Source of the DNA: Escherichia coli
GTDB taxonomy: Bacteria; Pseudomonadota; Gammaproteobacteria; Enterobacterales; Enterobacteriaceae
Reading direction: 5' to 3' (one strand)
Assembly (NCBI RefSeq): GCF_046105845.1
Contig: NZ_CP151004.1
DNA: 64,000 nucleotides
Shown here: in pieces, positions 1 to 64,000 of the stretch
How the letters are laid out: each line of letters opens with the position of its first letter
Numbering within the stretch: the first letter of the stretch is position 1
The notes under the pieces: model-generated
Database searches by the model: none
The model's input: the letters and a program-made list of their open reading frames with translations, nothing else
What the model was told of the DNA's origin: nothing
Program-made: the position numbers and the translations under genes

Positions 1-39
1 AGCCCAACCATGTGTGCCTATAACAATAGCAATGGTCAC
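1..39 (-). CDS. manX: 5' fragment (13 codons) of mannose PTS EIIAB component; gene continues beyond window start
   Basis: Minus-strand translation from GTG at 39 gives VTIAIVIGTHGWA, matching the remembered ManX N-terminus; divergent from yoaE. Confidence 0.6.
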   Translation of the reverse strand, partial: MTIAIVIGTHGWA

Positions 40-501
40 TTGCTACCTCCTTTATTATCGTTAACACCTCAACGTGCCAGATGTATTTTTGAATCGTCGT
101 CCACAATCGAATCGATTCAGATAAGGGCTACAACCAAAAACCCCTGCGTTTCGCGATTTATTTTAGATATCGAAAAAATTATTTTATGTGATGAAGATCC
201 GTAATTTAACTTTCGATTAGCAGAAATTTCGAAAGGTAAAATATCCTTGTCACATTCGTTTGCAAAGGAAGGTAAATCTTTGCCAAATCAGAGGCGTCTC
301 TGATATGTTTAACTCCCGTTTAACAACCATGGAGTATAGGGCAGTAGCCCGCAGTATGGATCGTCACCGACGTCATTTCAGCATCAGGCCTTTTAACGCC
401 TGTCTTTCTGGCACTCTATGCCGCACCTTTCGTTTGCATTTTGTCGTTACGCCTGCATTATTTCTGGCGTCGAATAGCTATTCCTTAAGCAGGAGCTTGT
501 C

Positions 502-2058
502 ATGGAATTCTTAATGGACCCCTCAATTTGGGCGGGGCTACTCACGCTTGTTGTTCTCGAAATTGTGCTGGGTATCGATAACCTGGTCTTCATCGCCATT
601 CTTGCTGACAAACTGCCGCCAAAACAACGCGATAAAGCGCGTTTGCTGGGATTATCACTGGCGCTGATTATGCGTCTGGGGCTGCTGTCGCTGATTTCAT
701 GGATGGTCACGCTGACCAAACCGCTATTTACCGTCATGGATTTCTCCTTCTCCGGACGCGACCTGATTATGTTGTTCGGGGGGATATTCTTGCTGTTCAA
801 AGCAACAACCGAACTGCATGAACGGCTGGAAAACCGCGATCATGATTCCGGCCACGGTAAAGGCTACGCCAGTTTCTGGGTGGTCGTCACACAGATTGTC
901 ATCCTTGACGCCGTCTTCTCGTTGGATGCGGTAATTACGGCAGTAGGGATGGTTAACCATCTGCCGGTGATGATGGCGGCGGTAGTGATTGCGATGGCGG
1001 TTATGTTGCTGGCATCGAAACCGCTGACGCGATTCGTTAACCAGCACCCCACGGTGGTGGTGCTCTGTCTGAGCTTCCTGTTAATGATTGGTCTGAGTCT
1101 GGTGGCAGAAGGTTTCGGTTTCCACATTCCGAAAGGTTACCTGTATGCCGCGATTGGCTTCTCGATCATCATCGAAGTGTTTAACCAAATTGCGCGTCGC
1201 AACTTTATTCGTCACCAGTCGACTTTGCCGCTGCGAGCGCGTACTGCCGATGCCATCCTGCGTTTGATGGGCGGGAAACGTCAGGCCAATGTTCAGCACG
1301 ATGCCGATAACCCGATGCCGATGCCGATCCCGGAAGGTGCATTTGCCGAAGAAGAACGTTACATGATTAACGGCGTACTGACGCTGGCGTCGCGTTCTCT
1401 GCGCGGGATCATGACGCCGCGCGGTGAAATAAGCTGGGTTGACGCTAATCTCGGGGTCGATGAAATCCGCGAGCAGCTGCTCTCCTCACCGCACAGCCTG
1501 TTCCCGGTATGTCGCGGTGAACTGGATGAAATCATCGGAATCGTACGTGCTAAAGAACTGCTGGTGGCGCTGGAAGAGGGCGTTGATGTGGCGGCGATTG
1601 CTTCGGCGTCTCCGGCGATTATCGTCCCTGAAACCCTCGATCCGATCAACCTGCTGGGCGTGCTGCGTCGTGCTCGCGGGAGCTTTGTTATCGTGACCAA
1701 CGAGTTTGGTGTGGTACAAGGTCTGGTCACGCCGCTGGATGTGCTGGAAGCCATTGCGGGTGAATTCCCGGACGCTGACGAAACGCCGGAAATCATTACC
1801 GATGGTGACGGCTGGCTGGTAAAAGGCGGTACAGATTTGCATGCCTTGCAGCAGGCGCTTGATGTTGAGCACCTTGCCGATGACGATGATATCGCGACGG
1901 TCGCGGGCCTCGTGATCTCGGCAAATGGTCACATTCCCCGTGTGGGCGATGTGATTGATGTAGGGCCACTGCATATCACCATCATTGAAGCCAATGATTA
2001 TCGTGTTGATCTGGTTCGCATTGTTAAAGAGCAACCGGCGCACGATGAAGATGAGTAA
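502..2058 (+). CDS. yoaE: TerC-family integral membrane protein with C-terminal CBS/CorC-type domains
   Basis: 518-aa ORF; hydrophobic N-terminal half, soluble C-terminal half; matches remembered YoaE length and sequence. Confidence 0.9.
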
Positions 2059-2061
2059 GCG

Positions 2062-3660
2062 TTAACGTAACGGCATAATGGGCGTGATATGTCCATTATG
2101 CCGGGCGGGCGGCGGTTGGCTGCCCGCCAGCCATTTGGGAAAATCACGTAGCGGCATCGGCTGTGCGTACAAATACCCTTGCAAAATATGCACGCCATGA
2201 CGGCGCAAATACTTCGCCTGTTCTTGCGTTTCCACGCCCTCCGCCACCAGTTCAATATTCAGTCTTTGCCCCAGCGCGATGATGATATCGGTCACCGTCG
2301 AGTTAACCGCGTCAGAACCTATAGCTGCGGTAAATGACTTATCAATTTTCAGCACGTCAGGACGTAATGTTTCAAGCCAGGAAAACGAACTGTTGCCGGT
2401 GCCGAAGTCATCAATCGCCAGTTTGACGTTTTTACGATGCAGCTCGCGGGCAATCCGATAATCAACATCCAGTAAGGCATCGCGTTCGGTGATTTCGAGG
2501 ATCAGTTGCTGAATCGGGTGAGCGCTAAACCAGTACTGATTGAGATCTTTTATCAGCACACCACGGCGAAAATGACTGGGTGCGACGTTAATGCCAACAT
2601 GAAACTGACTACTCATTGGGAAAACATGCCGCTGACGGATGGTTTCTGCCATCACATAGCGGGTCAGTGGCACAATTAAATGATGTTCTTCCGCGATAGG
2701 AATAAACACATCCGGTGAAATCCAGCCCTGACGTGGATTGTTCCAGCGCAGCAAAATCTCTACACCAATACATTGCTGGCTGCGCGCATTAAGCAAAGGC
2801 TGACAGAACAATTCGAACTCATGTTGCGCCAGGCCCAGATTGATTTCGCGGGAAAAGCTCATTCGGTAAGCGGTCGCCAGCCAGGCGATATAGCCCACCA
2901 GTAAACTTAGCAGCACCGCCAGCGGTAATTGTGTTGGAAGATAGTGCCATGCCAGCGCCGTAGCCCCCGGACCATTAACGTTAATGGTAAAAGGAAAGCG
3001 TTGCGAAGAAACCTGATAGTTTTCATTGTCTTCAGGTTGCGGAAGGGAATCTACCAGCCCATTACCATAGAGCAAATGCCGTTTGTCCACCGTCAGGCTG
3101 GCGCTACTGATTTGCGGCAGTTGTGGCTCAAGGAGCATTGCCGTCAGTAAGTCGATGTTAATCATCTCCATGACCCCAGCATTGCTACTGCCCGCTGCAG
3201 GTGTCCATTGAATCAAAACCGGACTGCCTTTAATCAGGGCATGGTCGGTCGTCAGGCGTAAAAGTGGTTGCGGTGCAGGAAGTTCAGCCAGAATGTCCAC
3301 GACGGGCACATTGCGATAACCAAAAATGCTGGAGCAATAAAGTGTGCCGTCTTGCACCAGGCCAATGGATCGCACAGTTTGGAGTTTTGCCGCCTGTTTA
3401 CGTAATGGCAAATGGGCGACAGAGCAGGGCAGACCAATCAGCGGAAGCAAGACTTCGCTACCTGCCTGTAGGGGAAGCAGTACTTTATCTAATTCCTCTA
3501 CAGCGTGATTGGCGAATTGTACTACCCGTTGTTGATTTAAGTTACGCTGTGAAATAAATCGCACGCTCAGGGTCGAAGCGAGCGTAACGAGTGCGCAAAT
3601 CGTACAAACAATCATTCGATTACGGCGATAGGTTTTAATGATCCGTTGTGCTTTTTGCAT
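2062..3660 (-). CDS. pdeD: CSS-motif-domain c-di-GMP phosphodiesterase (EAL domain)
   Basis: Track ORF 2062..3690; start moved to internal Met (MQKAQRII) giving 532 aa; N-terminal TM plus LYCSSIF (CSS) motif and C-terminal EAL-type domain. Confidence 0.85.
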   Translation of the reverse strand: MQKAQRIIKTYRRNRMIVCTICALVTLASTLSVRFISQRNLNQQRVVQFANHAVEELDKVLLPLQAGSEVLLPLIGLPCSVAHLPLRKQAAKLQTVRSIGLVQDGTLYCSSIFGYRNVPVVDILAELPAPQPLLRLTTDHALIKGSPVLIQWTPAAGSSNAGVMEMINIDLLTAMLLEPQLPQISSASLTVDKRHLLYGNGLVDSLPQPEDNENYQVSSQRFPFTINVNGPGATALAWHYLPTQLPLAVLLSLLVGYIAWLATAYRMSFSREINLGLAQHEFELFCQPLLNARSQQCIGVEILLRWNNPRQGWISPDVFIPIAEEHHLIVPLTRYVMAETIRQRHVFPMSSQFHVGINVAPSHFRRGVLIKDLNQYWFSAHPIQQLILEITERDALLDVDYRIARELHRKNVKLAIDDFGTGNSSFSWLETLRPDVLKIDKSFTAAIGSDAVNSTVTDIIIALGQRLNIELVAEGVETQEQAKYLRRHGVHILQGYLYAQPMPLRDFPKWLAGSQPPPARHNGHITPIMPLR

Positions 3661-3790
3661 GCGGGCCACCCTGTAAGCGTATGGCGACAAACGCCTGACG
3701 CAACAGTGGAAGTGTAGTGGGGAATATTACAGCAGACGAGAAAGCGGGGATAAATTCGCCCATCCGTTGCAGATGGGCGAGTAAGAAGTA

Positions 3791-5155
3791 TTAGTCACAC
3801 TGGACTTTGATTGCCAGACCACCGCGTGAGGTTTCGCGGTATTTGGCGTTCATGTCCTTACCGGTTTCGTACATCGTTTCGATGACCTTATCCAGCGAGA
3901 CGCGCGGTGCACTGGTGCGGCGCAGAGCCATCCGTGCGGCGTTAATCGCCTTCACAGAGGCAATGGCATTACGCTCAATGCACGGCACCTGAACCTGCCC
4001 TGCAACCGGGTCGCAGGTTAAACCAAGGTTGTGTTCCATGCCAATTTCCGCCGCCACGCAAACCTGTTCCGGGCTACCGCCCAGCAGTTCTGCAAGACCC
4101 GCAGCAGCCATTGAACAGGCAACACCCACTTCGCCCTGGCAACCAACTTCCGCACCGGAAATAGAGGCGTTCATTTTATACAATGCACCAATCGCGCCCG
4201 CTGCCATAAAGTAACGGGTATAGATGTCCGGGCTGACCGATTCAATAAAGTGGTCATAGTAAGCCAGCACTGCCGGAACGATACCGCAGGCACCGTTGGT
4301 TGGCGCAGTTACCACACGACCACCGGCGGCGTTTTCTTCGTTAACTGCCAGCGCAAACATGTTTACCCAGTCAATGACATTCATCGGATCGTTAGACAGT
4401 TTATCGCTGGAAACTAACATCCGGCGCAGGGCCGACGCACGACGCGGCACGCGCAGCGGGCCTGGCAGTACGCCTTCGGTATTCATCCCGCGATCGATAC
4501 ATGCCTGCATGGTTTGCCAGACATGAGCGAAATACTCGTCGATCTCTTTCTTGCTGTGTAGCGCCAGTTCGTTCTGCATAGCGAGACCAGAAAGCGAATA
4601 GCCGGTTTCATTACAGTACGCGAGCAGTTCGGTGGCAGATTTGAACGGATACGGCACGCTCACTTCGTTGGCGGCATCCTGACCAAAGTGTTCTTCATCG
4701 ACGATAAAACCGCCGCCGATGGAATAATAAGTTTTGCTGTAGACGACTTCATCGCCGTTATAGGCGTGGATTTGCATACCGTTTTCATGCAGCGGCAGGT
4801 TGCCGTTATGAAAACGCATCCCGTTGTCGCGCGGGAAATCCACTTCATGCCGTCCCTGTGCCAGCAGCAGACGTTCGCGCTCTTCTACGTCGCGAATAAA
4901 ACCGGGAATACTGTCGATATCCACGGTGGCAGGTTCGTTACCTGCAAGACCCATAATAATGGCGATATCGGTGTGGTGGCCTTTACCCGTCAGCGACAGT
5001 GAACCATAAACGTCCACGGCAACGCGAGTAACGCTATCCAGTAAGCCTTTTTCGACCAGATCATCGACGAACTGTTTACCCGCCTTCATAGGCCCTACGG
5101 TATGGGAAGATGAGGGACCAATCCCCACCTTAAACATGTCGAATAGACTAATCAC
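3791..5155 (-). CDS. sdaA: L-serine dehydratase 1 (4Fe-4S)
   Basis: 454-aa ORF beginning [23 protein letters not shown]; full-length match to remembered SdaA. Confidence 0.95.
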
Positions 5156-5338
5156 GATAATACTCCTGACAAGGTGACTGGACTTCCAGTAACGAACTAA
5201 TAACAGCGCATAGTGTAAGAGGGAACGCGGCGACTGGCTTAACTATTCACATGAATTAAACTAATCAAAAACCGCGATTTAACTAATATTGCGATGATTG
5301 TCTCAAGTAGTGTTTTGTAGATGTAAAGATAAGTATAG

Positions 5339-5917
5339 TCAGGGTTTCACACCAATTTGCAGCGCCAGTTCACGAATTATGCCTGCGGTCATTCCCCATA
5401 CAAAATACTGTTCGTACCAGGACAGCCATACCCGATGTGAATCGCCACGGCGGTAGATATCTAAAGGGTGATAACGACCCAGATGTAATGCCTGGGCGAG
5501 CGGCATTTCAAACACCGCCGAGACTTCATCTTCACTGGCGCGATACGGCAGATCGGGCGGGATAATGCCGACCACCGGGGTTACCTGGTAGCCAGTTACG
5601 CTATCGACGGGCGGCAGCACGCCGATAACTTCAACGGCGGAAGGCGGTATAGCGACCTCTTCTTCAGCTTCGCGCAGCGCGGCGGCGATAACTGATGCAT
5701 CCGTGTCATCGACTGCGCCTCCAGGGAATGCCACTTGTCCAGCGTGTTTACGCAGATGAATTGAACGCTGAGTCAGCAACAACCCCGGTTGCGGTCGACG
5801 GACGATGGGGATTAACACGGCAGCCTGACGATGATTTAGGGTTTCCCGGTTAATTTGCGGGCGCAAAAGTTGAAAGCGCGATAAAAAATCATCAAGCGTC
5901 AGGCTACGGTATTCCAC
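5339..5917 (-). CDS. nudL: Nudix-family CoA pyrophosphatase
   Basis: 192-aa ORF immediately downstream of pabB with a 3-nt gap; operon arrangement. Confidence 0.9.
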
Positions 5918-5920
5918 GTC

Positions 5921-7282
5921 TTACTTCTCCAGTTGGCGTAATATCTTATTAACTTTATCAAAAGTTTCCTGATATTCCGCTTCTTCCTGGCTATCGGCGA
6001 CAATTCCACCGCCCGCAGAGCAGTATATTTGTCCGTTAATGGCAGTCAGCGTGCGGATAGTAATGCTGGTATCCATGTTGCCGCAAAAGCTCAAATAGCC
6101 AATGCTGCCGCACCAGGCATTACGTCGCTGCGGTTCCAGTTCGTCGATAATTTCCATAGCCCGTACTTTCGGAGCCCCGGTTATTGAGCCACCAGGAAAA
6201 GCTGCGCGCAGCAGATCGCTGGCGTGTAACTGTTCTGGTAGTTGCGCCGTTATGGTGCTGACCAGATGATGCACGGCAGGGAAGGGTTCCACCACGAAGA
6301 GCTCTGGTACTTTTACCGAACCTGCTACGGCAACACGACCGATATCATTACGCATTAAATCGACAATCATCAGATTTTCGGCACGATCTTTCGCTGAGTT
6401 CGCCAGTTTCTCTGCTTGTTTGCTATCTTCCTGAGGATCGGGCAGGCGTGGTAGCGTGCCTTTAATCGGGCGGGTCTGGATTTCACTATTATCACAAAGA
6501 ATAAACCGCTCTGGCGAAAGGCTTAAAATTGCACTCTGTTCAAGACGTAAAAAAGCGCTAAATGGCGCGCGGTTGGCCTGATTAAGCTGAAGGAATGCCT
6601 GCCATTCATCGCCAGAATAGGTCGCATGAAAACGCTGGGCGAGATTCACCTGATAGCAATCACCGCTGTGCAGATATTCCTGTACCTGGCGAAATTTTTC
6701 GCCGTACTGCTCGCGGGTCATATTGGATTGCCAGTCGGAAGTGAGCGTGAAATCTTCCTGCGGGGAGAATTGCTGGCTTTCCAGCCAGGCCCGACGGGCA
6801 TTGACATCATTATGACTCAGCAAAGAAACTGTTTGACGCTGGTGGTCAACAACCAGCGCCCAGTCGTAGATACCCACTGCCATATCCGGCAGAACGATAT
6901 CTTGCTGCGCAATTTCTGGCAGTGACTCAAAACGGCGGCCCAGATCGTAGCCAAACAACCCCAGCGCGCCGCCCTGAAATGGCAAATCTTCGTTATGCGC
7001 TGGGCGAATGTCTGCGCGATCCAGCACCTGCTGGAGCACCTGTAGCGGGTCATCAGTGATCGTTGTGCGTTTTTCGTTTTCACTAACAACGGTTTCTTTA
7101 CCGAAAGTGGTTAAAGTGCAAATCGGCTCGGCGACCACAATATCAAAGCGGCTATATGGATGATCGGCATAGCCGGAGTGTAAAAGCATCGCCCACGGCA
7201 GGTGGCTTAAGCGTGAGAAATAAAATTCAGCGGCGTCCTGACGCCAGGGTAAAGTAATCACAGCGGGAGATAACGTCTTCAT
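5921..7282 (-). CDS. pabB: Aminodeoxychorismate synthase component I
   Basis: 453-aa ORF; chorismate-binding enzyme family; matches remembered PabB. Confidence 0.95.
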   Translation of the reverse strand: MKTLSPAVITLPWRQDAAEFYFSRLSHLPWAMLLHSGYADHPYSRFDIVVAEPICTLTTFGKETVVSENEKRTTITDDPLQVLQQVLDRADIRPAHNEDLPFQGGALGLFGYDLGRRFESLPEIAQQDIVLPDMAVGIYDWALVVDHQRQTVSLLSHNDVNARRAWLESQQFSPQEDFTLTSDWQSNMTREQYGEKFRQVQEYLHSGDCYQVNLAQRFHATYSGDEWQAFLQLNQANRAPFSAFLRLEQSAILSLSPERFILCDNSEIQTRPIKGTLPRLPDPQEDSKQAEKLANSAKDRAENLMIVDLMRNDIGRVAVAGSVKVPELFVVEPFPAVHHLVSTITAQLPEQLHASDLLRAAFPGGSITGAPKVRAMEIIDELEPQRRNAWCGSIGYLSFCGNMDTSITIRTLTAINGQIYCSAGGGIVADSQEEAEYQETFDKVNKILRQLEK

Positions 7283-7355
7283 CAGTCCTGACTCTACTGG
7301 CTATGTGCCGGGTAGCATGAAATAATTAGCGCCAACAATTTAGCAGGAGTTAACA

Positions 7356-7535
7356 ATGTTTGCAGGTTTACCTTCACTCACCCATGAACAGCAGCAAAAA
7401 GCTGTCGAGCGGATCCAGGAACTGATGGCTCAAGGGATGAGCAGCGGCCAGGCAATCGCGTTGGTGGCAGAAGAGCTGCGTGCCAACCATTCCGGCGAGC
7501 GAATCGTGGCGCGTTTTGAGGATGAAGACGAGTAA
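7356..7535 (+). CDS. yoaH: UPF0181 small protein (59 aa)
   Basis: Not in ORF track; ATG preceded by AGGAG, translates [59 protein letters not shown], stop TAA. Confidence 0.75.
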
Positions 7536-7654
7536 CACACTAATCCGTATCGCTTTCGTTATACAAGCCGATGGTTATTTGATTGTGAGAAAAAGGACGC
7601 TTTTCATATGTGATTAAAAGCGTCCTGACCCATTTATGCTGATGTAAATTTAAC

Positions 7655-7954
7655 TTAGACCAGTGCTTTTAGTTCTTCCTGCATATATGTTGAAAAGTAT
7701 TCAGGATTTTTAATCACAATGCGTTCACCAGACTCCATTTTTTTTGCCCATCCAACCATTTTTTCCGTGAACCCCGGGTTCCAGCCTTCCTGGTCAGCTC
7801 GCGCCGTAATATCGGCGGCGCTCGCGGGTACTCCCAGTTCTTTTAAATATTTAAAGATTCCCTTCGCCGTGCTTTCATTCATCGAACTTGGTGTTGGCGC
7901 TGATACATCCATGGCACCAATGAAATCCAGGGCTTTATCTATTACAGCAGGCAT
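7655..7954 (-). CDS. yoaC: DUF1889-family protein
   Basis: Track ORF 7655..8014 (119 aa); start moved to Met21 (MPAVIDKALD) giving the remembered 99-aa protein. Confidence 0.8.
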   Translation of the reverse strand: MPAVIDKALDFIGAMDVSAPTPSSMNESTAKGIFKYLKELGVPASAADITARADQEGWNPGFTEKMVGWAKKMESGERIVIKNPEYFSTYMQEELKALV

Positions 7955-8375
7955 ATTCTTATCCTTAAAATTAACCATGTTATCGATAAGGCTATATATG
8001 ACCTTAATTTGCATCTAATATCAAAGGGATTATAACGATATGGCACGAGTTAACCTGTTGACATTCAGGTGTTTTAAGGGTAGCAGCTCATGGTGTGTTA
8101 TCCAGTAAGAGGGAGAAAATTAACGGTCAGTTCTCACGCTATAACCAAATTGTTCAGCTAAGAAAGAAAACCAGAGATGCTAATCGAAGGGCGAACACAA
8201 CGGCATGGTTATGTTTATTTATATAGTTAGTTTTATAGCTAAAATTGAAATTATAAAAATAAATAATGAATTAGCAGGAGCATCAACAGTAATATCTTAA
8301 TCTCTGGTCGATTTATGTAAAACCGACCAGTATTATCGATAAATTATCGTCTGACTTATTTTGCTTCGATAAAGC

Positions 8376-8720
8376 TTACACCGCAGCCACAATCTTAATT
8401 TCAACTTTATACTTCGGGTTCATCAAACCCGCTTGTACCGTGCAGCGCACCGGCGCATGACCCGCGACAACCCAGGCATCCCACGCTTTATTCATCGCCG
8501 CGAAGTCGTTTTTATCGGCCAGGAAAATGGTGGCATCCAGAATGCTCGATTTATTGCTGCCCTGTTTTTCCAGCACGGCGTCAATTTGCGCCAGCGTGTT
8601 GGCAGTTTGCTCGAAAGCATCGGCGTCGAGGTTTTCCGGTACACCAGTGTAGTAGAGCGTGTTGTTGTGGATCACCACGTCAGACCAGCGGGCTTCAGCA
8701 TCGATACGAACGATAGTCAT
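8376..8720 (-). CDS. yoaB: RidA/YjgF-family protein
   Basis: Track ORF starts at an upstream GTG; start moved to MTIVRIDAEARW giving 114 aa. Confidence 0.85.
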   Translation of the reverse strand: MTIVRIDAEARWSDVVIHNNTLYYTGVPENLDADAFEQTANTLAQIDAVLEKQGSNKSSILDATIFLADKNDFAAMNKAWDAWVVAGHAPVRCTVQAGLMNPKYKVEIKIVAAV

Positions 8721-8851
8721 CATTTTGTCCTCATTATCCTTCCATTTTCGTGCTGCAAAGACTGCCACAATGTGAGGTCGCCGTCACCACTTCAACTGGC
8801 GAAAGCGCCCTCATCCTGACATAATCCCTGTTCAAATCAACAGGGGGTAGT

Positions 8852-10762
8852 GTGACGGACGATTTTGCACCAGACGGTCAGCTGGCGAAAGCGATACCAG
8901 GCTTTAAGCCGCGAGAACCACAGCGACAGATGGCGGTAGCCGTCACCCAGGCGATAGAAAAAGGCCAGCCGCTGGTGGTGGAAGCAGGAACCGGTACGGG
9001 CAAAACCTACGCTTACCTGGCTCCTGCGCTGCGGGCGAAAAAGAAAGTCATTATCTCGACCGGCTCAAAAGCGTTGCAGGATCAGCTCTACAGCCGCGAT
9101 TTGCCAACGGTCTCAAAGGCATTGAAATACACGGGCAATGTGGCGTTGCTGAAAGGGCGCTCAAACTACCTCTGCCTCGAACGTCTCGAACAGCAGGCGC
9201 TGGCGGGGGGCGATCTGCCGGTACAAATCTTAAGCGATGTGATCCTGCTGCGCTCCTGGTCTAATCAAACAGTCGATGGTGATATCAGCACCTGCGTCAG
9301 CGTGGCGGAAGATTCACAGGCGTGGCCGCTGGTCACCAGCACCAACGACAACTGTCTTGGCAGCGACTGCCCGATGTATAAAGATTGCTTTGTGGTCAAA
9401 GCACGTAAAAAAGCGATGGACGCCGATGTGGTGGTGGTAAACCATCATCTCTTTCTGGCGGATATGGTGGTTAAAGAGAGTGGATTTGGCGAGTTGATCC
9501 CGGAAGCGGACGTGATGATCTTCGACGAAGCCCACCAGCTACCGGACATTGCCAGCCAGTATTTTGGTCAGTCACTCTCCAGTCGACAACTGCTCGACCT
9601 GGCAAAAGACATCACCATCGCCTACCGCACCGAATTAAAAGACACCCAGCAGTTACAAAAGTGCGCTGACCGTCTTGCCCAGAGTGCGCAGGATTTTCGT
9701 CTGCAACTCGGTGAGCCAGGCTATCGCGGCAACCTGCGCGAACTGTTAGCCAATCCGCAAATTCAGCGGGCGTTTTTACTGCTCGATGACACTCTTGAAC
9801 TCTGTTACGACGTGGCGAAACTGTCGCTGGGGCGTTCCGCCTTGTTGGATGCGGCATTTGAGCGCGCCACGTTGTATCGCACACGGCTGAAACGGTTAAA
9901 AGAGATCAATCAGCCGGGCTACAGCTACTGGTACGAATGCACCTCACGCCATTTCACTCTCGCGCTTACACCACTGAGCGTGGCGGAGAAATTCAAAGAA
10001 TTAATGGAGCAAAAGCCCGGTAGCTGGATCTTTACCTCAGCAACGCTGTCGGTGAACGACGATCTGCATCATTTCACCTCGCGGCTTGGCATCGAACAGG
10101 CTGAGTCGTTGTTGTTGCCAAGCCCCTTTGATTACAGCCGCCAGGCGTTACTCTGTGTGCCGCGCAACCTGCCGCAAACCAATCAACCGGGTTCCGCACG
10201 TCGACTGGCGGCAATGCTGCGACCGATCATCGAAGCTAACAACGGTCGTTGTTTTATGCTTTGTACCTCGCACGCCATGATGCGCGATCTTGCCGAGCAG
10301 TTCCGCGCTACCATGACGCTTCCCGTTTTGTTGCAGGGGGAAACCAGCAAAGGGCAACTGTTGCAGCAATTTGTCAGCGCCGGTAACGCGCTTCTTGTGG
10401 CAACCAGCAGCTTCTGGGAAGGGGTGGACGTGCGTGGCGATACGCTGTCATTGGTGATTATCGACAAATTGCCGTTTACCTCACCGGATGATCCACTATT
10501 AAAAGCGCGCATGGAAGATTGCCGTTTGCGCGGAGGCGACCCGTTCGATGAAGTACAGCTGCCGGATGCGGTCATTACTCTCAAACAGGGGGTAGGGCGA
10601 CTGATTCGCGACGCCGACGATCGAGGGGTTTTGGTGATTTGCGACAATCGGCTGGTGATGCGCCCTTACGGCGCGACGTTTCTCGCCAGTCTGCCGCCCG
10701 CGCCGCGCACCCGTGACATTGCCCGTGCGGTTCGCTTCCTTGCGATACCATCCTCCAGGTAA
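8852..10762 (+). CDS. yoaA: DinG-family ATP-dependent DNA helicase (Fe-S, superfamily 2)
   Basis: 636-aa ORF with GTG start; Walker A GTGTGKT, DEAH box (DEAHQL) and a Cys cluster (CLGSDCPMYKDC). Confidence 0.9.
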   Translation: MTDDFAPDGQLAKAIPGFKPREPQRQMAVAVTQAIEKGQPLVVEAGTGTGKTYAYLAPALRAKKKVIISTGSKALQDQLYSRDLPTVSKALKYTGNVALLKGRSNYLCLERLEQQALAGGDLPVQILSDVILLRSWSNQTVDGDISTCVSVAEDSQAWPLVTSTNDNCLGSDCPMYKDCFVVKARKKAMDADVVVVNHHLFLADMVVKESGFGELIPEADVMIFDEAHQLPDIASQYFGQSLSSRQLLDLAKDITIAYRTELKDTQQLQKCADRLAQSAQDFRLQLGEPGYRGNLRELLANPQIQRAFLLLDDTLELCYDVAKLSLGRSALLDAAFERATLYRTRLKRLKEINQPGYSYWYECTSRHFTLALTPLSVAEKFKELMEQKPGSWIFTSATLSVNDDLHHFTSRLGIEQAESLLLPSPFDYSRQALLCVPRNLPQTNQPGSARRLAAMLRPIIEANNGRCFMLCTSHAMMRDLAEQFRATMTLPVLLQGETSKGQLLQQFVSAGNALLVATSSFWEGVDVRGDTLSLVIIDKLPFTSPDDPLLKARMEDCRLRGGDPFDEVQLPDAVITLKQGVGRLIRDADDRGVLVICDNRLVMRPYGATFLASLPPAPRTRDIARAVRFLAIPSSR

Positions 10763-10819
10763 TTTGTGATGGAGTATGGTATGATGCGCGCCTTTTTATT
10801 GATCTAAGCACGAAGACCC

Positions 10820-11515
10820 ATGCGAATTCTGGCTATCGATACCGCGACAGAGGCCTGCTCTGTCGCCCTGTGGAACGACGGTACTGTCAACGCTCATTTT
10901 GAGCTTTGCCCTCGTGAACATACTCAACGAATCTTACCGATGGTGCAGGATATCCTGACCACCAGCGGAACTTCCCTGACTGATATTAACGCTCTGGCTT
11001 ACGGGCGCGGCCCCGGTAGCTTTACCGGCGTGCGCATTGGTATTGGTATTGCGCAGGGGCTGGCGCTTGGCGCGGATCTGCCGATGATTGGCGTTTCCAC
11101 GCTCATGACCATGGCGCAAGGGGCGTGGCGCAAAAACGGCGCAACCCGCGTGCTGGCAGCCATTGACGCGCGAATGGGGGAAGTTTACTGGGCCGAATAT
11201 CAGCGCGATGAAAACGGCGTCTGGCACGGCGAAGAAACAGAAGCCGTACTGAAACCTGAACTCGTTCATGAACGGTTGCAACAGCTTTCCGGCGAATGGG
11301 TAACCGTGGGTACGGGCTGGCAAGCCTGGCCGGATCTCGGTAAAGAGAGCGGGTTGGCCCTGCGCGATGGCGATGTGTTACTGCCTGCCGCCGAAGATAT
11401 GCTGCCGATTGCCTGCCAGATGTTTGCCGAGGGAAAAACCGTCGCGGTAGAACATGCCGAACCGGTTTATTTACGTAACAACGTCGCGTGGAAGAAACTT
11501 CCGGGCAAAGAATGA
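10820..11515 (+). CDS. tsaB: tRNA t6A37 threonylcarbamoyladenosine biosynthesis protein TsaB
   Basis: 231-aa ORF beginning [18 protein letters not shown]. Confidence 0.9.
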
Positions 11516-11554
11516 ATCTTAAGAGTATGCCCTGAGAAAAAAAGGAGTCGCATC

Positions 11555-12136
11555 ATGGCGGTTCAAAAGAATGTTATCAAAGGCATACTGGCAGGTACGT
11601 TTGCGCTAATGCTCAGCGGTTGTGTTACTGTGCCGGACGCCATTAAAGGCAGCAGTCCCACGCCGCAACAAGATTTAGTTCGGGTGATGAGTGCGCCGCA
11701 GCTGTACGTTGGTCAGGAGGCACGCTTTGGTGGCAAAGTGGTTGCGGTACAAAACCAGCAAGGGAAAACCCGCCTGGAAATTGCCACCGTACCACTGGAC
11801 AGCGGAGCCAGACCGACGCTGGGAGAACCTTCACGCGGGCGCATTTATGCTGATGTGAACGGTTTTCTGGACCCGGTAGATTTCCGTGGACAACTGGTTA
11901 CGGTAGTTGGGCCAATCACCGGTGCGGTTGACGGCAAAATCGGCAACACGCCCTATAAATTTATGGTGATGCAGGTAACGGGTTACAAACGTTGGCATTT
12001 AACCCAGCAGGTGATTATGCCGCCTCAGCCGATTGATCCATGGTTTTATGGCGGTCGTGGCTGGCCCTATGGCTACGGTGGATGGGGCTGGTATAATCCC
12101 GGCCCCGCGAGAGTACAAACTGTTGTAACTGAATAA
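11555..12136 (+). CDS. yeaY: Slp-family outer-membrane lipoprotein
   Basis: 193-aa ORF; signal peptide with lipobox LSGC. Confidence 0.85.
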
Positions 12137-12157
12137 TTGCTTGTTTTTAAAGAAAAA

Positions 12158-12190
12158 GAAACAGCGGCTGGTCCGCTGTTTCTGCATTCT
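12158..12190 (+). terminator. Candidate hairpin terminator downstream of yeaY
   Basis: 10-bp perfect stem GAAACAGCGG/CCGCTGTTTC with a 5-nt loop just after the yeaY stop; weak U tract; coordinates approximate. Confidence 0.4.
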
Positions 12191-12340
12191 TACGGTAAAG
12201 ATAAAAATAAATAGTGACGCGCTTCGCAACCTTTTCGTTGGGTAATTATCAAGCTGGTATGATGAGTTAATATTATGTTAACGGCATGTATATCATTTGG
12301 GGTTGCGATGACGACGAACACGCATTTTAGAGGTGAAGAA

Positions 12341-14026
12341 TTGAAGAAGGTTTGGCTTAACCGTTATCCCGCGGACGTTCCGACGGAGATCAACCCTGAC
12401 CGTTATCAATCTCTGGTAGATATGTTTGAGCAGTCGGTCGCGCGCTACGCCGATCAACCCGCGTTTGTGAATATGGGGGAGGTGATGACCTTCCGCAAAC
12501 TGGAAGAACGCAGTCGCGCGTTTGCCGCTTATTTGCAACAAGGGTTGGGGCTGAAGAAAGGCGATCGCGTTGCGTTGATGATGCCTAATTTATTGCAATA
12601 TCCGGTGGCGCTGTTTGGCATTTTGCGTGCCGGGATGATTGTCGTAAACGTTAACCCGTTGTATACCCCGCGTGAACTTGAGCATCAGCTTAACGATAGC
12701 GGCGCATCGGCGATTGTTATCGTGTCTAACTTTGCCCACACTCTGGAAAAAGTGGTTGATAAAACTGCTGTTCAGCACGTTATTTTGACCCGTATGGGCG
12801 ATCAGCTATCTACGGCAAAAGGCACAGTAGTCAACTTCGTTGTTAAATACATCAAGCGTCTGGTGCCGAAATACCATCTGCCAGATGCCATTTCATTTCG
12901 TAGCGCCCTGCACAACGGCTACCGGATGCAGTACGTCAAACCCGAACTGGTGCCGGAAGATTTAGCTTTCCTGCAATACACCGGCGGTACCACTGGTGTG
13001 GCGAAAGGCGCGATGCTGACTCACCGCAATATGCTGGCGAACCTGGAACAGGTTAACGCGACCTATGGTCCGCTGTTGCATCCGGGCAAAGAGCTGGTGG
13101 TGACGGCGCTGCCGCTGTATCACATTTTTGCACTGACCATTAACTGCCTGCTGTTTATCGAACTGGGTGGGCAGAACCTGCTTATCACTAACCCGCGCGA
13201 TATTCCAGGGTTGGTAAAAGAGTTAGCGAAATATCCGTTTACCGCTATCACTGGCGTTAACACTTTGTTCAATGCGTTGCTGAACAATAAAGAGTTCCAG
13301 CAGCTGGATTTCTCCAGTCTGCATCTTTCCGCAGGCGGAGGGATGCCTGTTCAGCAAGTGGTGGCAGAACGTTGGGTGAAACTGACTGGACAGTATCTGC
13401 TGGAAGGTTATGGCCTGACCGAGTGTGCGCCGCTGGTCAGCGTTAACCCGTATGATATTGATTATCATAGCGGTAGCATCGGTTTGCCGGTGCCATCGAC
13501 GGAAGCCAAACTGGTGGATGACGACGACAACGAAGTACCACCGGGTCAACCGGGTGAGCTTTGTGTCAAAGGACCGCAGGTGATGCTGGGTTACTGGCAG
13601 CGTCCGGATGCTACCGATGAAATCATCAAAAATGGCTGGTTACACACCGGCGACATCGCGGTGATGGATGAAGAAGGATTCCTGCGTATTGTCGATCGCA
13701 AAAAAGACATGATTCTGGTTTCCGGTTTTAACGTCTATCCCAACGAGATTGAAGATGTCGTCATGCAGCATCCTGGCGTACAGGAAGTCGCGGCTGTTGG
13801 CGTACCTTCTGGCTCCAGTGGTGAAGCGGTGAAAATCTTCGTAGTGAAAAAAGATCCATCGCTTACCGAAGAGTCACTGGTGACCTTTTGCCGCCGTCAG
13901 CTCACGGGCTACAAAGTACCGAAGCTGGTGGAGTTTCGTGATGAGTTACCGAAATCTAACGTCGGAAAAATTTTGCGACGAGAATTACGTGACGAAGCGC
14001 GCGGCAAAGTGGACAATAAAGCCTGA
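12341..14026 (+). CDS. fadD: Long-chain fatty acid-CoA ligase
   Basis: Track ORF 12275..14026; start set to in-frame TTG ([14 protein letters not shown]) giving the remembered 561-aa FadD; AMP-binding motif [12 protein letters not shown]. Confidence 0.9.
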
Positions 14027-14046
14027 GCGTTAAGTCAGTCGTCAGA

Positions 14047-14071
14047 CGCCGGTTAATCCGGCGTTTTTTTT
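14047..14071 (+). terminator. Rho-independent terminator of fadD
   Basis: Stem CGCCGG/CCGGCG with loop TTAAT followed by a run of 8 T, about 20 nt after the fadD stop. Confidence 0.6.
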
Positions 14072-14095
14072 GACGCCCACTAAAGAGAATACAAT

Positions 14096-15223
14096 TTGAA
14101 TTACCAAATGATTACCACGGACGATGCGCTGGCTTCTTTGTGTGAAGCCGTCCGTGCCTTTCCGGCGATAGCCCTGGATACTGAATTTGTTCGTACGCGC
14201 ACTTATTACCCGCAGCTGGGGTTGATTCAACTTTTCGATGGCGAGCATCTGGCGCTAATCGATCCACTCGGGATCACCGACTGGTCACCGCTGAAAGCGA
14301 TCCTGCGCGATCCGTCCATCACAAAATTTCTCCATGCAGGCAGTGAAGATCTGGAAGTGTTCCTCAATGTCTTTGGCGAATTACCACAACCCCTGATTGA
14401 CACGCAAATCCTTGCTGCCTTCTGCGGACGCCCGATGTCATGGGGTTTCGCTTCCATGGTGGAAGAGTATTCCGGCGTTACGCTGGACAAGAGTGAATCG
14501 CGCACCGACTGGCTGGCCAGACCGCTGACCGAACGTCAGTGTGAATACGCAGCGGCGGATGTCTGGTATCTGTTACCGATCACCGCAAAGCTTATGGTAG
14601 AAACGGAGGCCTCCGGCTGGCTACCTGCGGCGCTGGATGAATGCCGCCTGATGCAAATGCGTCGTCAGGAAGTCGTTGCTCCGGAAGATGCCTGGCGTGA
14701 TATCACCAATGCCTGGCAGTTACGCACACGCCAACTGGCCTGTCTGCAACTGTTAGCCGACTGGCGACTGCGCAAGGCTCGGGAGCGCGATCTGGCAGTG
14801 AACTTTGTCGTGCGTGAAGAGCATTTGTGGTCCGTAGCGCGTTATATGCCGGGAAGTTTAGGCGAACTGGACAGCCTGGGCTTATCCGGTAGCGAAATCC
14901 GCTTTCACGGTAAAACGCTGCTGGCGCTGGTGGAAAAAGCGCAGGCATTGCCGGAAGAGGCCTTACCGCAGCCGATGCTTAACCTGATGGACATGCCGGG
15001 TTATCGTAAAGCGTTTAAAGCGATTAAGTCGTTGATTACTGACGTGAGCGAAACGCACAAGATCAGCGCCGAATTGCTGGCATCGCGTCGGCAAATCAAC
15101 CAACTGCTGAACTGGCACTGGAAACTGAAACCGCAGAATAATTTGCCGGAGCTGATTTCCGGCTGGCGTGGTGAGCTGATGGCGGAAGCATTACACAATT
15201 TATTGCAGGAATATCCGCAGTAA
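14096..15223 (+). CDS. rnd: Ribonuclease D
   Basis: 375-aa ORF beginning MNYQMITTDDALASL; initiation codon is TTG. Confidence 0.9.
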   Translation: MNYQMITTDDALASLCEAVRAFPAIALDTEFVRTRTYYPQLGLIQLFDGEHLALIDPLGITDWSPLKAILRDPSITKFLHAGSEDLEVFLNVFGELPQPLIDTQILAAFCGRPMSWGFASMVEEYSGVTLDKSESRTDWLARPLTERQCEYAAADVWYLLPITAKLMVETEASGWLPAALDECRLMQMRRQEVVAPEDAWRDITNAWQLRTRQLACLQLLADWRLRKARERDLAVNFVVREEHLWSVARYMPGSLGELDSLGLSGSEIRFHGKTLLALVEKAQALPEEALPQPMLNLMDMPGYRKAFKAIKSLITDVSETHKISAELLASRRQINQLLNWHWKLKPQNNLPELISGWRGELMAEALHNLLQEYPQ

Positions 15224-15229
15224 AATCTT

Positions 15230-15272
15230 CCGAAGCCGGACTGGGCGCGCTCAGCGCCACATCCGGCTTCGG
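15230..15272. terminator. Large hairpin between convergent rnd and yeaX
   Basis: Perfect 11-bp arms CCGAAGCCGGA/TCCGGCTTCGG around a GC-rich loop; likely bidirectional terminator or REP-like element; coordinates approximate. Confidence 0.4.
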
Positions 15273-15276
15273 CAAA

Positions 15277-16242
15277 CTACAAATCCAACACCAGGCGTTT
15301 ACCCTTCGCGCGCGAACAACAGATCAACATACTTTGCTGGCTGGCACGCTCTTCATCGCTAAAATACTGATCCCGATGGTCAGCTTCACCTTCCAGTATT
15401 GCCGTTTCGCAGGTTCCGCATACCCCTTCACGACATAAACATTCCACTTTCGCTGCTTTATTATTTTCAATAACCTGCAAAATAGTCATCTCTTCCGGCA
15501 CCACAAACTCTTTTCCGGAACGGGCAAGCACCAGGGTAAATGCATCGCCGGTTTTGTCTTCAATCGCAAATTGTTCAAAGTGCAGCGTATCGGCGGCGAT
15601 GTCCAGACGCGCAGCTTCACTTCTTACCGCCTCATTTAGCGCCTCGGGGCCACAGGTATAAACATGTGTGCCAGGTTCGATATCCGCCAATAATCGCGCT
15701 AATTCCAGTCGTGTTCCGGTTGATGAATGATGCAAATGGACTTTCTCAGCCTGCGGATGCTGGACTAGCTCATCACGAAATGCGCAACTTTCTGGATTTC
15801 GCGAGCAGTAATGTAACTGCCAGTCGACGTCGCTGTGTTGCAGCTCTGCCATGTGCGACAGGAAAGGGGTGATACCAATGCCGCCCGCGATAAACAGATG
15901 CTTTCTGGCCGAGGGAATTAGCGCAAACAGATTATTAGGCGTCGAAATGGTCAACCGATCGCCTGCTTTCATCTGCTGATGCAAAAAGCGCGAACCACCG
16001 CGCGAGTTTTCTTCCAGTCGAACGGCAATCTGATAATGAGTTGTATCGAGCGGCGAACTCAGCAGTGAATACGCATTGCTGTACTGGTTATCACCATCGC
16101 TCATCTGCACAATGACGTGACTTCCTCCGGTAAATGCAGGTAATGGTTTGCCATCGGTTGCCACCAGCGTGAAGCGTTTCACCTGTTCGGTAAGCGGTTC
16201 CACCTGACTCACCTGTACTTCAAACATTTGATAGTCTGACAT
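15277..16242 (-). CDS. yeaX: Carnitine monooxygenase reductase subunit (ferredoxin-NAD(P) reductase with 2Fe-2S)
   Basis: 321-aa ORF; C-terminal plant-type ferredoxin Cys motif CREGVCGTCE. Confidence 0.9.
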   Translation of the reverse strand: MSDYQMFEVQVSQVEPLTEQVKRFTLVATDGKPLPAFTGGSHVIVQMSDGDNQYSNAYSLLSSPLDTTHYQIAVRLEENSRGGSRFLHQQMKAGDRLTISTPNNLFALIPSARKHLFIAGGIGITPFLSHMAELQHSDVDWQLHYCSRNPESCAFRDELVQHPQAEKVHLHHSSTGTRLELARLLADIEPGTHVYTCGPEALNEAVRSEAARLDIAADTLHFEQFAIEDKTGDAFTLVLARSGKEFVVPEEMTILQVIENNKAAKVECLCREGVCGTCETAILEGEADHRDQYFSDEERASQQSMLICCSRAKGKRLVLDL

Positions 16243-16297
16243 TGCTGTACTCCATCAAAAATCAGCCCGGCGGCGGAAAATACCGCCGCCGATGTCA

Positions 16298-17422
16298 TTA
16301 GTCCTTAAACACCTGCGCCAGCAGATTATGGAAGTGGGCGATACCATGTTCGGAAATTCCGCTACCGCTACTGTCGGCCATGATGCGCCCTTGACCACGA
16401 TAGCCACGCGATTTCAGCCCTTTCTGTACGCTTTCAACCAGACGTAAATCTTCCGGACGGAACACATCGCGATACCACTCAATCAGCGATTTTTGCTCGT
16501 CGGTTAACTCTTCATTGGTGAAGTAAATATCGTAGTTTTGCAGGGTAGTTTCAGAATCCACTGGGAATTCATAAATGACCGTCATCATCCCTTTGATCGG
16601 GGTGACGTTCAGCATCGTGCACGGCCACAGCCAGAAACCGTGGAATGCCGCATCCGTGCCCTCTTCGAATTTGAAAGACTGTTCGGACGGTTTGGCGAAA
16701 CCGTACTGCAGCGTCCAGTTACCGTGCATGGTGTGCCAGTAACGATCAACCTGTACGGAGTCGGAGAAACCTGGATGCGCCGGACCACAGTGATAGCACT
16801 CGAGATAGTTATCGACAATGTTCTTCCAGTTGGCAGGCGTGCGGGTGGTAAAGCGGGCAGCCAGTTTCAGGTCGTGGACTTCCGAGCAGGCTTCCAGCAC
16901 TTTCGCGCCCAGACCGGGTAACTGATCTTCTACGCTGGTGGCGTTAGGGTCCATGTTGATGAAGACGAATCCGGCATATTCTTCCAGAAGCACCGGAACC
17001 AGTTGCGCTTTGTCGCTATCGAAATTGGCGACGTTTTCGCAGTTACGTGCATGGGCCAGGTTGCCATCGAGTTTGAATGCCCAGGCATGATACGGGCAGG
17101 TAATCACATTTTTCGCTTTCCCTTCGCCGCTCAATAACTGATGACCACGGTGCGGACACACGTTATAGAACGCGCGCAAAACCTTATCACGACCGCGTAC
17201 CAGCACAATGCTTTCGCCAATGATCTCACGCGTCACATAATCATTGGCATTCGCCAGTTCGCTGCTGTGAGCGACGCAAATCCAGCTTTTGGCGAAGACG
17301 TTCTCTTTTTCGTGTTCAAAGGCGTTCTGATCGGTATAAAAACGGGCAGGAATGGTCCACGCCTCTTGCGGGTTAGCGCAAAAATTTTCGGGTAGTACAA
17401 AGTCAGGGCTCAGATTGCTCAT
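16298..17422 (-). CDS. yeaW: Carnitine monooxygenase oxygenase subunit (Rieske non-heme iron oxygenase)
   Basis: Track ORF 16298..17542; start moved to Met41 (MSNLSPDF) giving 374 aa; Rieske motif CPHRGH...CPYHAW. Confidence 0.9.
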   Translation of the reverse strand: MSNLSPDFVLPENFCANPQEAWTIPARFYTDQNAFEHEKENVFAKSWICVAHSSELANANDYVTREIIGESIVLVRGRDKVLRAFYNVCPHRGHQLLSGEGKAKNVITCPYHAWAFKLDGNLAHARNCENVANFDSDKAQLVPVLLEEYAGFVFINMDPNATSVEDQLPGLGAKVLEACSEVHDLKLAARFTTRTPANWKNIVDNYLECYHCGPAHPGFSDSVQVDRYWHTMHGNWTLQYGFAKPSEQSFKFEEGTDAAFHGFWLWPCTMLNVTPIKGMMTVIYEFPVDSETTLQNYDIYFTNEELTDEQKSLIEWYRDVFRPEDLRLVESVQKGLKSRGYRGQGRIMADSSGSGISEHGIAHFHNLLAQVFKD

Positions 17423-17453
17423 AGGGATACCTTTATCGTTAGGATGATGGCGC

Positions 17454-19064
17454 TCAGTTGTCGCCTTTGAATACGGTTCCCGCAGGGAGCACTGGCGTTT
17501 TTTCCAGGACTTCAACCGGTGTCTGCGGGAGATAATGTTCAACTTGATGAGCCGGAATGTCGGCGTAATCCTGTTTCAGCCAGCGAATAAATCCGCCGAC
17601 TTTCACCAGTAAAATGACGAGGAACGGAAGGGCTGTGAGTACGACGGTGGTTTTCATCGTTTCCAGCGACGCGCCAGTGAAAAGAATTGAAAGCGGGATC
17701 AGGGTAATTACCACGCACCAGAAAAGACGCAGCCCACGGTCAGGATCGTCACCTTCCTGGAGATTACGCGTACTGGTTGCCGCCATGGTGTAGGCCACCG
17801 CATCCATATGCGAGGCAAGGAAAATAATCATCACGCCCAGGTATGCGGCGAGGAATAATTTACCGGCTGGCAACGACATCAGAACTTGCTGCACAGCTGT
17901 CTCGCCGCCCAGTGTTTCCAGCACCTGTGGGACGTTGATTACGCCATTGATAAACTGGTGAATGGCATAGCTTTCCATTACGCCGAAGAAGAACCAGCAA
18001 CCGACGGTGCTGCCGAGGATCAGTCCCCAGATAACTTCTTTAATCTTACGACCGCGCGAAACGCGGGTGACAAACATTGCTACGCCAGGCGTGTATGAGA
18101 TCCACCACAGCCAGTAGAAAACGGTCCAGTTGCGGGTAAATGAACCATCGCCAAGCGGATCGGTGAATAAGCTCATTTGCAGGAAGTTTTGCGTGGTCAG
18201 GCCGATGGCATTGATGATGCTGTTGGTAATAAATTCGGTTGGACCGACAATCAGCACCAGTAATGGCAGCAGGAACGCGCCCCAGCCAACCATTTTGCTC
18301 AGACGTTGCAAACCGTTGTTGATACCAATCCACGAGCTTAGGCAAAAAATGCCGCCGGAAAGCAGGATCACAAATGCCTGCACGGTGAAGTTATCGGGTA
18401 AACCGGTCAGCGCGGAAAGCCCACGAGTAAAGGTTGCTGCGGTAACAACAAGGGAAATGGTCAGCGCACCGACAGTGGCGATCAGGAACATCAAATCGAC
18501 CAGTTTTCCCCACGGGCCTTGCGGGCGAACGCCGGTAATCGCGGCAATAATCCCGGAAAGACTCAGACCTTTGTTTTTCCGCACATGAAAGTGATAAGCC
18601 ATGATTAATGAGGCCAGCGTATAAGTTGCCCAGGCGCTGATGCCCCAGTGGAAGAAGGAGTAAGGGACGCTAAATTCGAGTGCCTGTTGTGAACGCGGTG
18701 CGATATTTAATCCAGGTGTTTGATAATAATAGGCCCATTCAGCAACCCCCCAATAAAGCGTAGAAGAACCTAAACCGGCACAAATAAACATAAACAGCCA
18801 GGAGAGCGTGCTGTATTCCGGTTTTCCTTCGCCAAGACGAATATTGCCGTATTTACTGGTGGCTAAATAAATCACCAGTCCCATTGCCAGCAAAACCAAT
18901 ACCTGTACGGCGGAACCTAACGTACGCGTAACAAAAGTGTATATTGCGTTGGCCGCGTCGGCCGATTGTTGTGGGAAAAGGCTTAATGCAGCTGCGATGA
19001 AAAGAATGGCCACCAGGCTGATGCTTATCAGCGGCACATCTTTTTTCTTAACATTGCTCATCAT
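17454..19064 (-). CDS. yeaV: BCCT-family transporter (betaine/carnitine/choline type)
   Basis: 536-aa polytopic ORF; AGGAGA 6 nt upstream of the ATG; resembles CaiT/BetT; exact annotated start not verified. Confidence 0.8.
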
Positions 19065-19314
19065 GAGTCATCTCCTGGGCATAAAAGCCCGTCTCTGGCT
19101 TTTGCCAGTTGTAATTATTTGCAGGGTAATGAGTTGCATATTGTGTTTAACAAATTGATTATTTGCATGTTACATAAATTAAACAATTAAGAATACGGAA
19201 AGCCATAAAACACGAAACGGAAACAATAAAAGGTGAAATGACGCAGGTTATTAACTGCAAAGAACGAATAAAAAAACCGCGTCAGTGACGCGGTTCAAAT
19301 AAACTGGTTTGACC

Positions 19315-20400
19315 TTAACGCAAAATAATTTTGCAAATCGCGTCGGCAACCTGTGGCGTGGTGGCATTGCCTTTCATATCAGGTGTTTTCGGCCCGTGAG
19401 CAATCACTTCTTCAATCGCGGCCAGAATACCGTTATGCGCTTGCTGGAAACGCTCATCGCCATTGCCGAGAAAATCGAGCATCATTGCACCGGCCCAAAT
19501 TGTGGCGATAGGGTTAGCAATGTTTTTCCCGTAGATATCCGGCGCGGAACCGTGGACTGGCTCGAAGAGCGACGGGAAAGTGCGTTCCGGATTCAGGTTG
19601 GCGGATGGGGCAATGCCAATGGTGCCGGTGCAGGCCGGGCCAAGATCGGAAAGGATATCGCCAAACAAATTGGACGCCACTACCACATCGAAGCGTTCCG
19701 GCTGCATCACAAAACGTGCGCAAAGAATGTCAATATGCTGCTTGTCCCAGCGGATCTCCGGGTAATTCTCAGCCATTGCTTCCACTCGCTCATCCCAGTA
19801 CGGCATGCTGATGGCTAAACCGTTCGATTTAGTGGCAGAAGTTAGCGTCTTACGTGGGCGGCTTTGTGCAAGTTCAAAGGCATAACGCAAAATGCGATCG
19901 ACACCACGACGCGTAAATACCGATTCCTGAATGACGACTTCATGCTCTGTACCTTCATTCACTCTACCGCCGAGCGAGGAATATTCTCCTTCGGTGTTTT
20001 CCCTGACCACGTAAAAATCGATGTCGCCAGGCTGTTTTCCCGCCAGCGGGCAGGGAACGCCAGGAAAGAGACGAACCGGGCGCAGGTTGACGTACTGGTC
20101 GAATTCACGACGAAATTTCAGCAGCGAACCCCACAACGAAATATGGTCCGGAACGGTGTCCGGCCAGCCGACGGCACCAAAATAGATGGCGTCGAAACGG
20201 CTAAGTTGCTCATGCCAGTCGTCCGGCATCATTTTACCGTGATGGCTGTAATACTCGCAGCTCGCCCACTCCATTTGCTCAAAACTCAAGGCGAAGCCCC
20301 AGCGCTCAGCGGCAGCCTGTAACACGCGAATCCCTTCAGGAAGGACTTCTTTGCCAATCCCGTCTCCCGGGATCGCAGCAATACGCATCGTTTTCATCAT
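19315..20400 (-). CDS. dmlA: D-malate dehydrogenase (decarboxylating), isocitrate/isopropylmalate dehydrogenase family
   Basis: 361-aa ORF; divergent from LysR regulator dmlR. Confidence 0.9.
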   Translation of the reverse strand: MMKTMRIAAIPGDGIGKEVLPEGIRVLQAAAERWGFALSFEQMEWASCEYYSHHGKMMPDDWHEQLSRFDAIYFGAVGWPDTVPDHISLWGSLLKFRREFDQYVNLRPVRLFPGVPCPLAGKQPGDIDFYVVRENTEGEYSSLGGRVNEGTEHEVVIQESVFTRRGVDRILRYAFELAQSRPRKTLTSATKSNGLAISMPYWDERVEAMAENYPEIRWDKQHIDILCARFVMQPERFDVVVASNLFGDILSDLGPACTGTIGIAPSANLNPERTFPSLFEPVHGSAPDIYGKNIANPIATIWAGAMMLDFLGNGDERFQQAHNGILAAIEEVIAHGPKTPDMKGNATTPQVADAICKIILR

Positions 20401-20502
20401 TGGGTTCTCACTTCCTGACCATCAAAATTGACAATACCCTCATCCTATAATTGACTGAAAAGGAATTAATCCCCGTAACTGGTGAAACATAAAACACGAA
20501 TC

Positions 20503-21426
20503 ATGAATAATTTACCGCTGCTGAACGATTTGCGCGTCTTTATGCTGGTGGCTCGCCGGGCTGGTTTTGCTGCCGTGGCGGAAGAACTGGGCGTTTCTCC
20601 GGCGTTCGTCAGCAAGCGCATCGCCTTGCTGGAGCAAACGCTAAACGTGGTGTTGTTACACCGCACCACCCGCCGCGTCACCATTACCGAAGAAGGAGAG
20701 CGGATTTATGAATGGGCGCAGCGGATTTTGCAGGATGTCGGTCAGATGATGGACGAACTTTCTGACGTGCGTCAGGTGCCACAGGGGATGCTGCGTATTA
20801 TCAGCAGCTTTGGTTTTGGACGACAGGTGGTGGCCCCGGCGTTATCAGCGCTGGCGAAGGCGTATCCGCAACTGGAATTACGTTTTGATGTGGAAGACCG
20901 GTTGGTCGATTTGGTCAATGAAGGTGTCGATCTCGATATTCGCATTGGCGATGATATCGCCCCTAATTTAATCGCCCGCAAACTGGCGACTAATTACCGC
21001 ATTCTCTGCGCGTCGCCGGAATTTATTTCGCAACATGGCGCGCCGAAACATTTAAGCGATCTTTCTGCATTGCCGTGCCTGGTCATTAAAGAGCGCGATC
21101 ATCCTTTTGGTGTCTGGCAATTACGCAATAAAGAAGGCCACCATGCGATTAAAGTTACCGGCCCACTGTCGTCTAATCATGGAGAAATTGTCCATCAGTG
21201 GTGTCTCGATGGGCAGGGGATTGCTCTGCGCTCCTGGTGGGATGTTAGCGAAAACATTGCCAGTGGTCATTTAGTACAAGTGCTACCGGAATATTACCAG
21301 CCAGCGAACGTCTGGGCCGTTTATGTTTCAAGGCTGGCGACGTCAGCGAAAGTGCGGATAACGGTAGAATTTTTACGCCAGTATTTTGCCGAGCACTACC
21401 CGAATTTTTCACTGGAGCATGCTTGA
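20503..21426 (+). CDS. dmlR: LysR-family transcriptional regulator of dmlA
   Basis: Track ORF starts at GTG 20482; start moved to ATG (MNNLPLLNDLRVFMLV) giving 307 aa; N-terminal HTH. Confidence 0.85.
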   Translation: MNNLPLLNDLRVFMLVARRAGFAAVAEELGVSPAFVSKRIALLEQTLNVVLLHRTTRRVTITEEGERIYEWAQRILQDVGQMMDELSDVRQVPQGMLRIISSFGFGRQVVAPALSALAKAYPQLELRFDVEDRLVDLVNEGVDLDIRIGDDIAPNLIARKLATNYRILCASPEFISQHGAPKHLSDLSALPCLVIKERDHPFGVWQLRNKEGHHAIKVTGPLSSNHGEIVHQWCLDGQGIALRSWWDVSENIASGHLVQVLPEYYQPANVWAVYVSRLATSAKVRITVEFLRQYFAEHYPNFSLEHA

Positions 21427-21483
21427 TTAATGATTCAATTATCGGGTTGATATCAGGTTAAAACCTGATTTTCTCCTTTCTAA

Positions 21484-22191
<708 letters not shown>

Positions 22192-22274
22192 TGCATTCAG
22201 CCCGCGTTGTCGCGGGCTTCCCACCTGTAATCCTCCCTGATTCTTCTCTGATACGGTGCTAAATAGTAACCAAT

Positions 22275-22297
22275 AAATGGTATTTAAAATGCAAATT
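22275..22297 (+). promoter_or_regulatory. Candidate NsrR-type operator upstream of yeaR
   Basis: AAATGGTATTT-A-AAATGCAAATT, an imperfect 11-1-11 inverted repeat resembling the NsrR consensus, about 70 nt upstream of the yeaR start. Confidence 0.35.
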
Positions 22298-22363
22298 ATC
22301 AGGCGTACCCTGAAACGGCTGAAATAAACCGTTTTCAGCGCATTCACCGAAGGAGGGAAAAGG

Positions 22364-22723
22364 ATGCTGCAAATCCCACAGAATTATATTCATACGCGCT
22401 CAACGCCTTTCTGGAATAAACAAACTGCGCCTGCCGGAATATTCGAACGTCATCTTGATAAAGGAACGCGCCCGGGGGTTTACCCACGCCTTTCCGTTAT
22501 GCATGGGGCGGTCAAATATCTCGGCTACGCTGATGAACACAGTACAGAGCCTGATCAAGTGATCCTTATCGAAGCGGGGCAGTTTGCGGTGTTCCCTCCA
22601 GAAAAGTGGCACAACATTGAAGCCATGACTGACGACACTTATTTCAACATTGACTTCTTCGTTGCTCCTGAAGTCCTGATGGAAGGCGCGCAACAACGGA
22701 AAGTCATTCATAACGGGAAATGA
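22364..22723 (+). CDS. yeaR: DUF1971-family protein
   Basis: 119-aa ORF; first gene of yeaR-yoaG pair. Confidence 0.85.
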   Translation: MLQIPQNYIHTRSTPFWNKQTAPAGIFERHLDKGTRPGVYPRLSVMHGAVKYLGYADEHSTEPDQVILIEAGQFAVFPPEKWHNIEAMTDDTYFNIDFFVAPEVLMEGAQQRKVIHNGK

Positions 22724-22726
22724 ATC

Positions 22727-22909
22727 ATGGGCAAAGCAACGTATACCGTGACCGTCACCAATAACAGCAATGGCGTTTCTGTCGATTATGAAACAGAGAC
22801 GCCGATGACTTTGCTGGTGCCAGAAGTGGCGGCTGAAGTGATAAAAGATCTGGTGAATACCGTGCGTTCTTATGACACGGAAAACGAACATGATGTTTGT
22901 GGTTGGTAA
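22727..22909 (+). CDS. yoaG: DUF1869-family small protein
   Basis: 60-aa ORF 3 nt after yeaR. Confidence 0.8.
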   Translation: MGKATYTVTVTNNSNGVSVDYETETPMTLLVPEVAAEVIKDLVNTVRSYDTENEHDVCGW

Positions 22910-23056
22910 TTATCTCTGATCGTTGATGGCGCAATTTCTGCGCCATCGCAAAAAAATCGTCCGTGATGCTCGTCACAAATCTTGCCCTCCCGATGTTGTG
23001 CTATGCTTTTTATCAGCGACTAACCCGCTAATGCAAAACAGATAAGTGAGGAAACA

Positions 23057-23305
23057 ATGGGCATTCTGTCATGGATTATTTTTGGGCTTATTGCCGGTAT
23101 TCTGGCGAAGTGGATCATGCCAGGTAAAGATGGTGGTGGATTCTTTATGACTATCCTGCTGGGGATAGTCGGTGCCGTAGTCGGCGGATGGATCAGCACG
23201 CTGTTTGGCTTTGGTAAAGTCGATGGCTTCAATTTTGGCAGCTTCGTGGTTGCCGTTATTGGCGCGATTGTCGTGCTGTTTATCTACAGAAAGATTAAAA
23301 GTTAA
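23057..23305 (+). CDS. yeaQ: GlsB/YeaQ/YmgE-family small membrane protein
   Basis: 82-aa glycine-rich two-TM ORF (MGILSWIIFGLIAGILAKWIMPGK). Confidence 0.85.
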   Translation: MGILSWIIFGLIAGILAKWIMPGKDGGGFFMTILLGIVGAVVGGWISTLFGFGKVDGFNFGSFVVAVIGAIVVLFIYRKIKS

Positions 23306-23317
23306 CGCGTAAATTGC

Positions 23318-23350
23318 ACAAAGGCTGCACACAGGCAGCCTTTGCTATTT
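23318..23350. terminator. Hairpin terminator between yeaQ and yoaJ
   Basis: AAAGGCTGC-ACAC-AGGCAGCCTTT stem-loop followed by a T-rich tract, directly after the yeaQ stop. Confidence 0.4.
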
Positions 23351-23363
23351 TCTAGATGTGACG

Positions 23364-23438
23364 TTACCACCATCCCAGCTCAGTGCCGAGTACGACAATA
23401 ATCGCCACACCCATCATAATAATCGTTGTTTTTTTCAT
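23364..23438 (-). CDS. yoaJ: Small membrane protein (24 aa)
   Basis: Not in ORF track; minus-strand ATG translates MKKTTIIMMGVAIIVVLGTELGWW, matching remembered YoaJ. Confidence 0.6.
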   Translation of the reverse strand: MKKTTIIMMGVAIIVVLGTELGWW

Positions 23439-23440
23439 CT

Positions 23441-23539
23441 TTATGCTCCCGGGGCAGCATAGCCGCCAATAAAAAACCATGCTAAAAATACGACCGCTGT
23501 AATAAAGATTACAACCGGAAAAATAATACCGATTCGCAT
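23441..23539 (-). CDS. yoaK: Small membrane protein (32 aa)
   Basis: Not in ORF track; minus-strand ATG translates MRIGIIFPVVIFITAVVFLAWFFIGGYAAPGA; stop abuts the yoaJ start. Confidence 0.6.
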   Translation of the reverse strand: MRIGIIFPVVIFITAVVFLAWFFIGGYAAPGA

Positions 23540-23571
23540 GTTATCACCAATCAAAAGGATGTGAATACGCC

Positions 23572-24597
23572 TCAGGAATGTAGCGCTGGATGCGCGACAA
23601 AAGGTGTTTTCTGTTTGTGTTTTTTCTCCTGATACATCGCGATATCGGCAGCATGCAGGGCACTGTCTGCATCGGTCGTTTCAGGATCGACTTCTACTAT
23701 GCCAAGACTGGCACCGGGATAATACAAATCAACATCACCTAAGTGATATTCTCCACGTATTTGCTGCTGAATACGTTCTCGCAGAGACGAAATATCCGCA
23801 TTCTCGTTGTTCAGTGAAACAACCAAAAACTCATCACCGCCGAGACGACCAATAACTTCGCCATTTTGCTGGAGCGTATTAAGGCGCTCGCCAACCTGAA
23901 TGAGGAACAAATCACCACTATTATGACCAAAACGATCGTTGATTAATTTGAAGTTATCCAGATCGATAAACGCGATCATTATCTTATGGTTAAGATGTCG
24001 GGCGAGAGAAAACAGCGTCGTCAGGTTTTCAAAAATCGCCCGCCGATTCGGTAGCCCGGTTAACGAGTCGGTATACGATTGCGCAATCAGCGCAGCATTG
24101 GCTTCGCGCAGCTGTTCAACCAGTGCTTCTTTTTGAATATATTGTGCAATCAGTCCGGCGAATAACTGCAAAACCTGTTCCGCGCGTTCACTCCACTGGC
24201 GCTTCTCACTGCTGGCGGCGCAAAGCGTGCCATAGAATGATCCATCCGGTAAGTGAATTGGCGTGCTCAGAAATGTGGTGATGCCAAGATTGCGTGCCGC
24301 AATACAGTCGCCCCAACGGTCGGGGACTTCATCGCTGAAAAAGCAGTTTTCATCAATGGCGCGTTTGCATAACGAGTAATCCCACGAGACGGTAAAATTC
24401 TCCGGGATGTGCATTTTCTGGCTGTTACGGGCAAACATTATATGCTGCAGGCGCGCTTCGACATCCACTTTGGTCAGGTAGGTTGATTCCATATCAGTGA
24501 CCATTTCCAGCATCTCCAGAAGCTGTCGGACCAGACTTTCCAGTGACTGTTCTTTGGCAAGGGATTGCGAGACGCGGGCGATAATCTGATCTGACAC
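23572..24597 (-). CDS. dgcP: Diguanylate cyclase (GAF-GGDEF)
   Basis: Track ORF 23572..24726; start moved to in-frame GTG (SDQIIARVSQ) giving 341 aa; intact GGDEF (RLGGDEFLV). Confidence 0.85.
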   Translation of the reverse strand: MSDQIIARVSQSLAKEQSLESLVRQLLEMLEMVTDMESTYLTKVDVEARLQHIMFARNSQKMHIPENFTVSWDYSLCKRAIDENCFFSDEVPDRWGDCIAARNLGITTFLSTPIHLPDGSFYGTLCAASSEKRQWSERAEQVLQLFAGLIAQYIQKEALVEQLREANAALIAQSYTDSLTGLPNRRAIFENLTTLFSLARHLNHKIMIAFIDLDNFKLINDRFGHNSGDLFLIQVGERLNTLQQNGEVIGRLGGDEFLVVSLNNENADISSLRERIQQQIRGEYHLGDVDLYYPGASLGIVEVDPETTDADSALHAADIAMYQEKKHKQKTPFVAHPALHS

Positions 24598-24779
24598 GAA
24601 ACAACTCCAGGATACGGCGGGTAAATGCTGATTATTTAATCTTTGCAGGCATGATAAAACATCATCAACAAAGATGAAACAAGGCGTAATATGATTTGAG
24701 TGAATGTAATAAAAATAGTGCTGCAAAACAAAACGATACCGCGATACTCTAAGTCTGGATAAATATGTGAGATCAATAA

Positions 24780-25034
24780 ATGAAAATTATCAGTTTTGTT
24801 CTGCCTTGCTTGCTGGTCCTGGCTGGTTGTTCAACCCCTTCTCAGCCAGAAGCACCCAAACCGCCGCAGATTGGTATGGCAAATCCGGCGTCGGTCTATT
24901 GCCAGCAGAAGGGCGGGACGCTCATTCCAGTGCAGACAGCGCAAGGGGTCAGCAACAATTGCAAATTACCGGGCGGTGAAACGATTGATGAATGGGCATT
25001 GTGGCGACGGGACCATCCGGCTGGTGAAAAATAA
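24780..25034 (+). CDS. yoaF: DUF333-family lipoprotein
   Basis: 84-aa ORF with lipobox LVLAGCS. Confidence 0.85.
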   Translation: MKIISFVLPCLLVLAGCSTPSQPEAPKPPQIGMANPASVYCQQKGGTLIPVQTAQGVSNNCKLPGGETIDEWALWRRDHPAGEK

Positions 25035-25055
25035 CCGCCGGATGCCGTACTAAAA

Positions 25056-25403
25056 TCACAAGCTACGTAGCCAGTCGGCCAGCACCAGCGCATGGTTCTG
25101 CGTGGTGTTTTTTGCTGAGTAGAGCAGGGTCAGCGGCTGTTTTTTGGCGATGTCCGCCAGCCGCTTTCCTTCTTGCTCGTGTTGCGCCAGTTCTGCAAGA
25201 TATTGCTCGCGAAAGGTTGCAAAATCGACGACTTCGCCGTGAAAGGCTTTGCGCAGTTCCGTTGACGGCGTGATTTCTTTATCCCACTCATCAAGGGCTA
25301 AATCGGTTTTTTTGATACCACGCGGCCAGAGGCGGTCGACCAGTACGCGATAACCATCGCTCTGTTCTGCCGGATCATAAACGCGTTTGCACTGAATATT
25401 CAT
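25056..25403 (-). CDS. yeaO: DUF488-family protein
   Basis: Track ORF 25056..25424; start moved to Met8 (MNIQCKRVYD) giving 115 aa. Confidence 0.85.
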   Translation of the reverse strand: MNIQCKRVYDPAEQSDGYRVLVDRLWPRGIKKTDLALDEWDKEITPSTELRKAFHGEVVDFATFREQYLAELAQHEQEGKRLADIAKKQPLTLLYSAKNTTQNHALVLADWLRSL

Positions 25404-25457
25404 CGTGTTTGTTCTCCCTTCCACGCATGATTGGTAACGTCACTATAGCACCGGATA

Positions 25458-26639
25458 TTAGCGAATTTCTTTGTCTCTCCCGGCGCAAAGTCCGAAAATC
25501 GCCATCAGTAGTGAAAGTATGGCAACACCCATCAGTGGTATGGACCAGTCACCGTTAGTATCGTGTATTTTACCCATCAGCGGCGGCCCACAGGCTGCCA
25601 GCAAATACCCGACGGATTGTGCCATCCCCGAGAGTGCCGCCGCCTGATGCGCAGAACTTGCCCGAAGACCAATGAACGTCAACCCCAGTATCATTGTTGC
25701 GCCGGAACCAAAACCGAAAAGCAGAGTCCAGGTGATCGCGTGCGCTGGCATAAAGCAGAGCCCAACCGCGCCCACTGCGCACATCAAGGCAACGAACGCT
25801 GCAATACCACGCTGATCTTTCACATGATGTAAGAAAAGTGGGATCAGCAAACCGGGAGCTGCTGTGGCTAGTTGCAGCAAACCATGCAGTGAACCCGCCT
25901 GTGCTTCGCTATAGCCGTGACTGATGAGGATCGCCGGAAGCCAGCCAATAATCACGTAATAGACCAGTGAGTTGATCCCAAGAAACAATGTTACCTGCCA
26001 GGCAAGCGGAGAACGCCAGATACCCCGAGTATGTAAGGCGCGTGAGGTACTCAAATTTGCATGTTGTTGACTTCGCCACTGTGGCAGCCATAAAAAAAGA
26101 GCCAGCAGAGGAAAACACATCAGCATGAGCAACGCGCCTTGCCAGCCAAAACCGTTCAAAGCCAGCGGCACGACCATAGCCGATCCCAGTGCCGCTGCAG
26201 CTCCCATTGTCAGGGAATATGCGCCGGTAAGTCTGGCGACGGAATGAGGGAAATCGCGTTTAATTAATCCTGGCAGTAAGACATTGCCTAATGCAATCCC
26301 ACCGCCAATGACCGCTGTACCGCCAAATAAGAAGTAAGGCGAAGGGAGAGAGCGAATTGCGATGCCAGCACAGATCAAAAGTAACGCGGCAAACAGGCTA
26401 CGTTCCATACCAAAACGTCGCGCCACCGGGGCAGCCAGAGGTGAGATTAGCGCAAAGGCTAATAATGGCAGGGTGGTCAATAAGCCGGTTTGCGCCGTCG
26501 TCAGCGAGTAAGCGGAACGAATCGTATCCAGTAACGGTGCTGCGCCGGTAAAGGTGACGCGTAATGTTGTGGCAATCATTAAAATGCCAGCGATAAGGAC
26601 AATCCTGTTTTTGCCGCTTAATGAAGTTGAACAGGTCAT
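25458..26639 (-). CDS. yeaN: MFS transporter
   Basis: 393-aa 12-TM-like ORF. Confidence 0.85.
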   Translation of the reverse strand: MTCSTSLSGKNRIVLIAGILMIATTLRVTFTGAAPLLDTIRSAYSLTTAQTGLLTTLPLLAFALISPLAAPVARRFGMERSLFAALLLICAGIAIRSLPSPYFLFGGTAVIGGGIALGNVLLPGLIKRDFPHSVARLTGAYSLTMGAAAALGSAMVVPLALNGFGWQGALLMLMCFPLLALFLWLPQWRSQQHANLSTSRALHTRGIWRSPLAWQVTLFLGINSLVYYVIIGWLPAILISHGYSEAQAGSLHGLLQLATAAPGLLIPLFLHHVKDQRGIAAFVALMCAVGAVGLCFMPAHAITWTLLFGFGSGATMILGLTFIGLRASSAHQAAALSGMAQSVGYLLAACGPPLMGKIHDTNGDWSIPLMGVAILSLLMAIFGLCAGRDKEIR

Positions 26640-26735
26640 ATGCTTCTCATTGTTACAAACGAGGCTGTACCTTACCGTTTTTATTGTTATGTTGAATCAA
26701 GCTAAAATGACAAATTATCGCTAAATTCGGACAAA

Positions 26736-27557
26736 ATGATGCACAGGTTGAATCTCAATGGCTATGAACCCGACCGACACCATGAAGCCGCGGTCGCATT
26801 TTGTATTCACGCCGGAACGGATGAGTTAACCAGTCCTGTACATCAGCACCGCAAAGGACAGCTGATACTGGCGCTACATGGTGCAATTACCTGTACGGTG
26901 GAAAATGCTTTGTGGATGGTGCCACCGCAATATGCGGTTTGGATACCGGGAGGGGTGGAACATAGCAATCAAGTGACAGCTAACGCTGAACTCTGTTTTC
27001 TGTTTATCGAACCCAGCGCAGTGACAATGCCGACAACCTGTTGCACATTGAAAATATCGCCCTTATGCCGGGAATTAATTTTAACCCTGGCAAACAGGAC
27101 GTCGACTCAGCGTGCTGAGCCGATGACCCGCAGATTAATTCAGGTCCTGTTTGATGAACTCCCTCAGCAGCCACAACAACAGCTGCACCTACCCGTTTCT
27201 TCTCATCCTAAAATTCGCGCGATGGTGGAGATGATGGCGAAAGAGCCCGTCGAGTGGGGGTCATTGGGGCAATGGGCTCGCTTTTTTGCGATGAGTGAAC
27301 GCAATCTTGCCCGACTGATAGTGAAAGAGACGGGGTTGAGTTTTCGCCAGTGGCGTCAGCAGTTACAGCTGATTATGGCGCTTCAGGGATTAGTGAAAGG
27401 CGATACTGTACAGAAAGTTGCTCATACGCTGGGGTATGATTCAACAACGGCCTTTATTACTATGTTTAAGAAAGGCCTGGGGCAAACGCCAGGCCGATAT
27501 ATTGCGGGATTAACTACTGTTTCCCCACAATCAGCGAAACCAGACCCGCGGCAATAA
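26736..27557 (+). CDS. yeaM: AraC-family transcriptional regulator with N-terminal cupin domain
   Basis: 273-aa ORF; C-terminal AraC-type HTH region. Confidence 0.85.
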
Positions 27558-27960
27558 GCGGGCCAACCGGTACGCCGCGAAACAGCGCCACGCCCAAAAC
27601 AGTGCCCACCAGCAGCCCGGCGACCAGTTGCGGCTGGCTGCCCATTAACGTCACGCCGCGCCCACCTAGCCAGGAGACAATAACGCCTACTGCAATTGCC
27701 ACCAGCGATTTCCAGTTCAGAAACGAGTGAATCAGGGTTGAGGGCGGTAGCGTCCCGCTGGCGATGGGGGCCATAACGCCAATCGTCAGAATGATTATCC
27801 CGATACTTAGCCCCTGTTTTTCAATCCACGGGAAAAAGGTGCTTAACGGTGTGACGCGGACAATGATTAACACCAGAATTGAAACGGCGACAGTGGTGTT
27901 ATGACTGATAAAGCCCAGCGCAGCTAACCCGAGCAGGATCAGCAAAGTGACATCAAACAT
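27514..27960 (-). CDS. yeaL: DUF441-family membrane protein
   Basis: 148-aa hydrophobic ORF; 3' end overlaps the yeaM 3' end by 44 nt. Confidence 0.85.
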
Positions 27961-28129
27961 CGTGGTTTCCTTGCCAAAAAATAATAAGCCTGCTTACTTT
28001 ACGCTTGCTGCAGGAAGGAAGTAGATAATCTTTACGTTTTTTGCATAAAAAATCAGGCGAACTGTCATCAAACTGCCATTTGCGCACGCTAACAATAACG
28101 TGAAAACAGCTATCTCCCGGGGGCATACT

Positions 28130-28234
28130 ATGAACGATCAAATGTTCGTCGAGACACTGATTATCACGTCATCGTTTTTTGCCATTGCTGTTGTGCTGGT
28201 TTTGTCCGTTCTTCTTATCGAACGGACAGGCTAG
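28130..28234 (+). CDS. yoaI: Small membrane protein (34 aa)
   Basis: Not in ORF track; translates [34 protein letters not shown]; its TAG stop directly abuts the yeaK stop on the opposite strand. Confidence 0.6.
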
Positions 28235-28738
28235 TTACGCAGTGCGGCGGAAATTGACCAGTTCTGGTTGCGCAATGCGCAAATAATCCGCGGTTTTCAA
28301 AATAACGGATTTATCCAGCATGCCTGCATTGAAGGCGATTTCATCAAATCGTTCGAAGAGTAGGGGATCGGCAACCAGTTTGAGTTTTGGATGGAAGCTG
28401 AAAGGGGGGATCGCGCCGAAGACACAGCCTGTGAGTTCATCGACTTCCGCCGGGCTGGCCAACGAAGCGCGTAATCCGCCTATATGGCTGGCGAGTTGGC
28501 TCAGATCGGCCTGTTGATCGGCCGCGAGGATCGCCAGAACATGTTGATTTACACCATTGCCTTTGACTTTACATACCAGTGCCTTAGCCCCCTGGCCTAA
28601 AGCGGTGCCACGAATTTCTGACACCGCTTCACATTTACCTACCGCTTCATGGGTAACGACGCGGAAGTCAGCACCTTCTTGTGATAATAAAGCGATTAAC
28701 CGCTGATGCGTCACGCTTCCTTTAGCCATTTCAGTCAT
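28235..28738 (-). CDS. yeaK: YbaK/ProX-family aminoacyl-tRNA deacylase
   Basis: 167-aa ORF. Confidence 0.85.
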   Translation of the reverse strand: MTEMAKGSVTHQRLIALLSQEGADFRVVTHEAVGKCEAVSEIRGTALGQGAKALVCKVKGNGVNQHVLAILAADQQADLSQLASHIGGLRASLASPAEVDELTGCVFGAIPPFSFHPKLKLVADPLLFERFDEIAFNAGMLDKSVILKTADYLRIAQPELVNFRRTA

Positions 28739-28780
28739 TTCATGCTCCTGAGATTACAAGCAAACAACCACAGAAGATTA

Positions 28781-30271
28781 TCATGAACGGCTGTTTTTGT
28801 TCTGCTTATTGACATATAAACGCTCATCGGAAGCTTTATACGCATCATGTAACGTATCGTTTTCTTTCATCGCGTAAATACCGGAAGAGAAGCCGATCTC
28901 TTTCTGCGGCGCGATATGTTGCAGACGTTTTTCGATACGTTCAGGCAGTTGTGCTGCAATTTGCGGCGTCGAATCGACAAGAATGATGCAGAATTCATCG
29001 CCACCGAGTCGGATGGCATAATCACTTTTACGAATCGATTGTTTAATCGCCTGAGCTAATAACGTAATCGCTAAATCCCCCTCCTGATGACCAAGGGTGT
29101 CATTTATTTGCTTTAACTTGTCCATGTCAATTGCAATAAACATCACCGAAGAACCGGATTGCACCAGTTTTTGCAACCGCTGCTCCAGTTCAGGGGTTAA
29201 AATTTTGCGATTATACAGTCCTGTCATCGCATCACTAATATTTTCTCGCGACACATTTTGGTATAAACGGAAGTGCATCCGCACCATATTCAGCAAAATT
29301 AACGCCGTCAAAATCCAGAACAGAACGCTTTTCCACGAAGACGTGATAAAGTAAAGAATATCAATGGATAACGAGACACGAATGCCGCCCGGTAAGTCAT
29401 GGACGTAACTGACATACTGGAACAGATTATCTTCGCTCTGGTTGATGATAATGTCGCGCCCCGAATCGGTATCGGTTAGCGTGACATTGAGAAAACGCCA
29501 GAGGAGAGGGCGATCATGAGTGTAAAAGATATTCCGCAGATTGTTTTTGTTAATATCCAGCAGCACAATCCCTTTTAGCTGCCCTGCGACATATACCGGC
29601 GTCAGCAAACTCATCACGTTCTGTTTAGTACGCTGATCCTGGTAAATGCTCGATAAAACGGTACGCCCGGTAAATACCTTTTCAATATCTTTGCGATCGA
29701 TGCCAATACTTCCTGACTGCAGGAAAGACCAGTTATTCATCGCAAAGTACTCAACATTAACCGGCTCATAAAAATAGACATAGCGGTCATTGAGATCGAG
29801 ATAATAGTGAAATTTCTCTTCGGCCATCCCAAGACCTGAACCGTAATCATCCTGGTGGCGGTTGCCTTCCACTGCCTGATCAAAAGCGGGTAATAGTGCT
29901 GCAGCTTCCACAATTGTGTCGCAGTCAGTGGATGCGGTTTGTAGTGTGCCGCGTAAGCCAGGGTATTTATGGGCAGTCAGGTTTAAGCCATGGGTATTAT
30001 TGGCAGACTCAAAAGCCTCGCAGATGGCGCGCCGCTGTTCTGGCGACACTTCCGACTGCTCAGCAGCGAGAGCGCGCATCACATGCGCGGCAATACTCTG
30101 ATTCTGATACTTATCATAAAGAAAGGAGGAGTCAGCTCTCTGCACGATATAGCGCAGATAGGCACTCATTGCTCTGTCGCTGGCGACAAGTTCAAAAATA
30201 AGGAAGGAAGATGTCAGCACAATGACACTTGCGGCGATAAAATGCCGGAGCATTCTATGGTGCAATTTCAT
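28781..30271 (-). CDS. dgcJ: Membrane-anchored diguanylate cyclase
   Basis: Track ORF 28781..30451; start moved to Met61 (MKLHHRMLRHF) giving 496 aa; GGDEF intact (RLGGDEFCI). Confidence 0.85.
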   Translation of the reverse strand: MKLHHRMLRHFIAASVIVLTSSFLIFELVASDRAMSAYLRYIVQRADSSFLYDKYQNQSIAAHVMRALAAEQSEVSPEQRRAICEAFESANNTHGLNLTAHKYPGLRGTLQTASTDCDTIVEAAALLPAFDQAVEGNRHQDDYGSGLGMAEEKFHYYLDLNDRYVYFYEPVNVEYFAMNNWSFLQSGSIGIDRKDIEKVFTGRTVLSSIYQDQRTKQNVMSLLTPVYVAGQLKGIVLLDINKNNLRNIFYTHDRPLLWRFLNVTLTDTDSGRDIIINQSEDNLFQYVSYVHDLPGGIRVSLSIDILYFITSSWKSVLFWILTALILLNMVRMHFRLYQNVSRENISDAMTGLYNRKILTPELEQRLQKLVQSGSSVMFIAIDMDKLKQINDTLGHQEGDLAITLLAQAIKQSIRKSDYAIRLGGDEFCIILVDSTPQIAAQLPERIEKRLQHIAPQKEIGFSSGIYAMKENDTLHDAYKASDERLYVNKQNKNSRS

Positions 30272-30451
30272 GATAAATGGCACTCCTTCGGTTAGTGAAA
30301 CGAGAAAACCAGATAAAGTTCGATTGCGGCCTGGCACAGGGGCGCTAATTATACTCATCTCTGCGCCGCTGGGGAGGGGAAATTTAGGGGTAATAGTAAT
30401 AAATTGTATGCAAAAGCCACGCAAAAAGCATGGCTCTGAATATTTTTGCAC

Positions 30452-31927
30452 TTAAATATGATGAATAATCACTTTGTTGCCCCCCTCGCTTTTCGCTTCG
30501 CGTAAGGCTTTATCTGCTTCCGTCATGACAAGCGAGATATTACGTGTGTCACCCGTTGAAAAAACCGTGCCAATACTGATGGTCATTTGCTCAGGAACAT
30601 CATATCTGTTACTAAAGCCGGTCAGGAGTTCGACATTTTTACGCATACGATCCGCAATGATTTTTGCCTGGGCACTATTGAGTTCGGTAAATAGCAAGCC
30701 AAACACCTCACCCTCCAGTCGCGCTAAAATATCATCGGGGCGGATGCTTTGCTGGATAATATCGACAATTGATACCAGCACTTTATCACCCACACGATGT
30801 CCCCATTGGGCATTGATGCGTTTGAACTGATTAATATCAACCAGCATGACACAAAAGTCCTTAACAACAGGTCGCGACAATAATGACTCTACGCTGTTGA
30901 AAAAGTAGCGCCGATTATAAATATTGGTCAGTACATCATGAACTGCCAGTTTGCTGGAGAGTTGCAGTTCCTGAAAAATGTTATAAATCAGAAAAGACAC
31001 AACAAACAGTTTACTGGAGACTTCAATCCCGCGACTGATATACCAGATGGTGTAATTATACTCATCCAGAGTTAGTAGAAGTAAGTTGCAGCATAGCGAT
31101 GCCAGACATAATAATGCTATTAACGGCCATAGTTCGCTGGCTAATCGTGTACGCATGATAATAAAGAACAGTAAAAATGCCCACAGACAAACCAATATTT
31201 TTGTATAGTTGATTCCCCAGGTCGCAGTATGGTTGTCCGGACAGTAATCGACGACATACAAAGAATAGTCAGCGTTATAACTGCTCAGATTGTGTGCCAG
31301 AAGGGGAAAAACTAAAAAAGGAATCAGCGCCAGTAACAGAATGCCAGTTTTTTTCTTATTGTTGTCAAGGATGTTGTCTTTCCCATAACAAAAGAGCGCC
31401 AGCGAGGTTAAACAAATGAAACTTAGTTGGCGGAAAATATAGAAAATAGAAACATCATTCGACTTTGTCTGGATCAGTGTACTGCCGTTGATTGGTTTAT
31501 GGATAATTACAATGGTTTCAACTAAATAGATAAGGCCACTTAAAAATGCAAGGCTTAAAATGAGTGTTGGTAAAATTTGTTTGTTAGTGAAATACTTCAT
31601 TAACATGAAAAGAAAAATGACGGCGTTAAGGAAAAACAAAGCCACAACAACCATCAGGTAATTCATCTGTGGGATGAGTTTTACATTCGTGTTTTCGTTA
31701 TATAAGGTAGTAATGCAAAATAAAATTAACGTCAGCAATAAGCTGAAAATAAAAAAGCCTTGAGCTTTTAATTTTTGTGTACCCATAGAAGCCATAAAAA
31801 GGAGAGCAATGTGAGTGCTGGATTTTATTGATGGCAGAGATATATAGTTTTGACCAGGATCAATTTTCGTTAACGATAAAAAATATTTAAAGAATAACCC
31901 CAGGGAAACACGTGTTGACCGAATCAT
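30452..31927 (-). CDS. cdgI: Degenerate GGDEF-domain membrane protein (probable c-di-GMP binding protein)
   Basis: 491-aa ORF (yeaI); multi-TM N-terminus; GGDEF position reads EGEVF. Confidence 0.85.
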   Translation of the reverse strand: MIRSTRVSLGLFFKYFLSLTKIDPGQNYISLPSIKSSTHIALLFMASMGTQKLKAQGFFIFSLLLTLILFCITTLYNENTNVKLIPQMNYLMVVVALFFLNAVIFLFMLMKYFTNKQILPTLILSLAFLSGLIYLVETIVIIHKPINGSTLIQTKSNDVSIFYIFRQLSFICLTSLALFCYGKDNILDNNKKKTGILLLALIPFLVFPLLAHNLSSYNADYSLYVVDYCPDNHTATWGINYTKILVCLWAFLLFFIIMRTRLASELWPLIALLCLASLCCNLLLLTLDEYNYTIWYISRGIEVSSKLFVVSFLIYNIFQELQLSSKLAVHDVLTNIYNRRYFFNSVESLLSRPVVKDFCVMLVDINQFKRINAQWGHRVGDKVLVSIVDIIQQSIRPDDILARLEGEVFGLLFTELNSAQAKIIADRMRKNVELLTGFSNRYDVPEQMTISIGTVFSTGDTRNISLVMTEADKALREAKSEGGNKVIIHHI

Positions 31928-32029
31928 TTTTCCGAATGATTGTTTTCTGGAACTAAATTGTGTAAAGGTTATGCTGTCATATTTAAAGCGATTGTAAGCT
32001 AACGTATGTAATAAATGAGATAATTTACA

Positions 32030-32070
32030 GTGAGCTAAAAATCAGCCAGGCGATAATGACCCGGCTGATA
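32030..32070 (-). terminator. Candidate terminator hairpin downstream of yeaH
   Basis: Imperfect inverted repeat TCAGCCAGG...CCCGGCTGA just past the yeaH stop with a T-rich tract on the minus strand; coordinates approximate. Confidence 0.35.
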
Positions 32071-32073
32071 GTT

Positions 32074-33369
<1,296 letters not shown>

Positions 33370-33469
33370 CTACATTTGCCAACTGTATGCTACGCCTGTG
33401 TTGCCGCTTCTCTGGCCCACGGTTCGCTGTCGTTGTAGGCCCGGTAGCATGTGTACCGGGCCAGGGTTG

Positions 33470-35404
33470 TTAAGACGATTTACGTACGCGCAAATACCAT
33501 TCGCACAGTAAACGCACCTGTTTACGGGTGTAGCCTTTTTCCATCATACGGTCGACAAAATCGTCGTGTTTCTTTTGCTCGTCGGTTGACGTTTTGGCGT
33601 TAAACGAAATAACCGGCAACAGCTCCTCGGTATTGGAGAACATTTTCTTCTCGATAACCGTGCGCAGTTTTTCATAGCTGGTCCAGTTCGGATTGCGTCC
33701 GCTGTTATTCGCTCTGGCGCGCAGTACGAAGTTAACAATCTCGTTGCGGAAATCTTTTGGATTACTGATCCCCGCCGGTTTCTCGATTTTCTCCAGCTCG
33801 GCGTTAAGAGACTCGCGGTCAAACAACTGCCCGGTATCCGGATCGCGATACTCCTGATCCTGAATCCAGAAATCCGCGTAGGTAACATAACGGTCGAAAA
33901 TGTTTTGCCCATATTCGGAATAGGATTCAAGGTAGGCCGTCTGGATCTCTTTGCCAATAAACTCGGCATATTTCGGGATCAGATAACCTTTCAGGAACTC
34001 CAGATAGCGTTCTGCCTGCTCTTGTGGGAACTGCTCGCGCTCGATCTGCTGTTCCAGGACGTAGAACAGATGGACCGGGTTTGCCGCCACTTCTACATGA
34101 TCGAAGTTGAACACGCGGGAGAGGATCTTAAACGCAAAACGCGTCGACAGACCGTTCATCCCTTCATCGACACCGGCGTAGTCACGATATTCCTGATACG
34201 ACTTGGCTTTGGGATCGGTGTCTTTCAGACTTTCGCCATCATAAACCCGCATCTTTGAATAAATGCTGGAGTTTTCTGGCTCTTTAAGGCGCGAAAGAAT
34301 GGAAAAACGTGACAGCGTTTCCAGCGTGCCAGGGGCGCAGGGGGCGTGAGTCAATTCACTGTGATTAAGCAATTTCTCGTAGATTTTGATCTCTTCGGAA
34401 ATGCGCAAGCAATACGGCACCTTCACGATGTAAACACGATCGAGGAAGGCTTCGTTGTTTTTGTTATTACGGAAAGTGACCCATTCGGATTCGTTCGAGT
34501 GGGCGAGAATAATCCCGTTGAACGGCAGGGCGGAGATACCTTCCGTCCCGTTGTAGTTACCTTCCTGAGTGGCGGTTAGCAAGGGATGCAGCACTTTAAT
34601 CGGTGCTTTAAACATCTCAACGAATTCCATGATCCCCTGGTTGGCGCGGCACAGTGCACCGGAATAGCCGTAGGCGTCCGGGTCATTCTGCGCGTAGTGT
34701 TCGAGTTTACGAATATCGACTTTCCCAACCAGCGCGGAGATGTCCTGGTTGTTCTCATCACCGGGTTCCGTTTTGGCGATAGCAATTTGTTGCAGAATTG
34801 ACGGCCAGACCTTCACTACCCGGAACTTAGTGATATCGCCACCAAATTCATGCAGGCGTTTTGCCGCCCACGGCGACATGATGGTGCCGAGATAACGGCG
34901 AGGAATGCCATACTCTTTTTCCAGAATCTGCGCATCTTCCTGCGGATTGAAAAGACAGAACGGATGATCGTTGACCGGGCTACGCTCACCGTTGGCGCTC
35001 AATACATAAATCGGTACGAGCTGCATTAATGATTTCAGTCGCTCAGCAAGCGATGATTTACCCCCACCCACAGGCCCCAGCAGATACAGGATTTGTTTCT
35101 TCTCTTCCAGCCCCTGAGCCGCGTGTTTCAGATAAGAGACAATCTGTTCAATCGCGTCTTCCATGCCGTAAAACTCTTCAAATGCCGGATAACGTGCTAT
35201 GACCCGGTTAGAAAAGAGTCGAGAAAGTCTGGGTTCCTGGGCTGTATCGACCATGACAGGCTCACCGATAGCCATCAATAGCCGCTCAGCCGCGTTGGCA
35301 TAAGCACTGCGATCTTGCCGACAAGTGGTAAGAAACTCCTGCAGTGTGAACTCTTCGTCCTTGGCAGCTTCATATCGCTGGCGATAGTGATCGAATATAT
35401 TCAT
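33470..35404 (-). CDS. yeaG: PrkA-family serine protein kinase
   Basis: 644-aa ORF; Walker A-like GPVGGGKSS. Confidence 0.9.
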   Translation of the reverse strand: MNIFDHYRQRYEAAKDEEFTLQEFLTTCRQDRSAYANAAERLLMAIGEPVMVDTAQEPRLSRLFSNRVIARYPAFEEFYGMEDAIEQIVSYLKHAAQGLEEKKQILYLLGPVGGGKSSLAERLKSLMQLVPIYVLSANGERSPVNDHPFCLFNPQEDAQILEKEYGIPRRYLGTIMSPWAAKRLHEFGGDITKFRVVKVWPSILQQIAIAKTEPGDENNQDISALVGKVDIRKLEHYAQNDPDAYGYSGALCRANQGIMEFVEMFKAPIKVLHPLLTATQEGNYNGTEGISALPFNGIILAHSNESEWVTFRNNKNNEAFLDRVYIVKVPYCLRISEEIKIYEKLLNHSELTHAPCAPGTLETLSRFSILSRLKEPENSSIYSKMRVYDGESLKDTDPKAKSYQEYRDYAGVDEGMNGLSTRFAFKILSRVFNFDHVEVAANPVHLFYVLEQQIEREQFPQEQAERYLEFLKGYLIPKYAEFIGKEIQTAYLESYSEYGQNIFDRYVTYADFWIQDQEYRDPDTGQLFDRESLNAELEKIEKPAGISNPKDFRNEIVNFVLRARANNSGRNPNWTSYEKLRTVIEKKMFSNTEELLPVISFNAKTSTDEQKKHDDFVDRMMEKGYTRKQVRLLCEWYLRVRKSS

Positions 35405-35839
35405 GGTATGCCGTCCTTTCGTTTTTTAGCACAGGTTAAGAGCCGTTCATATGAATAGTAGAGGCTCCCGGAAGAGGTAAACTGAACGACGTCTCTTGCT
35501 AAAACACAGCAACTCTCATGCCATTTTATCGACGATGAGAACAACGTGCCCGGTGATACACCTTCAAAATTAAGCGTAGATGGCAAATGGAAAACTTGCC
35601 TGCACGGCTTTCTTAATTTCAATGGCATATCAACAACTCATCCATAAATTTTGCATAATTAATGTAAAGACCAGGCTCGCCAGTAACGCTAAATTCATTT
35701 GGCTGTAAGCGCGGTGTCATCCGCGTCAGGAAAATTAAACAGTTACTTTAAAAAATGAAAACGTAAAAAGGTTGGGTTTCGATGTATTGACGGGTAAACT
35801 TTGTCGCCCGCTAAACATTTGTTTAAGGAATGATTAATT

Positions 35840-36586
35840 GTGACCAAACTCAAACTTCTGGCACTTGGAGTGCTTATCGCAACGTCTGCAGGCGTAGCGC
35901 ACGCTGAAGGTAAATTTTCCCTGGGCGCAGGCGTAGGTGTCGTTGAACACCCATATAAAGATTACGATACCGATGTTTACCCAGTACCGGTAATCAACTA
36001 TGAAGGCGATAACTTCTGGTTCCGTGGCTTAGGTGGTGGTTACTACCTGTGGAATGACGCAACGGATAAACTTTCAATTACCGCTTACTGGTCGCCGCTT
36101 TACTTCAAAGCGAAAGACAGTGGCGATCACCAAATGCGTCACCTGGATGACCGTAAGAGCACCATGATGGCTGGTCTGTCTTATGCTCACTTTACCCAGT
36201 ACGGTTACCTGCGTACCACCCTGGCTGGCGATACCCTGGATAACAGCAACGGCATTGTTTGGGATATGGCCTGGTTGTATCGTTACACCAACGGCGGCCT
36301 GACCGTGACCCCGGGTATCGGTGTGCAGTGGAACAGCGAAAACCAGAACGAATACTATTATGGCGTATCGCGCAAAGAGTCCGCTCGCAGCGGTCTGCGT
36401 GGCTATAACCCGAACGACAGCTGGAGCCCTTACCTGGAGCTGAGCGCCAGCTACAACTTCCTCGGCGACTGGAGTTTTTACGGTACCGCGCGCTACACCC
36501 GTCTGTCTGATGAAGTTACTGACAGCCCAATGGTGGATAAATCCTGGACTGGCCTGATTTCTACCGGGATCACCTACAAATTCTGA
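35840..36586 (+). CDS. mipA: MltA-interacting outer-membrane protein
   Basis: 248-aa ORF with GTG start; signal peptide and beta-barrel-like alternating pattern. Confidence 0.9.
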   Translation: MTKLKLLALGVLIATSAGVAHAEGKFSLGAGVGVVEHPYKDYDTDVYPVPVINYEGDNFWFRGLGGGYYLWNDATDKLSITAYWSPLYFKAKDSGDHQMRHLDDRKSTMMAGLSYAHFTQYGYLRTTLAGDTLDNSNGIVWDMAWLYRYTNGGLTVTPGIGVQWNSENQNEYYYGVSRKESARSGLRGYNPNDSWSPYLELSASYNFLGDWSFYGTARYTRLSDEVTDSPMVDKSWTGLISTGITYKF

Positions 36587-36616
36587 TAATGCATCTTTCC
36601 AGGGCATTTTGTGCAT

Positions 36617-36645
36617 AAAAACAGGGCGTCATGCCCTGTTTTGCA
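36617..36645 (+). terminator. Rho-independent terminator of mipA
   Basis: AAAACAGGGC-GTCAT-GCCCTGTTTT perfect hairpin followed by TTGCATT. Confidence 0.5.
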
Positions 36646-36675
36646 TTACGGTGGTGCAATACCTGGGAGGAAACA

Positions 36676-37530
36676 ATGCAACAAAAAATGATTCAATTTA
36701 GTGGCGATGTCTCACTGCCAGCCATAGGGCAGGGAACATGGTATATGGGCGAAGATGCCAGTCAGCGTAAAACAGAAGTTGCTGCACTACGCGCGGGCAT
36801 TGAGCTCGGTTTAACCCTCATTGATACCGCCGAAATGTATGCCGAGGGCGGTGCCGAAATGGTGGTTGGGGAAGCATTAACCGGCCTACGTGAGAACGTC
36901 TTTCTCGTCTCTAAAGTCTATCCGTGGAATGCTGGCGGGCAAAAAGCGATAAATGCATGCGAAGCCAGTTTACGCCGTCTCAATACTGATTATCTCGATC
37001 TCTACTTATTACACTGGTCTGGCAGTTTCGCTTTTGAAGAGACTGTCGCAGCGATGGAAAAATTGATCGCCCAGGGAAAAATTCGCCGCTGGGGCGTTTC
37101 TAACCTTGATTATGCCGATATGCAGGAACTCTGGCAGCTGCCGGGGGGAAATCAGTGTGCCACTAATCAGGTGCTTTACCATCTCGGTTCACGAGGGATT
37201 GAGTACGATCTACTTCCCTGGTGCCAGCAACAATATATGCCAGTGATGGCTTACAGTCCATTAGCCCAGGCCGGGCGGTTGCGCAATGGACTGTTAAAAA
37301 ACGCGGTAGTCAACGAAATTGCACATGCTCACAATATCAGCTCGGCACAAGTATTGTTGGCGTGGGTGATCAGTCATCAGGGTGTGATGGCGATTCCAAA
37401 AGCGGCCACGATTGCCCATGTCCAACAAAATGCGGCTGTGCTTGAGGTCGAACTTTCATCAGCGGAATTAGCTATGCTGGATAAGGCATATCCGGCACCA
37501 AAAGGAAAAACTGCGCTGGATATGGTGTGA
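36676..37530 (+). CDS. yeaE: Aldo-keto reductase
   Basis: Track ORF 36631..37530; start moved to Met16 (MQQKMIQFSG) giving 284 aa; upstream extension would run through the mipA terminator. Confidence 0.85.
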   Translation: MQQKMIQFSGDVSLPAIGQGTWYMGEDASQRKTEVAALRAGIELGLTLIDTAEMYAEGGAEMVVGEALTGLRENVFLVSKVYPWNAGGQKAINACEASLRRLNTDYLDLYLLHWSGSFAFEETVAAMEKLIAQGKIRRWGVSNLDYADMQELWQLPGGNQCATNQVLYHLGSRGIEYDLLPWCQQQYMPVMAYSPLAQAGRLRNGLLKNAVVNEIAHAHNISSAQVLLAWVISHQGVMAIPKAATIAHVQQNAAVLEVELSSAELAMLDKAYPAPKGKTALDMV

Positions 37531-37580
37531 TGTTGATACGTGCCGGATGCATCGCACCCGGCACACAACATTAACGCAAA

Positions 37581-38465
37581 TTAACGTTTCGCAACGCGAA
37601 TGGATTGCGCCAGATGTGCAGGTTTCTCTTTGGTGACTTTTTGCGTTTCTGAGGCGTAAGCTGTTTCTACACAAACAAAGGTCTTGTAGCCATCATCCGG
37701 CATATCGCCCATGCTAACTGAAAGCGCCGGTCCTGGGTTCCAGCCTACAACGTTCAGATGATGCTGGTGGCCTACGGCGATAATACGATTCAGCGCTTCG
37801 TCATTAATCACGCTGCAATCTTGCGGATTCAGATACACGCGATCGGTACGGTCAGGGAAGGTCTGAATACCGTCGGTCAGTACATCTTCTTTCGCGTCAT
37901 TCACTTTATCAATGAAGCGATCGCCCAGTCCACTGACGCTTACCTTAGTGATATCACCCACGTTAAAGTAGGTATGCAGGGCAGAGGTGGTTTCAAATTC
38001 GCCGTGTGCTTCAAGATCGATTTCACAGGCTTTACCCACGCGGAAATGCGCTAATAGCGTAAAGTCGTGCGGCCAGAATTTTTTCGTCTCTTCGCTTTGT
38101 GTCAATTCAAAAGTCAGCGCTACGCCATCAGCATCTTCACGATGTGATTTCAGCGTCCACGGCAGGTTGCGGGCAAAACCGTGCGCAGGCAGACCTTGTT
38201 GTGCAGCCGGACCAAACCACGGCCAGCAAACCGGTACGCCACCGCGAATAGCGACGCCATTTTTGAACGGTGTGTTGTTGCTCAACCACAGAACTTCTTC
38301 TTCGCCCGCAGGTTTCCACGAGAGAAGGTGTGCGCCCTGTAATGCAAAAGAGGCTTTTACCTGGGGATGATCGACCACAATGAGGTCCAGTTCATCCAGT
38401 TTACGACGGGAGAGGACAGGGGAGATTTGTTCGATGACCGGAAGGGCAAAAATTTTCTTAATCAT
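37581..38465 (-). CDS. yeaD: Putative glucose-6-phosphate 1-epimerase (aldose epimerase family)
   Basis: Track ORF 37581..38486; start moved to Met8 (MIKKIFALPV) giving 294 aa. Confidence 0.85.
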   Translation of the reverse strand: MIKKIFALPVIEQISPVLSRRKLDELDLIVVDHPQVKASFALQGAHLLSWKPAGEEEVLWLSNNTPFKNGVAIRGGVPVCWPWFGPAAQQGLPAHGFARNLPWTLKSHREDADGVALTFELTQSEETKKFWPHDFTLLAHFRVGKACEIDLEAHGEFETTSALHTYFNVGDITKVSVSGLGDRFIDKVNDAKEDVLTDGIQTFPDRTDRVYLNPQDCSVINDEALNRIIAVGHQHHLNVVGWNPGPALSVSMGDMPDDGYKTFVCVETAYASETQKVTKEKPAHLAQSIRVAKR

Positions 38466-38493
38466 GACGCAGTCCTTTAACTTCATTTTATCA

Positions 38494-38528
38494 GGTAAAA
38501 AAAAGAGCGACCGAAGTCGCTCTTTTTA
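38494..38528 (-). terminator. Rho-independent terminator of gapA
   Basis: Minus-strand AAAGAGCGAC-TTCG-GTCGCTCTTT stem-loop followed by a U-run, directly after the gapA stop. Confidence 0.6.
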
Positions 38529-38548
38529 GATCACAGTGTCATCTCAAC

Positions 38549-39556
<1,008 letters not shown>

Positions 39557-39885
39557 CTATTTGTTAGTGAATAAAAGGTTGCCTGTAAAATTACAAAAAC
39601 CTTACGCAGCGTCAAGCGGAATCGTGTCAATCATTGCGACAAATCAATCCTGTGCCTAAGCATTACGCGACTGACTCGCCTCACTCTTCCTTTGGGCTTG
39701 AGACCACATGGGGTCGGCGTCCCGAATTTTAAAGGGCAATTACGATAAAAATGTGATTTTCATCACGATTTAGGTGCAGCCATTTCGTCGAGATCAAGTT
39801 TAGGACAAATTTTTACCAGTTGGTGTTAATGTTTTGTTAGAATCAGTCGCGTAATGTGAGCACGATTAAAGTGAGATGTGAGCAA

Positions 39886-40299
39886 ATGGCTAATAAACCT
39901 TCGGCAGAAGAACTGAAAAAAAATTTGTCCGAGATGCAGTTCTACGTGACGCAGAATCATGGGACAGAGCCGCCATTTACGGGTCGTTTACTGCATAACA
40001 AGCGTGACGGCGTATATCACTGTTTGATCTGCGATGCCCCGCTGTTTCATTCCCAAACCAAGTATGATTCCGGCTGTGGCTGGCCCAGTTTCTACGAACC
40101 GGTGAGTGAAGAATCCATTCGTTATATCAAAGACTTGTCACATGGAATGCAGCGCATAGAAATTCGTTGCGGTAACTGTGATGCCCATCTGGGGCATGTC
40201 TTCCCTGACGGGCCGCAGCCAACGGGCGAACGTTATTGTGTTAACTCTGCTTCTTTACGCTTCACTGATGGTGAAAACGGCGAAGAAATCAACGGTTGA
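39886..40299 (+). CDS. msrB: Peptide methionine sulfoxide reductase B (zinc, CxxC pairs)
   Basis: Track ORF 39856..40299; start moved to [10 protein letters not shown] giving 137 aa; CLIC and CGNC motifs. Confidence 0.9.
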
Positions 40300-40340
40300 A
40301 AAAACGATTCAGCAACTTATTCCACAGGAGCGGAAAAATT

Positions 40341-40613
40341 ATGAATCTTGATGACATTATCAACAGCATGACGCCTGAGGTATACCAGCGTTTGTCGACC
40401 GCCGTTGAACTGGGGAAATGGCCTGATGGCGTTGCGTTGACCGAGGAACAAAAAGAGAACTGCCTGCAACTGGTGATGCTGTGGCAAGCCCGCCATAATA
40501 CCGAAGCACAGCATATGACAATTGACACAAATGGTCAGATGGTTATGAAGAGCAAACAGCAGTTAAAAGAAGATTTTGGTATCTCAGCAAAGCCGATTGC
40601 CATGTTTAAGTAA
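40341..40613 (+). CDS. yeaC: DUF1315-family protein
   Basis: Track ORF starts at TTG 40296; start moved to MNLDDIINSM giving 90 aa. Confidence 0.8.
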   Translation: MNLDDIINSMTPEVYQRLSTAVELGKWPDGVALTEEQKENCLQLVMLWQARHNTEAQHMTIDTNGQMVMKSKQQLKEDFGISAKPIAMFK

Positions 40614-40982
40614 GTGGTTTGTCCCCTTTTTGCCGCGGCTATGAAGGGGATAGCCAACAATGACCCCACGACTCATCTCAATTATCTCGCCATGACCTGG
40701 CTAAGTCCCAGTCCGATCTCTTGCCGTCGCGTTCACGCCTGAATGACTTCTCCTGAACTTAAGTCTCAGACCTATTTGGCCGGTAATCCCTCTCGAATTT
40801 GCTCTTTTTGCGTTCCGCCTTCCACCAACCTGTAACAGACCCAGCCATTTTCTGCGTAATTGTGATCTGAGTTGTAAAACGCAGATCATTATCTGTGTTT
40901 TACAGATTTAATGTTGACCTCAAAAATCATGTGGGTAAGTATGATGACCATCTAAGCAAAACAAAACACAGAGGATGACGCA

Positions 40983-42059
40983 ATGAAAGCACTGGCTCGG
41001 TTTGGCAAAGCCTTTGGCGGCTACAAGATGATCGATGTCCCACAACCCATTTGTGGCCCGGAAGATGTAGTGATTGAAATTAAAGCCGCGGCAATCTGCG
41101 GCGCAGACATGAAGCACTACAATGTCGATAGCGGTTCTGATGAGTTTAACTCTATCCGCGGCCATGAGTTCGCAGGTTGTATTGCGCAGGTTGGTGAAAA
41201 AGTCAAAGACTGGAAAGTGGGGCAACGCGTCGTGTCAGATAACAGCGGTCACGTCTGCGGCGTTTGTCCGGCCTGTGAACAAGGTGATTTTCTGTGTTGT
41301 ACAGAAAAAGTAAACCTTGGTCTGGATAACAATACCTGGGGCGGTGGTTTTTCCAAATATTGTCTGGTTCCTGGTGAAATTCTCAAAATTCATCGTCATG
41401 CGTTGTGGGAAATCCCTGATGGTGTTGATTATGAGGACGCAGCCGTACTTGACCCTATCTGTAATGCCTACAAATCCATCGCGCAGCAATCGAAATTCCT
41501 TCCTGGTCAGGATGTGGTCGTCATCGGCACTGGCCCACTCGGGCTGTTCTCCGTACAAATGGCGCGGATTATGGGGGCGGTAAATATCGTCGTCGTTGGT
41601 CTGCAAGAAGATGTGGCGGTCCGCTTTCCGGTTGCAAAAGAACTGGGTGCGACGGCTGTAGTAAATGGTTCTACCGAAGATGTGGTGGCGCGCTGCCAGC
41701 AAATTTGTGGCAAAGACAATCTGGGACTGGTGATTGAATGCTCCGGTGCCAATATCGCACTGAAACAAGCCATCGAAATGCTCCGTCCGAACGGGGAAGT
41801 GGTACGCGTTGGAATGGGCTTCAAACCTCTTGATTTCTCGATTAATGACATTACCGCCTGGAACAAAAGCATCATTGGGCATATGGCCTATGACTCCACC
41901 TCATGGCGTAACGCTCTCCGGCTATTAGCCAGCGGCGCTATCAAAGTCAAACCGATGATCACGCATCGTATCGGCCTGTCGCAATGGCGCGAAGGGTTTG
42001 AAGCGATGGTCGATAAAACCGCAATCAAAGTGATCATGACTTACGACTTTGATGAATAA
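40983..42059 (+). CDS. ydjL: Zn-dependent alcohol/polyol dehydrogenase (MDR family)
   Basis: 358-aa ORF; Zn-ligand Cys cluster and GxGxxG. Confidence 0.85.
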   Translation: MKALARFGKAFGGYKMIDVPQPICGPEDVVIEIKAAAICGADMKHYNVDSGSDEFNSIRGHEFAGCIAQVGEKVKDWKVGQRVVSDNSGHVCGVCPACEQGDFLCCTEKVNLGLDNNTWGGGFSKYCLVPGEILKIHRHALWEIPDGVDYEDAAVLDPICNAYKSIAQQSKFLPGQDVVVIGTGPLGLFSVQMARIMGAVNIVVVGLQEDVAVRFPVAKELGATAVVNGSTEDVVARCQQICGKDNLGLVIECSGANIALKQAIEMLRPNGEVVRVGMGFKPLDFSINDITAWNKSIIGHMAYDSTSWRNALRLLASGAIKVKPMITHRIGLSQWREGFEAMVDKTAIKVIMTYDFDE

Positions 42060-42085
42060 CTACTCTCCTGAAGGAACGTTATCGC

Positions 42086-43465
42086 ATGGAACAGATAACA
42101 AAACCGCATTGTGGTGCACGGCTGGATCGCTTACCGGATTGCCGCTGGCATTCGTCAATGTTTGCTATCGTCGCGTTTGGCTTGCTTGTCTGCTGGAGTA
42201 ATGCCGTTGGTGGCTTGATCCTCGCGCAGCTGAAAGAGTTGGGCTGGACAGATAATTCCACCACTGCCACATTCTCAGCAATCACGACCGCCGGAATGTT
42301 TCTCGGTGCGCTGGTTGGCGGCATCATCGGTGACAAAACCGGTCGCAGAAATGCGTTCATCCTCTATGAGGCCATTCATATTGCCTCGATGATGGTCGGT
42401 GCTTTTTCACCGAATATGGATTTCCTTATTGCCTGCCGTTTTGTGATGGGCGTTGGGCTGGGAGCTTTACTGGTGACGCTGTTTGCTGGGTTCACCGAAT
42501 ATATGCCCGGTAGAAATCGCGGAACGTGGTCCAGTCGGGTTTCCTTTATTGGCAACTGGTCATATCCGCTCTGTTCATTGATTGCGATGGGACTCACGCC
42601 GCTGATTAGTGCTGAGTGGAACTGGCGGGTACAACTGCTTATCCCTGCAATATTGTCGCTTATCGCTACGGCGCTGGCCTGGCGCTACTTTCCTGAATCC
42701 CCGCGCTGGCTGGAATCGCGCGGACGGTATCAGGAAGCCGAGAAAGTCATGCGGAGTATAGAAGAAGGCGTCATACGCCAGACGGGTAAACCTTTGCCGC
42801 CCGTGGTTATTGCTGATGACGGTAAAGCGCCACAAGCGGTGCCGTATTCAGCCTTACTGACAGGAGTATTACTGAAACGCGTGATATTAGGTTCTTGTGT
42901 GCTGATTGCCATGAACGTTGTGCAGTACACACTAATTAACTGGTTGCCAACGATATTCATGACCCAGGGGATTAATTTAAAAGACTCGATTGTTTTAAAT
43001 ACCATGAGTATGTTTGGTGCGCCATTTGGTATTTTTATTGCCATGCTGGTGATGGATAAAATTCCGCGTAAAACAATGGGTGTGGGGCTATTAATCCTGA
43101 TTGCGGTGCTCGGATATATCTATTCACTGCAAACCAGTATGTTGCTCATAACGCTGATTGGTTTCTTCCTGATTACTTTCGTCTATATGTACGTTTGCTA
43201 TGCCTCGGCAGTGTATGTCCCTGAGATCTGGCCGACAGAGGCCAAATTACGTGGCTCCGGTCTGGCGAATGCAGTAGGGCGAATCAGTGGTATTGCCGCA
43301 CCTTATGCCGTTGCAGTGCTGCTCAGTAGTTATGGCGTAACGGGAGTCTTTATTCTTCTGGGGGCGGTTTCAATTATTGTCGCAATTGCTATCGCCACCA
43401 TTGGAATTGAAACCAAAGGTGTCTCCGTTGAAAGTTTAAGTATTGATGCAGTAGTCAATAAATAA
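42086..43465 (+). CDS. ydjK: MFS sugar transporter
   Basis: 459-aa polytopic ORF. Confidence 0.85.
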   Translation: MEQITKPHCGARLDRLPDCRWHSSMFAIVAFGLLVCWSNAVGGLILAQLKELGWTDNSTTATFSAITTAGMFLGALVGGIIGDKTGRRNAFILYEAIHIASMMVGAFSPNMDFLIACRFVMGVGLGALLVTLFAGFTEYMPGRNRGTWSSRVSFIGNWSYPLCSLIAMGLTPLISAEWNWRVQLLIPAILSLIATALAWRYFPESPRWLESRGRYQEAEKVMRSIEEGVIRQTGKPLPPVVIADDGKAPQAVPYSALLTGVLLKRVILGSCVLIAMNVVQYTLINWLPTIFMTQGINLKDSIVLNTMSMFGAPFGIFIAMLVMDKIPRKTMGVGLLILIAVLGYIYSLQTSMLLITLIGFFLITFVYMYVCYASAVYVPEIWPTEAKLRGSGLANAVGRISGIAAPYAVAVLLSSYGVTGVFILLGAVSIIVAIAIATIGIETKGVSVESLSIDAVVNK

Positions 43466-43481
43466 TACTGGTGGATTCAAA

Positions 43482-44525
43482 ATGAAAAATTCAAAAGCAA
43501 TATTGCAGGTGCCGGGCACAATGAAAATTATTTCAGCAGAAATACCTGTGCCTAAAGAAGATGAAGTTTTGATTAAAGTAGAATATGTCGGTATTTGTGG
43601 TTCAGATGTACATGGTTTTGAATCAGGCCCGTTTATTCCGCCTAAAGACCCAAATCAAGAAATTGGCCTGGGACATGAATGCGCCGGGACGGTTGTGGTT
43701 GTGGGAAGCCGTGTGCGCAAATTTAAAGCGGGGGATCGGGTAAATATCGAACCTGGCGTTCCTTGCGGTCACTGTCGTTACTGTCTGGAAGGCAAATATA
43801 ACATCTGCCCGGACGTTGATTTTATGGCGACACAACCTAACTACCGCGGCGCATTAACGCACTATCTGTGTCATCCGGAGAGCTTTACTTACAAACTGCC
43901 CGACAATATGGACACGATGGAAGGGGCGCTGGTGGAGCCTGCCGCAGTCGGGATGCATGCCGCGATGCTGGCAGATGTTAAACCGGGTAAGAAGATAATT
44001 ATTCTGGGAGCGGGTTGTATTGGTTTGATGACGTTGCAAGCGTGCAAATGCCTGGGAGCTACGGATATTGCCGTCGTTGATGTACTGGAAAAACGTCTGA
44101 CAATGGCGGAACAGCTCGGCGCGACAGTAGTTATTAACGGCGCAAAAGAAGACACTATTGCACGCTGTCAGCAATTTACTGAAGAAATGGGCGCAGATAT
44201 TGTTTTCGAAACAGCGGGTTCTGCGGTCACCGTTAAACAGGCACCTTATCTGGTAATGCGCGGCGGTAAAATTATGATTGTTGGTACTGTACCGGGCGAT
44301 TCGGCAATCAATTTCCTCAAAATCAATCGCGAAGTCACTATTCAGACAGTATTCCGCTATGCCAATCGTTATCCTGTCACGATTGAAGCTATTTCCTCAG
44401 GGCGATTCGATGTGAAATCGATGGTGACACATATTTACGATTATCAGGATGTACAACAGGCATTTGAAGAGTCGGTTAACAACAAACGCGACATTATTAA
44501 AGGCGTTATTAAAATTAGCGATTAA
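43482..44525 (+). CDS. ydjJ: Zn-dependent dehydrogenase (MDR family)
   Basis: 347-aa ORF; structural-Zn motif CGHCRYC. Confidence 0.85.
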   Translation: MKNSKAILQVPGTMKIISAEIPVPKEDEVLIKVEYVGICGSDVHGFESGPFIPPKDPNQEIGLGHECAGTVVVVGSRVRKFKAGDRVNIEPGVPCGHCRYCLEGKYNICPDVDFMATQPNYRGALTHYLCHPESFTYKLPDNMDTMEGALVEPAAVGMHAAMLADVKPGKKIIILGAGCIGLMTLQACKCLGATDIAVVDVLEKRLTMAEQLGATVVINGAKEDTIARCQQFTEEMGADIVFETAGSAVTVKQAPYLVMRGGKIMIVGTVPGDSAINFLKINREVTIQTVFRYANRYPVTIEAISSGRFDVKSMVTHIYDYQDVQQAFEESVNNKRDIIKGVIKISD

Positions 44526-44545
44526 TTAATACGGGAGAACAGAAT

Positions 44546-45382
44546 ATGCTCGCAGATATCAGATATTGGGAAAACGATGCCACAAATAAACATTATGCAA
44601 TTGCCCATTTTAACGTATGGAATGCAGAAATGTTGATGGGCGTTATCGACGCAGCCGAAGAAGCGAAATCACCGGTTATTATTTCTTTTGGTACAGGTTT
44701 TGTCGGCAACACCTCATTTGAAGATTTCTCTCACATGATGGTATCAATGGCACAAAAAGCAACGGTGCCGGTAATAACTCATTGGGATCATGGTCGGAGT
44801 ATGGAGATTATTCATAACGCCTGGACTCATGGTATGAATTCACTAATGCGTGATGCTTCCGCGTTTGATTTCGAAGAAAATATTCGTTTAACCAAAGAGG
44901 CTGTTGATTTTTTCCATCCGCTGGGTATTCCGGTAGAGGCGGAATTAGGGCATGTCGGTAATGAAACCGTTTATGAGGAAGCTCTGGCGGGCTATCACTA
45001 TACCGATCCTGACCAGGCGGCTGAATTTGTTGAACGTACGGGCTGTGACTCATTGGCTGTCGCCATCGGCAACCAGCATGGGGTTTATACGTCAGAGCCA
45101 CAATTGAACTTTGAGGTCGTCAAACGCGTACGCGATGCCGTTTCTGTTCCGCTGGTTTTGCACGGTGCATCGGGGATCAGTGATGCCGACATTAAAACTG
45201 CAATTTCGTTGGGTATCGCGAAAATCAACATTCATACGGAGCTCTGTCAGGCCGCAATGGTAGCAGTGAAAGAAAACCAGGATCAGCCTTTCCTGCATTT
45301 AGAACGTGAAGTACGTAAAGCTGTAAAAGAACGGGCATTGGAAAAAATTAAACTGTTCGGTTCTGATGGCAAAGCGGAATAA
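44546..45382 (+). CDS. ydjI: Class II (metal-dependent) aldolase
   Basis: 278-aa ORF, tagatose/fructose-bisphosphate aldolase-like. Confidence 0.85.
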   Translation: MLADIRYWENDATNKHYAIAHFNVWNAEMLMGVIDAAEEAKSPVIISFGTGFVGNTSFEDFSHMMVSMAQKATVPVITHWDHGRSMEIIHNAWTHGMNSLMRDASAFDFEENIRLTKEAVDFFHPLGIPVEAELGHVGNETVYEEALAGYHYTDPDQAAEFVERTGCDSLAVAIGNQHGVYTSEPQLNFEVVKRVRDAVSVPLVLHGASGISDADIKTAISLGIAKINIHTELCQAAMVAVKENQDQPFLHLEREVRKAVKERALEKIKLFGSDGKAE

Positions 45383-45386
45383 TGAT

Positions 45387-46334
45387 ATGGATAATCTCGA
45401 CGTTATTTGTATAGGTGCCGCTATTGTTGATATTCCATTGCAACCGGTCAGTAAAAATATCTTTGATGTGGATTCTTATCCTCTTGAAAGAATCGCAATG
45501 ACCACCGGGGGTGATGCAATAAATGAAGCAACAATTATTTCTCGTCTGGGCCATCGCACAGCATTAATGAGTCGTATTGGTAAAGATGCCGCCGGGCAAT
45601 TTATTCTCGACCATTGCCGCAAAGAGAATATTGATATTCAAAGCCTGAAGCAGGACGTCAGCATAGATACCTCTATTAACGTTGGACTGGTGACGGAGGA
45701 TGGCGAGCGGACGTTTGTCACAAACCGTAACGGCAGTCTGTGGAAATTGAATATTGACGATGTTGATTTTGCGCGGTTTTCTCAGGCGAAATTATTATCA
45801 CTGGCCAGTATTTTCAACAGTCCCCTATTGGATGGTAAAGCGCTAACAGAAATTTTTACGCAAGCTAAAGCCCAGCAGATGATTATCTGTGCCGATATGA
45901 TCAAACCGCGGTTGAATGAAACGCTGGATGATATTTGCGAAGCATTGAGTTATGTCGATTATCTGTTTCCTAATTTTGCCGAGGCAAAATTACTCACCGG
46001 GAAAGAGACACTGGATGAAATTGCTGACTGCTTTCTTGCGTGCGGCGTAAAAACGGTGGTGATTAAAACGGGTAAAGACGGCTGCTTTATCAAGCGTGGT
46101 GACATGACGATGAAGGTGCCGGCGGTCGCAGGAATAACCGCCATCGACACTATTGGCGCAGGCGATAACTTTGCTTCTGGCTTTATAGCGGCTCTGTTAG
46201 AAGGCAAAAATCTGCGTGAATGCGCACGCTTTGCCAATGCAACGGCGGCTATCTCGGTTCTAAGCGTCGGTGCCACCACCGGCGTAAAAAACAGAAAGCT
46301 GGTCGAACAATTGCTGGAAGAATACGAAGGATAA
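45387..46334 (+). CDS. ydjH: PfkB-family sugar kinase
   Basis: Track ORF 45366..46334; start moved to Met8 (MDNLDVICIGAAIVD) giving 315 aa; C-terminal GAGDNF motif. Confidence 0.85.
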   Translation: MDNLDVICIGAAIVDIPLQPVSKNIFDVDSYPLERIAMTTGGDAINEATIISRLGHRTALMSRIGKDAAGQFILDHCRKENIDIQSLKQDVSIDTSINVGLVTEDGERTFVTNRNGSLWKLNIDDVDFARFSQAKLLSLASIFNSPLLDGKALTEIFTQAKAQQMIICADMIKPRLNETLDDICEALSYVDYLFPNFAEAKLLTGKETLDEIADCFLACGVKTVVIKTGKDGCFIKRGDMTMKVPAVAGITAIDTIGAGDNFASGFIAALLEGKNLRECARFANATAAISVLSVGATTGVKNRKLVEQLLEEYEG

Positions 46335-46343
46335 TGAAGGCAA

Positions 46344-47324
46344 ATGAAAAAGATACCTTTAGGCACAACGGATATTACGCTTTCACGAATGGGGTTGGGG
46401 ACATGGGCCATTGGCGGCGGTCCTGCATGGAATGGCGATCTCGATCGGCAAATATGTATTGATACGATTCTTGAAGCCCATCGTTGTGGCATTAATCTGA
46501 TTGATACTGCGCCAGGATATAACTTTGGCAATAGTGAAGTTATCGTCGGTCAGGCGTTAAAAAAACTGCCTCGTGAACAGGTTGTAGTAGAAACCAAATG
46601 CGGCATTGTCTGGGAACGAAAAGGAAGTTTATTCAACAAAGTTGGCGATCGGCAGTTGTATAAAAACCTTTCCCCGGAATCTATCCGCGAAGAGGTAGAA
46701 GCCAGCTTGCAACGTCTGGGTATTGATTACATCGATATCTACATGACGCACTGGCAGTCGGTGCCGCCATTTTTTACGCCGATCGCTGAAACTGTCGCAG
46801 TGCTCAATGAGTTAAAGGCCGAAGGGAAAATTCGCGCTATAGGCGCTGCTAACGTCGATGCTGACCATATCCGCGAGTATCTGCAATATGGTGAACTGGA
46901 TATTATTCAGGCGAAATACAGTGTCCTCGACCGGGCAATGGAAAGCGAACTGCTGCCGCTATGTCGTGATAATGGCATTGTGGTACAGGTTTATTCCCCG
47001 TTAGAGCAGGGATTGTTGACCGGCACCATCACGCGTGATTACGTTCCGGGCGGCGCTCGGGCAAATAAAGTCTGGTTCCAGCGTGAAAACATGCTGAAAG
47101 TGATTGATATGCTTGAACAGTGGCAGCCACTCTGTGCTCGTTATCAGTGCACAATTCCCACTCTGGCACTGGCGTGGATATTAAAACAGAGTGATTTAAT
47201 CTCCATTCTTAGTGGGGCTACTGCACCGGAACAGGTACGCGAAAATGTCGCGGCATTGAATATCAACTTATCGGATGCAGACGCAACATTGATGAGGGAA
47301 ATGGCAGAGGCCCTGGAGCGTTAA
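46344..47324 (+). CDS. ydjG: Aldo-keto reductase (NADH-dependent)
   Basis: 326-aa ORF. Confidence 0.85.
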   Translation: MKKIPLGTTDITLSRMGLGTWAIGGGPAWNGDLDRQICIDTILEAHRCGINLIDTAPGYNFGNSEVIVGQALKKLPREQVVVETKCGIVWERKGSLFNKVGDRQLYKNLSPESIREEVEASLQRLGIDYIDIYMTHWQSVPPFFTPIAETVAVLNELKAEGKIRAIGAANVDADHIREYLQYGELDIIQAKYSVLDRAMESELLPLCRDNGIVVQVYSPLEQGLLTGTITRDYVPGGARANKVWFQRENMLKVIDMLEQWQPLCARYQCTIPTLALAWILKQSDLISILSGATAPEQVRENVAALNINLSDADATLMREMAEALER

Positions 47325-47460
47325 ATACTCAACACGATTCACCTCTGTTTCTGTGAAAACTGTGATGAAAATCTGTGATTCAAACAGGTTATTTTGAAAG
47401 TAAACATCGGTTATGCGATAATCGCGCTAATGTGATGTAAAAAGATACAGGGGTGTAATC

Positions 47461-48219
47461 GTGGCGGCAAAAGACAGGATTCAGGCAATTAAGCAAATGG
47501 TTGCCAACGATAAAAAGGTGACAGTCTCAAATTTGAGTGGGATTTTTCAGGTAACCGAAGAAACCATTCGCCGCGATCTTGAGAAGCTGGAAGATGAAGG
47601 CTTTTTGACCAGAACCTATGGTGGTGCTGTTTTAAATACAGCGATGTTGACGGAGAATATCCATTTTTATAAGCGCGCTTCATCGTTTTATGAAGAGAAG
47701 CAGCTTATTGCACGCAAGGCACTATCCTTTATCGACAATAAAACCACTATGGCAGCCGATTCCAGTAGTACCGTTATGGAATTGCTCAAATTGTTGCAGG
47801 ACCGTAGTGACCTGACGTTGCTAACTAACTCGGCGGAAGCGATTCATGTTCTGGCTCAATCAGAAATTAAAGTCGTTTCAACGGGGGGGGAACTAAACAA
47901 AAATACACTTTCCCTGCAAGGAAGAATTACTAAAGAGATCATCAGCCGCTACCATGTCGATATCATGGTAATGAGTTGTAAAGGTCTTGATATTAACAGC
48001 GGCGCGCTGGACTCTAACGAAGCGGAAGCTGAAATCAAAAAGACAATGATCCGTCAGGCGACAGAGGTTGCGTTATTGGTTGATCACTCTAAGTTTGATC
48101 GCAAAGCTTTTGTCCAGTTAGCTGACTTTAGTCATATTAATTACATAATAACTGATAAATCACCGGGTGCAGAGTGGATAGCATTTTGCAAAGACAATAA
48201 TATCCAGCTGGTGTGGTAA
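47461..48219 (+). CDS. ydjF: DeoR-family transcriptional regulator
   Basis: 252-aa ORF with GTG start; N-terminal HTH and C-terminal DeoR sugar-binding-type domain. Confidence 0.85.
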   Translation: MAAKDRIQAIKQMVANDKKVTVSNLSGIFQVTEETIRRDLEKLEDEGFLTRTYGGAVLNTAMLTENIHFYKRASSFYEEKQLIARKALSFIDNKTTMAADSSSTVMELLKLLQDRSDLTLLTNSAEAIHVLAQSEIKVVSTGGELNKNTLSLQGRITKEIISRYHVDIMVMSCKGLDINSGALDSNEAEAEIKKTMIRQATEVALLVDHSKFDRKAFVQLADFSHINYIITDKSPGAEWIAFCKDNNIQLVW

Positions 48220-48335
48220 TTTAAGCACACGTTGTCAATATTATTTGTTCCTGCGCCTGGAAATAAAATGATGATAAAGATGCGGCAAGTGAATTTGCCG
48301 CAATTGCTACCTTTTTAGCAAATCCGAGGCACCTA

Positions 48336-49694
48336 ATGGAACAATATGATCAAATTGGCGCAAGACTGGACCGCTTGCCTTTGGCCCGGTTTCATTATCG
48401 TATATTTGGTATTATAAGCTTTAGTCTGTTATTAACGGGTTTTTTGAGTTATTCAGGCAATGTTGTTTTAGCAAAGCTGGTAAGCAATGGATGGTCAAAT
48501 AATTTCCTCAATGCCGCCTTTACCTCGGCATTAATGTTTGGTTATTTCATCGGCTCTCTTACCGGTGGGTTCATCGGTGATTATTTTGGGCGGCGCAGGG
48601 CTTTTCGCATAAATCTTCTCATCGTCGGTATTGCGGCAACAGGGGCCGCTTTTGTCCCTGATATGTACTGGCTCATTTTCTTTCGCTTCCTGATGGGCAC
48701 AGGAATGGGGGCGCTGATTATGGTTGGCTATGCTTCGTTTACGGAGTTTATCCCCGCGACGGTGCGTGGAAAATGGTCCGCGCGGCTGTCATTTGTCGGT
48801 AACTGGTCGCCCATGCTGTCTGCGGCGATAGGCGTGGTGGTTATCGCTTTTTTTAGTTGGCGGATAATGTTTCTGCTGGGTGGTATTGGCATACTGTTAG
48901 CCTGGTTTCTCTCAGGTAAATACTTTATTGAGTCGCCTCGATGGTTGGCGGGGAAAGGGCAAATCGCAGGTGCAGAAAGCCAACTTCGTGAAGTAGAGCA
49001 GCAAATTGAAAGAGAGAAGAGTGTTCGTTTACCCCCGCTTACTTTGAATCAGAGCAACAGCAAGGCTAACGTAATCAATGGTACTTTCTGGCTGCTGTTT
49101 AAAGGGGAAATGTTACGACGTACATTAGTCGCGATTACTGTTTTAATTGCAATGAACATTTCACTTTATACCATCACCGTATGGATACCGACCATATTTG
49201 TTAACTCCGGCATTGATGTCGATAAATCAATATTAATGACTGCTGTTATTATGATTGGCGCTCCGGTAGGAATATTTATTGCGGCATTAATTATTGATCA
49301 TTTTCCTCGTCGATTATTTGGCTCCGCCTTACTTATTATTATTGCCGTGTTAGGCTATATCTATTCAATTCAAACTACAGAGTGGGCGATTTTAATCTAT
49401 GGCCTGGTGATGATCTTCTTTTTATACATGTATGTTTGCTTCGCGTCGGCGGTTTATATCCCGGAGCTTTGGCCAACGCATTTACGCTTGCGCGGTTCGG
49501 GTTTCGTTAATGCCGTCGGACGGATCGTCGCGGTCTTCACGCCTTATGGCGTTGCGGCACTATTAACGCATTATGGGTCAATCACGGTGTTTATGGTGCT
49601 TGGCGTGATGTTAGTGCTCTGTGCGCTGGTCCTCTCCATTTTTGGCATCGAAACGCGGAAGGTGTCATTGGAAGAGATTTCTGAGGTGAATTAA
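48336..49694 (+). CDS. ydjE: MFS transporter, paralogous to ydjK
   Basis: 452-aa polytopic ORF with the same N-terminal motif as YdjK (LDRLP...RFHY). Confidence 0.85.
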   Translation: MEQYDQIGARLDRLPLARFHYRIFGIISFSLLLTGFLSYSGNVVLAKLVSNGWSNNFLNAAFTSALMFGYFIGSLTGGFIGDYFGRRRAFRINLLIVGIAATGAAFVPDMYWLIFFRFLMGTGMGALIMVGYASFTEFIPATVRGKWSARLSFVGNWSPMLSAAIGVVVIAFFSWRIMFLLGGIGILLAWFLSGKYFIESPRWLAGKGQIAGAESQLREVEQQIEREKSVRLPPLTLNQSNSKANVINGTFWLLFKGEMLRRTLVAITVLIAMNISLYTITVWIPTIFVNSGIDVDKSILMTAVIMIGAPVGIFIAALIIDHFPRRLFGSALLIIIAVLGYIYSIQTTEWAILIYGLVMIFFLYMYVCFASAVYIPELWPTHLRLRGSGFVNAVGRIVAVFTPYGVAALLTHYGSITVFMVLGVMLVLCALVLSIFGIETRKVSLEEISEVN

Positions 49695-49786
49695 ATCTTT
49701 CGTTGATGGCGTCAATTGCCAGATGTACCACTGACGTGTTTTATCTGGCCTACAATGGCAGTACAGAATTGTAGGCCAGCATAAAA

Positions 49787-50428
49787 TTACTCCTGCGTCT
49801 CTTCCCAATCTGCCAGCGTATATAGCGTTGCCCCAGCTGCTGACATCTCCATAAACGCGTGCGCACTGTCCTGTGGCTGGATATTCACGCCACGACAACC
49901 ATCGGTAATCACATTAACCTTATAACCTAACTGTAACGCGTCCAGCACGGTAAACTTCACGCAATAGTCAGTAGCCAGGCCCATAATGATCAATTCATCG
50001 ATTTCATGATCGCGTAACCAGTCATCGAGCGTGGTTTTCTGCCGACGGCCGTTATCAAAAAAGGCACTGTAACTGTCAACTAAAGGATTTTCGCCTTTAT
50101 GGAACACCGCTGCGATCGCTTTTTGGTTCAGTAACGGATGTAATTGTGCGCCTTCACTGTTCTGCACACAGTGATCTGGCCAGAAGGTTTGTGGCAAACC
50201 GTCGAGTTGGCCTGGCGTATAAGGCTCTACACCGTGCTGACTGGCAAAACTGCCGTGATTCGCCGGGTGCCAGTCCTGACTGGCGATAACCGCTTCACCG
50301 CGCGACTGGCACCAGTCAATCAGGCGGTTAGCGACATCCACCGTACTGTCACCTTCCGGCACGGCGAGCGCGCCACCAGCACAGAAATCATTTTGTAAAT
50401 CGACCAGTAACAGGGCGCGAGGGGGCAT
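49787..50428 (-). CDS. pncA: Nicotinamidase/pyrazinamidase
   Basis: Track ORF 49787..50446; start moved to MPPRALLLVDLQNDFC giving 213 aa. Confidence 0.9.
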   Translation of the reverse strand: MPPRALLLVDLQNDFCAGGALAVPEGDSTVDVANRLIDWCQSRGEAVIASQDWHPANHGSFASQHGVEPYTPGQLDGLPQTFWPDHCVQNSEGAQLHPLLNQKAIAAVFHKGENPLVDSYSAFFDNGRRQKTTLDDWLRDHEIDELIIMGLATDYCVKFTVLDALQLGYKVNVITDGCRGVNIQPQDSAHAFMEMSAAGATLYTLADWEETQE

Positions 50429-50438
50429 TGCAGTCTCC

Positions 50439-51455
50439 TTAATCATCCGGCGTCAGTTCGCCGCGCAGGTTTTGGCTCATGGCCTTGCGAATGGTTTCAG
50501 TATCCAGTTCCTGGCTAAGCAGGTAATGCAGTTTGGTTAGTGTGGCTTCTACAGTCATATCTGCACCGCCAATAACGCCGGCATGGGCGAGGGCGTTACC
50601 GGTGGCATAACCACCCATGTTCACTTTACCGGACATACATTGTGTCAGGTTGACCACCACAATACCGCGATCGCTGGCTTCTTGTAATTCCTGCAGGAAG
50701 GCTTTGTTTTGTGGCGCATTACCCACGCCATATGAGCGCAGAATCAATGCTTTCACAGGTTGGCGCAGAAAATTGCGCACGACGTCAGCAGAAATCCCCG
50801 GATAAATCGTCACTACGCCAATTGGTTGCGGCGTGATTGGATGAACGATCAATTCCCCTTCACCGTGCGGGGCGGGTGGCGTATTCAAACGACGAATATG
50901 GATACCTGCTTCCAGTAACGGAGGAAGGTTTGGAGAGGCAAACGCATCAAAACCATCGGCATGGGCTTTGGTGGTACGGTTGCCACGATAAAGTCGGTTA
51001 TTAAAAAAGAGAGTTACTTCGTTGGTAGGATAATTCGCCGCAACGTACAACGCATTCAGCAGATTAATTTGTCCGTCAGAGCGTAACTCAGCTAGCGGGA
51101 TTTGTGACCCTGTCACAATAACCGGTTTACCGAGATTCTCGAGCATGAACGACAGCGCAGAGGCGGTATACGCCATCGTGTCGGTGCCGTGCAGAATGAC
51201 AAAACCATCATAGTCGTCATAATGCGCTTTAATATCTTCAGCAATATGCTGCCAGTCTTCTGGCGTCATATCTGAAGAGTCCATCAGCGGCGTATATTCA
51301 TGAATGGTGAAATCTGGCATCTCCGGGCGATGGAATTCCGGCATCAGCGCCAGTTGGCGCTGTAGATGACCTGACACCGGAATATAACCCTGCTCGGAAC
51401 GCTGCATCCCGATGGTCCCGCCCGTGTAGGCGACGTAAATTGATTTCTTTTGCAT
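50439..51455 (-). CDS. ansA: Cytoplasmic L-asparaginase 1
   Basis: Track ORF 50439..51647; start moved to Met65 (MQKKSIYVAYTGGTIGM) giving 338 aa. Confidence 0.9.
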   Translation of the reverse strand: MQKKSIYVAYTGGTIGMQRSEQGYIPVSGHLQRQLALMPEFHRPEMPDFTIHEYTPLMDSSDMTPEDWQHIAEDIKAHYDDYDGFVILHGTDTMAYTASALSFMLENLGKPVIVTGSQIPLAELRSDGQINLLNALYVAANYPTNEVTLFFNNRLYRGNRTTKAHADGFDAFASPNLPPLLEAGIHIRRLNTPPAPHGEGELIVHPITPQPIGVVTIYPGISADVVRNFLRQPVKALILRSYGVGNAPQNKAFLQELQEASDRGIVVVNLTQCMSGKVNMGGYATGNALAHAGVIGGADMTVEATLTKLHYLLSQELDTETIRKAMSQNLRGELTPDD

Positions 51456-51619
51456 GATATTGATATGAATGATATCGAAAGAGCAAAAGTATATACGTGA
51501 GGCAGGGGGAGCGCACCTGATACTATGCGGATAAGGAAATATGGGGCGAGACAGCGGGAAGAGGATTCGTCGAGGTAAAAAAATGTGGCCGACGATCTGT
51601 CGGCCACTCAGTACAAGAC

Positions 51620-53476
51620 TTAACGCACGTTGGCGCAGGTCAGGCAAAACGCATAACGGTTTTGTGGGTCGTTAAACGCTGCCAGCTTGTCGCTTTCACT
51701 TTTAACGGTAGAGGCTACCGAGGCCAGCGGTGCAGGTAACATGGCCTGGAACGCATCTGGCAACATTGCCCGGACAGAACCAGACATGTTGTCCATCACT
51801 TTGTCGAAGAAGGTCGGTTCATCAACGTAGTATTCCAGATGCCACTGTTTCACTTTTGCCAGCTCTGCTGCTTTGGCGACCGCATCATCGAAATCACCGA
51901 GACTATCGACCAGCCCGTTAGCTTTTGCATCCTGACCGGTCCAGACGTGGCCCTGGGCGATTTTATCAATCTGCTCCGGCGTCGAATGACGCGCATCAGC
52001 AACCAGCGTGATAAAGCGTTTATAGCCATTCTCAATGCTTAACTGCATCATCTGCTGCGCTTCCGGCGGCAGTGCCTTGGTGATAGAAACATCCGCCAAC
52101 GGTGAAGTTGATACACCATCAGTATGAACACCAATCGAATCCAGACTATTTTCTACGGTGGTGATCACGCCGAAGATACCGATAGAACCGGTCAGGGTGC
52201 TGGGGTTAGCCACAATGTAATTAGCTGGTGTGGAAATCCAGTAACCACCAGATGCCGCCATGCCGCCCATCGATACAACCACAGGCTTACCCGCTGCCCG
52301 GGCTGCTGCCAGTTCAGCGCGAATCACTTCAGACGCGGTAACGCTGCCACCTGGGCTATTAACACGCAGAACAATCGCTTTCACTTTCGGGTCAAGGCGA
52401 GCGTCGCGGATTTGTGCCGCAGTGGTATCACCGCCAACATTCCCCTGAGTTTCCTCGCCATCCATAATTGCGCCATTAGCGAAGACGACACCGATACTGT
52501 CACCGGTATCTGCCGGCGTTTTCAATGCGTAATCGTAATAACTGATGGCGCGATAATTTTTATCAGTCTTACTCCAGCCGAACTCTTTGGTCAGAGCTTT
52601 TTCGATTTCCGCACTCGATGCCAGTGCATCGACCAGCTTGTTTTCCAGCGCATATTTCGCGGTATCGCCACCGGTTTTGGTTAAACCCTCAAGCAACCCT
52701 TGCGCGCCAGGGAATACCTGCTGAGCAGGGATCTGCCGGTTAGCGGCAACAGTATTCAGATAGTTTTGCCACAGCTCACCAATCCAGCGGCTGTCAGCTT
52801 CGCGAGCTGCCGGCGACATATCATCACGAATAAACGGTTCAACGGCAGATTTATACGTACCCACGCGGAACACATGGGTGGAAACTTTCAGCTTATCCAG
52901 TAACGATTTGTAGTACAGACCGTTGGTGGCAAAACCGTGCAGATCAACCACGCCTTGCGGAGACAGCCAAATTTTATTGGCGAAACTGGCGAGATAATAT
53001 TGCCCCTGGCTGTAGTTCTCGCCAACGGCATAAACCGGTTTCCCGCTGTCACGAAACTCTTTCAGGGCTTTGCCGATGTATTGCATAGACGGCTGGTCGC
53101 CGCCTGCGAAGTTTTTCAGATCCATCACGATACCGGTGATATTGCGGTCATCCTTCGCCTGGCGAATGGTATTGACGATATCAAACAGTGAGTTTTCCTG
53201 CAGACGATCGGAACTGGCACCAAGCAGTTGGCGGCTTAATTTACTAAACCGCTGAGAACTGTCGGGTTTATCGACGATCACACCAGAAATGTCCAGCAGC
53301 AGTGCGCCACGACTGGCCGTTTCTTTCGAATCACCACCACTGACCTGCATCCAAATCCCCACACCAACCAGTACGAGAAAAATAAAGAACAGGTTAAGTA
53401 CCATTTCACGGACGAAATTCAGCAGACGCCACGTCCATTTAAAAAATCCGGCAATAAATCGCCAAAGGGTTCGCAT
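51620..53476 (-). CDS. sppA: Signal peptide peptidase A (protease IV)
   Basis: Track ORF 51620..53488; start moved to [10 protein letters not shown] giving 618 aa. Confidence 0.9.
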
Positions 53477-53636
53477 GTATTCTCCCAACTTAAGGTCACA
53501 CCTGTTTCAGGCGCAATAGATGTGGTTATCGTAATGACCCAACCGGCACTTGTCAGCAGGAATTGCGGACTGTGCTGTAACAAAATCCACTCTCGTGTTA
53601 ATTTTGTGAATAAATATCATGACAGGAGTTAATCAA

Positions 53637-54188
53637 ATGGATGCACTCGAACTATTGATCAATCGCCGTAGCGCCTCCCGCCTGGCTGAACCTGCGCCAA
53701 CGGGTGAACAACTGCAAAACATCCTGCGTGCGGGTATGCGTGCCCCGGACCATAAATCCATGCAACCGTGGCATTTTTTTGTGATTGAAGGGGAAGGACG
53801 CGAGCGTTTCAGCGCATTATTGGAACAGGGGGCGATTGCTGCCGGTAGTGATGACAAAGCTATCGACAAAGCGCGTAATGCGCCGTTCCGCGCACCGCTC
53901 ATCATAACGGTGGTGGCAAAATGCGAAGAAAATCATAAAGTCCCGCGCTGGGAACAGGAAATGTCTGCGGGATGCGCGGTCATGGCGATGCAAATGGCAG
54001 CAGTTGCCCAGGGGTTTGGCGGCATCTGGCGCAGTGGCGCATTAACTGAAAGTCCGGTAGTGCGTGAAGCATTCGGTTGCCGTGAGCAGGATAAAATTGT
54101 CGGTTTTCTCTACCTTGGTACGCCGCAGTTGAAAGCATCTACGTCGATAAACGTTCCGGACCCGACGCCGTTTGTGACTTATTTCTGA
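53637..54188 (+). CDS. ydjA: Nitroreductase-family protein
   Basis: Track ORF 53619..54188; start moved to [16 protein letters not shown] giving 183 aa. Confidence 0.85.
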
Positions 54189-54304
54189 TAATTGTCGCGA
54201 AACTGTCTGGATTGTGAGCAAAGGCGCAGGAATTCAGACACTCTCACTTATCACTTCACGGAATGAGGGTTACCATACCCGGATTGCATTGACAGGAGAT
54301 GTCC

Positions 54305-55348
54305 ATGAGCGAGAACTCGATTCGTTTGACCCAATACAGCCACGGAGCTGGTTGCGGCTGTAAAATTTCCCCAAAAGTGTTGGAAACCATCCTGCACAGT
54401 GAGCAGGCGAAGTTTGTTGATCCGAATTTGCTTGTGGGTAATGAAACCCGCGACGATGCGGCGGTGTACGATCTGGGCAATGGCACCAGCGTTATCAGTA
54501 CCACCGACTTCTTTATGCCGATCGTTGATAATCCTTTCGATTTTGGCCGCATTGCGGCGACTAACGCCATCAGCGATATCTTCGCGATGGGGGGCAAACC
54601 GATTATGGCGATTGCGATCCTCGGCTGGCCTATTAACAAACTTTCCCCTGAAATTGCCCGCGAAGTAACCGAAGGTGGACGCTATGCATGCCGTCAGGCG
54701 GGTATTGCGCTGGCTGGCGGTCACTCCATCGATGCGCCGGAGCCGATTTTTGGTCTGGCGGTAACGGGGATCGTACCGACCGAGCGAGTGAAGAAAAACA
54801 GTACCGCACAAGCCGGATGTAAACTGTTCCTGACGAAACCGCTGGGGATCGGCGTTCTTACCACGGCTGAGAAAAAATCACTGCTGAAACCAGAACATCA
54901 GGGACTGGCGACGGAAGTGATGTGCCGGATGAACATCGCAGGCGCGTCCTTTGCCAACATCGAAGGCGTAAAAGCGATGACCGACGTTACGGGCTTTGGT
55001 CTGCTGGGGCATTTAAGCGAAATGTGTCAGGGGGCTGGTGTGCAGGCGCGCGTCGACTATGAAGCGATCCCGAAACTGCCGGGGGTTGAAGAGTACATTA
55101 AGTTGGGCGCAGTGCCTGGCGGCACCGAACGTAACTTTGCCAGCTACGGTCATCTGATGGGTGAAATGCCGCGTGAAGTGCGCGATCTGCTGTGCGATCC
55201 GCAAACTTCTGGCGGTCTGCTGCTGGCGGTCATGCCGGAAGCAGAAAATGAGGTCAAAGCTACAGCCGCCGAGTTTGGCATTGAACTGACGGCGATTGGC
55301 GAACTGGTGCCAGCGCGCGGCGGTCGTGCCATGGTTGAGATCCGTTAA
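54305..55348 (+). CDS. selD: Selenide, water dikinase (selenophosphate synthetase)
   Basis: Track ORF 54299..55348; start moved to [24 protein letters not shown] giving 347 aa. Confidence 0.9.
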
Positions 55349-55352
55349 TTCA

Positions 55353-57299
55353 ATGCGGTTGTTTATTGCCGAAAAACCGAGTCTGGCGCGCGCCATTGCT
55401 GATGTCCTGCCCAAACCGCACCGGAAAGGCGATGGCTTTATCGAGTGCGGTAATGGTCAGGTGGTGACCTGGTGTATCGGTCACCTGCTTGAGCAGGCGC
55501 AGCCAGACGCCTACGACAGCCGCTATGCGCGCTGGAATCTTGCGGATTTGCCGATTGTCCCGGAAAAGTGGCAATTACAGCCCCGACCCTCCGTGACTAA
55601 ACAACTTAATGTCATCAAACGCTTCCTGCATGAAGCCAGCGAAATCGTTCACGCCGGTGACCCGGATCGCGAAGGGCAATTACTGGTGGATGAAGTGCTG
55701 GACTATCTGCAACTGGCACCGGAAAAGCGCCAGCAGGTACAGCGTTGTTTGATAAACGACATGAACCCGCAGGCGGTTGAGCGGGCGATCGATCGTCTTC
55801 GTTCCAACAGTGAGTTTGTGCCGTTGTGCGTTTCTGCACTGGCGCGGGCCCGAGCCGACTGGCTGTACGGCATCAATATGACCCGCGCTTACACCATTCT
55901 CGGTCGCAATGCGGGTTATCAGGGCGTGCTTTCCGTGGGACGCGTGCAGACGCCCGTACTCGGACTGGTGGTGCGCCGCGACGAAGAGATTGAAAACTTC
56001 GTGGCGAAAGATTTCTTTGAAGTCAAAGCGCATATCGTGACACCTGCCGATGAGCGGTTTACCGCTATCTGGCAACCGAGCGAAGCGTGTGAACCTTATC
56101 AGGATGAAGAAGGACGCTTGTTACATCGTCCGCTGGCGGAGCATGTGGTTAACCGCATCAGCGGTCAACCGGCTATTGTCACCAGCTATAACGATAAACG
56201 GGAATCAGAATCCGCGCCGCTGCCGTTTTCGCTTTCGGCGTTGCAGATTGAAGCGGCTAAACGCTTTGGTCTGAGCGCGCAGAACGTGCTTGATATCTGC
56301 CAGAAGTTGTACGAAACGCACAAGCTAATCACTTATCCGCGTTCCGATTGTCGCTATCTGCCGGAAGAGCATTTTGCCGGACGCCACGCAGTGATGAATG
56401 CCATCAGCGTTCATACACCGGGCTTGTTACCGCAGCCAGTGGTCGATCCAGATATACGCAACCGCTGCTGGGATGACAAAAAGGTCGATGCGCACCACGC
56501 CATCATCCCGACCGCACGGAGTTCTGCGATCAACCTGACGGAGAACGAAGCGAAGGTCTATAACCTGATTGCCCGTCAGTATTTGATGCAATTCTGCCCG
56601 GATGCGGTGTTCCGCAAGTGTGTTATCGAACTGGACATTGCCAAAGGCAAATTTGTCGCTAAAGCCCGTTTTCTTGCTGAAGCAGGCTGGCGCACGCTGT
56701 TAGGCAGCAAAGAGCGCGATGAAGAAAACGACGGCACGCCGCTGCCTGTGGTGGCGAAAGGCGATGAATTGTTGTGCGAAAAAGGTGAAGTGGTAGAGCG
56801 GCAAACCCAGCCGCCGCGCCATTTTACCGATGCAACACTGCTTTCGGCGATGACCGGGATCGCGCGCTTTGTGCAGGACAAAGATCTGAAAAAGATCCTT
56901 CGTGCGACCGATGGTCTGGGGACAGAAGCAACGCGTGCCGGGATTATTGAACTGTTGTTCAAGCGTGGTTTCCTGACCAAAAAAGGGCGCTATATCCACT
57001 CCACCGACGCCGGAAAAGCGTTATTCCATTCGCTGCCAGAAATGGCTACGCGACCGGATATGACCGCGCACTGGGAATCGGTGCTGACGCAAATCAGCGA
57101 AAAGCAGTGTCGCTACCAGGACTTTATGCAGCCGCTGGTGGGGACGCTTTACCAACTGATTGATCAGGCTCGTAGCACTCCGGTCAGACGGTTTAGAGGA
57201 ATTGTGGCACCAGGTGGGGGGGCTGTTAAAAAAGCACCCAATAAGCGAGTAAAAAAAGCGGCAAAGCCCAAAAAAGATAATACGGATTCTGCTAATTAA
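55353..57299 (+). CDS. topB: DNA topoisomerase III
   Basis: Track ORF 55296..57299; start set to [14 protein letters not shown], 4 nt after the selD stop; lysine-rich C-terminus. Confidence 0.9.
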
Positions 57300-57320
57300 T
57301 TCGTTTTCCACTCTAAAACA

Positions 57321-57360
57321 AAGCCAATGGTAGATATTCCGCCATTGGCTTTATTGGTTA
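57321..57360 (+). terminator. Candidate terminator of topB
   Basis: Perfect 10-bp stem AAGCCAATGG/CCATTGGCTT with 11-nt loop followed by TTATTGGTT, about 20 nt after the topB stop. Confidence 0.5.

Positions 57361-64000: not shown

Follow-up and report, generated by a model that had tools for sequence, protein, structure and literature searches.

Conserved tandem hairpins written into the coding end of pdeD apparently set the stable 3' end of the convergent yoaE mRNA in Escherichia coli

Several described systems are relevant to a gene whose mRNA ends inside a convergent neighbour. One is the class of Rho-terminated transcripts with trimmed stem-loop ends (Dar and Sorek, 2018, PMC6061677), on which Adams et al. 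(2021) take the same view. Canonical intrinsic terminators, in turn, have a GC-rich stem-loop immediately after the gene and then a U-tract, for which the criterion used here was a minimum of about 5 U among the 8 nt past the stem. Convergent genes with overlapping transcripts have been described as excludons and as bidirectional terminators (Ju et al., 2019; PMC12288877), and the pair pdeD-yoaE is listed among the 165 convergent excludons of strain MG1655 obtained with ExcludonFinder, a call that requires the transcripts of both genes to overlap in 50% or more of 58 transcriptomes (PMC12288877). Finally, StyR-291 was reported in Salmonella Typhi as a non-protein-coding RNA candidate, represented by a 61-nt cDNA (Chinni et al., 2010, PMC2943607).

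The window analysed here is a 64-kb (64,000-nucleotide) stretch of E. coli DNA with a K-12-like sequence. Within it, yoaE (mgpA; 502..2058, + strand) encodes a protein of 518 aa with TerC, CBS and CorC_HlyC domains and ends with a TAA codon at 2056-2058, and pdeD (yoaD; 2062..3660, - strand) encodes a protein of 532 aa with a CSS-motif and an EAL domain, the latter ending at residue 501 according to Pfam; its TAA is read at 2064..2062 on the - strand. The convergent stop codons are separated by a 3-nt GCG spacer (2059..2061), in which a G2061A polymorphism is found among E. coli. This close arrangement, already pointed out in a preliminary description of the sequence, is confirmed by the open reading frames and by the RefSeq annotation of MG1655 (pdeD 1898427..1900025, yoaE 1900029..1901585), whose coordinates x were converted to window positions w as w = 1902087 - x.

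Two adjoining hairpins lie just beyond the yoaE stop codon. The preliminary description had recognized a perfect 10-bp inverted repeat with an 11-nt spacer, and this repeat is real (arms GGCATAATGG at 2072-2081 and CCATTATGCC at 2093-2102); one further C-G pair (2071/2103) extends it to 11 perfect bp, and hairpin 1 spans 2071..2103 on the + strand (CGGCATAATGG / CCATTATGCCG, 2071-2081/2093-2103). In the yoaE-sense (+) RNA it comprises 15 bp, G·U pairs included, with a 3-nt GAU loop. Its position needed correction, from 20-50 nt inside the pdeD end to 8-39 nt upstream of the pdeD stop, that is, codons -3 to -13. Hairpin 2 (2104..2128, + strand), which had gone unmentioned, is a GC-rich stem of 10 bp formed by GGCGGGCGGC (2104-2113) and GCTGCCCGCC (2119-2128) around a GGTTG loop; 9 of the 10 pairs are G-C or C-G and the other is a G·U pair present on the + strand only, and the stem pairs the PPPA codons of pdeD with the (L)AGS codons. 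On the + strand, the two hairpins folded together have an MFE of -50.2 kcal/mol and a z of -5.75, against z = -3.33 on the - strand. Inverted repeats with perfect arms of at least 11 bp and a loop of 3-15 nt occur at 7 sites in the 64-kb window, against 0.31 expected per dinucleotide shuffle, hairpin 1 being the sole site internal to a long ORF. Membership in REP/BIME or another repeat family was considered and rejected, as the 121-nt region is single-copy in each of 5423 E. coli genomes. An Rfam scan of positions 1-4000 gave no true match; its sole hit, mir-2001 (22.4 bits against a gathering threshold of 74, E = 0.17), is due to chance.

The conservation set consisted of tails from 52 Enterobacteriaceae species, in which both hairpins recur; together with stop codons spaced by 0-6 nt, they are seen across Escherichia, Citrobacter, Salmonella, Enterobacter, Leclercia, Kosakonia, Cedecea and other genera. 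There are two registers of hairpin 2, one shared by E. coli and Citrobacter and another found in Enterobacter, where hairpin 1 is shifted or degraded; therefore, per-sequence folding, counts over the named structure and recoding nulls were used. RNAalifold on a MAFFT alignment of the 52 tails recovered 6 pairs only. For each tail, 300 synonymous recodings that preserve its peptide served as the reference, and all 52 tails folded better than the recoding mean (+ strand, mean z = -2.83; single tails from -0.8 to -5.0). With the structure taken from E. coli and the counts made over related sequences, Watson-Crick cells in the named pairs amounted to 833 (recodings, 597 +/- 11), pairing involved 76% of the cells (slid controls, 34-52%), and changes on both sides were seen in 15 of the 23 pairs. 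The MFE was lower on the + than on the - strand in 43 of the 52 tails, a comparison that was not retained for distinguishing the strands, since an identical compositional bias is seen in the recoding null; the test adopted was the count of G·U versus A·C cells relative to that null. Cells pairing on the + strand only (G·U) numbered 138, against 142 in the recodings, and those pairing on the - strand only numbered 25, against 66. In the yoaE-sense RNA, therefore, G·U pairs are tolerated in the hairpins whereas A·C mismatches are not, and these comparisons show that the structure is under selection in that RNA. The C2083T SNP, found within E. coli, leaves the PdeD residue unchanged, and on the + strand the pair is retained as U·G.

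As no more than 3 nt separate the stop codons, the hairpins fall within the final 19 codons of pdeD (SQPPPARHNGHITPIMPLR; 2065..2121, - strand), a tail located past the EAL fold and encoded by both hairpins. Its entropy by codon position is 0.80/0.59/1.51, with conservation of the motif PPPA.HNGH..P.MPLR, and this 3-nt periodicity of the variability indicates that the tail is translated and protein-constrained. The stretch is dual-coded, for a protein tail and for an RNA structure on the opposite strand. Different arrangements are found in other genera: Intestinirhabdus alba has lost pdeD, yet a perfect 13-bp homolog of hairpin 1 follows its yoaE; Franconibacter carries a canonical hairpin plus T8 terminator on the yoaE strand within the pdeD tail; and in Klebsiella, where the PdeD tail is short, canonical terminators on the yoaE strand are located in a gap of 36-38 nt.

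A 'Primary' 3' terminus of the yoaE mRNA has been mapped by RNAtag-seq in the TRS tables at 2129..2138 on the + strand (MG1655 1899949-1899958; two datasets), with peaks at 2130-2138 and 2129-2137 and dominant positions 2138 and 2135; the adjusted p values for this weakly expressed gene are 1.5e-4, 2.1e-5 and 0.24 in three libraries (PMC10687069, Suppl. Data 2-4). The coordinate convention of these tables was checked against the thrL attenuator row. The terminus falls within pdeD, at codons L22-P25 counted from the end, and 1-10 nt beyond the stem of hairpin 2, which ends at 2128; the yoaE 3' UTR is ~81 nt long and overlaps 77 nt of pdeD. The Term-seq tables of Adams et al. list no 3' end at the hairpins (MG1655 18996xx to 19001xx), so the mapped end comes from a single pipeline (TRS); the TERMITe tables mention neither yoaE nor pdeD, and the TRS tables call no 3' terminus for pdeD (PMC10687069). 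The proposal in the preliminary description that the yoaE 3' end may form inside pdeD is borne out by this terminus, except that the end abuts hairpin 2, not the 10-bp hairpin then described. That proposal was to be abandoned if yoaE transcripts read far into pdeD as antisense and also had no defined end near the hairpin; read-through apparently takes place, but a defined end exists there.

As for termination, neither hairpin is followed by a U-tract on its 3' side. In E. coli, hairpin 2 gives way to AGCCAUUUGG, which contains 3 U; the 52 species average 1.8 T per 10 nt at this place, and no U-tract is conserved. The site presents the GC-rich stem-loop of an intrinsic terminator directly downstream of the gene and lacks its U-tract, and a consensus terminator scan did not call it. 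Further downstream, a C-rich, G-poor region on the + strand (2160..2300; GC skew -0.24 to -0.33), untranslated on the yoaE-sense strand, constitutes a candidate rut (Rho loading) region. It precedes a published Rho termination region (2300..2320, + strand; MG1655 1899777 on the - strand, window ~2310), ~170 nt past the mapped yoaE end, with a Rho score of 5.5 that derives from 800-nt windows with low counts and has a coarse position resolution. There, downstream/upstream reads changed from 9/51 in untreated cells to 100/103 with bicyclomycin (p = 1.2e-6; 10.1101/2020.07.18.207399, Suppl. file 2), although the drug-induced downstream signal could stem from antisense transcripts starting inside pdeD, and not from yoaE read-through. 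Given the missing U-tract and the Rho region at ~2310, polymerase apparently reads through the hairpins, which set a stable end and not the termination site.

The explanation we favour, with moderate confidence, is that Rho terminates yoaE transcription downstream and exonucleases trim the RNA back to the hairpins, which stabilise the mRNA end. In this model, the tandem hairpins (2071-2103 and 2104-2128) are a conserved structural element of the yoaE (mgpA) 3' UTR; Rho would load on untranslated C-rich RNA at ~2160-2300 and terminate near 2310; and 3'-to-5' exonucleases would degrade the transcript as far as the tandem hairpins, where decay would be blocked and a stable 81-nt 3' UTR set. Two by-products would be expected, namely, an obligatory excludon-type sense/antisense overlap with the pdeD mRNA, and a stable ~60-nt hairpin fragment to which, by position and size, the Salmonella cDNA StyR-291 (FJ746409) probably corresponds. 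The locus resembles the class of Dar and Sorek (2018) in having a termination region sensitive to bicyclomycin beyond the mapped end, from which an untranslated C-rich stretch separates it, and a stable hairpin devoid of a U-tract just upstream (5') of the 3' end. It differs from that class in its two tandem hairpins, located inside a convergent coding sequence and covarying across many genera, and in that trimming of the yoaE transcript by PNPase/RNase II is something we infer.

A possible but doubtful alternative is a non-canonical intrinsic terminator, in which hairpin 2, together with hairpin 1 and perhaps NusA/NusG, would stop some polymerases at 2135-2138, leaving Rho to mop up the read-through. 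The RNA end lies 7-10 nt past a very stable GC stem, the usual intrinsic geometry, and intrinsic termination fits this position too; moreover, Klebsiella and Franconibacter have true yoaE-strand intrinsic terminators at the equivalent place. However, the absence of a U-tract in E. coli (only 3 U) and in most of the 52 species sets the site apart from the canonical class, as does the apparent Rho dependence at yoaE; the consensus scan did not recognize it, and bicyclomycin brought the downstream coverage to the upstream level (100/103), so that efficient stopping without Rho could contribute little.

Other interpretations emphasize the overlap with pdeD. It is conceivable, though we regard it as improbable, that the locus is a co-evolved module in which the RNA structure dictates part of the PdeD C-terminus (PPPA opposite LAG, RHNG opposite PIMP) and the 77-nt overlap acts as a regulatory excludon, high transcription of the Mg2+-stress gene yoaE/mgpA lowering expression of the c-di-GMP phosphodiesterase PdeD, or the reverse. 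Like convergent excludons and bidirectional terminators, the locus has convergent genes with overlapping transcripts; unlike them, it shows RNA selection on one strand, which argues for a yoaE-centred element, and mutual repression, RNase III cleavage and collision are candidate features here. A collision-driven bidirectional terminator following the model of Ju et al. (2019) would have the yoaE and pdeD polymerases meet at the hairpins, with the stem-loops aiding release and producing overlapping 3' ends. The absence of intergenic space between the genes, the U-tract-less stem-loops described for that class and the overlap of both transcripts in at least half of the 58 transcriptomes are in agreement with it. 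Nevertheless, we find it quite unlikely: the class is reported as Rho-independent, against a Rho score of 5.5 here; the TRS tables call a terminus for yoaE and none for pdeD; collisions are expected to be rare because pdeD is weakly expressed; and selection acts on the yoaE-sense RNA only.

Marginally less credible still is an independent cis-antisense sRNA, the E. coli counterpart of StyR-291, regulating the pdeD mRNA and having the hairpins as its body. StyR-291 likewise lies downstream of yoaE/mgpA and antisense to the pdeD 3' end, and the 61 nt of its cDNA fit the 58 nt of the two hairpins; however, it has no known function, northern blots never detect it and are negative in both species, and its addition to a complementing plasmid caused no phenotype change in Salmonella. 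No sigma-70-like promoter is present on the + strand upstream of 2071, and a promoter for an independent sRNA was rejected, there being no promoter-like site near 2000-2070. Nor does the element belong to the Hfq-dependent 3'UTR sRNAs or to an Rfam family, as it has no U-tail for Hfq and StyR-291 northern blots are negative, and a literature search retrieved no link of yoaE to Hfq or sRNA; a decay-resistant piece of the yoaE 3' UTR is a simpler account. Lastly, the hairpins could simply follow from the amino acids of the PdeD tail (PPPA opposite LAG; RHNG opposite PIMP) and have no RNA function, which is very improbable and already disfavoured: the tail is indeed protein-constrained (entropy 0.80/0.59/1.51; conserved motif), but pairing in the real tails by far exceeds that in their synonymous recodings, amino-acid changes come with compensating changes in the partner arm, hairpin 1 survives where pdeD is gone, and an RNA end is mapped at the hairpins.

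Parts of this locus are already catalogued, as a 3' terminus in the TRS tables, as StyR-291 in Salmonella and as the pdeD-yoaE excludon entry, and no new mechanism is opened by our analysis; a single DNA stretch serving as a protein tail and as the RNA end of the neighbouring gene is a tidy but ordinary case. It illustrates how, in convergent genes with no intergenic space, yoaE still obtains a defined, stable mRNA end by way of the dispensable-looking C-terminal tail of its neighbour. In practical terms, deleting or tagging the pdeD C-terminus alters the yoaE/mgpA 3' UTR, and edits of the yoaE 3' UTR alter the PdeD tail. As a clean and conserved example of dual coding, accompanied by natural experiments in which pdeD was lost with the hairpin kept or a canonical terminator took its place, the locus is usable for studying how terminators and coding sequences share space.

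A conserved tandem-hairpin RNA structure lies on the yoaE-sense strand at the junction of the convergent genes yoaE and pdeD, and the yoaE mRNA ends right behind it, inside pdeD. The TAA stop codons of yoaE (2056-2058, + strand) and pdeD (2064 to 2062, - strand) are 3 nt apart, as the preliminary description had stated, with GCG (2059-2061) in the gap; RefSeq annotates the products as a CNNM/TerC-family cation transport protein (MgpA in Salmonella) and a CSS-EAL c-di-GMP phosphodiesterase, respectively. The perfect inverted repeat described inside the pdeD end was likewise found, in fact with 11 pairs (hairpin 1, 2071-2103, +): the arms 2072-2081 and 2093-2102, with an 11-nt spacer, are extended by the 2071/2103 pair. 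Perfect repeats this long with loops of 3-15 nt are expected 0.31 times per dinucleotide-shuffled window, and 7 were observed, so chance does not account for it. Hairpin 1 is the sole one within a long ORF; the six others of at least 11 bp (7594-7626, 12157-12183, 38500-38527, 49745-49779, 57320-57352 and 61389-61420) all fall outside ORFs of at least 80 aa, and those at 12157 and 38500, with an A run before and a T run at the stem 3' end, resemble bidirectional intrinsic terminators.

A second, unreported hairpin begins at the base adjoining hairpin 1 (hairpin 2, +; GGCGGGCGGC at 2104-2113 and GCTGCCCGCC at 2119-2128, GGTTG loop). In yoaE-sense RNA, hairpin 1 forms 15 pairs, G·U included, and the tandem reaches an MFE of -50.2 kcal/mol (z = -5.75), vs a weaker fold on the pdeD-sense strand (z = -3.33). 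Both hairpins together encode the C-terminal 19 residues of PdeD (SQPPPARHNGHITPIMPLR), whose Pfam EAL domain ends at residue 501 of 532; in the pdeD frame, RHNG codons lie opposite PIMP codons in hairpin 1, and PPPA codons opposite (L)AGS codons in hairpin 2. The Pro-Pro-Pro stretch (2107-2115, -) is complementary to the LAG codons in hairpin 2, and most species retain either PPP or SPP; polyproline motifs of this sort need EF-P to be translated efficiently. Almost all complete E. coli genomes (5424 of 5426) match the surrounding 1.2 kb, and across the hairpins 121 nt are 100% identical to K-12 MG1655; published coordinates were converted as window position = 1902087 - MG1655 coordinate, the MG1655 - strand being the window + strand.

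A published RNAtag-seq study of 3' termini (TRS; PMC10687069) lists a 'Primary' yoaE terminus both in its own LB data (peak 1899949-1899957, dominant 1899949; window 2130-2138, dominant 2138) and in a re-analysed published dataset (peak 1899950-1899958, dominant 1899952; window 2129-2137, dominant 2135), and the resulting 3' UTR has 81 nt and a longest U run of 3; we verified its coordinate convention by comparing the sequence columns with the thrL attenuator. The end thus lies 1-10 nt past hairpin 2, and the earlier proposal that the yoaE 3' end forms within pdeD holds in substance, with two amendments: hairpin 2 is the decisive one, and termination proper is apparently Rho-dependent and further downstream. 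Adams et al. (10.1101/2020.07.18.207399), whose Term-seq list contains no ends at the hairpins, report a Rho termination region at 1899777 (- strand, 'antisense pdeD'; window 2310), where downstream/upstream reads are 9/51 untreated vs 100/103 with bicyclomycin (Rho score 5.5, p = 1.2e-6). The + strand of 2160-2300 is rich in C and poor in G, matching the expectation for a Rho loading region. Since the hairpins are followed by no U-tract and bicyclomycin abolishes the coverage drop, polymerase most likely reads through the hairpins, Rho would terminate near 2310, and exonucleases would trim the transcript back as far as the hairpins. RNase II and PNPase come to a halt several nt beyond (3' of) a stable stem, consistent with an end 7-10 nt past hairpin 2. 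Weak intrinsic termination at hairpin 2, the main rival, is compatible with this geometry too. Less likely is collision-driven bidirectional termination, although pdeD-yoaE is one of 165 convergent pairs with overlapping transcripts in ExcludonFinder (PMC12288877), and so is an independent antisense sRNA, the 61-nt Salmonella Typhi candidate from this position, StyR-291 (Chinni et al., 2010; PMC2943607), having given negative northern blots and no phenotype.

Adams et al. also list a second Rho region at 1898443 (+; window ~3644, -), 16 nt inside pdeD and just past sdaA, whose primary 3' end (1898335/6; window ~3751, -; PMC10687069) follows a canonical terminator; sdaA transcription running into pdeD may be Rho-limited. 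Upstream of yoaE, the small ORF yoaL (52 aa, b4751; 356-514, +) overlaps the yoaE start by 13 nt and contains a terminator-like hairpin with a T-rich tail (385-402; CAGGCCTTTTAACGCCTG TCTTTCTGGC), with a promoter-like site at 280-309. The Mg2+-related gene yoaE/mgpA could have a leader peptide and attenuator here.

The YoaE C-terminus, searched against a single genome of each species, yielded 80 Enterobacteriaceae loci. The stops lie 0-6 nt apart in most Escherichia, Citrobacter, Enterobacter, Leclercia, Lelliottia, Kosakonia, Cedecea and Siccibacter loci, among others; in C. koseri and Salmonella the distance is 26-29 nt. The tail pattern is FPxWLA[G/E]..PPPA.HNGH..P.MPLR. That the hairpins are a pure by-product of this peptide is less likely: compared with 300 synonymous recodings each, all 52 tails analysed fold better than the average recoding (mean z -2.83 yoaE-sense, -2.19 opposite strand; per locus -0.8 to -5.0; on the + strand, 8 of 52 individually miss p < 0.05). 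When the E. coli structure is placed on the alignment, 76% of cells are paired vs 34-52% with slid partners, both sides vary in 15 of 23 pairs, and Watson-Crick cells number 833 vs 597 +/- 11 in recodings. Cells pairing only in yoaE-sense RNA (G·U) equal the null (138 vs 142) and those pairing only in pdeD-sense RNA fall below it (25 vs 66 +/- 7), so it is the yoaE-sense RNA that is under selection. In-frame indels and variability of 3-nt periodicity (codon-position entropies 0.80/0.59/1.51) show that the tail is translated and under protein constraint as well. All these counts are supportive rather than probabilistic, as the sequences are related and the structure is E. coli-derived. Two assemblies, 'Chryseobacterium sp. 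18061' (L015, with a pdeD tail as well) and 'Chitiniphilus shinanonensis' (L079), contain a yoaE of Enterobacteriaceae type, its product 85% and 77% identical, respectively, to that of E. coli, and are probably contaminated or mislabelled.

Intestinirhabdus alba (L038, 3259-3408) is without pdeD, and sdaA directly follows yoaE after a 148-nt gap in which a homolog of hairpin 1 (13 perfect bp) survives alongside a second hairpin, apparently left over from the pdeD tail; Siccibacter colletis (L064) keeps the hairpin-2 homolog with no detectable pdeD. Franconibacter has a canonical yoaE-strand terminator (11 bp + T8) within the pdeD tail, the altered peptide supplying the T run. In Klebsiella, Raoultella and Kluyvera the PdeD tail is short and the gap 13-91 nt, with a canonical yoaE-strand terminator in the gap of both Klebsiella loci scanned; K. 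pneumoniae (L039, about 2524-2601) has quite another solution than the hairpin tail, its PdeD tail being a Ser-Glu repeat (SREESESESESEGESETTE) that a CTCTCA/CTCAC simple repeat encodes. Within E. coli, the SNP C2083T is synonymous in pdeD and preserves pairing on the yoaE-sense strand as U·G. An identical deletion of 4 nt from the GGCGGGCGGCGG tract (2104-2115) in strains Sanji (L001) and CREC8 (L086), which may reflect recurrent slippage, shortens hairpin 2 and frameshifts pdeD, annotated as a pseudogene in both.

We found no earlier description in the literature of conserved dual coding at the pdeD tail/yoaE 3' UTR; pieces of the element are already in high-throughput catalogues. The element fits two classes that are well known, the hairpin-defined ends of Rho-terminated transcripts and the convergent excludons.

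Follow-up and report, generated by a model that had tools for sequence, protein, structure and literature searches.

Within the 64,000-nt stretch of the Escherichia coli chromosome analyzed here (the window), the neighboring genes fadD and rnd very probably each use a genuine UUG codon as translation start, and both codons are conserved throughout the order Enterobacterales. Conservation, annotation, and sequence anatomy were assessed in this analysis, with a comparative set of 80 Enterobacterales species; the transcription start, UUG usage, and the translational enhancer were taken from the literature. For fadD, the start region consists of TTG (12341–12343) followed by AAG AAG GTT TGG CTT AAC CGT TAT (KKVWLNRY), and the gene length in the curated K-12 record NC_000913.3 (1686 nt, 561 aa) places the start at this TTG, as does the PGAP annotation of four RefSeq E. 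coli genomes. The position is occupied by TTG in 75/80 species and by GTG in the remaining five, with CTN or TTA in none, and thus lacks the mixture of leucine codons expected of an internal site. Codon-position entropy was 0.19 / 0.08 / 1.17 downstream of the TTG as compared to 0.78 / 0.63 / 1.03 upstream; strong purifying selection sets in exactly at TTG 12341. Residues 1 to 560 of the TTG-initiated form align with profile positions 1 to 560 of 561 in the NCBIfam FadD equivalog model NF006523, a full-length match of 1172 bits (cutoff 884). A Shine-Dalgarno sequence precedes the TTG in every one of the 80 species, being GAGGTG or AGGAGT in most loci and a GGGAG or GGAGT variant in the others. 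Several lineages lack any in-frame start upstream of the TTG, and in two codon −6 is a stop.

Black et al. reportedly described fadD in 1992 (J Biol Chem) as encoding a 561-aa acyl-CoA synthetase with a TTG start, transcribed from 60 bp upstream and carrying two FadR operators. The locus in the window is the same one: both FadR operators, the sequence of the CRP-site probe (12195–12242), and the 60-nt leader match those of PMC3460868, and the strain is ∼98% identical to K-12 over a 2.3-kb query of this locus. The Shine-Dalgarno sequence and TTG lie inside the published transcript, which starts at ∼12281 (PMC3460868). Likewise, fadD belongs to the EcoGene genes whose starts were verified by N-terminal sequencing, and its true site lies 11 codons 3′ of the one a predictor had chosen (PMC1805508). 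The initial annotation had thus placed the fadD start correctly, but its statement that no in-frame start other than TTG 12341 yields the complete N terminus does not hold, as the frame also contains ATG 12308 (−11 codons) and ATG 12275 (−22 codons). TTG 12341 is better described as the start at which protein-level conservation of FadD begins.

The rnd start region, TTG (14096–14098) followed by AAT TAC CAA ATG ATT ACC ACG GAC GAT (NYQMITTDD), exhibited a comparable pattern. Curated NC_000913.3 lists rnd with 1128 nt (375 aa), which places the start at the TTG. Among the 80 species the position is TTG in 76, GTG in three, and CTA in one, the CTA locus having an ATG one codon upstream; here too, the mixture of leucine codons expected of an internal site is absent. 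Residues 2 to 4 are Asn-Tyr-Gln in most of the 80 species and are otherwise replaced conservatively (Asn to Thr or Lys; Gln to Thr, Ser, His, or Met), their codons carry synonymous changes, and codon 5 is variable. The protein chain of PDB entry 1YT3 has 375 residues and begins MNYQ, NCBIfam model PRK10829 aligns to residues 1 to 375 of the 375-residue product, and the RNase D equivalog NF008089 gives a full-length match of 752 bits (cutoff 516). A review likewise lists rnd as starting at UUG and as having a U-rich translational enhancer (PMC7769764). Upstream of the TTG lies only a weak AAGAGA at a distance of 7 nt (−2.9 kcal/mol), the AGAGA core of which recurs there in most of the 80 loci. 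The start proposed initially for rnd is therefore borne out, as are the seven GTG starts inferred for other genes in the window, all of which match curated K-12 (Table 1).

Table 1 Features of the fadD–rnd region and GTG starts elsewhere in the window. Positions are those of the 64,000-nt window.
Feature	Position	Strand	Basis
Distal FadR operator of the fadD promoter, GGCTGGTCCGCTGTTTC	12166–12182	+	Sequence; matches FadR-site probe of PMC3460868
Proximal FadR operator, AGCTGGTATGATGAGTT, directly 5′ of the −10 box	12252–12268	+	Sequence; FadR sites described in PMC3460868
−10 region (TAATAT / TATTAT), overlapping ATG 12275–12277	12268–12277	+	Published transcription start
G-run GGGG (12299–12302) and in-frame ATG (12308–12310), 11 codons 5′ of fadD TTG; possible minor 572-aa start	12299–12310	+	Conservation; weak TetRP signal
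fadD Shine-Dalgarno GAGGTG, 5 nt before TTG	12330–12335	+	−7.1 kcal/mol
fadD coding sequence, 561 aa, UUG start	12341–14026	+	Curated K-12 and PGAP annotation; conservation
sroD small RNA (Rfam RF00370), last fadD codons and terminator hairpin	13985–14070	+	115.2 bits, E 1.4e-22
fadD intrinsic terminator hairpin (14044–14066) and run of 8 T (14064–14071), within the rnd leader	14044–14071	+	Terminator scan
Weak Shine-Dalgarno-like AAAGAGAA 5′ of rnd TTG	14082–14089	+	−2.9 kcal/mol
rnd (RNase D) coding sequence, 375 aa, UUG start	14096–15223	+	Curated K-12; PDB; NCBIfam; conservation
ATG at rnd codon 5, PGAP start (371 aa), internal Met codon	14108–14110	+	Conservation; no Shine-Dalgarno
manX GTG start, at window edge	39	−	Matches curated K-12
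yoaA GTG start	8852		Matches curated K-12
leuE GTG start	21553		Matches curated K-12
dgcP GTG start	24597	−	Matches curated K-12
mipA GTG start	35840		Matches curated K-12
ydjF GTG start	47461		Matches curated K-12
ynjF GTG start	63742		Matches curated K-12

Alternative starts were weighed for both genes. The longest fadD ORF begins at ATG 12275, its first ATG, and encodes 583 aa, 22 codons more than the TTG form; an in-frame ATG at codon −22 is also found in many Escherichia, Citrobacter, and Kosakonia loci. However, Feng and Cronan (2012; PMC3460868) placed transcription initiation of fadD 60 bp 5′ of the start codon, corresponding to ∼12281 here, and ATG 12275 therefore falls at approximately −6 to −4 and is not part of the fadD mRNA. 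The −10 box TATTAT (12271–12276) directly follows the proximal FadR operator, the core of which (ACTGGTA-N4-GAGTT) is kept in most related loci among those listed, and is overlapped by the ATG. The 583-aa ORF is thus an annotation artifact, since its ATG is inside the −10 element of the promoter. This ATG also has no Shine-Dalgarno sequence (−2.8 kcal/mol), the NF006523 match to the 583-aa form begins only at residue 23 with no gain in score, the frame is broken by indels between codons −22 and −11 in Enterobacter and other genera, and this ATG is the fadD start in neither the curated K-12 nor the PGAP annotation. Initiation at ATG 12275 therefore has next to no likelihood, and the 583-aa form can be regarded as effectively refuted, in agreement with the initial annotation, which had suspected an over-extension of 22 codons. 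Tracks, whether older or automatic, that show the 583-aa fadD are off by this number of codons. Elsewhere in the promoter region, the distal FadR operator overlaps an inverted repeat behind yeaY, reported by the terminator scan as a terminator-like repeat on the − strand (12183–12157), and a consensus promoter scan returned a single alternative promoter-like site (12267–12296), for which literature support was not found.

For rnd, PGAP places the start at ATG 14108 in 4/4 RefSeq E. coli genomes, two of which share one protein accession, so that the TTG would be upstream noncoding sequence; the match to TIGR01388, which begins at residue 5 of the rnd product, is consistent with this shorter form. 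However, codon 5 is not ATG in 24/80 species (TTG, CTG, ATA, TTT, TAC, or TTA), eight of which carry a codon that is not normally a start, and species without this ATG keep the upstream TTG or GTG, the sole exception again being the CTA locus with its adjacent upstream ATG. Retention of Asn-Tyr-Gln or close variants at residues 2 to 4 despite synonymous changes, the absence of a Shine-Dalgarno sequence before ATG 14108 (+0.4 kcal/mol), the UUG start stated in the literature (PMC7769764), and the 375 residues of the crystallized protein likewise argue against a start at codon 5, which is accordingly very improbable. ATG 14108 is an internal codon and the PGAP start is four codons too late. PGAP is the NCBI pipeline annotating most RefSeq genomes, and its error at rnd is opposite in direction to the over-extension of fadD.

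The remaining in-frame ATG of the fadD leader, at 12308, bears on a possible addition to the UUG start rather than a replacement of it: fadD might have two in-frame starts, the main UUG (561 aa) and a conserved AUG that either initiates a minor 572-aa form or loads ribosomes reading through the UUG region. An ATG is found exactly 33 nt upstream of the start position in 70/80 Enterobacterales loci, within the motif GGGG-YTGYG-ATG-ACG-ACG-AAY, and its G-rich element has a pairing energy to the 3′ end of 16S rRNA of −5.4 kcal/mol. Indels between ATG 12308 and the TTG were found in Chimaeribacter only, although they do occur farther upstream, and in-frame stops in this interval were found in 0/50 unique sequences, whereas shuffled sequences gave 18 on average and never fewer than 9. 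Variation in the stretch after the ATG exhibits mild three-base periodicity. The ATG is the preferred site of the Hon-yaku predictor (PMC1805508) and is listed by tetracycline ribosome profiling (TetRP) as “alt-N’(new)” with 572 aa. RNA structure does not account for the conservation, as the leader is unstructured: RNAalifold predicts no pairs, and the leader folds worse than 200/200 shuffles (z = +2.34). On the other hand, the TetRP signal at this ATG is 4.04 in a table whose lowest entries are ∼2.7, the intervening peptide shows little conservation (entropy 0.78 and 0.63 at the first and second codon positions), the Shine-Dalgarno-like element stands close to the ATG (∼3–5 nt), and the verified N terminus of FadD in EcoGene is that of the UUG form (PMC1805508). 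The ATG is dispensable, since it is lost in 10/80 loci (several Yersinia, Rahnella, Rouxiella, Edaphovirga, and Edwardsiella) and is out of frame in Chimaeribacter, where a stop stands at codon −6. Moreover, the conservation counts are not independent because the sequences share phylogeny.

Given the lack of in-frame stops after AUG 12308 and the weak ribosome-profiling signal, this codon may yield a minor 572-aa form of FadD. Two in-frame starts in fadD are a tentative reading, and it is similarly conceivable, if rather doubtful, that AUG 12308 with its own G-rich element is an evolutionarily maintained second start, giving rise to the minor form or acting as a ribosome-loading site that modulates the weak UUG. 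Among dual-start genes known from ribosome profiling (TetRP; Nakahigashi 2016), the fadD ATG at −33 appears as a new alternative N terminus in Table S5. As compared to the dual-start genes of TetRP and Ribo-RET (Meydan 2019), fadD has its main start at the downstream, weaker codon, and its second start is putative. Ribosome-profiling or N-terminal proteomics records for either UUG were not found in the datasets searched: neither the Ribo-RET preprint nor the TRAINSPOTTER paper on N-terminal proteomics (text and searched supplements) contains a fadD or rnd entry, and the TetRP supplement has no rnd entry, its sole fadD entry being the ATG at −33.

The fadD terminator and sroD lie in the leader of rnd. 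The sroD match, above the Rfam gathering threshold of 50, covers the last fadD codons and the terminator hairpin, which is conserved in related loci, and the run of 8 T ends 24 nt before the rnd TTG. Among the loci listed, the longest U-run in Enterobacteriaceae comprises 5 to 8 T and ends 23 to 30 nt before the rnd TTG in nearly all, whereas in Yersiniaceae and Erwiniaceae it is shorter (mostly 3–5 T) or interrupted and lies farther from the TTG. A promoter for rnd was not detected at the thresholds of the consensus promoter scan. Zhang and Deutscher (1988 Nucleic Acids Res, 1989 J Biol Chem, 1992 PNAS) reportedly described the UUG start of rnd, a GC-rich hairpin ahead of it, and a U8 stretch acting as translational enhancer. 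The window contains the same locus without biological difference, as the TTG, the hairpin, and the 8 T were all found; added here are the conservation of the start over 80 Enterobacterales species, the identity of the hairpin with the fadD terminator and the 3′ end of sroD, and the loss of four codons in PGAP. The U-run of the rnd leader is the U-rich translational enhancer of PMC7769764, which cites Zhang and Deutscher 1992.

The initial annotation had also implied that it is meaningful for the two UUG genes to be neighbors. One such reading would be a shared regulatory logic, for example coordinated translational down-tuning of a fadD-rnd unit. Gene order is kept in 80/80 loci, the start codons are TTG in 75/80 (fadD) and 76/80 (rnd), and the rnd leader holds the fadD terminator and sroD, all of which would fit such a unit. 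However, the functions are unrelated (fatty-acid activation as compared to tRNA 3′ processing), the initiation sites differ greatly, with a strong Shine-Dalgarno sequence for fadD and a weak one for rnd, and a terminator stands between the genes. At TTG start frequencies of 1.9 to 3% over roughly 4300 genes, a genome should hold ∼1.6 to 3.9 such TTG-TTG neighbor pairs by chance alone, and the adjacency therefore does not exceed chance. The upper frequency used was 3%. The lower, 1.9%, was taken from PMC1805508. A functional tie is thus highly unlikely and was rejected on these four grounds; the adjacency is coincidental, with no link between the starts. A third TTG start nearby, that of yeaV in the K-12 annotation, is not a genuine UUG gene in this strain, in which the ORF extends to ATG 19064 (536 aa); the K-12 form of yeaV lacks ∼225 bp relative to the ORF in the window.

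The two UUG codons sit in distinct settings. In fadD, transcription is controlled by FadR, CRP, and ArcA, and the UUG follows a ∼60-nt unstructured leader with GAGGUG 5 nt 5′; given this strong Shine-Dalgarno sequence, the UUG is a weak start codon in an otherwise good initiation site. In rnd, the UUG is coupled with the weak AAGAGA, and ∼24 nt 5′ of it are the hairpin of the fadD terminator and the 8 U, the U-run, according to the literature, being an enhancer needed for rnd translation (PMC7769764); the predicted net outcome is low, translationally limited synthesis of RNase D. Down-tuning by UUG, as initially suggested, fits reporter measurements in which UUG expression was 6 to 8 times below that of AUG or GUG (PMC3592434), and we infer that selection keeps UUG to hold expression low.

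Both UUG starts are already known from decades of literature and from the curated K-12 annotation. As they are long published and annotated, the finding is correct but ordinary; it matters little in itself, these being textbook-level facts and rnd the classic case of a UUG start with a U-rich enhancer. The rnd gene is shortened by four codons in the PGAP annotation of the four RefSeq E. coli genomes, which the comparative data could correct. To our knowledge, the conserved upstream in-frame AUG is absent from discussion of fadD in the literature, apart from one line of the TetRP supplement. This AUG is a cheap, testable dual-start candidate, and, if the second start is real, fadD would be a conserved dual-start gene across Enterobacterales.

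The 2.3 kb surrounding the fadD and rnd starts have a match in 5425 of 5426 complete E. coli genomes, with 99.3% identity to strain 1190 and ∼98% to K-12, whose minus strand corresponds to the window plus strand with the gene order yoaA-tsaB-yeaY-fadD-rnd-yeaX unchanged. KKVWLNRY is encoded directly after TTG 12341–12343 in fadD and NYQMITTDD directly after TTG 14096–14098 in rnd, and both genes carry a TTG start in the curated K-12 record (NC_000913.3; fadD, 1686 nt, 561 aa; rnd, 1128 nt, 375 aa). An internal leucine would draw freely on the other five leucine codons. Across 80 Enterobacterales loci having fadD followed by rnd, obtained by a scan with one genome per species, the codon aligned to 12341 is TTG in 75 and GTG in five, and none of the other five leucine codons is ever present at this position. 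In these loci the fadD start codon is preceded at 5 to 7 nt by a Shine-Dalgarno sequence, either GAGGTG, AGGAGT, or a variant of the GGGAG type; several Yersiniaceae have no in-frame start upstream of the TTG position, and in Chimaeribacter codon −6 is a stop. Codon-position entropy shifts abruptly at the TTG, from 0.78/0.63/1.03 over the 10 codons upstream to 0.19/0.08/1.17 downstream. The NCBIfam FadD equivalog alignment covers the 561-aa form from residue 1; on the 583-aa form it starts at residue 23, and the score does not rise. Initiation of fadD at UUG 12341, as proposed in the initial annotation, is thus backed by curated K-12, by the 80-locus comparison, and by the NCBI RefSeq annotation pipeline (PGAP), which uses 12341 in all four RefSeq genomes checked.

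The longest fadD open reading frame (583 aa) opens at ATG 12275, which overlaps the −10 element. Transcription starts 60 bp before the start codon, at ∼12281 (Feng & Cronan 2012, PMC3460868; the probe sequences match the window), downstream of this ATG, which therefore lies outside the fadD mRNA. It has no Shine-Dalgarno sequence (pairing energy to the 16S rRNA 3′ end of −2.8 kcal/mol versus −7.1 for TTG 12341), and its frame is disrupted in other genera by indels between −22 and −11. On these grounds the 583-aa form was rejected, and the 22-codon extension is an over-extension, as had been suspected. TGTTA-N6-TGTAT direct repeats lie across the transcription start (12276–12291, plus strand), in place of which many other Enterobacteriaceae have TGTTAAC-N4-TGTTTAT; we take the repeats to resemble an ArcA- or PhoP-type direct-repeat operator.

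A second upstream candidate, ATG 12308, lies 11 codons before the TTG and follows a G-run (12299–12310 together). Of the 80 loci, 70 have an ATG exactly 33 nt upstream of the TTG position, in the motif GGGG-YTGYG-ATG-ACG-ACG-AAY, although it is absent or out of frame in 10. No conserved RNA structure accounts for its conservation, and from this ATG to the TTG the aligned set is free of indels save a 1-nt deletion in Chimaeribacter. In-frame stops in this interval occur in 0 of 50 unique sequences versus a shuffle mean of 18, a difference that is suggestive only, as the sequences are related. The codon appears in the supplement of Nakahigashi et al. 2016 as a new alternative fadD N-terminus (572 aa), with a weak tetracycline ribosome profiling signal (TetRP 4.04, CmRP 0), and the Hon-yaku predictor ranks it above the verified site (PMC1805508). 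However, the peptide encoded between the ATG and the TTG is poorly conserved, and the verified N-terminus is that of the UUG form. Genuine use of ATG 12308 in vivo as an additional start is therefore considered possible but doubtful; it may give a minor 572-aa form of FadD beside the product initiated at UUG 12341.

In rnd, 76 loci have TTG aligned to 14096, three have GTG, and one, Edwardsiella ictaluri, has CTA, with an ATG one codon upstream. Residues 2 to 4 are mostly N-Y-Q and elsewhere conservative variants (e.g., T-Y-Q, N-Y-T, K-Y-Q), with synonymous changes in their codons (aat/aac, tat/tac, caa/cag). PGAP starts rnd at ATG 14108–14110 (371 aa) in four of four RefSeq E. coli genomes checked. 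This fifth codon is TTG, CTG, ATA, TTT, TAC, or TTA in 24 of the 80 loci and lacks a Shine-Dalgarno sequence (+0.4 kcal/mol), whereas the TTG is preceded by AAGAGA, weak (−2.9 kcal/mol) yet conserved. Both PDB 1YT3 and NCBIfam PRK10829 use the 375-residue form, and a UUG start with a U-rich translational enhancer is described for rnd mRNA in a 2020 review citing Zhang & Deutscher 1992 (PMC7769764). Codon-5 variability, Shine-Dalgarno data, the 375-residue records, and the literature together show that PGAP cuts four codons from rnd, a truncation that looks systematic (four of four genomes). ATG 14108 was rejected in favor of TTG 14096, the start initially proposed, on which curated K-12, PDB 1YT3, the comparative data, and PMC7769764 agree.

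Features at the fadD promoter and in the rnd leader (window coordinates)
Feature	Position	Strand	Remark
Proximal FadR operator	12252–12268	+	directly before −10 element
−10 element TAATAT / TATTAT	12268–12276	+	overlapped by ATG 12275–12277
sroD small RNA	13985–14070	+	Rfam RF00370, 115 bits; last fadD codons and fadD terminator
Intrinsic terminator hairpin	14044–14066	+	3′ of fadD stop
Run of 8 T	14064–14071	+	ends 24 nt before rnd TTG

Given the overlapping coordinates, a single element terminates fadD, forms the 3′ end of sroD, and supplies the rnd leader with its hairpin-plus-U8. Among the loci listed, hairpin and U-run lie 23 to 30 nt before the rnd start in Enterobacteriaceae; Yersiniaceae, Erwiniaceae, and Pectobacteriaceae have a U-run that is shorter or broken and more distant, and keep AAGAGA plus TTG.

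TTG opens ∼3% of annotated E. coli genes. It makes up 1.9% of N-terminally verified starts (PMC1805508) and 10 of the 688 in an N-terminal proteomics set from 2026; ∼1.6–3.9 adjacent TTG-TTG pairs are expected by chance per genome of ∼4300 genes. The fadD and rnd initiation sites differ in build, a terminator lies between the genes, and no functional link between the two UUG starts was seen.

Elsewhere, 61 K-12 gene starts mapped to the window include nine GTG and three TTG; manX, a GTG start at the window edge, was confirmed separately. All seven GTG starts put forward initially, manX among them, coincide with curated K-12 starts, and three curated GTG starts were absent from that list (sdaA 5155, minus; nudL 5917, minus; ynjH 63010, plus). 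The start region of K-12 ynjI has no match in the 64-kb window. yeaV is a 536-aa open reading frame here (17454–19064, minus; ATG 19064, AGGAG Shine-Dalgarno). The dmlA-yeaV region is ∼225 bp shorter in K-12, so the curated K-12 TTG (window 18899) belongs to a 5′-truncated gene; the full form is present in ∼2900 of 5426 E. coli genomes, and the three listed partial matches, at 52% coverage, seem to carry the K-12 deletion. The topB-gdhA interval is ∼2.8 kb longer than in K-12. Within it, an Hsp70-like frame (571 aa, 57729–59444, plus) overlaps a 649-aa frame (59426–61375, plus) with an apparent J-domain plus Sel1 repeats, both assigned by eye.

Protein sequencing is reported to have confirmed both N-termini (fadD, Black et al. 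1992; rnd, Zhang & Deutscher 1988), and RNase D reportedly rose when the rnd UUG was replaced by AUG. In a matched reporter system, expression from UUG was 6 to 8 times below that from AUG or GUG (PMC3592434, citing Zhang & Deutscher 1989, on rnd, as earlier start-codon-effect work). The fadD leader is unusually unstructured (z = +2.34), and together with the strong Shine-Dalgarno sequence this would offset the weak UUG; in rnd, with weak codon and weak Shine-Dalgarno sequence, the U-rich enhancer would be needed for translation. The initial observation and interpretation of the two UUG starts are correct, yet already known; useful by-products are the annotation corrections for the 583-aa fadD and 371-aa rnd forms and the lead on the fadD upstream AUG. 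Retention across the order suggests that selection may preserve UUG at the two starts so that expression stays low.

Follow-up and report, generated by a model that had tools for sequence, protein, structure and literature searches.

An intact yeaV-yeaW-yeaX carnitine monooxygenase locus in Escherichia coli and the conserved gene unit to which it belongs

Few bacterial routes are known that lead from dietary carnitine to trimethylamine (TMA), and carnitine monooxygenase is one of them. TMA gives rise to TMAO, a compound with a link to atherosclerosis. As reported previously, cntA in the human gut is carried mainly by E. coli (PMC5433236). In the 64,000-nucleotide stretch of E. coli DNA analyzed here (the window; contig NZ_CP151004.1), three adjacent genes had been read from the sequence alone as a transporter followed by the two components of such an enzyme. 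The locus raises the question of which reaction its products catalyze and whether the system would work in living E. coli.

The ORF list and domain matches confirmed three successive minus-strand ORFs for a BCCT transporter, a Rieske oxygenase, and a reductase, with limits of exactly 15277 and 19064. The gene yeaV (17454-19064) encodes a BCCT-family transporter of 536 aa, presumed to import carnitine; yeaW, or cntA (16298-17422), encodes a Rieske oxygenase of 374 aa with the RefSeq start MSNLSPD; and yeaX, or cntB (15277-16242), encodes a flavin/NAD/2Fe-2S reductase of 321 aa. The mechanical ORF of yeaW extends further upstream, to a TTG at 17542. The same gene order, annotated as yeaV, yeaW, yeaX, and rnd, was found by megablast in 4368 of 5426 complete E. 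coli genomes. The closest of the E. coli genomes were 98.7% identical at the DNA level, with yeaX as the most diverged gene; over the 4.3-kb stretch that covers the cluster, no complete E. coli genome in RefSeq exceeded 98.7% identity. The genes are those of the already characterized E. coli carnitine monooxygenase YeaW/YeaX and the adjoining transporter YeaV. Because RefSeq already annotates YeaW and YeaX as subunits of carnitine monooxygenase and YeaV as a BCCT transporter, and the E. coli enzyme is biochemically well characterized, the window adds no biology that is new in kind. Compared with K-12 and B, the intact transporter gene is the notable difference, and the locus is otherwise an allelic variant.

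The assignment of YeaW was examined by comparison with characterized CntA. Both Rieske motifs quoted in the sequence-only reading (VCPHRGH and TCPYHAW) were found in YeaW, whose Pfam domains are a Rieske domain at residues 46 to 134 and a Ring_hydroxyl_A catalytic domain at residues 184 to 371. YeaW was 72.8% identical to the crystallized Acinetobacter baumannii CntA (PDB 6Y8J; E = 1.7e-196). The sequence-only reading had made its assignment depend on the residues for quaternary-amine binding, and all 18 of the 18 functional residues listed for CntA (PMC7948474) were kept in YeaW. The Rieske ligands C89, H91, C109, and H112 (C-x-H ... C-x-x-H) correspond to C86, H88, C106, and H109 of CntA. 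The mononuclear iron triad (H211, H216, and D325) and the bridging glutamate (E208), whose roles were established in CntA (PMC7948474), were present, as were the pi-cation residue for the trimethylammonium group (Y206) and the Cys pair C209/C212. In addition to these 18, YeaW has the docking residues R83, K104, K117, and E330 (PMC9508527). The carnitine pocket was identical to that of CntA (F219, Y228, F260, N272, Y297, Y317, and F321). Only 2 of the 374 residues differed from K-12 YeaW (R145L and P180S), neither at a known functional residue.

The Pfam Ring_hydroxyl_A match, together with low-scoring matches to models of anthranilate and benzoate dioxygenases, could suggest that YeaW/YeaX is a generic aromatic ring-hydroxylating dioxygenase. 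However, the NCBIfam aromatic dioxygenase matches fell far under their cutoffs (e.g., 102 bits versus 672), identity to aromatic dioxygenases was limited to the N-terminal half of YeaW, and the group-V signature residues were present. The oxygenase is alpha-only: the coding strand of 15277-19064 carries just yeaV, yeaW, and yeaX, with neither a beta-subunit gene nor a separate ferredoxin gene. The identity to CntA, the conservation of residues, and the published biochemistry effectively refute an aromatic dioxygenase. To place YeaW among its relatives, 100,044 species genomes were scanned for the ECYHCGPAHP motif, and the 120 motif-bearing loci were compared with YeaW by blastp. Identity was bimodal, with CntA orthologues at 66 to 99% and other quaternary-amine Rieske oxygenases at 45% or less. 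YeaW of the window belongs with the CntA orthologues and is separate from GbcA, Stc2, and the remaining group-V enzymes. Its best NCBIfam match was GbcA.

YeaX has the domain order FAD_binding_6 (residues 9 to 103), NAD_binding_1 (117 to 207), and Fer2 (240 to 313) in Pfam, with a plant-type 2Fe-2S motif (C270-x4-C275-x2-C278-x29-C308). Its best solved relatives were of the phthalate dioxygenase reductase type (6KBH, 6LAA, and 2PIA), matched over the full length. Six of its 321 residues differed from K-12 YeaX, none at a known functional residue, and R271, K313, and D320 were all present. These three residues were found by mutagenesis to be functionally relevant with YeaW (PMC9508527). In that study, E. 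coli YeaX (FMN, 2Fe-2S) and YeaW (Rieske, Fe) were purified and cleaved carnitine, and they were interchangeable with CntA/CntB in mixed pairs. Thus, the CntA/CntB-like architecture proposed earlier was borne out by the identity to CntA, the conserved residues, and the published E. coli biochemistry. By analogy with these enzymes, YeaW/YeaX of this allele would convert L-carnitine, with NADH and O2, into trimethylamine and malic semialdehyde.

The physiological substrate may instead be gamma-butyrobetaine or another quaternary amine, which we consider unlikely. E. coli anaerobically converts carnitine to gamma-butyrobetaine via the cai genes, which counts for this alternative. YeaW has also been described as targeting gamma-butyrobetaine (PMC6200775), and CntA orthologues, including that of E. 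coli, were highly active on both carnitine and gamma-butyrobetaine, with medium activity on glycine betaine (PMC9508527). However, PMC6200775 itself concluded that YeaW and CntA are one and the same enzyme, and the carnitine-contacting residues do not differ between them. In addition, a stereochemical argument holds that the adjoining dmlA fits D-malate, which arises only from the hydroxylated substrate carnitine (PMC11353897).

YeaV matched the Pfam BCCT family over its whole length (E = 1.9e-121). It also matched the NCBIfam equivalog NF007412 at 1031 bits (cutoff, 647) over residues 1 to 536 of 536. According to the box residues listed for CaiT (PMC3442516), the aromatic box for the trimethylammonium head group was fully kept, with W140, W145, W320, W321, and Y324 in the places of CaiT W142, W147, W323, W324, and Y327. 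Positional orthologues of yeaV were present in cntA clusters of other genera, and the Acinetobacter gene at this position, 53 to 54% identical to YeaV, is the characterized carnitine importer Aci01347. Overexpression of yeaV depleted serum carnitine, among other metabolites (PMC10971958). Family membership, conserved synteny, and these weak metabolomic data point to YeaV as a probable dedicated carnitine importer.

It is improbable, in our estimate, that YeaV exports trimethylamine, exchanges it for substrate, or carries unrelated compounds. Several observations would fit such a role: a solved BCCT trimethylamine transporter (8ZW8) was among the relatives of YeaV (E = 3.9e-54), the nearest solved relatives were DddT and CaiT, with DddT closer than CaiT, and the metabolomic profile of yeaV was broad, including pantothenate and kynurenate (PMC10971958). 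In the CaiT-type antiporter, Met331 takes the place of the Na1 cation by the substrate carboxylate, and YeaV has Val328 at this position. YeaV was thus not filed as a CaiT-type substrate/product antiporter, and CaiT is no guide to its coupling mode. Nevertheless, the retained aromatic box, carnitine import by the Acinetobacter positional orthologue, and the lowering of external carnitine upon overexpression argue for import, and the TMA response was unaltered in a yeaV knockout (PMC3884056).

The bounds of the cluster were drawn partly too narrowly in the sequence-only reading. At the distal edge, the hairpin between the convergent genes rnd and yeaX (15230-15272) is real and consists of outer arms of 11 bp plus an inner stem. 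It folded strongly on both strands (minus, -36.9 kcal/mol; plus, -34.5 kcal/mol; z approximately -7), none of 200 shuffles was as stable, and it was still beside rnd in genomes from which the cluster was deleted. It probably terminates transcription of both genes and forms the distal boundary of the cluster. Upstream, the conserved unit takes in dmlA and dmlR (PMC11353897). The gene dmlA (19315-20400, minus strand) encodes a decarboxylating D-malate dehydrogenase (TIGR02089, 565 bits) identical in protein sequence to K-12 DmlA, and dmlR (20503-21426, plus strand) encodes a LysR-type regulator (Pfam HTH_1 and LysR_substrate). DmlA was 70 to 81% identical to the products of the same-position genes in Acinetobacter, Pseudomonas, and Cupriavidus clusters, and the dmlR product was 46 to 65% identical to the divergent regulator of non-enteric cntA clusters. 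The order dmlR<>dmlA-yeaV-yeaW-yeaX was conserved in Citrobacter, Acinetobacter, Pseudomonas, and Cupriavidus; therefore, yeaV, yeaW, and yeaX form the distal part of this unit. The five-gene order has been reported independently, with dmlA as the orthologue of the Acinetobacter carnitine-pathway MDH and DmlR as the orthologue of Acinetobacter CarR at 45% identity (PMC11353897).

The spacers within the unit contain further structures. The 55-nt yeaW-yeaX spacer folded at -28.4 kcal/mol (z = -4.7) and carries a GC-rich hairpin of 10 pairs, 9 of them G-C, followed by a T-run (16267-16292, minus strand). Citrobacter and Raoultella have a different hairpin and T-run in this position. The element is possibly a partial terminator or an mRNA-processing or stability element. 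The dmlA-yeaV intergenic region (19065-19314, minus strand) contains the terminator-like hairpin of dmlA (19274-19296, minus strand), conserved AT-rich blocks, and the 13-mer TTCGTGTTTTATG (19204-19216), which it shares with the dmlR-dmlA intergenic region. The second copy lies at 20488-20500 in the divergent dmlR<>dmlA control region (20401-20502). A sequence search upstream of yeaV found no sigma-70 consensus promoter. Since a terminator-like hairpin lies 3' of dmlA, yeaVWX may not be cotranscribed with dmlA. A conserved element containing GTGTTTTAT in both control regions would support a single regulon controlled by DmlR.

The pathway is incomplete at this locus, because a tblastn search with the Acinetobacter malic semialdehyde dehydrogenase as the query found no homologue in the whole 64-kb window. 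An Acinetobacter-type carnitine-to-pyruvate cluster carries its own gene for this enzyme (msadh), which Escherichia lacks. Most other genera do carry msadh, placed between the two enzyme genes cntA and cntB; it was found there in Citrobacter youngae, Citrobacter sp. Cu233 and R56, Xenorhabdus, Acinetobacter, and many Pseudomonas and Burkholderiaceae.

Overall, we put a probability of roughly 0.88 on the region encoding the aerobic carnitine-cleavage system in its E. coli version. In the proposed mechanism, YeaV, a 12-helix BCCT protein, would import L-carnitine and probably gamma-butyrobetaine as well. YeaX would accept two electrons from NADH and move them by way of FMN to its plant-type 2Fe-2S cluster, as has been shown for the near-identical E. 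coli protein. The electrons would then reach the Rieske cluster of trimeric YeaW and cross the subunit interface via Glu208 to the iron at His211/His216/Asp325, a path shown in CntA whose residues are conserved here. With O2 activated at the iron and the trimethylammonium group of carnitine held against Tyr206, C4 would be hydroxylated, after which the C-N bond would break to yield trimethylamine and malic semialdehyde; both steps were shown for CntA and E. coli YeaW/YeaX. Because Escherichia has no cluster-borne enzyme, the oxidation of malic semialdehyde to D-malate would fall to an aldehyde dehydrogenase encoded elsewhere in the genome, for which GabD is the published candidate. D-Malate would finally be converted to pyruvate by the adjoining DmlA under the LysR regulator DmlR; the activity of DmlA is known, and its connection with carnitine in E. 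coli is putative.

The state of the transporter gene varies among strains. Pairwise alignment to K-12 defined a 225-bp segment (18937-19161, minus strand), absent in K-12 and B-type strains, that comprises 97 nt lying 5' of yeaV together with the ribosome-binding site, the start codon, and the first 43 codons of the gene. The segment was present in 2930 of the 5426 complete E. coli genomes. Three states of the cluster occur in these genomes: it is intact in approximately 54%, yeaV lacks the 5' segment in approximately 26% (including K-12 and B), and dmlR, dmlA, yeaV, yeaW, and yeaX have been lost together, by several deletions, in approximately 20%. PGAP marks yeaV of E. coli B as a pseudogene with a missing N-terminus, and the K-12/B allele would fail NF007412 on coverage, since residues 1 to 55 are missing.

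As reported previously, carnitine did not support growth of E. coli BL21, B, or K-12, extracts of BL21 had no carnitine monooxygenase activity, and cntA transcription was low in public expression data (PMC11353897). The physiological role of the cluster in living E. coli is therefore putative. The enzyme may act as described while the cluster in Escherichia serves no growth pathway; lacking msadh and poorly expressed, it would only trim intracellular carnitine or betaine pools or be a remnant decaying toward loss. This is possible, though we hold it doubtful. The authors of PMC11353897 proposed this explanation themselves, and it is in line with the truncated and deleted alleles, with the behavior of the laboratory strains, and with the absence from Escherichia of the hydrolase gene and of msadh, the latter present in other genera. 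Against it stand the five intact genes here and in approximately 54% of the genomes, and YeaW, which at 98% protein identity to E. albertii is under strong constraint. The dmlA-yeaV intergenic region, conserved across genera, was likewise more conserved relative to E. albertii (94.4% identity) than the flanking genes (83 to 89%). Furthermore, all strains tested for growth on carnitine carry the yeaV deletion. The intact allele is present in SE11, a strain listed as a producer of TMA from carnitine. It is conceivable, though rather unlikely, that the intact yeaV and its 225-bp segment make the system work in living E. coli, that the failure of BL21, B, and K-12 reflects a lineage-specific deletion, that dmlA and yeaVWX form one DmlR regulon, and that the dehydrogenase is supplied from elsewhere, e.g., by GabD.

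For applications, the presence of cntA by itself overstates or misstates capacity, in view of the three cluster states, and Escherichia is without the dehydrogenase by which the pathway supports growth in other genera. The allele state should be considered in surveys of gut TMA potential and in experiments with laboratory strains, such as the truncated K-12 and B.

Among known systems, GbcA/GbcB (glycine betaine monooxygenase) and Stc2 (stachydrine demethylase) share with YeaW the fold, the Cys pair by the iron site, and the quaternary-amine substrate class. However, homologues of this kind were at most 45% identical to YeaW and had no bcct and mdh neighbors, and the GbcA model matched YeaW in its N-terminal half only (153.8 bits; cutoff, 670). 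CaiT, the E. coli L-carnitine/gamma-butyrobetaine antiporter, belongs to the same BCCT family as YeaV (nearly full-length match; E = 8e-70), but YeaV has Val328 for Met331 and Gly327 for Gln330 and is linked to an aerobic oxygenase, whereas CaiT is linked to the anaerobic cai operon. The A. baumannii cluster comprises carR, mdh, bcct, hyd, cntA, msadh, and cntB. Its five shared genes are orthologous to those of the window, where regulator, mdh, bcct, cntA, and cntB are all present in the same order, with identities of approximately 47 to 50% for the regulator, 71 to 72% for MDH, 54% for BCCT, 72% for CntA, and 50% for CntB (45, 72, 56, 72, and 52%, respectively, in PMC11353897). The cofactors and catalytic residues of Acinetobacter CntA/CntB and E. 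coli YeaW/YeaX are identical. Unlike Acinetobacter, Escherichia lacks hyd (alpha/beta hydrolase) and msadh and has a dmlA-yeaV spacer of 250 nt with a terminator-like hairpin, compared with an estimated 59 to 78 nt, and growth on carnitine was demonstrated for Acinetobacter but not for E. coli K-12, B, and BL21. In Citrobacter (C. youngae CCUG 30791, sp. Cu233, and sp. R56), CntA is 93 to 94% identical to YeaW and the order lysR<>mdh-bcct-cntA is the same, but msadh, 60 to 62% identical to the Acinetobacter enzyme, lies downstream of cntA. In Citrobacter sp. Cu233 it occupies the 1.4-kb cntA-cntB gap, where Escherichia has the short spacer with its hairpin. The closest system is the E. coli YeaW/YeaX carnitine monooxygenase itself (K-12/DH10B, SE11, and KO11FL; EC 1.14.13.239); the genes and their chromosomal site are the same.

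On the minus strand at 15277-19064, three consecutive long open reading frames (ORFs) were found, as the sequence-only reading had proposed: yeaV (17454-19064, 536 aa), yeaW (16298-17422, 374 aa) and yeaX (15277-16242, 321 aa), separated by spacers of 31 nt (yeaV-yeaW) and 55 nt (yeaW-yeaX). For yeaW, these coordinates follow the RefSeq start (MSNLSPD at 17422); in the ORF list, the mechanical ORF reaches further, to an upstream TTG at 17542. The families assigned from sequence (BCCT transporter, Rieske oxygenase, and 2Fe-2S reductase) were borne out by Pfam, NCBIfam, and motifs. YeaV is matched end to end by the Pfam BCCT family and over all 536 positions by the NCBIfam equivalog NF007412 (1031 bits; cut-off, 647). 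In YeaW, Pfam places the Rieske domain N-terminal to the catalytic domain of the alpha subunits of ring-hydroxylating oxygenases, and the motifs CPHRGH and CPYHAW are present. In YeaX, the Pfam domains run in the order flavin, NAD, and 2Fe-2S ferredoxin, the ligand motif is C270-x4-C275-x2-C278-x29-C308, and the nearest solved relatives are proteins of the phthalate dioxygenase reductase type. The hairpin noticed earlier between the convergent genes rnd and yeaX is also present, at 15230-15272, with a folding energy on each strand of about -35 to -37 kcal/mol and a z score near -7.

The same stretch, annotated yeaV, yeaW, yeaX, and rnd, was recovered by megablast from E. coli chromosomes with a top identity of 98.7%; across the 4.3-kb cluster stretch, none of the 5426 complete RefSeq E. 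coli genomes exceeds this value. Over 13 kb, the window is 100% identical to a contig from run ERR13115083 (locus L003). The window therefore stems from a lineage, or from a Shigella-like or cryptic relative, missing from the RefSeq set.

YeaW is 72.8% identical to the crystallized CntA of A. baumannii (6Y8J and related entries) over 368 residues (E 1.7e-196), and the next solved matches are aromatic dioxygenases, aligned only in the N-terminal half at E 1e-32 or weaker. Functional residues were taken from the CntA structure paper (PMC7948474) and mapped through the YeaW-CntA alignment. All 18 are conserved in the YeaW of the window: the Rieske ligands C89, H91, C109, and H112; the iron ligands H211, H216, and D325; the bridging glutamate E208; Y206, which makes the pi-cation contact with the trimethylammonium group; the group-V cysteine pair C209 and C212; and the pocket residues F219, Y228, F260, N272, Y297, Y317, and F321. 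The residues for quaternary-amine binding, whose absence from the oxygenase had been named as evidence against a carnitine monooxygenase, are thus in place, and the reading stands. As reported previously, purified E. coli YeaX contains FMN and a plant-type cluster, and YeaW a Rieske cluster and mononuclear iron; the two proteins together cleave carnitine, and either subunit functions with the Acinetobacter partner (PMC9508527). The residues found important in that work are all present in the window (R83, K104, K117, and E330 in YeaW; R271, K313, and D320 in YeaX). Compared with the K-12 proteins, YeaW of the window differs at two positions (R145L and P180S) and YeaX at six, none of them at a known functional site. 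On the identity to CntA, the 18 conserved residues, and the published E. coli biochemistry, the assignment of yeaW-yeaX as a carnitine monooxygenase of the CntA/CntB type is correct.

The reductase gene yeaX is the most diverged of the neighborhood in every comparison. In the closest E. coli genome it is 96.2% identical, versus 99.2 to 99.6% for rnd, yeaW, yeaV, dmlA, and dmlR; the values are 83% versus 87 to 89% for the neighbors in E. albertii and 71% versus 78 to 83% in Citrobacter. This pattern suggests that the reductase is under relaxed constraint or that the cluster edge has recombined.

For the transporter, the solved relatives of YeaV are, in order, DddT (E 4e-100), CaiT (E 8e-70), and a trimethylamine transporter together with BetT/BetP-type proteins. 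All five aromatic residues of the primary substrate box of CaiT (PMC3442516) are kept in YeaV (W140, W145, W320, W321, and Y324). Met331 of CaiT, which stands in for the Na1 cation, is Val328 in YeaV, and DddT has Met at this position. Because of this replacement, YeaV is not to be assumed a CaiT-like antiporter, and its coupling mechanism cannot be deduced from CaiT. The Acinetobacter gene at the yeaV position, 53 to 54% identical, is a characterized carnitine importer, and overexpression of yeaV in E. coli depleted serum carnitine among several other compounds (PMC10971958). On this indirect evidence, YeaV may reasonably be taken as the putative dedicated importer of the sequence-only reading.

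The three genes do not stand by themselves. Directly upstream of yeaV lies dmlA (19315-20400), encoding the decarboxylating D-malate dehydrogenase, and divergent from it dmlR (20503-21426), encoding a LysR regulator. A scan of 100,044 species, with one genome per species, for a DNA pattern that codes for the iron-site motif ECYHCGPAHP returned 120 loci, and their ORFs were classed by blastp comparison with the five proteins of the window. Identities to YeaW were bimodal, at 66 to 99% in one group and at most 45% in the rest. The high-identity loci came from Escherichia, Citrobacter, a Raoultella metagenome-assembled genome (MAG), Acinetobacter, Pseudomonas, and Cupriavidus, and wherever enough flank was available, the order was lysR<>mdh-bcct-cntA-cntB throughout. 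Since this order is shared across genera, the conserved unit is one of five genes, of which yeaVWX are the distal three. The E. coli cluster is reported to be orthologous to carR-mdh-bcct-hyd-cntA-msadh-cntB of Acinetobacter (PMC11353897, section 3.13), for which the route from carnitine through malic semialdehyde and D-malate to pyruvate has been reconstituted, with MDH called the orthologue of E. coli DmlA (PMC11353897).

Compared with these relatives, Escherichia lacks a dehydrogenase gene. In most orthologue loci outside Escherichia, an aldehyde dehydrogenase 60 to 100% identical to the Acinetobacter enzyme adjoins cntA, and the cntA-cntB gap is 1.4 to 1.7 kb. Citrobacter sp. Cu233, with a CntA 93% identical to YeaW, has the dehydrogenase gene in that gap; in two other Citrobacter loci (C. 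youngae CCUG 30791 and Citrobacter sp. R56), the gene starts directly 3' of cntA, at the edge of the sequence examined. Acinetobacter has an additional alpha/beta hydrolase gene between bcct and cntA. No dehydrogenase gene lies beside cntA in the Escherichia loci (the window, K-12, E. albertii, and the divergent "E. coli" E69), nor in Citrobacter sp. On2M, the Raoultella MAG, and some Pseudomonas, and tblastn with the Acinetobacter dehydrogenase returned no homologue in the whole 64-kb window. For the missing step, GabD has been put forward as a candidate; it is encoded at a distant site and shares 62% identity with the Acinetobacter enzyme (PMC11353897). Within Citrobacter, msadh (the malic semialdehyde dehydrogenase gene) adjoins cntA in three loci (L030, L071, and L072) and not in L118; On2M, for example, lacks it. 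Given this patchiness, loss (or gain) of msadh has occurred at least twice among the enterics. Across the cluster, the E69 locus (L082; CP089930.1, "Escherichia coli strain E69") shares only about 89 to 96% identity with the window; E69 is probably a cryptic Escherichia clade standing as a separate species representative.

For regulation and transcripts of the cluster, the readings below are those that we infer from the DNA. A terminator-like hairpin with a T-run (19274-19296) lies 3' of dmlA, and the dmlA-yeaV spacer is 250 nt long versus an estimated 59 to 78 nt in Acinetobacter; thus, yeaVWX may have their own promoter. On the coding strand of this spacer, a sigma-70 consensus scan found no promoter, and the yeaV promoter is probably activator dependent. 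The spacer (19065-19314) shows unusual conservation: it is 94.4% identical to that of E. albertii, versus 83 to 89% for the flanking genes. A riboswitch or structured leader upstream of yeaV was rejected: the sole Rfam match in 15000-21600 at a permissive threshold was a subthreshold anti-hemB hit on the dmlA terminator (21.6 bits; gathering score, 49.5), and folding of the 226-nt yeaV leader gave no stable structure (z -1.1). Likewise, a candidate LysR box upstream of yeaV, the T-N11-A dyad TTGTTAAACACAA (19153-19141), has no counterpart in the dmlR-dmlA region and was set aside. An exact 13-mer, TTCGTGTTTTATG, is common to the region upstream of yeaV (19204-19216) and the dmlR-dmlA control region (20488-20500), where by a rough estimate for regions of such size sharing by chance is expected at about 1e-3. 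E. albertii and three Citrobacter genomes retain the core of this 13-mer, GTGTTTTAT, at both positions. The pair is compatible with, and not proof of, a putative shared operator, for example, for DmlR.

A second hairpin with a T-run is located in the yeaW-yeaX spacer on the minus strand (16267-16292; 10 bp, 9 of them G-C pairs). A different hairpin and T-run occupy the same position in Citrobacter On2M and the Raoultella MAG, whereas other genera carry the malic semialdehyde dehydrogenase gene between cntA and cntB in place of the hairpin spacer. The recurrence at the same place suggests a conserved function, such as lowered expression of the reductase relative to the oxygenase. By partial termination, the hairpin may fix the ratio of the two subunits.

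The state of the cluster varies within E. coli. Of the 5426 complete genomes, 4368 contain 80% or more of the 4.3-kb stretch; in the other 1058 (about 20%, by subtraction), the rnd end alone matches. An O18:H1 strain is an example of such loss: through several deletions, yeaX, yeaW, and yeaV are gone, together with most of dmlA and of dmlR (window 15301-21258 versus 9225-9640 of locus L004). Between rnd and leuE, short pieces of dmlA and dmlR are left, and the rnd/yeaX hairpin is retained. The loss affected the five genes as one unit.

A 225-bp segment (18937-19161) is present in 2930 genomes, so that by subtraction about 1438 (about 26%) have the cluster without it. The deletion, confirmed directly in K-12 and one E. 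coli B derivative, takes 97 nt upstream together with the ribosome-binding site and codons 1 to 43 of yeaV, start codon included. It accounts for the 481-aa length annotated for YeaV of K-12; the E. coli B gene is called by PGAP a pseudogene without its N-terminus. The window allele is the intact form of the cluster. BL21 is a derivative of E. coli B. No growth on carnitine was reported for BL21, B, and K-12, and BL21 extracts were without activity (PMC11353897); all of these strains belong to the K-12 and B lineages. SE11, whose yeaV is intact (1611 nt), is listed as forming trimethylamine (TMA) from carnitine in PMC6200775, which cites Zhu 2014. A table listing of K-12 as TMA positive was discounted as a phenotype, since in the source K-12 served only as the DNA standard for qPCR. 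The association of the intact allele with TMA formation and of the damaged allele with no growth is a correlation over very few strains, not a demonstration. The intact window allele matters for reading the literature, in which the negative carnitine reports come from the K-12 and B lineages.

Here, the additions are descriptive: the residue check of this allele, the wider unit, the msadh pattern, and the three-state polymorphism in E. coli, in which the lab strains have the damaged transporter gene. The yeaVWX system itself is already known from RefSeq gene names, the characterized E. coli enzyme, crystal structures of the orthologue, and the published five-gene comparison with Acinetobacter.

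Follow-up and report, generated by a model that had tools for sequence, protein, structure and literature searches.

The inverted repeat upstream of Escherichia coli yeaR-yoaG is a known NsrR operator that overlaps the NarL site of the promoter

An imperfect inverted repeat of 11-1-11 geometry in front of the small operon yeaR-yoaG raises the question whether nitric oxide (NO) or nitrate controls these two genes through a binding site for the regulator NsrR. The analysis was carried out on a window of 64,000 nucleotides, i.e. the whole stretch of Escherichia coli DNA under study. The part of interest, at 20.4-24.7 kb of the window, is the dmlR-leuE-yeaR-yoaG-yeaQ-yoaJ-yoaK-dgcP region of E. 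coli, the gene names being those of the RefSeq annotation of E. coli genomes. A 1.9-kb query around the site found a match with 95-100% identity in 5,421 of the 5,426 complete E. coli genomes.

Both genes lie on the plus strand as open reading frames that are also present in the RefSeq annotation and are recognized by Pfam. In the case of yeaR (22364-22723), the product is a protein of 119 aa with a DUF1971 domain of TehB-related fold (PF09313, E = 4.6e-23), and its length is the same as that of PDB 3bb6, an entry titled ‘Uncharacterized protein yeaR’. In the case of yoaG (22727-22909), it is a protein of 60 aa with a DUF1869 domain (PF08956, E = 4.7e-33; PDB 1nei). The original prediction had described the pair as a two-gene unit of unknown function, and this is accurate: structures have been solved for both YeaR and YoaG, and no function has been assigned to either. 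The biochemical function of the two proteins is a matter that the operator finding does not address.

The surroundings of the operon could be read off the sequence. The Shine-Dalgarno sequence of yeaR, AAGGAGG, is found at 22350-22356 on the plus strand, and its GAGGG core is kept in the alignment of orthologous loci. On the leuE side, the upstream limit of the yeaR control region is a GC-rich hairpin, GCCCGCG-TTGT-CGCGGGC, located 3' of the leuE stop codon (22200-22217, plus strand); according to the alignment, most orthologues have a GC-rich hairpin at this position. The terminator scan left the leuE-side hairpin unflagged because its T-run is weak. Additionally, a perfect 9-bp hairpin, GATGGCGCA-ATTTC-TGCGCCATC, was observed 3' of the yoaG stop codon at 22925-22947. 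Since it is followed by GCAAAAAAA instead of a T-run, there is no canonical intrinsic terminator at 22925-22947 on either strand, and the terminator scan flagged none there.

The repeat itself was found as described. The 23-mer AAATGGTATTTAAAATGCAAATT occupies positions 22275-22297 and can be written as AAATGGTATTT-A-AAATGCAAATT, with 8 of 11 positions paired between the arms. The ATG of yeaR follows at 22364, at a distance of 78 nt from the centre of the site (22286) and of 66 nt from its 3' edge, which makes the earlier description ‘about 70 nt upstream of yeaR’ a fair one. The symmetry of the site was nevertheless dropped as evidence. The window contains 106 repeats of 11-1-11 geometry with at least 8 of 11 pairs, compared to 77.5 ± 9.2 in shuffled sequences; repeats paired as well as this one are common in the window and do not go beyond chance. 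The agreement with the NsrR motif, in contrast to the symmetry, does go beyond chance.

This match was quantified with a symmetrised weight matrix, constructed from the 16 distinct ChIP-seq-positive NsrR sites in Table 4 of Mehta et al. 2015 with yeaR excluded. The yeaR site scored 21.1 bits and ranked first among the 63,978 window positions; the runner-up reached 12.3 bits. Placed among the 16 training sites, which range from 12.7 to 30.3 bits, it would come sixth, and a score of 21.1 bits was reached anywhere in just 1% of simulated 64-kb Markov-1 sequences. By this matrix match, with a score inside the training range, the site belongs to the enterobacterial 11-1-11 NsrR class; an idealised NsrR consensus is matched at 16 of 22 positions. 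The NsrR motif scan that had been proposed as a check on the original prediction was therefore strongly positive, with a score clearly above background. As for the runner-up, AAGAAGCGTTATTACTGCATCTT at window positions 59877-59899, its score is just under that of the weakest ChIP-positive training site.

The flagged feature is already known: it is the characterised NsrR operator that overlaps the NarL site of the yeaR-yoaG promoter. Table 4 of Mehta et al. 2015 contains an identical 23-mer as the NsrR site of yeaR, which has ln P = -17.05 and ranks 11th in the genome of CFT073 (PMC5320621). The same paper treats the regulation of yeaR by NsrR as established, with reference to Filenko 2007, Pullan 2007 and Lin 2007, and in this cited literature yeaR is reported to be derepressed when nsrR is mutated and to be induced by NO. 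In nitrate-grown cultures yeaR was induced 160-fold and yoaG 168-fold, which places both among the most nitrate-induced transcripts (PMC5320621). NsrR ChIP-seq in CFT073 gave no peak at yeaR, judged by its authors to be a probable false negative (PMC5320621). Competition by NarL or Fis for the shared DNA, or the growth condition, is a possible reason for the missing peak; taken as the actual explanation, competition of NarL and Fis with NsrR is a tentative proposal and, on balance, a rather doubtful one.

Other literature treats yeaR-yoaG of Salmonella as an operon of the NsrR regulon and yeaR-yoaG as the model of a single-site NarL promoter. The yeaR-yoaG promoter has also served as the nitrate-sensing trigger of biosensors for inflammation of the gut. 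Overall, this is a well-studied case of overlapping nitrate (NarL) and NO (NsrR) control. The present finding consequently carries little weight as a discovery, and shows that a genuine operator can be picked from raw sequence.

The 7-2-7 NarL activator site of yeaR, TAACCAATAAATGGTA, is centred at -43.5 and was resolved in a cryo-EM complex of NarL with RNA polymerase, just upstream of a yeaR -35 element described as ‘intrinsically weak’ (PMC10853779). An exact match to this site is found in the window at 22267-22282. The left arm of the NsrR site contains the right NarL heptamer, AATGGTA, and the NsrR site covers half of the NarL site. From the published NarL centre as the one anchor, the remaining promoter coordinates were computed, all on the plus strand. 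The inferred transcription start is the G at 22318, which is invariant in an alignment of 14 species. The putative -35 hexamer, TTTAAA (22283-22288), is weak and lies inside the NsrR site. The putative -10 hexamer is TACCCT (22306-22311), with TAACCT in most orthologues, and belongs to a block, GCGTA(A/C)CCT, that is kept throughout the enterobacterial alignment. Counted from the predicted start, the NsrR site extends from -43 to -21 with its centre at -32. It is thus placed over core promoter elements, covering the inferred -35 region and most of the spacer. The computed centre agrees exactly with the work of Lin, Bledsoe and Stewart, whose abstract of 2007 reportedly has the NsrR operator centred at position -32.

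Two motif scans of the promoter are to be read with this geometry in mind. A scan for sigma-70 consensus promoters found none at yeaR, the best candidates being TTTAAA and TACCCT; this fits an activator-dependent promoter with a weak -35 element and is not counter-evidence. A scan of the window with the NarL consensus (TACYYMT heptamers, 2-bp spacer) detected TAACCAATAAATGGTA with 4 mismatches in 14 positions but did not single it out, as 220 window positions were as good or better. The NarL assignment therefore rests on published experiments. Nitrate control of yeaR-yoaG, which had been attributed to the inverted repeat as well, is real, but it works via the separate, overlapping NarL 7-2-7 site and not via the 11-1-11 repeat.

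Elsewhere in the window, two near-consensus NarL 7-2-7 matches with one mismatch each were observed, TACCGCTTCATGGGTA at 28640-28655 and TACTCATCCAGAGTTA at 31059-31074. These lie inside long minus-strand open reading frames (28235-28738 and 30452-31927, respectively) and were rejected as NarL sites, being probably chance matches.

To describe the site across genera, species-representative genomes were scanned for YeaR, which yielded 26 full-length loci from Escherichia species, many Citrobacter, two Salmonella enterica subspecies, a Raoultella-labelled MAG and Silvania. Each locus was scored over its full length of about 3.3 kb, and in all 26 the top matrix match, with 12.5-23.8 bits, preceded the yeaR ATG by 73-84 nt. 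The orthologous sites vary in sequence yet retain the motif, e.g. AAATGGTATTTTAAATGTATATT and TTGGTGTATTTAAAATGCCAGTT. Silvania, the most distant of them (68% YeaR identity), has AAGTCGCATTTTAAATGCATTTT, which is nearer to the consensus. The right arm retains AAATGC..TT in all genera, and the unconstrained central base of the site is variable among orthologues. In the alignment of 14 species, the block formed by the NarL site, the NsrR site and the -10 element is the only island of conservation in the stretch from the leuE hairpin to the ribosome-binding site.

The NarL heptamer that overlaps the site, together with the -35 region, could account for part of this conservation. The conservation of each column was compared with the information content of the matrix for the 13 distinct orthologous sites, which gave a Spearman coefficient of 0.50 (p = 0.016). 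For the centre and the right arm, thus outside the NarL site, the coefficient was 0.63 (p = 0.028). Because conservation tracks the matrix information, including the half of the site outside the NarL site, the comparison of orthologous sequences argues for selection on the NsrR motif itself, beyond the overlapping NarL heptamer or -35 region. The predicted NO control through an NsrR operator is hence upheld by the motif score, by the conservation in 26 of 26 loci and by the published identical site.

Some variation in the neighbourhood of the site should be added. In Citrobacter sedlakii, a Citrobacter MAG and a C. amalonaticus-labelled strain (L007, L015 and L024, at about 1400-1431), the NarL site reads TGCCCCTTTTGGTGTA, which is still 7-2-7-like. 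The left NsrR arm of this C. sedlakii-type lineage is TTGGTGTATTT, and NsrR scores of 20.7-21.3 bits are kept. The overlapping NarL and NsrR sites appear to change together as a pair in this lineage. In E. coli AMSCJX03 (NZ_CP058355.1, L030 1-120), an IS1A inserted at about -53 directly adjoins the NarL site on its upstream side and takes the place of the intergenic DNA nearest to leuE; leuE is not annotated beside yeaR there.

The 23-mer could also have been kept for the NarL heptamer, for an AT-rich tract bound by Fis and for the -35 element and spacer, so that the resemblance to an NsrR site would be incidental and the effect of NsrR indirect. The left NsrR arm and the NarL site do overlap, and as a mere inverted repeat the 23-mer is within chance. 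Also, Fis is reported to bind over the yeaR NarL site and to repress in rich medium (Squire et al. 2009). The missing yeaR peak in CFT073 points in the same direction (PMC5320621). However, the right arm is located in the promoter spacer, where sigma-70 promoters require no specific sequence, and it still reads AAATGC..TT in all genera, with a conservation that follows the NsrR information profile. Silvania is without the E. coli-type left heptamer of the NarL site, yet has a better NsrR site. Moreover, the score of the yeaR site is 9 bits above all else in 64 kb, and published work treats the regulation by NsrR as direct (PMC5320621). An incidental resemblance is, in our judgement, very improbable.

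Even less credit can be given to the idea that the palindrome mainly serves another regulator, e.g. an IscR-like Rrf2 protein or some other binder of AT-rich palindromes. Related AT-rich palindromes are indeed bound by Rrf2 proteins, but the matrix was derived from NsrR ChIP-seq peaks, and the yeaR site falls within their score range. The operon is part of the NO- and nitrate-induced gene set ascribed to NsrR (PMC5320621), and the literature examined holds no evidence for another factor.

Altogether, it is highly probable that positions 22275-22297 are the operator of NsrR, the [Fe-S] NO sensor of the Rrf2 family, in the yeaR-yoaG promoter, and that the regulatory model as a whole applies. The sequence, the motif score, the geometry relative to NarL and the conservation across genera are observations of this analysis; NsrR dependence, activation by NarL and induction by nitrate are taken from the literature. 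In this model, holo-NsrR bound to the operator in the absence of NO would block both RNA polymerase and phospho-NarL, supposedly by steric exclusion, because the site covers the -35 element, most of the spacer and the promoter-proximal NarL heptamer. NO would damage the cluster, upon which NsrR would leave and the promoter would become free. Full expression would then require phospho-NarL, formed on nitrate or nitrite via NarX/NarQ, and NarL would recruit RNA polymerase through the alpha C-terminal domain. With these two inputs, the yeaR-yoaG operon would integrate nitrate (activation) and NO (derepression).

The leader of the operon showed a further structural element. A hairpin at its 5' end, GCUGAAA-UAAACCGU-UUUCAGC (22318-22339, plus strand), starts exactly at the inferred transcription start. 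The first 34 nt of the leader fold at -9.2 kcal/mol (z = -3.3); the fold of the whole 61-nt leader is not significant (z = -1.2). The leaders of Citrobacter and Salmonella have a hairpin at the same place (loci L002-L026, at about 1455-1490) with different stems, these being CAGCGA/UCGCUG, GCGGUU/AAUCGC and CAGCGGUG/UAUCGUUG. Averaged over 24 distinct leaders, z was -1.8. When the leaders were aligned with MAFFT, the stems of the different lineages did not fall in register, so that RNAalifold gave no consensus structure, and no Rfam family matched anywhere in 22150-23060. The notion that this hairpin is selected as an mRNA-stabilising or otherwise post-transcriptional element is speculative, and we lean against it; if true, it would mean an extra layer of control on an operon induced by NO and nitrate.

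When compared to known systems, the site is the same object as the NsrR operator of yeaR-yoaG in E. coli K-12 (Lin, Bledsoe and Stewart 2007; Filenko et al. 2007). CFT073 and a K-12 derivative show no difference from the window in the 23-mer, the NarL site or the promoter core. Compared to K-12, the strain of the window has one changed base at about -55, upstream of the NarL site, and another in the leader hairpin; otherwise there is no substantial difference. With regard to the NarL-dependent, Fnr-independent promoters, yeaR and ogt have in common a single 7-2-7 site abutting the -35 element and activation through the alpha C-terminal domain of RNA polymerase, whereas ogt differs from yeaR in that two NarL sites are required. 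This likeness concerns the overlapping partner element and not the flagged 11-1-11 repeat. For the repeat itself, the nearest relatives are the ytfE, hcp and hmp operators, which have the 11-1-11 geometry and the conserved positions AA..G.ATTT n AAAT.C..TT in common with the yeaR site and, like it, overlap core promoter elements, resulting in repression. With the same matrix, the yeaR site is weaker than that of ytfE (21.1 vs 30.3 bits). In contrast to the canonical ytfE, hcp and hmp operators, yeaR is without a ChIP-seq peak in CFT073 and is unusual in sharing its DNA with the site of an activator, NarL.

What the first reader, a model, noticed from the sequence alone, without database searches (positions are those of the whole stretch)
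23364..23539. Two tandem tiny membrane-protein genes (yoaJ, yoaK) missing from the ORF track
Between yeaQ and dgcP the minus strand encodes two abutting ORFs of 24 and 32 codons, each a single hydrophobic helix; a third (yoaI, 34 aa, 28130..28234) and a 59-aa soluble one (yoaH, 7356..7535) are also absent from the track. ORF callers with length cutoffs miss these, so other tiny genes may remain unrecognised in the intergenic regions here.
Basis: partly seen in the sequence, partly recalled or inferred. Interest (0 to 1): 0.4.

Follow-up and report, generated by a model that had tools for sequence, protein, structure and literature searches.

The report
Known tiny membrane proteins YoaK and YoaJ
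The two abutting mini-genes are real: they are the already annotated and experimentally detected E. coli small inner-membrane proteins YoaK (32 aa) and YoaJ (24 aa), conserved across enteric bacteria, so the finding is correct but not new, and only their cellular role is still unknown.

Summary
On the minus strand, yoaK (23441..23539, 32 codons) and yoaJ (23364..23438, 24 codons) lie 2 nt apart. They sit 32 nt downstream of dgcP and are followed by a hairpin shared with convergent yeaQ.

- **Annotation:** both are annotated in RefSeq E. coli genomes and in K-12 (b4676, b4675). Both pass curated NCBIfam models, as do yoaI and yoaH.
- **Why they were missed:** all four are under 60 aa, which explains their absence from a length-filtered ORF list.
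- **Conservation:** the unit is present in 5402 of 5426 complete E. coli genomes. Across 80 Enterobacteriaceae species, yoaK is intact in 79. yoaJ follows it in 67, always 24 codons, spaced -4 to +3 nt (translational coupling).
- **Selection:** substitutions show purifying selection only in the annotated frames (pN/pS 0.14-0.29, against more than 1 in the other frames).
- **Literature:** tagged proteins are detected, YoaJ is N-in/C-out in the membrane, YoaJ is induced by diamide, a yeaP-yoaK-yoaJ operon is reported, and RseP cleaves both peptides.

No function is known. The most likely role is a co-made pair of single-pass peptides that modulates a larger membrane protein.

Verdict: already known, low interest.

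The parts
23441..23539 (-). yoaK: 32-codon gene (ATG...TAA) for a single-pass small inner-membrane protein, MRIGIIFPVVIFITAVVFLAWFFIGGYAAPGA
   Evidence: NCBIfam NF033821, 69.1 bits against a cut-off of 32. RefSeq and K-12 b4676. Intact in 79 of 80 species. pN/pS 0.14-0.18 in this frame only.
23364..23438 (-). yoaJ: 24-codon gene (ATG...TAA) for a single-pass small inner-membrane protein, MKKTTIIMMGVAIIVVLGTELGWW
   Evidence: NCBIfam NF011343, 60.4 bits against a cut-off of 54. RefSeq and K-12 b4675. Present in 67 of 80 loci, always 24 codons followed by a stop. pN/pS 0.29 in this frame only.
23544..23548 (-). Shine-Dalgarno-like GGTGA, 4 nt before the yoaK ATG
   Evidence: Sequence. An AGGTGA-type motif sits at the same place in most other genera.
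23446..23450 (-). Shine-Dalgarno-like GGGAG for yoaJ, lying inside the last codons (Pro-Gly-Ala) of yoaK. The yoaK stop and the yoaJ start are 2 nt apart.
   Evidence: Sequence. Spacing of -4 to +3 nt in 66 of 67 loci; 38 of 67 yoaJ starts have no SD-like motif, which fits translational coupling.
23319..23344 (.). GC-rich hairpin between the convergent yoaJ and yeaQ genes; probable terminator for both. The T-run is good on the + (yeaQ) side and weak on the - (yoaJ) side.
   Evidence: 10 pairs, 6 G-C. A hairpin follows yoaJ in all 12 loci printed from the 67 folded; median folding energy of the 70 nt after yoaJ across the 67 is about -19 kcal/mol.
23572..24597 (-). dgcP (yeaP), a diguanylate cyclase gene. 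Its stop lies 32 nt before the yoaK start; it is the upstream gene of the reported yeaP-yoaK-yoaJ transcription unit.
   Evidence: Operon reported from RNA-seq in PMC4620388. Full-length dgcP lies directly upstream in 58 of 67 loci that have yoaJ.
23057..23305 (+). yeaQ (GlsB/YeaQ/YmgE family membrane protein), the convergent neighbour
   Evidence: Convergent yeaQ is present in 52 of 67 loci with yoaJ.
28130..28234 (+). yoaI: 34-aa small membrane protein, also named in the finding
   Evidence: NCBIfam NF041475, 79.8 bits against a cut-off of 45. Published EnvZ activator under PhoB control (PMC11429745).
7356..7535 (+). yoaH: 59-aa soluble protein (UPF0181/YoaH family), also named in the finding
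   Evidence: NCBIfam NF003476, 114.2 bits against a cut-off of 72.
   Evidence: K-12 b4751. 99.4% DNA match at 356..514. A stop codon in yoaL lowers yoaE-lacZ expression, and the likely start is 13 codons downstream of the original annotation (10.1101/511675).

Best explanation
Shown:
- These are the known E. coli genes yoaK and yoaJ.
- Each encodes one hydrophobic helix with a positively charged N-terminus (MR-, MKK-) and a short conserved C-terminal tail (GGYAxPG; GWW-stop).
- They lie at the 3' end of the dgcP transcription unit, are read one after the other with a spacing of -4 to +3 nt, and are followed by a hairpin.
- Both peptide sequences are under purifying selection across Enterobacteriaceae.

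From the literature:
- Both proteins are made. YoaK-SPA is detectable at a low level.
- YoaJ sits in the inner membrane N-in/C-out and rises after diamide treatment.
- Both can be cleaved by the intramembrane protease RseP.

Inferred:
- The tight, conserved spacing and the frequent lack of a separate ribosome-binding site mean that yoaJ is translated by ribosomes terminating on yoaK. The two peptides would then be made together, in a coupled ratio.
- My best guess for function (about 35%) is that they act as a pair in the inner membrane. They would bind and tune a larger membrane protein under envelope or redox stress, as MgrB, AcrZ, MgtS and YoaI do, and RseP would clear them.
- The target is unknown. 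It is not obligatorily DgcP, because Salmonella and some Citrobacter keep the pair without dgcP.
For: Sequence and annotation:
- Exact ORFs and motifs.
- RefSeq and K-12 annotation.
- NCBIfam equivalogs passed.

Population:
- 5402 of 5426 complete E. coli genomes hold at least 80% of the 206-bp unit, and 5242 are at least 99% identical.

Comparative:
- 109 genome matches, with 80 loci kept from about 20 genera of Enterobacteriaceae.
- yoaK is intact in 79 of 80 loci.
- yoaJ is found in 67 of 80, all 24 codons followed by a stop; starts are ATG in 53 and GTG in 13.
- Spacing is -4 (11 loci), -1 (2), 0 (30), +2 (21) and +3 (2).
- pN/pS is 0.14-0.18 (yoaK) and 0.29 (yoaJ) in the annotated frame, against 1.1-2.9 in the other frames. 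Variable columns by codon position are 15/10/29 and 16/11/22.
- 38 of 67 yoaJ starts lack an SD-like motif, and a hairpin follows yoaJ in all 12 loci printed from the 67 folded.
- Salmonella has yoaF-yoaK-yoaJ-hairpin-yeaQ without dgcP.

Literature:
- YoaK-SPA detected (10.1101/511675).
- YoaJ type II topology and membrane integration (PMC4597795).
- Diamide induction of YoaJ (PMC12542507).
- RseP cleavage of both in vitro (PMC10470546).
- yeaP-yoaK-yoaJ operon (PMC4620388).
- Ribosome-profiling signal on yoaK (PMC4666370).
Against: No function, partner or phenotype is known.
- A deletion from yeaJ to yeaV, which includes both genes, had no effect on growth or competitive fitness in M9 glucose (PMC9769844).
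- One E. coli strain lost yoaK through an IS1-associated deletion.
- YoaK occurs without YoaJ in 13 loci (Kosakonia, Phytobacter, Pluralibacter and relatives) in varying contexts, so YoaK can work without YoaJ.
- No direct evidence exists that the two peptides interact.
- RseP results differ with the tag used.
- Neither peptide matches any chain of a solved structure or any Pfam family.
- On the minus strand the hairpin is followed by a poor T-run, so termination of the yoaJ transcript there is inferred, not shown.
Confidence: 0.9

Rival explanations
1. The peptides are dedicated partners of the diguanylate cyclase DgcP. For example, they could tether or regulate the soluble GAF-GGDEF enzyme at the membrane, so the three genes would form one functional module.
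For: - yoaK starts 32 nt after the dgcP stop.
- Full-length dgcP lies directly upstream in 58 of 67 loci that have yoaJ, 17-57 nt away in nearly all.
- A three-gene operon is reported from RNA-seq (PMC4620388).
Against: - Salmonella arizonae and diarizonae, the Citrobacter amalonaticus/sedlakii group and two Enterobacter genomes keep intact yoaK-yoaJ without an adjacent dgcP.
- Solo yoaK loci have no dgcP.
- The synteny may simply be inherited gene order.
- No interaction data exist.
Confidence: 0.12
2. The two peptides have separate, unrelated functions and are adjacent only through shared history and shared transcription.
For: - YoaK exists alone in 13 loci.
- The two peptides behaved differently in the RseP assays.
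- Diamide induction is reported for YoaJ only.
Against: - Wherever yoaJ exists it directly follows yoaK, with a spacing of -4 to +3 nt in 66 of 67 loci.
- No locus with yoaJ alone was seen. However, loci were found through YoaK, so this is biased.
Confidence: 0.2
3. The ORFs matter only because they are translated (regulatory or spacer ORFs in the dgcP 3' region, like the leader ORF yoaL), and the peptides themselves have no function.
For: - Small ORFs with a purely regulatory role exist in the same window (yoaL-yoaE; 10.1101/511675).
- YoaK protein level is low.
Against: - Amino-acid sequences are conserved with pN/pS 0.14-0.29, with invariant residues (P8, W21, F22, G26, A28 in YoaK; the C-terminal GWW in all but one YoaJ).
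- No gene lies downstream to regulate: a hairpin and convergent yeaQ follow.
- The proteins accumulate in the membrane.
Confidence: 0.03
4. The ORFs are chance open frames in a conserved non-coding region (a dgcP 3' UTR or terminator region), or they are type I toxin-like hydrophobic peptides.
For: - Many ORFs of this size occur by chance (33 of at least 20 aa in 1.4 kb).
- Type I toxins are also short hydrophobic peptides.
Against: - Third-position-biased variation and low pN/pS occur only in the annotated frames.
- The frames are intact in 79 of 80 and 66 of 67 species.
- The curated families are passed.
- No Rfam family lies at the site; only sroD is found elsewhere in the window.
- YoaJ is used as a well-tolerated periplasmic fusion tag (PMC7558204).
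- Tagged proteins are detected.
Confidence: 0.02

Closest known systems
YoaK family small membrane protein (NCBIfam NF033821; E. coli K-12 b4676) and protein YoaJ (NCBIfam NF011343; K-12 b4675)
   Same: The same genes. There are full-length matches above the curated cut-offs. The neighbours dgcP and yeaQ are the same, and the RefSeq annotation is the same.
   Different: Nothing of substance. The window comes from a non-K-12 E. coli, about 98% identical to K-12 over the window.
YoaI (34 aa, in the same window), MgrB, AcrZ and MgtS: small single-pass inner-membrane proteins that bind and modulate larger membrane proteins (EnvZ, PhoQ, AcrB, MgtA/PitA)
   Same: Size, a single transmembrane helix, inner-membrane location, stress-linked expression, and discovery by the same small-protein surveys (PMC11429745, PMC12648545, 10.1101/511675).
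   Different: No sequence similarity. No target is known for YoaK or YoaJ. They come as a translationally coupled pair at the end of a larger gene's transcript rather than as a single gene with its own regulated promoter.
RseP (S2P) substrates among small membrane proteins (YqfG, YkgR, HokB and others)
   Same: Both peptides are cleaved by purified RseP in vitro, and 3xFLAG-YoaJ falls in an RseP-dependent way in vivo (PMC10470546).
   Different: They are 'class II' candidates with tag-dependent, inconsistent in vivo results. HA-MBP-YoaJ is bound but not cleaved (PMC4597795).
Upstream or leader small ORFs such as yoaL-yoaE
   Same: Tiny ORFs tightly linked to a neighbouring gene's translation or transcription.
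   Different: yoaK and yoaJ lie downstream of the large gene, have nothing downstream to control, and their peptide sequences are under selection.

Membership tests
YoaK family small membrane protein (NCBIfam NF033821) | Whole-protein HMM score above the curated cut-off, aligned end to end | tested here: met
   69.1 bits against a cut-off of 32; residues 1-32 on profile positions 1-32 of 32.
YoaK family small membrane protein (NCBIfam NF033821) | Conserved residues of the family (M1, P8, A15, W21, F22, G26, A28; nearly invariant G4, F7, G25, Y27, P30) | tested here: met
   Alignment of 14 diverse homologues. The window protein carries all of these residues.
YoaK family small membrane protein (NCBIfam NF033821) | Conserved genomic place (after dgcP or yoaF, before yoaJ and convergent yeaQ) in Escherichia and relatives | tested here: met
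YoaK family small membrane protein (NCBIfam NF033821) | Protein made and located in the inner membrane | not testable with these tools
   Literature only: YoaK-SPA detected by immunoblot (10.1101/511675). The primary papers (Hemm 2008, Fontaine 2011) were not held.
Protein YoaJ (NCBIfam NF011343) | Whole-protein HMM score above the curated cut-off, aligned end to end | tested here: met
   60.4 bits against a cut-off of 54; residues 1-24 on profile positions 1-24 of 24.
Protein YoaJ (NCBIfam NF011343) | 24 codons, basic N-terminus (M-K/R-K-T/S-T) and C-terminal GWW-stop, directly after yoaK | tested here: met
   67 of 67 loci have a stop after codon 24, and 66 of 67 have an ATG or GTG start.
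Protein YoaJ (NCBIfam NF011343) | Type II (N-in/C-out) inner-membrane topology | not testable with these tools
   Stated as experimentally confirmed (Fontaine 2011) in PMC4597795, where membrane integration is also shown. The charge distribution (KK at the N-terminus) agrees.
Small membrane protein YoaI (NF041475) and YoaH family (NF003476) | Whole-protein HMM score above the curated cut-off | tested here: met
   YoaI 79.8 bits against 45; YoaH 114.2 bits against 72.
Type I toxin-antitoxin small hydrophobic toxins (considered) | Match to a known toxin family, or an antisense RNA antitoxin family at the locus | tested here: not met
   NCBIfam returns only the YoaK and YoaJ models. Rfam at gathering threshold finds nothing at the site. 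Toxicity was not tested here; YoaJ is used as a fusion tag.
Small-protein modulators of larger membrane proteins (MgrB/AcrZ/MgtS/YoaI type; a functional class, not a sequence family) | Demonstrated binding to, and change of activity of, a larger membrane protein | not tested
   No partner is reported. There is no match to any chain in the PDB. This is the mechanism I favour by analogy only.

The most novel reading that the evidence does not exclude
YoaK and YoaJ form a two-peptide membrane module functionally tied to the soluble diguanylate cyclase DgcP encoded just upstream. For instance, they might recruit it to the membrane or pass envelope or redox signals to it, giving local c-di-GMP signalling. 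The lineages without dgcP would then have re-used the pair for another partner. The 58 of 67 synteny and the coupled translation are compatible with this reading, and nothing here tests it.
Probability: 0.1. Interest if true: 0.45.

Novelty: already known. Interest (0 to 1): 0.07.

Why it matters
As a discovery it does not matter. Both genes have b-numbers and curated family models, and they appear in experimental papers.

It is a useful control for the scan. A sequence-only reader correctly recovered four sub-60-aa genes that a length-filtered ORF list drops.

The comparative data assembled here add a little:
- The yoaK-yoaJ pair is a stable, translationally coupled unit across Enterobacteriaceae.
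- The pair survives loss of dgcP.
- YoaK also exists alone in some genera.

The function of both peptides remains open.

Tried and rejected
I used the HMMER scan of 1.84 billion representatives instead (25 hits), followed by a genome scan.
- **Primary papers** (Hemm 2008, Fontaine 2011, Hemm 2010, and the EcoSal review) are not held. Their results are cited through papers that quote them.
- **Supplements** of the ribosome-profiling preprint are not held.
- **The Salmonella small-protein census** does not mention the genes.
- **Pfam** gave no significant family for YoaK.
- **PDB sequences** gave no chain for either peptide.
- **A whole-word literature search for 'yoaK'** mostly returned an author surname.
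- **A consensus promoter scan** found nothing convincing upstream of yoaK in E. coli or Salmonella. The E. coli hit overlaps the start codon and cannot serve yoaK.
- **A scan for other conserved small ORFs** in intergenic DNA within 4 kb gave nothing comparable. Weak hits upstream of yeaQ appeared in 9 loci or fewer, probably from conserved leader DNA.
- **Structure prediction** of a linked YoaK-YoaJ construct was considered and not run. The tool returns only per-residue confidence for one chain, which cannot show whether two helices pack.
- **My recollection that dgcP is RpoS-dependent** was wrong. Sarenko et al. report vegetative (RpoD) control.

Full report
**What is in the sequence**

On the minus strand, a 32-codon ORF runs from the ATG at 23539 to the TAA at 23443..23441 (MRIGIIFPVVIFITAVVFLAWFFIGGYAAPGA). 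Two nucleotides later, a 24-codon ORF runs from the ATG at 23438 to the TAA at 23366..23364 (MKKTTIIMMGVAIIVVLGTELGWW). Both are strongly hydrophobic (GRAVY 1.88 and 1.22), with a basic N-terminus and a short polar or aromatic tail.

- The first ORF begins 32 nt after the stop of dgcP (23572..24597, minus strand) and is preceded by GGTGA.
- The second is preceded by GGGAG, which lies inside the last codons of the first.
- Downstream lies a 10-bp-stem GC-rich hairpin (23319..23344), then the 3' end of the convergent yeaQ gene (23057..23305, plus strand).
- The tool's mechanical ORFs are slightly longer (38 and 37 aa), because they start at the first possible start codon. The internal ATGs are the real starts.

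**Is it more than chance?**

ORFs of this length are everywhere: 33 of at least 20 aa overlap the surrounding 1.4 kb. The ORFs alone therefore prove nothing. The evidence comes from elsewhere.

*Families and annotation.* The four proteins pass curated NCBIfam equivalog models end to end:

| Protein | Score (bits) | Cut-off (bits) |
|---|---|---|
| YoaK | 69.1 | 32 |
| YoaJ | 60.4 | 54 |
| YoaI | 79.8 | 45 |
| YoaH | 114.2 | 72 |

The window is E. coli chromosome, about 98% identical to K-12 and in reverse orientation to it. RefSeq annotates yoaK and yoaJ at this place. K-12 carries them as b4676 and b4675.

*Within E. coli.* The 206-bp unit is present at 80% coverage or more in 5402 of 5426 complete genomes. 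It is at least 99% identical in 5242. One strain (ATCC 43886) has lost yoaK and the 3' end of dgcP next to an IS1 element.

**Conservation across Enterobacteriaceae**

- An HMMER scan of 1.84 billion representative proteins found only 25 YoaK relatives. Several are artefactual fusions or frameshift products, including one YoaK-YoaJ fusion.
- Aligned cores show invariant M1, P8, A15, W21, F22, G26 and A28.
- A scan of one genome per species (100,044 species) with this alignment gave 109 confirmed matches. The best 80 loci cover Escherichia, Salmonella, Citrobacter, Enterobacter, Lelliottia, Leclercia, Klebsiella, Raoultella, Kluyvera, Kosakonia, Phytobacter and other Enterobacteriaceae.
- yoaK is an intact ATG-to-stop ORF in 79 of 80 loci. 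One Citrobacter assembly is frameshifted near the end.
- yoaJ follows in 67 of 80 loci. It is always 24 codons and then a stop. The start is ATG in 53, GTG in 13, and lost in one.
- The distance from the yoaK stop to the yoaJ start is -4 (11 loci), -1 (2), 0 (30), +2 (21) or +3 (2).

Substitutions are frame-specific:

| Gene | Variable columns, codon positions 1/2/3 | Pooled pN/pS, annotated frame | Pooled pN/pS, other two frames |
|---|---|---|---|
| yoaK | 15/10/29 | 0.14-0.18 | 1.6-2.9 |
| yoaJ | 16/11/22 | 0.29 | 1.1-1.8 |

This rules out a conserved non-coding element or a translation-only ORF as the main explanation.

**Gene context**

- Full-length dgcP lies directly upstream, on the same strand, in 58 of the 67 loci with yoaJ. 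One more locus is cut by a contig end. The gap is 17-57 nt in nearly all.
- Salmonella enterica subsp. arizonae and diarizonae, the Citrobacter amalonaticus/sedlakii group and two Enterobacter genomes have yoaK-yoaJ without an adjacent dgcP.
- In Salmonella the order is yoaF, about 196 nt of spacer, yoaK, yoaJ, the hairpin, then yeaQ. The pair is therefore kept when dgcP is gone.
- Convergent yeaQ is present in 52 of 67 loci.
- A hairpin follows yoaJ in all 12 loci printed from the 67 folded.
- 38 of 67 yoaJ starts have no Shine-Dalgarno-like motif. Together with the -4 to +3 spacing, this points to translation of yoaJ by ribosomes that have just finished yoaK.
- In 13 loci (Kosakonia, Phytobacter, Pluralibacter and relatives), a YoaK homologue stands alone, without yoaJ or dgcP. 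Its neighbours vary: a KTSC-like 77-aa ORF, a 310-aa multi-pass membrane protein, or eco-mqo.

**What is published**

[quoted passage not shown] (reference 16 of 10.1101/511675).
- That preprint uses YoaK-SPA as a benchmark for a weakly expressed but detectable small protein.
- YoaJ is described as a type II (N-in/C-out) membrane protein with experimentally confirmed topology. HA-MBP-YoaJ is integrally membrane associated (PMC4597795).
- YoaJ is reported to rise in diamide-treated cells (PMC12542507, citing Hemm 2010).
- YoaJ serves as a periplasm-directing fusion tag (PMC7558204).
- Purified RseP cleaves both peptides in vitro, but the in vivo results depend on the tag (PMC10470546).
- RNA-seq-based operon calling reports yeaP-yoaK-yoaJ as one unit (PMC4620388).
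- yoaK appears with a ribosome-profiling change in a RyhB study, unverified (PMC4666370).
- DgcP is expressed in growing cells under vegetative control (PMC5635695) and is higher at 37 °C in a uropathogenic strain (PMC12890032).
- A deletion from yeaJ to yeaV was neutral in M9 glucose, and the authors note that the functions of yoaK and yoaJ are unknown (PMC9769844).
- YoaI, the third small protein in the finding, is now a characterised activator of EnvZ under PhoB control (PMC11429745; PMC12648545).
- No paper held in the library assigns a function to YoaK or YoaJ.
- Neither peptide matches a chain in any solved structure, and YoaK has no Pfam family.

**How it most likely works**

Shown: there are two conserved genes for single-helix peptides at the end of the dgcP unit, with peptide-level selection. 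Shown by others: the proteins accumulate, and YoaJ spans the inner membrane N-in/C-out.

Inferred from spacing and from the missing ribosome-binding sites: the two are translationally coupled and so made together.

Inferred by analogy only (about one chance in three): they act as a pair that binds and tunes a larger inner-membrane protein under stress, and RseP removes them.

Rivals:
- A dedicated link to DgcP (about 0.1), weakened by lineages that keep the pair without dgcP.
- Independent functions (about 0.2), supported by solo YoaK.
- A translation-only role, or chance ORFs or toxins (a few percent together), contradicted by the selection pattern and the published protein data.

**Other tiny genes**

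The K-12 annotation has one more small gene inside the window. This is yoaL (b4751), the upstream ORF of yoaE, at window 356..514 (+). Its translation affects yoaE expression.

I scanned all intergenic start-to-stop ORFs of at least 12 aa within 4 kb of the site against the 75 non-Escherichia loci. This found nothing with conservation comparable to yoaK and yoaJ. Rfam finds only sroD in the window.

**Verdict**

The genes are already known, annotated and experimentally detected, so the finding is ordinary. What remains open is their function, which these tools cannot settle.

Noticed in passing
window 57214..61431: This stretch between topB and gdhA does not align with K-12, which has ynjI here. 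Instead the window carries two + strand ORFs: 57729..59444 (571 aa, Hsp70/DnaK-like) and 59426..61375 (649 aa, with a J-domain-like N-terminus and Sel1/TPR-like repeats).
   Followed up: no
window 356..514 (+): yoaL (K-12 b4751) is an annotated small upstream ORF overlapping the start of yoaE. Published work moves its likely start 13 codons downstream of the original annotation and shows that it affects yoaE expression.
   Followed up: partly
window 13985..14070 (+): sroD small RNA (Rfam RF00370, 115 bits) is the only Rfam family in the window at gathering threshold.
   Followed up: no
window 18936..19161: About 225 bp are present here but absent from K-12, inside or next to yeaV. yeaV is 1611 nt in the identical strain 1190 and 1446 nt in K-12, so the K-12 gene looks shortened.
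   Followed up: no
L064-L074, L082, L083 (YoaK at about 4001-4096): In Kosakonia, Phytobacter, Pluralibacter and relatives, a YoaK homologue (WFI-L/I-GGYA-T/N-PG) occurs alone, without yoaJ or dgcP. It often follows a 77-aa KTSC-like ORF. In five loci it lies about 150 nt before a 310-aa multi-pass membrane protein, and in three loci it lies next to eco and mqo.
   Followed up: partly
L031 3805..4200 (Salmonella enterica subsp. arizonae); also L037, L011, L014, L018, L021: These genomes have yoaF-yoaK-yoaJ-yeaQ with no dgcP in between. The pair must therefore have its own promoter in the spacer of about 196 nt, but the consensus scan found none on the right strand.
   Followed up: partly
L084 (E. 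coli ATCC 43886), locus 974..2573: An IS1B element sits where the 3' end of dgcP and all of yoaK should be. yoaJ remains and is annotated with an extended start. This is a rare natural loss of yoaK.
   Followed up: yes
window 22963..23031 (+), upstream of yeaQ: A 21-22-aa ORF in the yoaG-yeaQ spacer gives tblastn hits in 8-9 non-Escherichia loci. This is more likely conserved yeaQ leader or promoter DNA than a gene, and it has no SD-like motif.
   Followed up: no
P0002, P0004, P0008, P0016, P0024 (protein database entries): Several database 'proteins' are YoaK fused to out-of-frame or YoaJ sequence. An example is P0002, which is YoaK joined to YoaJ through a frameshift at the junction. They look like sequencing or gene-calling artefacts in the tight yoaK-yoaJ junction.
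   Followed up: no

Follow-up and report, generated by a model that had tools for sequence, protein, structure and literature searches.

The window analysed here, a 64,000-nt stretch of Escherichia coli DNA, contains a chromosomal segment with the gene order nimT(yeaN)-nimR(yeaM)-yeaL-yoaI-yeaK-dgcJ. Within this segment, nimR (yeaM; 26736..27557, plus strand, ATG start) encodes an AraC-family regulator of 273 residues and yeaL (27514..27960, minus strand, ATG start) encodes a DUF441 inner-membrane protein of 148 residues, with both coding sequences taken from the open reading frame (ORF) list and supported by Pfam, RefSeq and orthologue alignment. The Pfam matches agree with the identities that an earlier note had assigned to the two genes, an AraC-family regulator on the plus strand and a DUF441 membrane protein on the minus strand. 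NimR matched HTH_18 (3.4e-19, residues 180-255), AraC_binding and Cupin_2, with the HTH domain ending at about residue 255, and YeaL matched DUF441 (2.7e-44) over the complete profile (1-139 of 139) at residues 7-145. More than 1000 homologues were found for NimR, and likewise for YeaL. In K-12 MG1655, yeaL lies at 1874352..1874798 and nimR at 1874755..1875576. NimR is a characterised regulator with a single target, the nimR/nimT spacer; one E. coli variant of 292 residues (protein P0001) carries a 19-residue tandem duplication inside the cupin domain.

The two coding sequences overlap tail to tail by 44 nt (27514..27557, both strands), with nimR terminating at TAA (27555-27557) and yeaL at TAG (27516-27514). 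The ORF list and RefSeq confirm this overlap as the earlier note described it, and the PGAP annotation has the pair sharing 44 nt both in a strain of 99.9% identity and in K-12 MG1655. A 50-nt segment spanning the overlap recurs without change in 4859 of 5426 complete E. coli genomes, and 341 more differ by one or two mismatches. The commonest variant in this 50-mer is a G-to-A change at 27507 (NimR G258R), which falls outside the terminator stem described below. In one complete genome (E. coli 23CRST051), an IS1 element is inserted inside the overlap at the equivalent of window position ~27549; the annotation of this genome lacks yeaL at the junction and extends nimR into the IS1 insertion (840 nt).

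An annotation artefact, in which one C-terminus is mis-called and no true coding overlap exists, is effectively refuted, since the first in-frame stop sets each 3' end whatever start codon is chosen, both ORFs contain full Pfam domains, the conserved HTH domain directly upstream fixes the nimR frame, PGAP annotates the overlap throughout, YeaL is 148 residues long with a C-terminus conserved up to its final residues in nearly all Enterobacteriaceae orthologues (23/23 Escherichia, Citrobacter and Salmonella loci for length), and no support was found for mis-annotation of either C-terminus. The earlier note had allowed that a shorter true C-terminus of either protein might remove the overlap, but this possibility does not apply to ends that are fixed by stop codons. 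Because both genes are real, the overlap cannot be removed by re-annotation, and nimR and yeaL form a convergent overlapping protein-coding pair of genuine genes on opposite strands with shared 3' ends.

Origin of the 44-nt overlap and the NimR tail

Orthologous loci (80 in total) were compared across the Enterobacteriaceae, with the junction alignment and overlap lengths covering 66 syntenic loci. An overlap of 17-44 nt is present in about 62 of the 66. The commonest length is 17 nt (about 45 loci), found in Klebsiella, Enterobacter, Raoultella, Kluyvera, Leclercia, Lelliottia, Pluralibacter and Pseudocitrobacter, and also in two divergent Escherichia lineages (L002 and L085). The 44-nt overlap occurs in E. 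coli and 12 loci of the Citrobacter freundii complex, whereas the remaining loci display 20 nt (C. amalonaticus and C. sedlakii), 21 nt (Salmonella enterica and S. enterica subsp. diarizonae), 29 nt (one locus) or values of 0, -4 and -8 nt (a few loci). By this alignment, the convergent overlap is old and widespread, and the 44-nt state is a lineage-specific extension of it.

The junction alignment traces the 44-nt state to a single codon of the partner gene. Most orthologues have TAA or TGA at the usual nimR stop position (27528..27530, plus strand), where E. coli has CAA (Gln265). The stop context in most genera is CGA-TAA, CAA-TAA or CGA-TGA, which is the antisense of yeaL codons 144-145, and these codons read TTT, CTT or ATC followed by ATC or ATT (Phe, Leu or Ile, then Ile). 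In E. coli the corresponding codons are ATT-GTG (Ile-Val), and both E. coli and the C. freundii complex have Val (GTN) rather than Ile (ATN) at codon 145. Throughout the overlap, the first positions of the nimR and yeaL codons face each other, and a nimR stop therefore requires yeaL NTT, NTC or NCT followed by ANN. The nimR stop is lost, and read as sense CAA, because yeaL codon 145 is GTG. Within C. youngae, a single base toggles the stop, as seen on comparing loci L033 (CAA TAA) and L008 (CAA CAA). The extended nimR ends instead at the TAA at 27555, which is the antisense of yeaL CTT-ATT (L135-I136).

The length of the extension is unremarkable. In the nimR frame across antisense yeaL, 9 of 150 codons are stops (0.06 per codon), affording a probability of about 0.57 (0.94^9) for a run-on of at least nine codons after loss of the ancestral stop; the 44-nt length is therefore as expected by chance. 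In most Enterobacteriaceae, then, the nimR stop falls within the final yeaL codons and the overlap is 17 nt, whereas in E. coli and the C. freundii complex a conservative Ile-to-Val change in yeaL makes it a sense codon, and translation proceeds nine codons further to the next in-frame stop. An earlier stop in orthologues, a chance-compatible length and an extension free of amino-acid constraint together fit stop-codon mutation followed by read-through.

The resulting NimR extension, QSAKPDPRQ (nine codons, 27528..27554, plus strand), was examined by alignment, difference counts and predicted local confidence. The conserved NimR core ends at GLGQTPGRY (residue 255), and in most genera 7-9 residues follow (ending LTTTSR) to give a protein of 262-264 residues, to which E. 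coli and some Citrobacter add about nine. Loci without an adjacent yeaL encode a NimR that ends 7-9 residues after Y255 and lacks the extension. Among the 13 loci with the 44-nt overlap, the last 15 residues of YeaL are identical, and the overlap contains 365 nucleotide differences when these loci are compared in pairs, 323 of which change NimR and none YeaL. For comparison, all possible single-base changes in the overlap comprise 52 that alter both proteins, 36 that alter NimR only and 35 that alter YeaL only. Furthermore, AlphaFold2 assigns pLDDT values below 50 to NimR residues 262-273, predicting disorder. Judged from these comparisons, the tail is a passive read-through product that rides on yeaL synonymous sites without detectable amino-acid constraint. 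The earlier note, correct on the gene identities, the overlap and its antisense reach, had missed this lineage-specific, unconstrained tail.

The 273-residue form is nearly fixed in E. coli and is found in two genera, which could indicate that the nine residues were retained as an adaptive gain of function, such as a new interaction surface or a degradation tag. We regard such a gain as very improbable, given that most positions differ between lineages with each difference silent in yeaL, that a single base change returns close relatives to 264 residues, and that both the predicted disorder and a length fitting neutral read-through argue against it.

A putative yeaL terminator within nimR

Downstream of yeaL on the minus strand, a consensus scan, folding and conservation analysis converged on a stem-loop consisting of GGCCUGG, an 8-nt loop and CCAGGCC (27474..27495), which we propose as the intrinsic terminator of yeaL. 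A U-rich tract follows directly 3' of the hairpin (27464..27473, minus strand; consensus scan and orthologue comparison), with the sequence UUUCUUAAAC in E. coli and UUUUUUGAAC in most Citrobacter. The hairpin starts 19 nt past the yeaL stop codon, six of the seven pairs in its stem are GC, and the yeaL-strand fold has a free energy of -14.1 kcal/mol (z = -2.9). Both elements fall inside the nimR coding sequence, the stem-loop within codons G247-R254 (the GLGQTPGR motif) and the U-tract antisense to codons M243-K246. A GC-rich stem-loop with a conserved stem, an immediate U-tract and proximity to the stop codon is the combination expected of an intrinsic terminator. The earlier note, right about the overlap itself, had missed this conserved element, which lies in nimR beyond the 44 shared nucleotides.

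Codon usage at the hairpin was compared between 23 loci of Escherichia, Citrobacter and Salmonella and 57 loci of other genera. In the former set, the four stem codons are essentially frozen, with G247 encoded by GGC in 22/23 loci and L248 by CTG, P252 by CCA and G253 by GGC in 23/23 each, whereas the four-fold sites of the loop and flanks (G249, T251 and R254) vary freely. In the 57 loci of other genera, the stem codons vary freely too. As a control, we took every column of nimR codons 1-255 in which the amino acid is invariant and the degeneracy at least four-fold, 91 in total. Identity of at least 22/23 codons is reached in just four of them, precisely those of the stem; the chance of drawing this particular set is 1/C(91,4), or ~4e-7, a value that ignores phylogenetic non-independence. 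Similarly, the codons for K245 and K246 opposite the U-tract are AAA in 19/23 and 22/23 loci, respectively, compared with about half in other genera.

RNAalifold recovered the 7-bp stem in the Escherichia, Citrobacter and Salmonella set, in which the stem is invariant across 22 unique sequences and compensatory covariation is absent. For the 57 loci of other genera, RNAalifold returned no consensus structure, and some individual genomes of these genera display different hairpins ending at the U-tract. A rare C-to-A change in E. coli MDK6L1, at the equivalent of window position 27477, breaks one stem pair and produces NimR L248M. Overall, the codon comparison points to strong purifying selection on the synonymous sites of the stem in Escherichia, Citrobacter and Salmonella, and we infer that the hairpin and U-tract function as a Rho-independent terminator of yeaL inside the coding sequence of its neighbour. 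Use of this terminator would place the 3' end of the yeaL mRNA at about 27465-27470, and the yeaL (yeaK-yeaL) mRNA would then be the complement of roughly the final 90 nt of nimR coding sequence.

Since the palindrome also folds in nimR-sense RNA, assignment of the hairpin to the yeaL strand rests on the U-tract and on position. In fact, the nimR-sense fold is slightly the better of the two (-16.6 kcal/mol, z = -3.9), and the only natural stem variant, the GGT of locus L012, leaves a G-U pair in nimR-sense RNA but an A-C mismatch in yeaL-sense RNA. Both observations would suit a role of GGCCTGG-N8-CCAGGCC other than termination of yeaL, either in the nimR mRNA, through stability or translational pausing, or as a protein-binding inverted repeat in DNA. 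Each of these roles would likewise be consistent with the Term-seq tables of Adams et al. 2021, where no 3' end is called between K-12 1868879 and 1878964 and hence none at the palindrome. Against them stand the U-tract, which lies directly 3' of the stem on the yeaL-sense strand only, the 19-nt distance from the yeaL stop, which is typical intrinsic-terminator geometry, and the AAA bias of the neighbouring Lys codons in the same clade. Furthermore, ribosomes translating nimR would unfold a hairpin located 60 nt before its stop codon, and the freely varying spacer is expected of a loop and unlike most operators. We consider a nimR-mRNA or DNA-repeat function improbable, and retain the yeaL terminator as the preferred assignment.

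A bidirectional terminator was also considered and rejected, because only the yeaL strand has a U-tract, with the stem running into GAUAUAUU on the nimR strand, and because the hairpin, 60 nt ahead of the nimR stop, is located within nimR coding sequence instead of in a spacer separating the two genes. An Rfam scan of 25000-30000 gave two sub-threshold chance matches only. A second 7-bp inverted repeat, GGCCTTT/AAAGGCC with a 15-nt spacer (27449..27477, both strands), uses bases of the stem's 3' arm, and neither Citrobacter nor Salmonella conserves it.

Several observations weigh against the terminator. Compared with Citrobacter, E. coli has the weaker U-tract (UUUCUU), and when longer E. coli RNA is folded the alternative pairing GGCCUUU/AAAGGCC, a rival of the terminator stem, prevails in the minimum-energy structure. 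SMRT-Cappable-seq (PMC6131387) lists no transcript end near the yeaL/nimR junction (K-12 18747xx-18751xx), and the Adams et al. 2021 tables, which name neither gene, likewise place no 3' end there. Low expression may explain the lack of called 3' ends, as the tables may omit weakly expressed genes.

The nimR side of the junction is different in character. The region past the nimR stop (27558..27735, plus strand), untranslated in nimR mRNA and antisense to yeaL, was analysed by terminator scan, composition and folding. No consensus match to an intrinsic terminator was found on the plus strand 3' of the nimR stop, the fold of 27540-27640 is no better than that of shuffled sequences (z = 0.04), and yeaL has no cluster of synonymous-site conservation just past the nimR stop. 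The region is moderately C-rich (C 31-41%) with a modest C/G ratio of about 1.4, and is a candidate for the place where Rho, or a collision of polymerases, ends nimR transcription. As nimR lacks an intrinsic terminator, the 3' ends of the two mRNAs are necessarily complementary.

Overlapping transcripts and the question of interference

The earlier note had also proposed that each transcript runs antisense into the other gene, and this holds simply because translation of each gene requires an mRNA that extends to its stop codon. Overlapping transcription has support in the literature: SMRT-Cappable-seq recorded a full-length yeaK-yeaL transcript (PMC6131387, Supplementary Data 2 and 3) whose start is K-12 1873543 (window 28769, minus strand) and which runs through yeaL into the overlap. 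The same study reports no nimR transcript. ExcludonFinder (NAR 2025, PMC12288877) places yeaL-nimR among 165 convergent excludons detected in at least 50% of 58 MG1655 transcriptomes, and predicted terminators overlap the neighbour in 146 of these 165. The overlapping transcripts that characterise a convergent excludon are thus documented for this pair by its membership of the MG1655 core excludome and by the yeaK-yeaL transcript. In the data of Conway et al. 2014 (PMC4161252), 276 of 370 convergent operons (75%) had 3' ends complementary to each other, over 286 nt on average. Since complementary 3' ends are the E. coli norm, the nimR-yeaL arrangement is not special, and mutual interference between the two genes, as suggested in the earlier note, is possible but not distinctive, such overlaps being so common.

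Overall, we think it likely that the tail-to-tail overlap is real but unremarkable, a product of stop-codon drift accompanied by an embedded terminator that would serve yeaL. Besides the stop-codon changes outlined above, the putative Rho-independent terminator 19 nt past the yeaL stop would make the yeaL mRNA complementary to the 3' coding end of nimR, and transcription of nimR, without an intrinsic terminator, would probably enter antisense yeaL until halted by Rho or by head-on collision. The outcome is an obligatory 3'-3' transcript overlap, or "convergent excludon". Any effect on regulation would probably be slight, a dampening of the weakly expressed nimR by yeaK-yeaL, the more active unit.

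A stronger version of the earlier note's idea holds that coupling of the genes by antisense transcription is what has kept the overlap in place. Collisions or RNase III cleavage of the duplex would then render yeaK-yeaL and nimR mutually exclusive and link yeaL to the NimR-controlled nimT. Membership of the core excludome (PMC12288877), the lower single-cell co-expression of excludon pairs as a class, and the retention of convergent synteny and overlap across many genera are all consistent with such coupling, as is the apparently strong selection on a terminator that forces transcript overlap. Nonetheless, the need to end yeaL transcription is a simple explanation for that selection, and transcript overlap at 75% of convergent operons gives this pair little distinction. 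The overlap length is labile (44, 21, 20, 17, 0, -4 and -8 nt) and the hairpin is restricted to one clade, so no single architecture is conserved, and no functional link is known to connect YeaL with NimR or NimT. On balance, we find selection for regulatory coupling doubtful.

A fully working excludon, in which yeaK-yeaL transcription would set the level of the NimR repressor and thereby nimT-mediated 2-nitroimidazole export, and in which Ile or Val at YeaL 145 would switch the activity or stability of NimR between its 264- and 273-residue forms, seems a slim prospect. Ordinary stop-codon drift with an embedded putative terminator remains our preferred explanation.

Comparison with known systems places the pair within established classes. 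Published counts of convergent coding overlaps in E. coli are 58-75 (Lillo & Krakauer 2007, PMC2174442; Huvet & Stumpf 2014, PMC4161906), and a rho-independent terminator, necessarily within coding sequence, is predicted for one gene in 19 of 58 and for both in 2 of 58. As in the prokaryotic convergent overlaps described in these studies, nimR-yeaL consists of two real genes on opposite strands whose shared 3' ends arose by stop loss and read-through to the next stop. Its 44 nt exceed the modal overlap of 4 nt, and a conservative Ile/Val change in the partner yeaL toggles its nimR stop; otherwise nothing essential differs. Convergent excludons (Sesto/Lasa; PMC12288877; PMC4161252) share with nimR-yeaL a terminator inside the transcription unit of the neighbour and overlapping transcripts, although classical excludons overlap in untranslated regions whereas nimR-yeaL overlaps in coding sequences.

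The convergent E. coli pair mscL-arfA (PMC10070815) also has complementary 3' regions and appears in the same excludome table. Antisense RNA crosstalk has been reported for mscL-arfA, and experimental study of a regulatory consequence there sets that pair apart from nimR-yeaL. Wang, Watters, Ju & Liu (bioRxiv 10.1101/2022.10.23.513370) describe GC-rich stem-loops at convergent junctions, as at nimR-yeaL, and head-on RNA polymerase collisions that offer a plausible way to stop nimR transcription. In contrast to their bidirectional terminators, the nimR-yeaL hairpin has a one-sided U-tract and lies inside the nimR ORF.

The nimR-yeaL overlap itself is already known, being present in the reference annotation and catalogued as a convergent excludon, and the literature on its class, stop-drift convergent overlaps and terminators embedded in a neighbour, reaches back nearly two decades. 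The modestly new part is only the apparent clade-specific freezing of four nimR codons by an embedded putative yeaL terminator. YeaL I145V offers a clean example of a conservative change in one gene that adds nine unconstrained residues to the protein of its neighbour, and the hairpin illustrates how a neighbour's terminator can freeze synonymous sites in the conserved HTH motif of a regulator. The latter should be kept in mind when reading codon conservation or planning synonymous recoding of nimR.

Adjacent genes in the window display related arrangements. The convergent genes yoaI (28130..28234, plus strand) and yeaK (28235..28738, minus strand) have zero spacing between their stop codons, and overlap by 4 nt in Salmonella (locus L083). 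The published yeaK-yeaL transcript is antisense across the whole of yoaI, and Adams et al. report a Rho-dependent region at K-12 1874225 (+), corresponding to window 28087 (-), that is labelled antisense to yoaI. The yeaK-yoaI pair is also part of the published excludome (PMC12288877), and yoaF (24780..25034, plus strand) and yeaO (25056..25403, minus strand), convergent and 21 nt apart, are in the MG1655 excludome. With yoaF-yeaO, nimR-yeaL and yoaI-yeaK all listed, three consecutive convergent junctions in ~4 kb are catalogued as overlapping-transcript pairs.

The 5' end of yeaL contains a further stretch of codon conservation. Within codons 4-30 (27871..27951, minus strand), the synonymous codons 4, 5, 7, 19, 22, 23, 24, 26, 27, 29 and 30 are near-invariant in the 23 Escherichia, Citrobacter and Salmonella loci, which suggests nucleotide-level constraint from mRNA structure, translation initiation or an antisense element. 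Finally, dgcJ (28781..30451, minus strand) is given as 556 residues with a GTG start in the ORF list and as 496 residues (1491 nt) in RefSeq, an ordinary difference in start codon.
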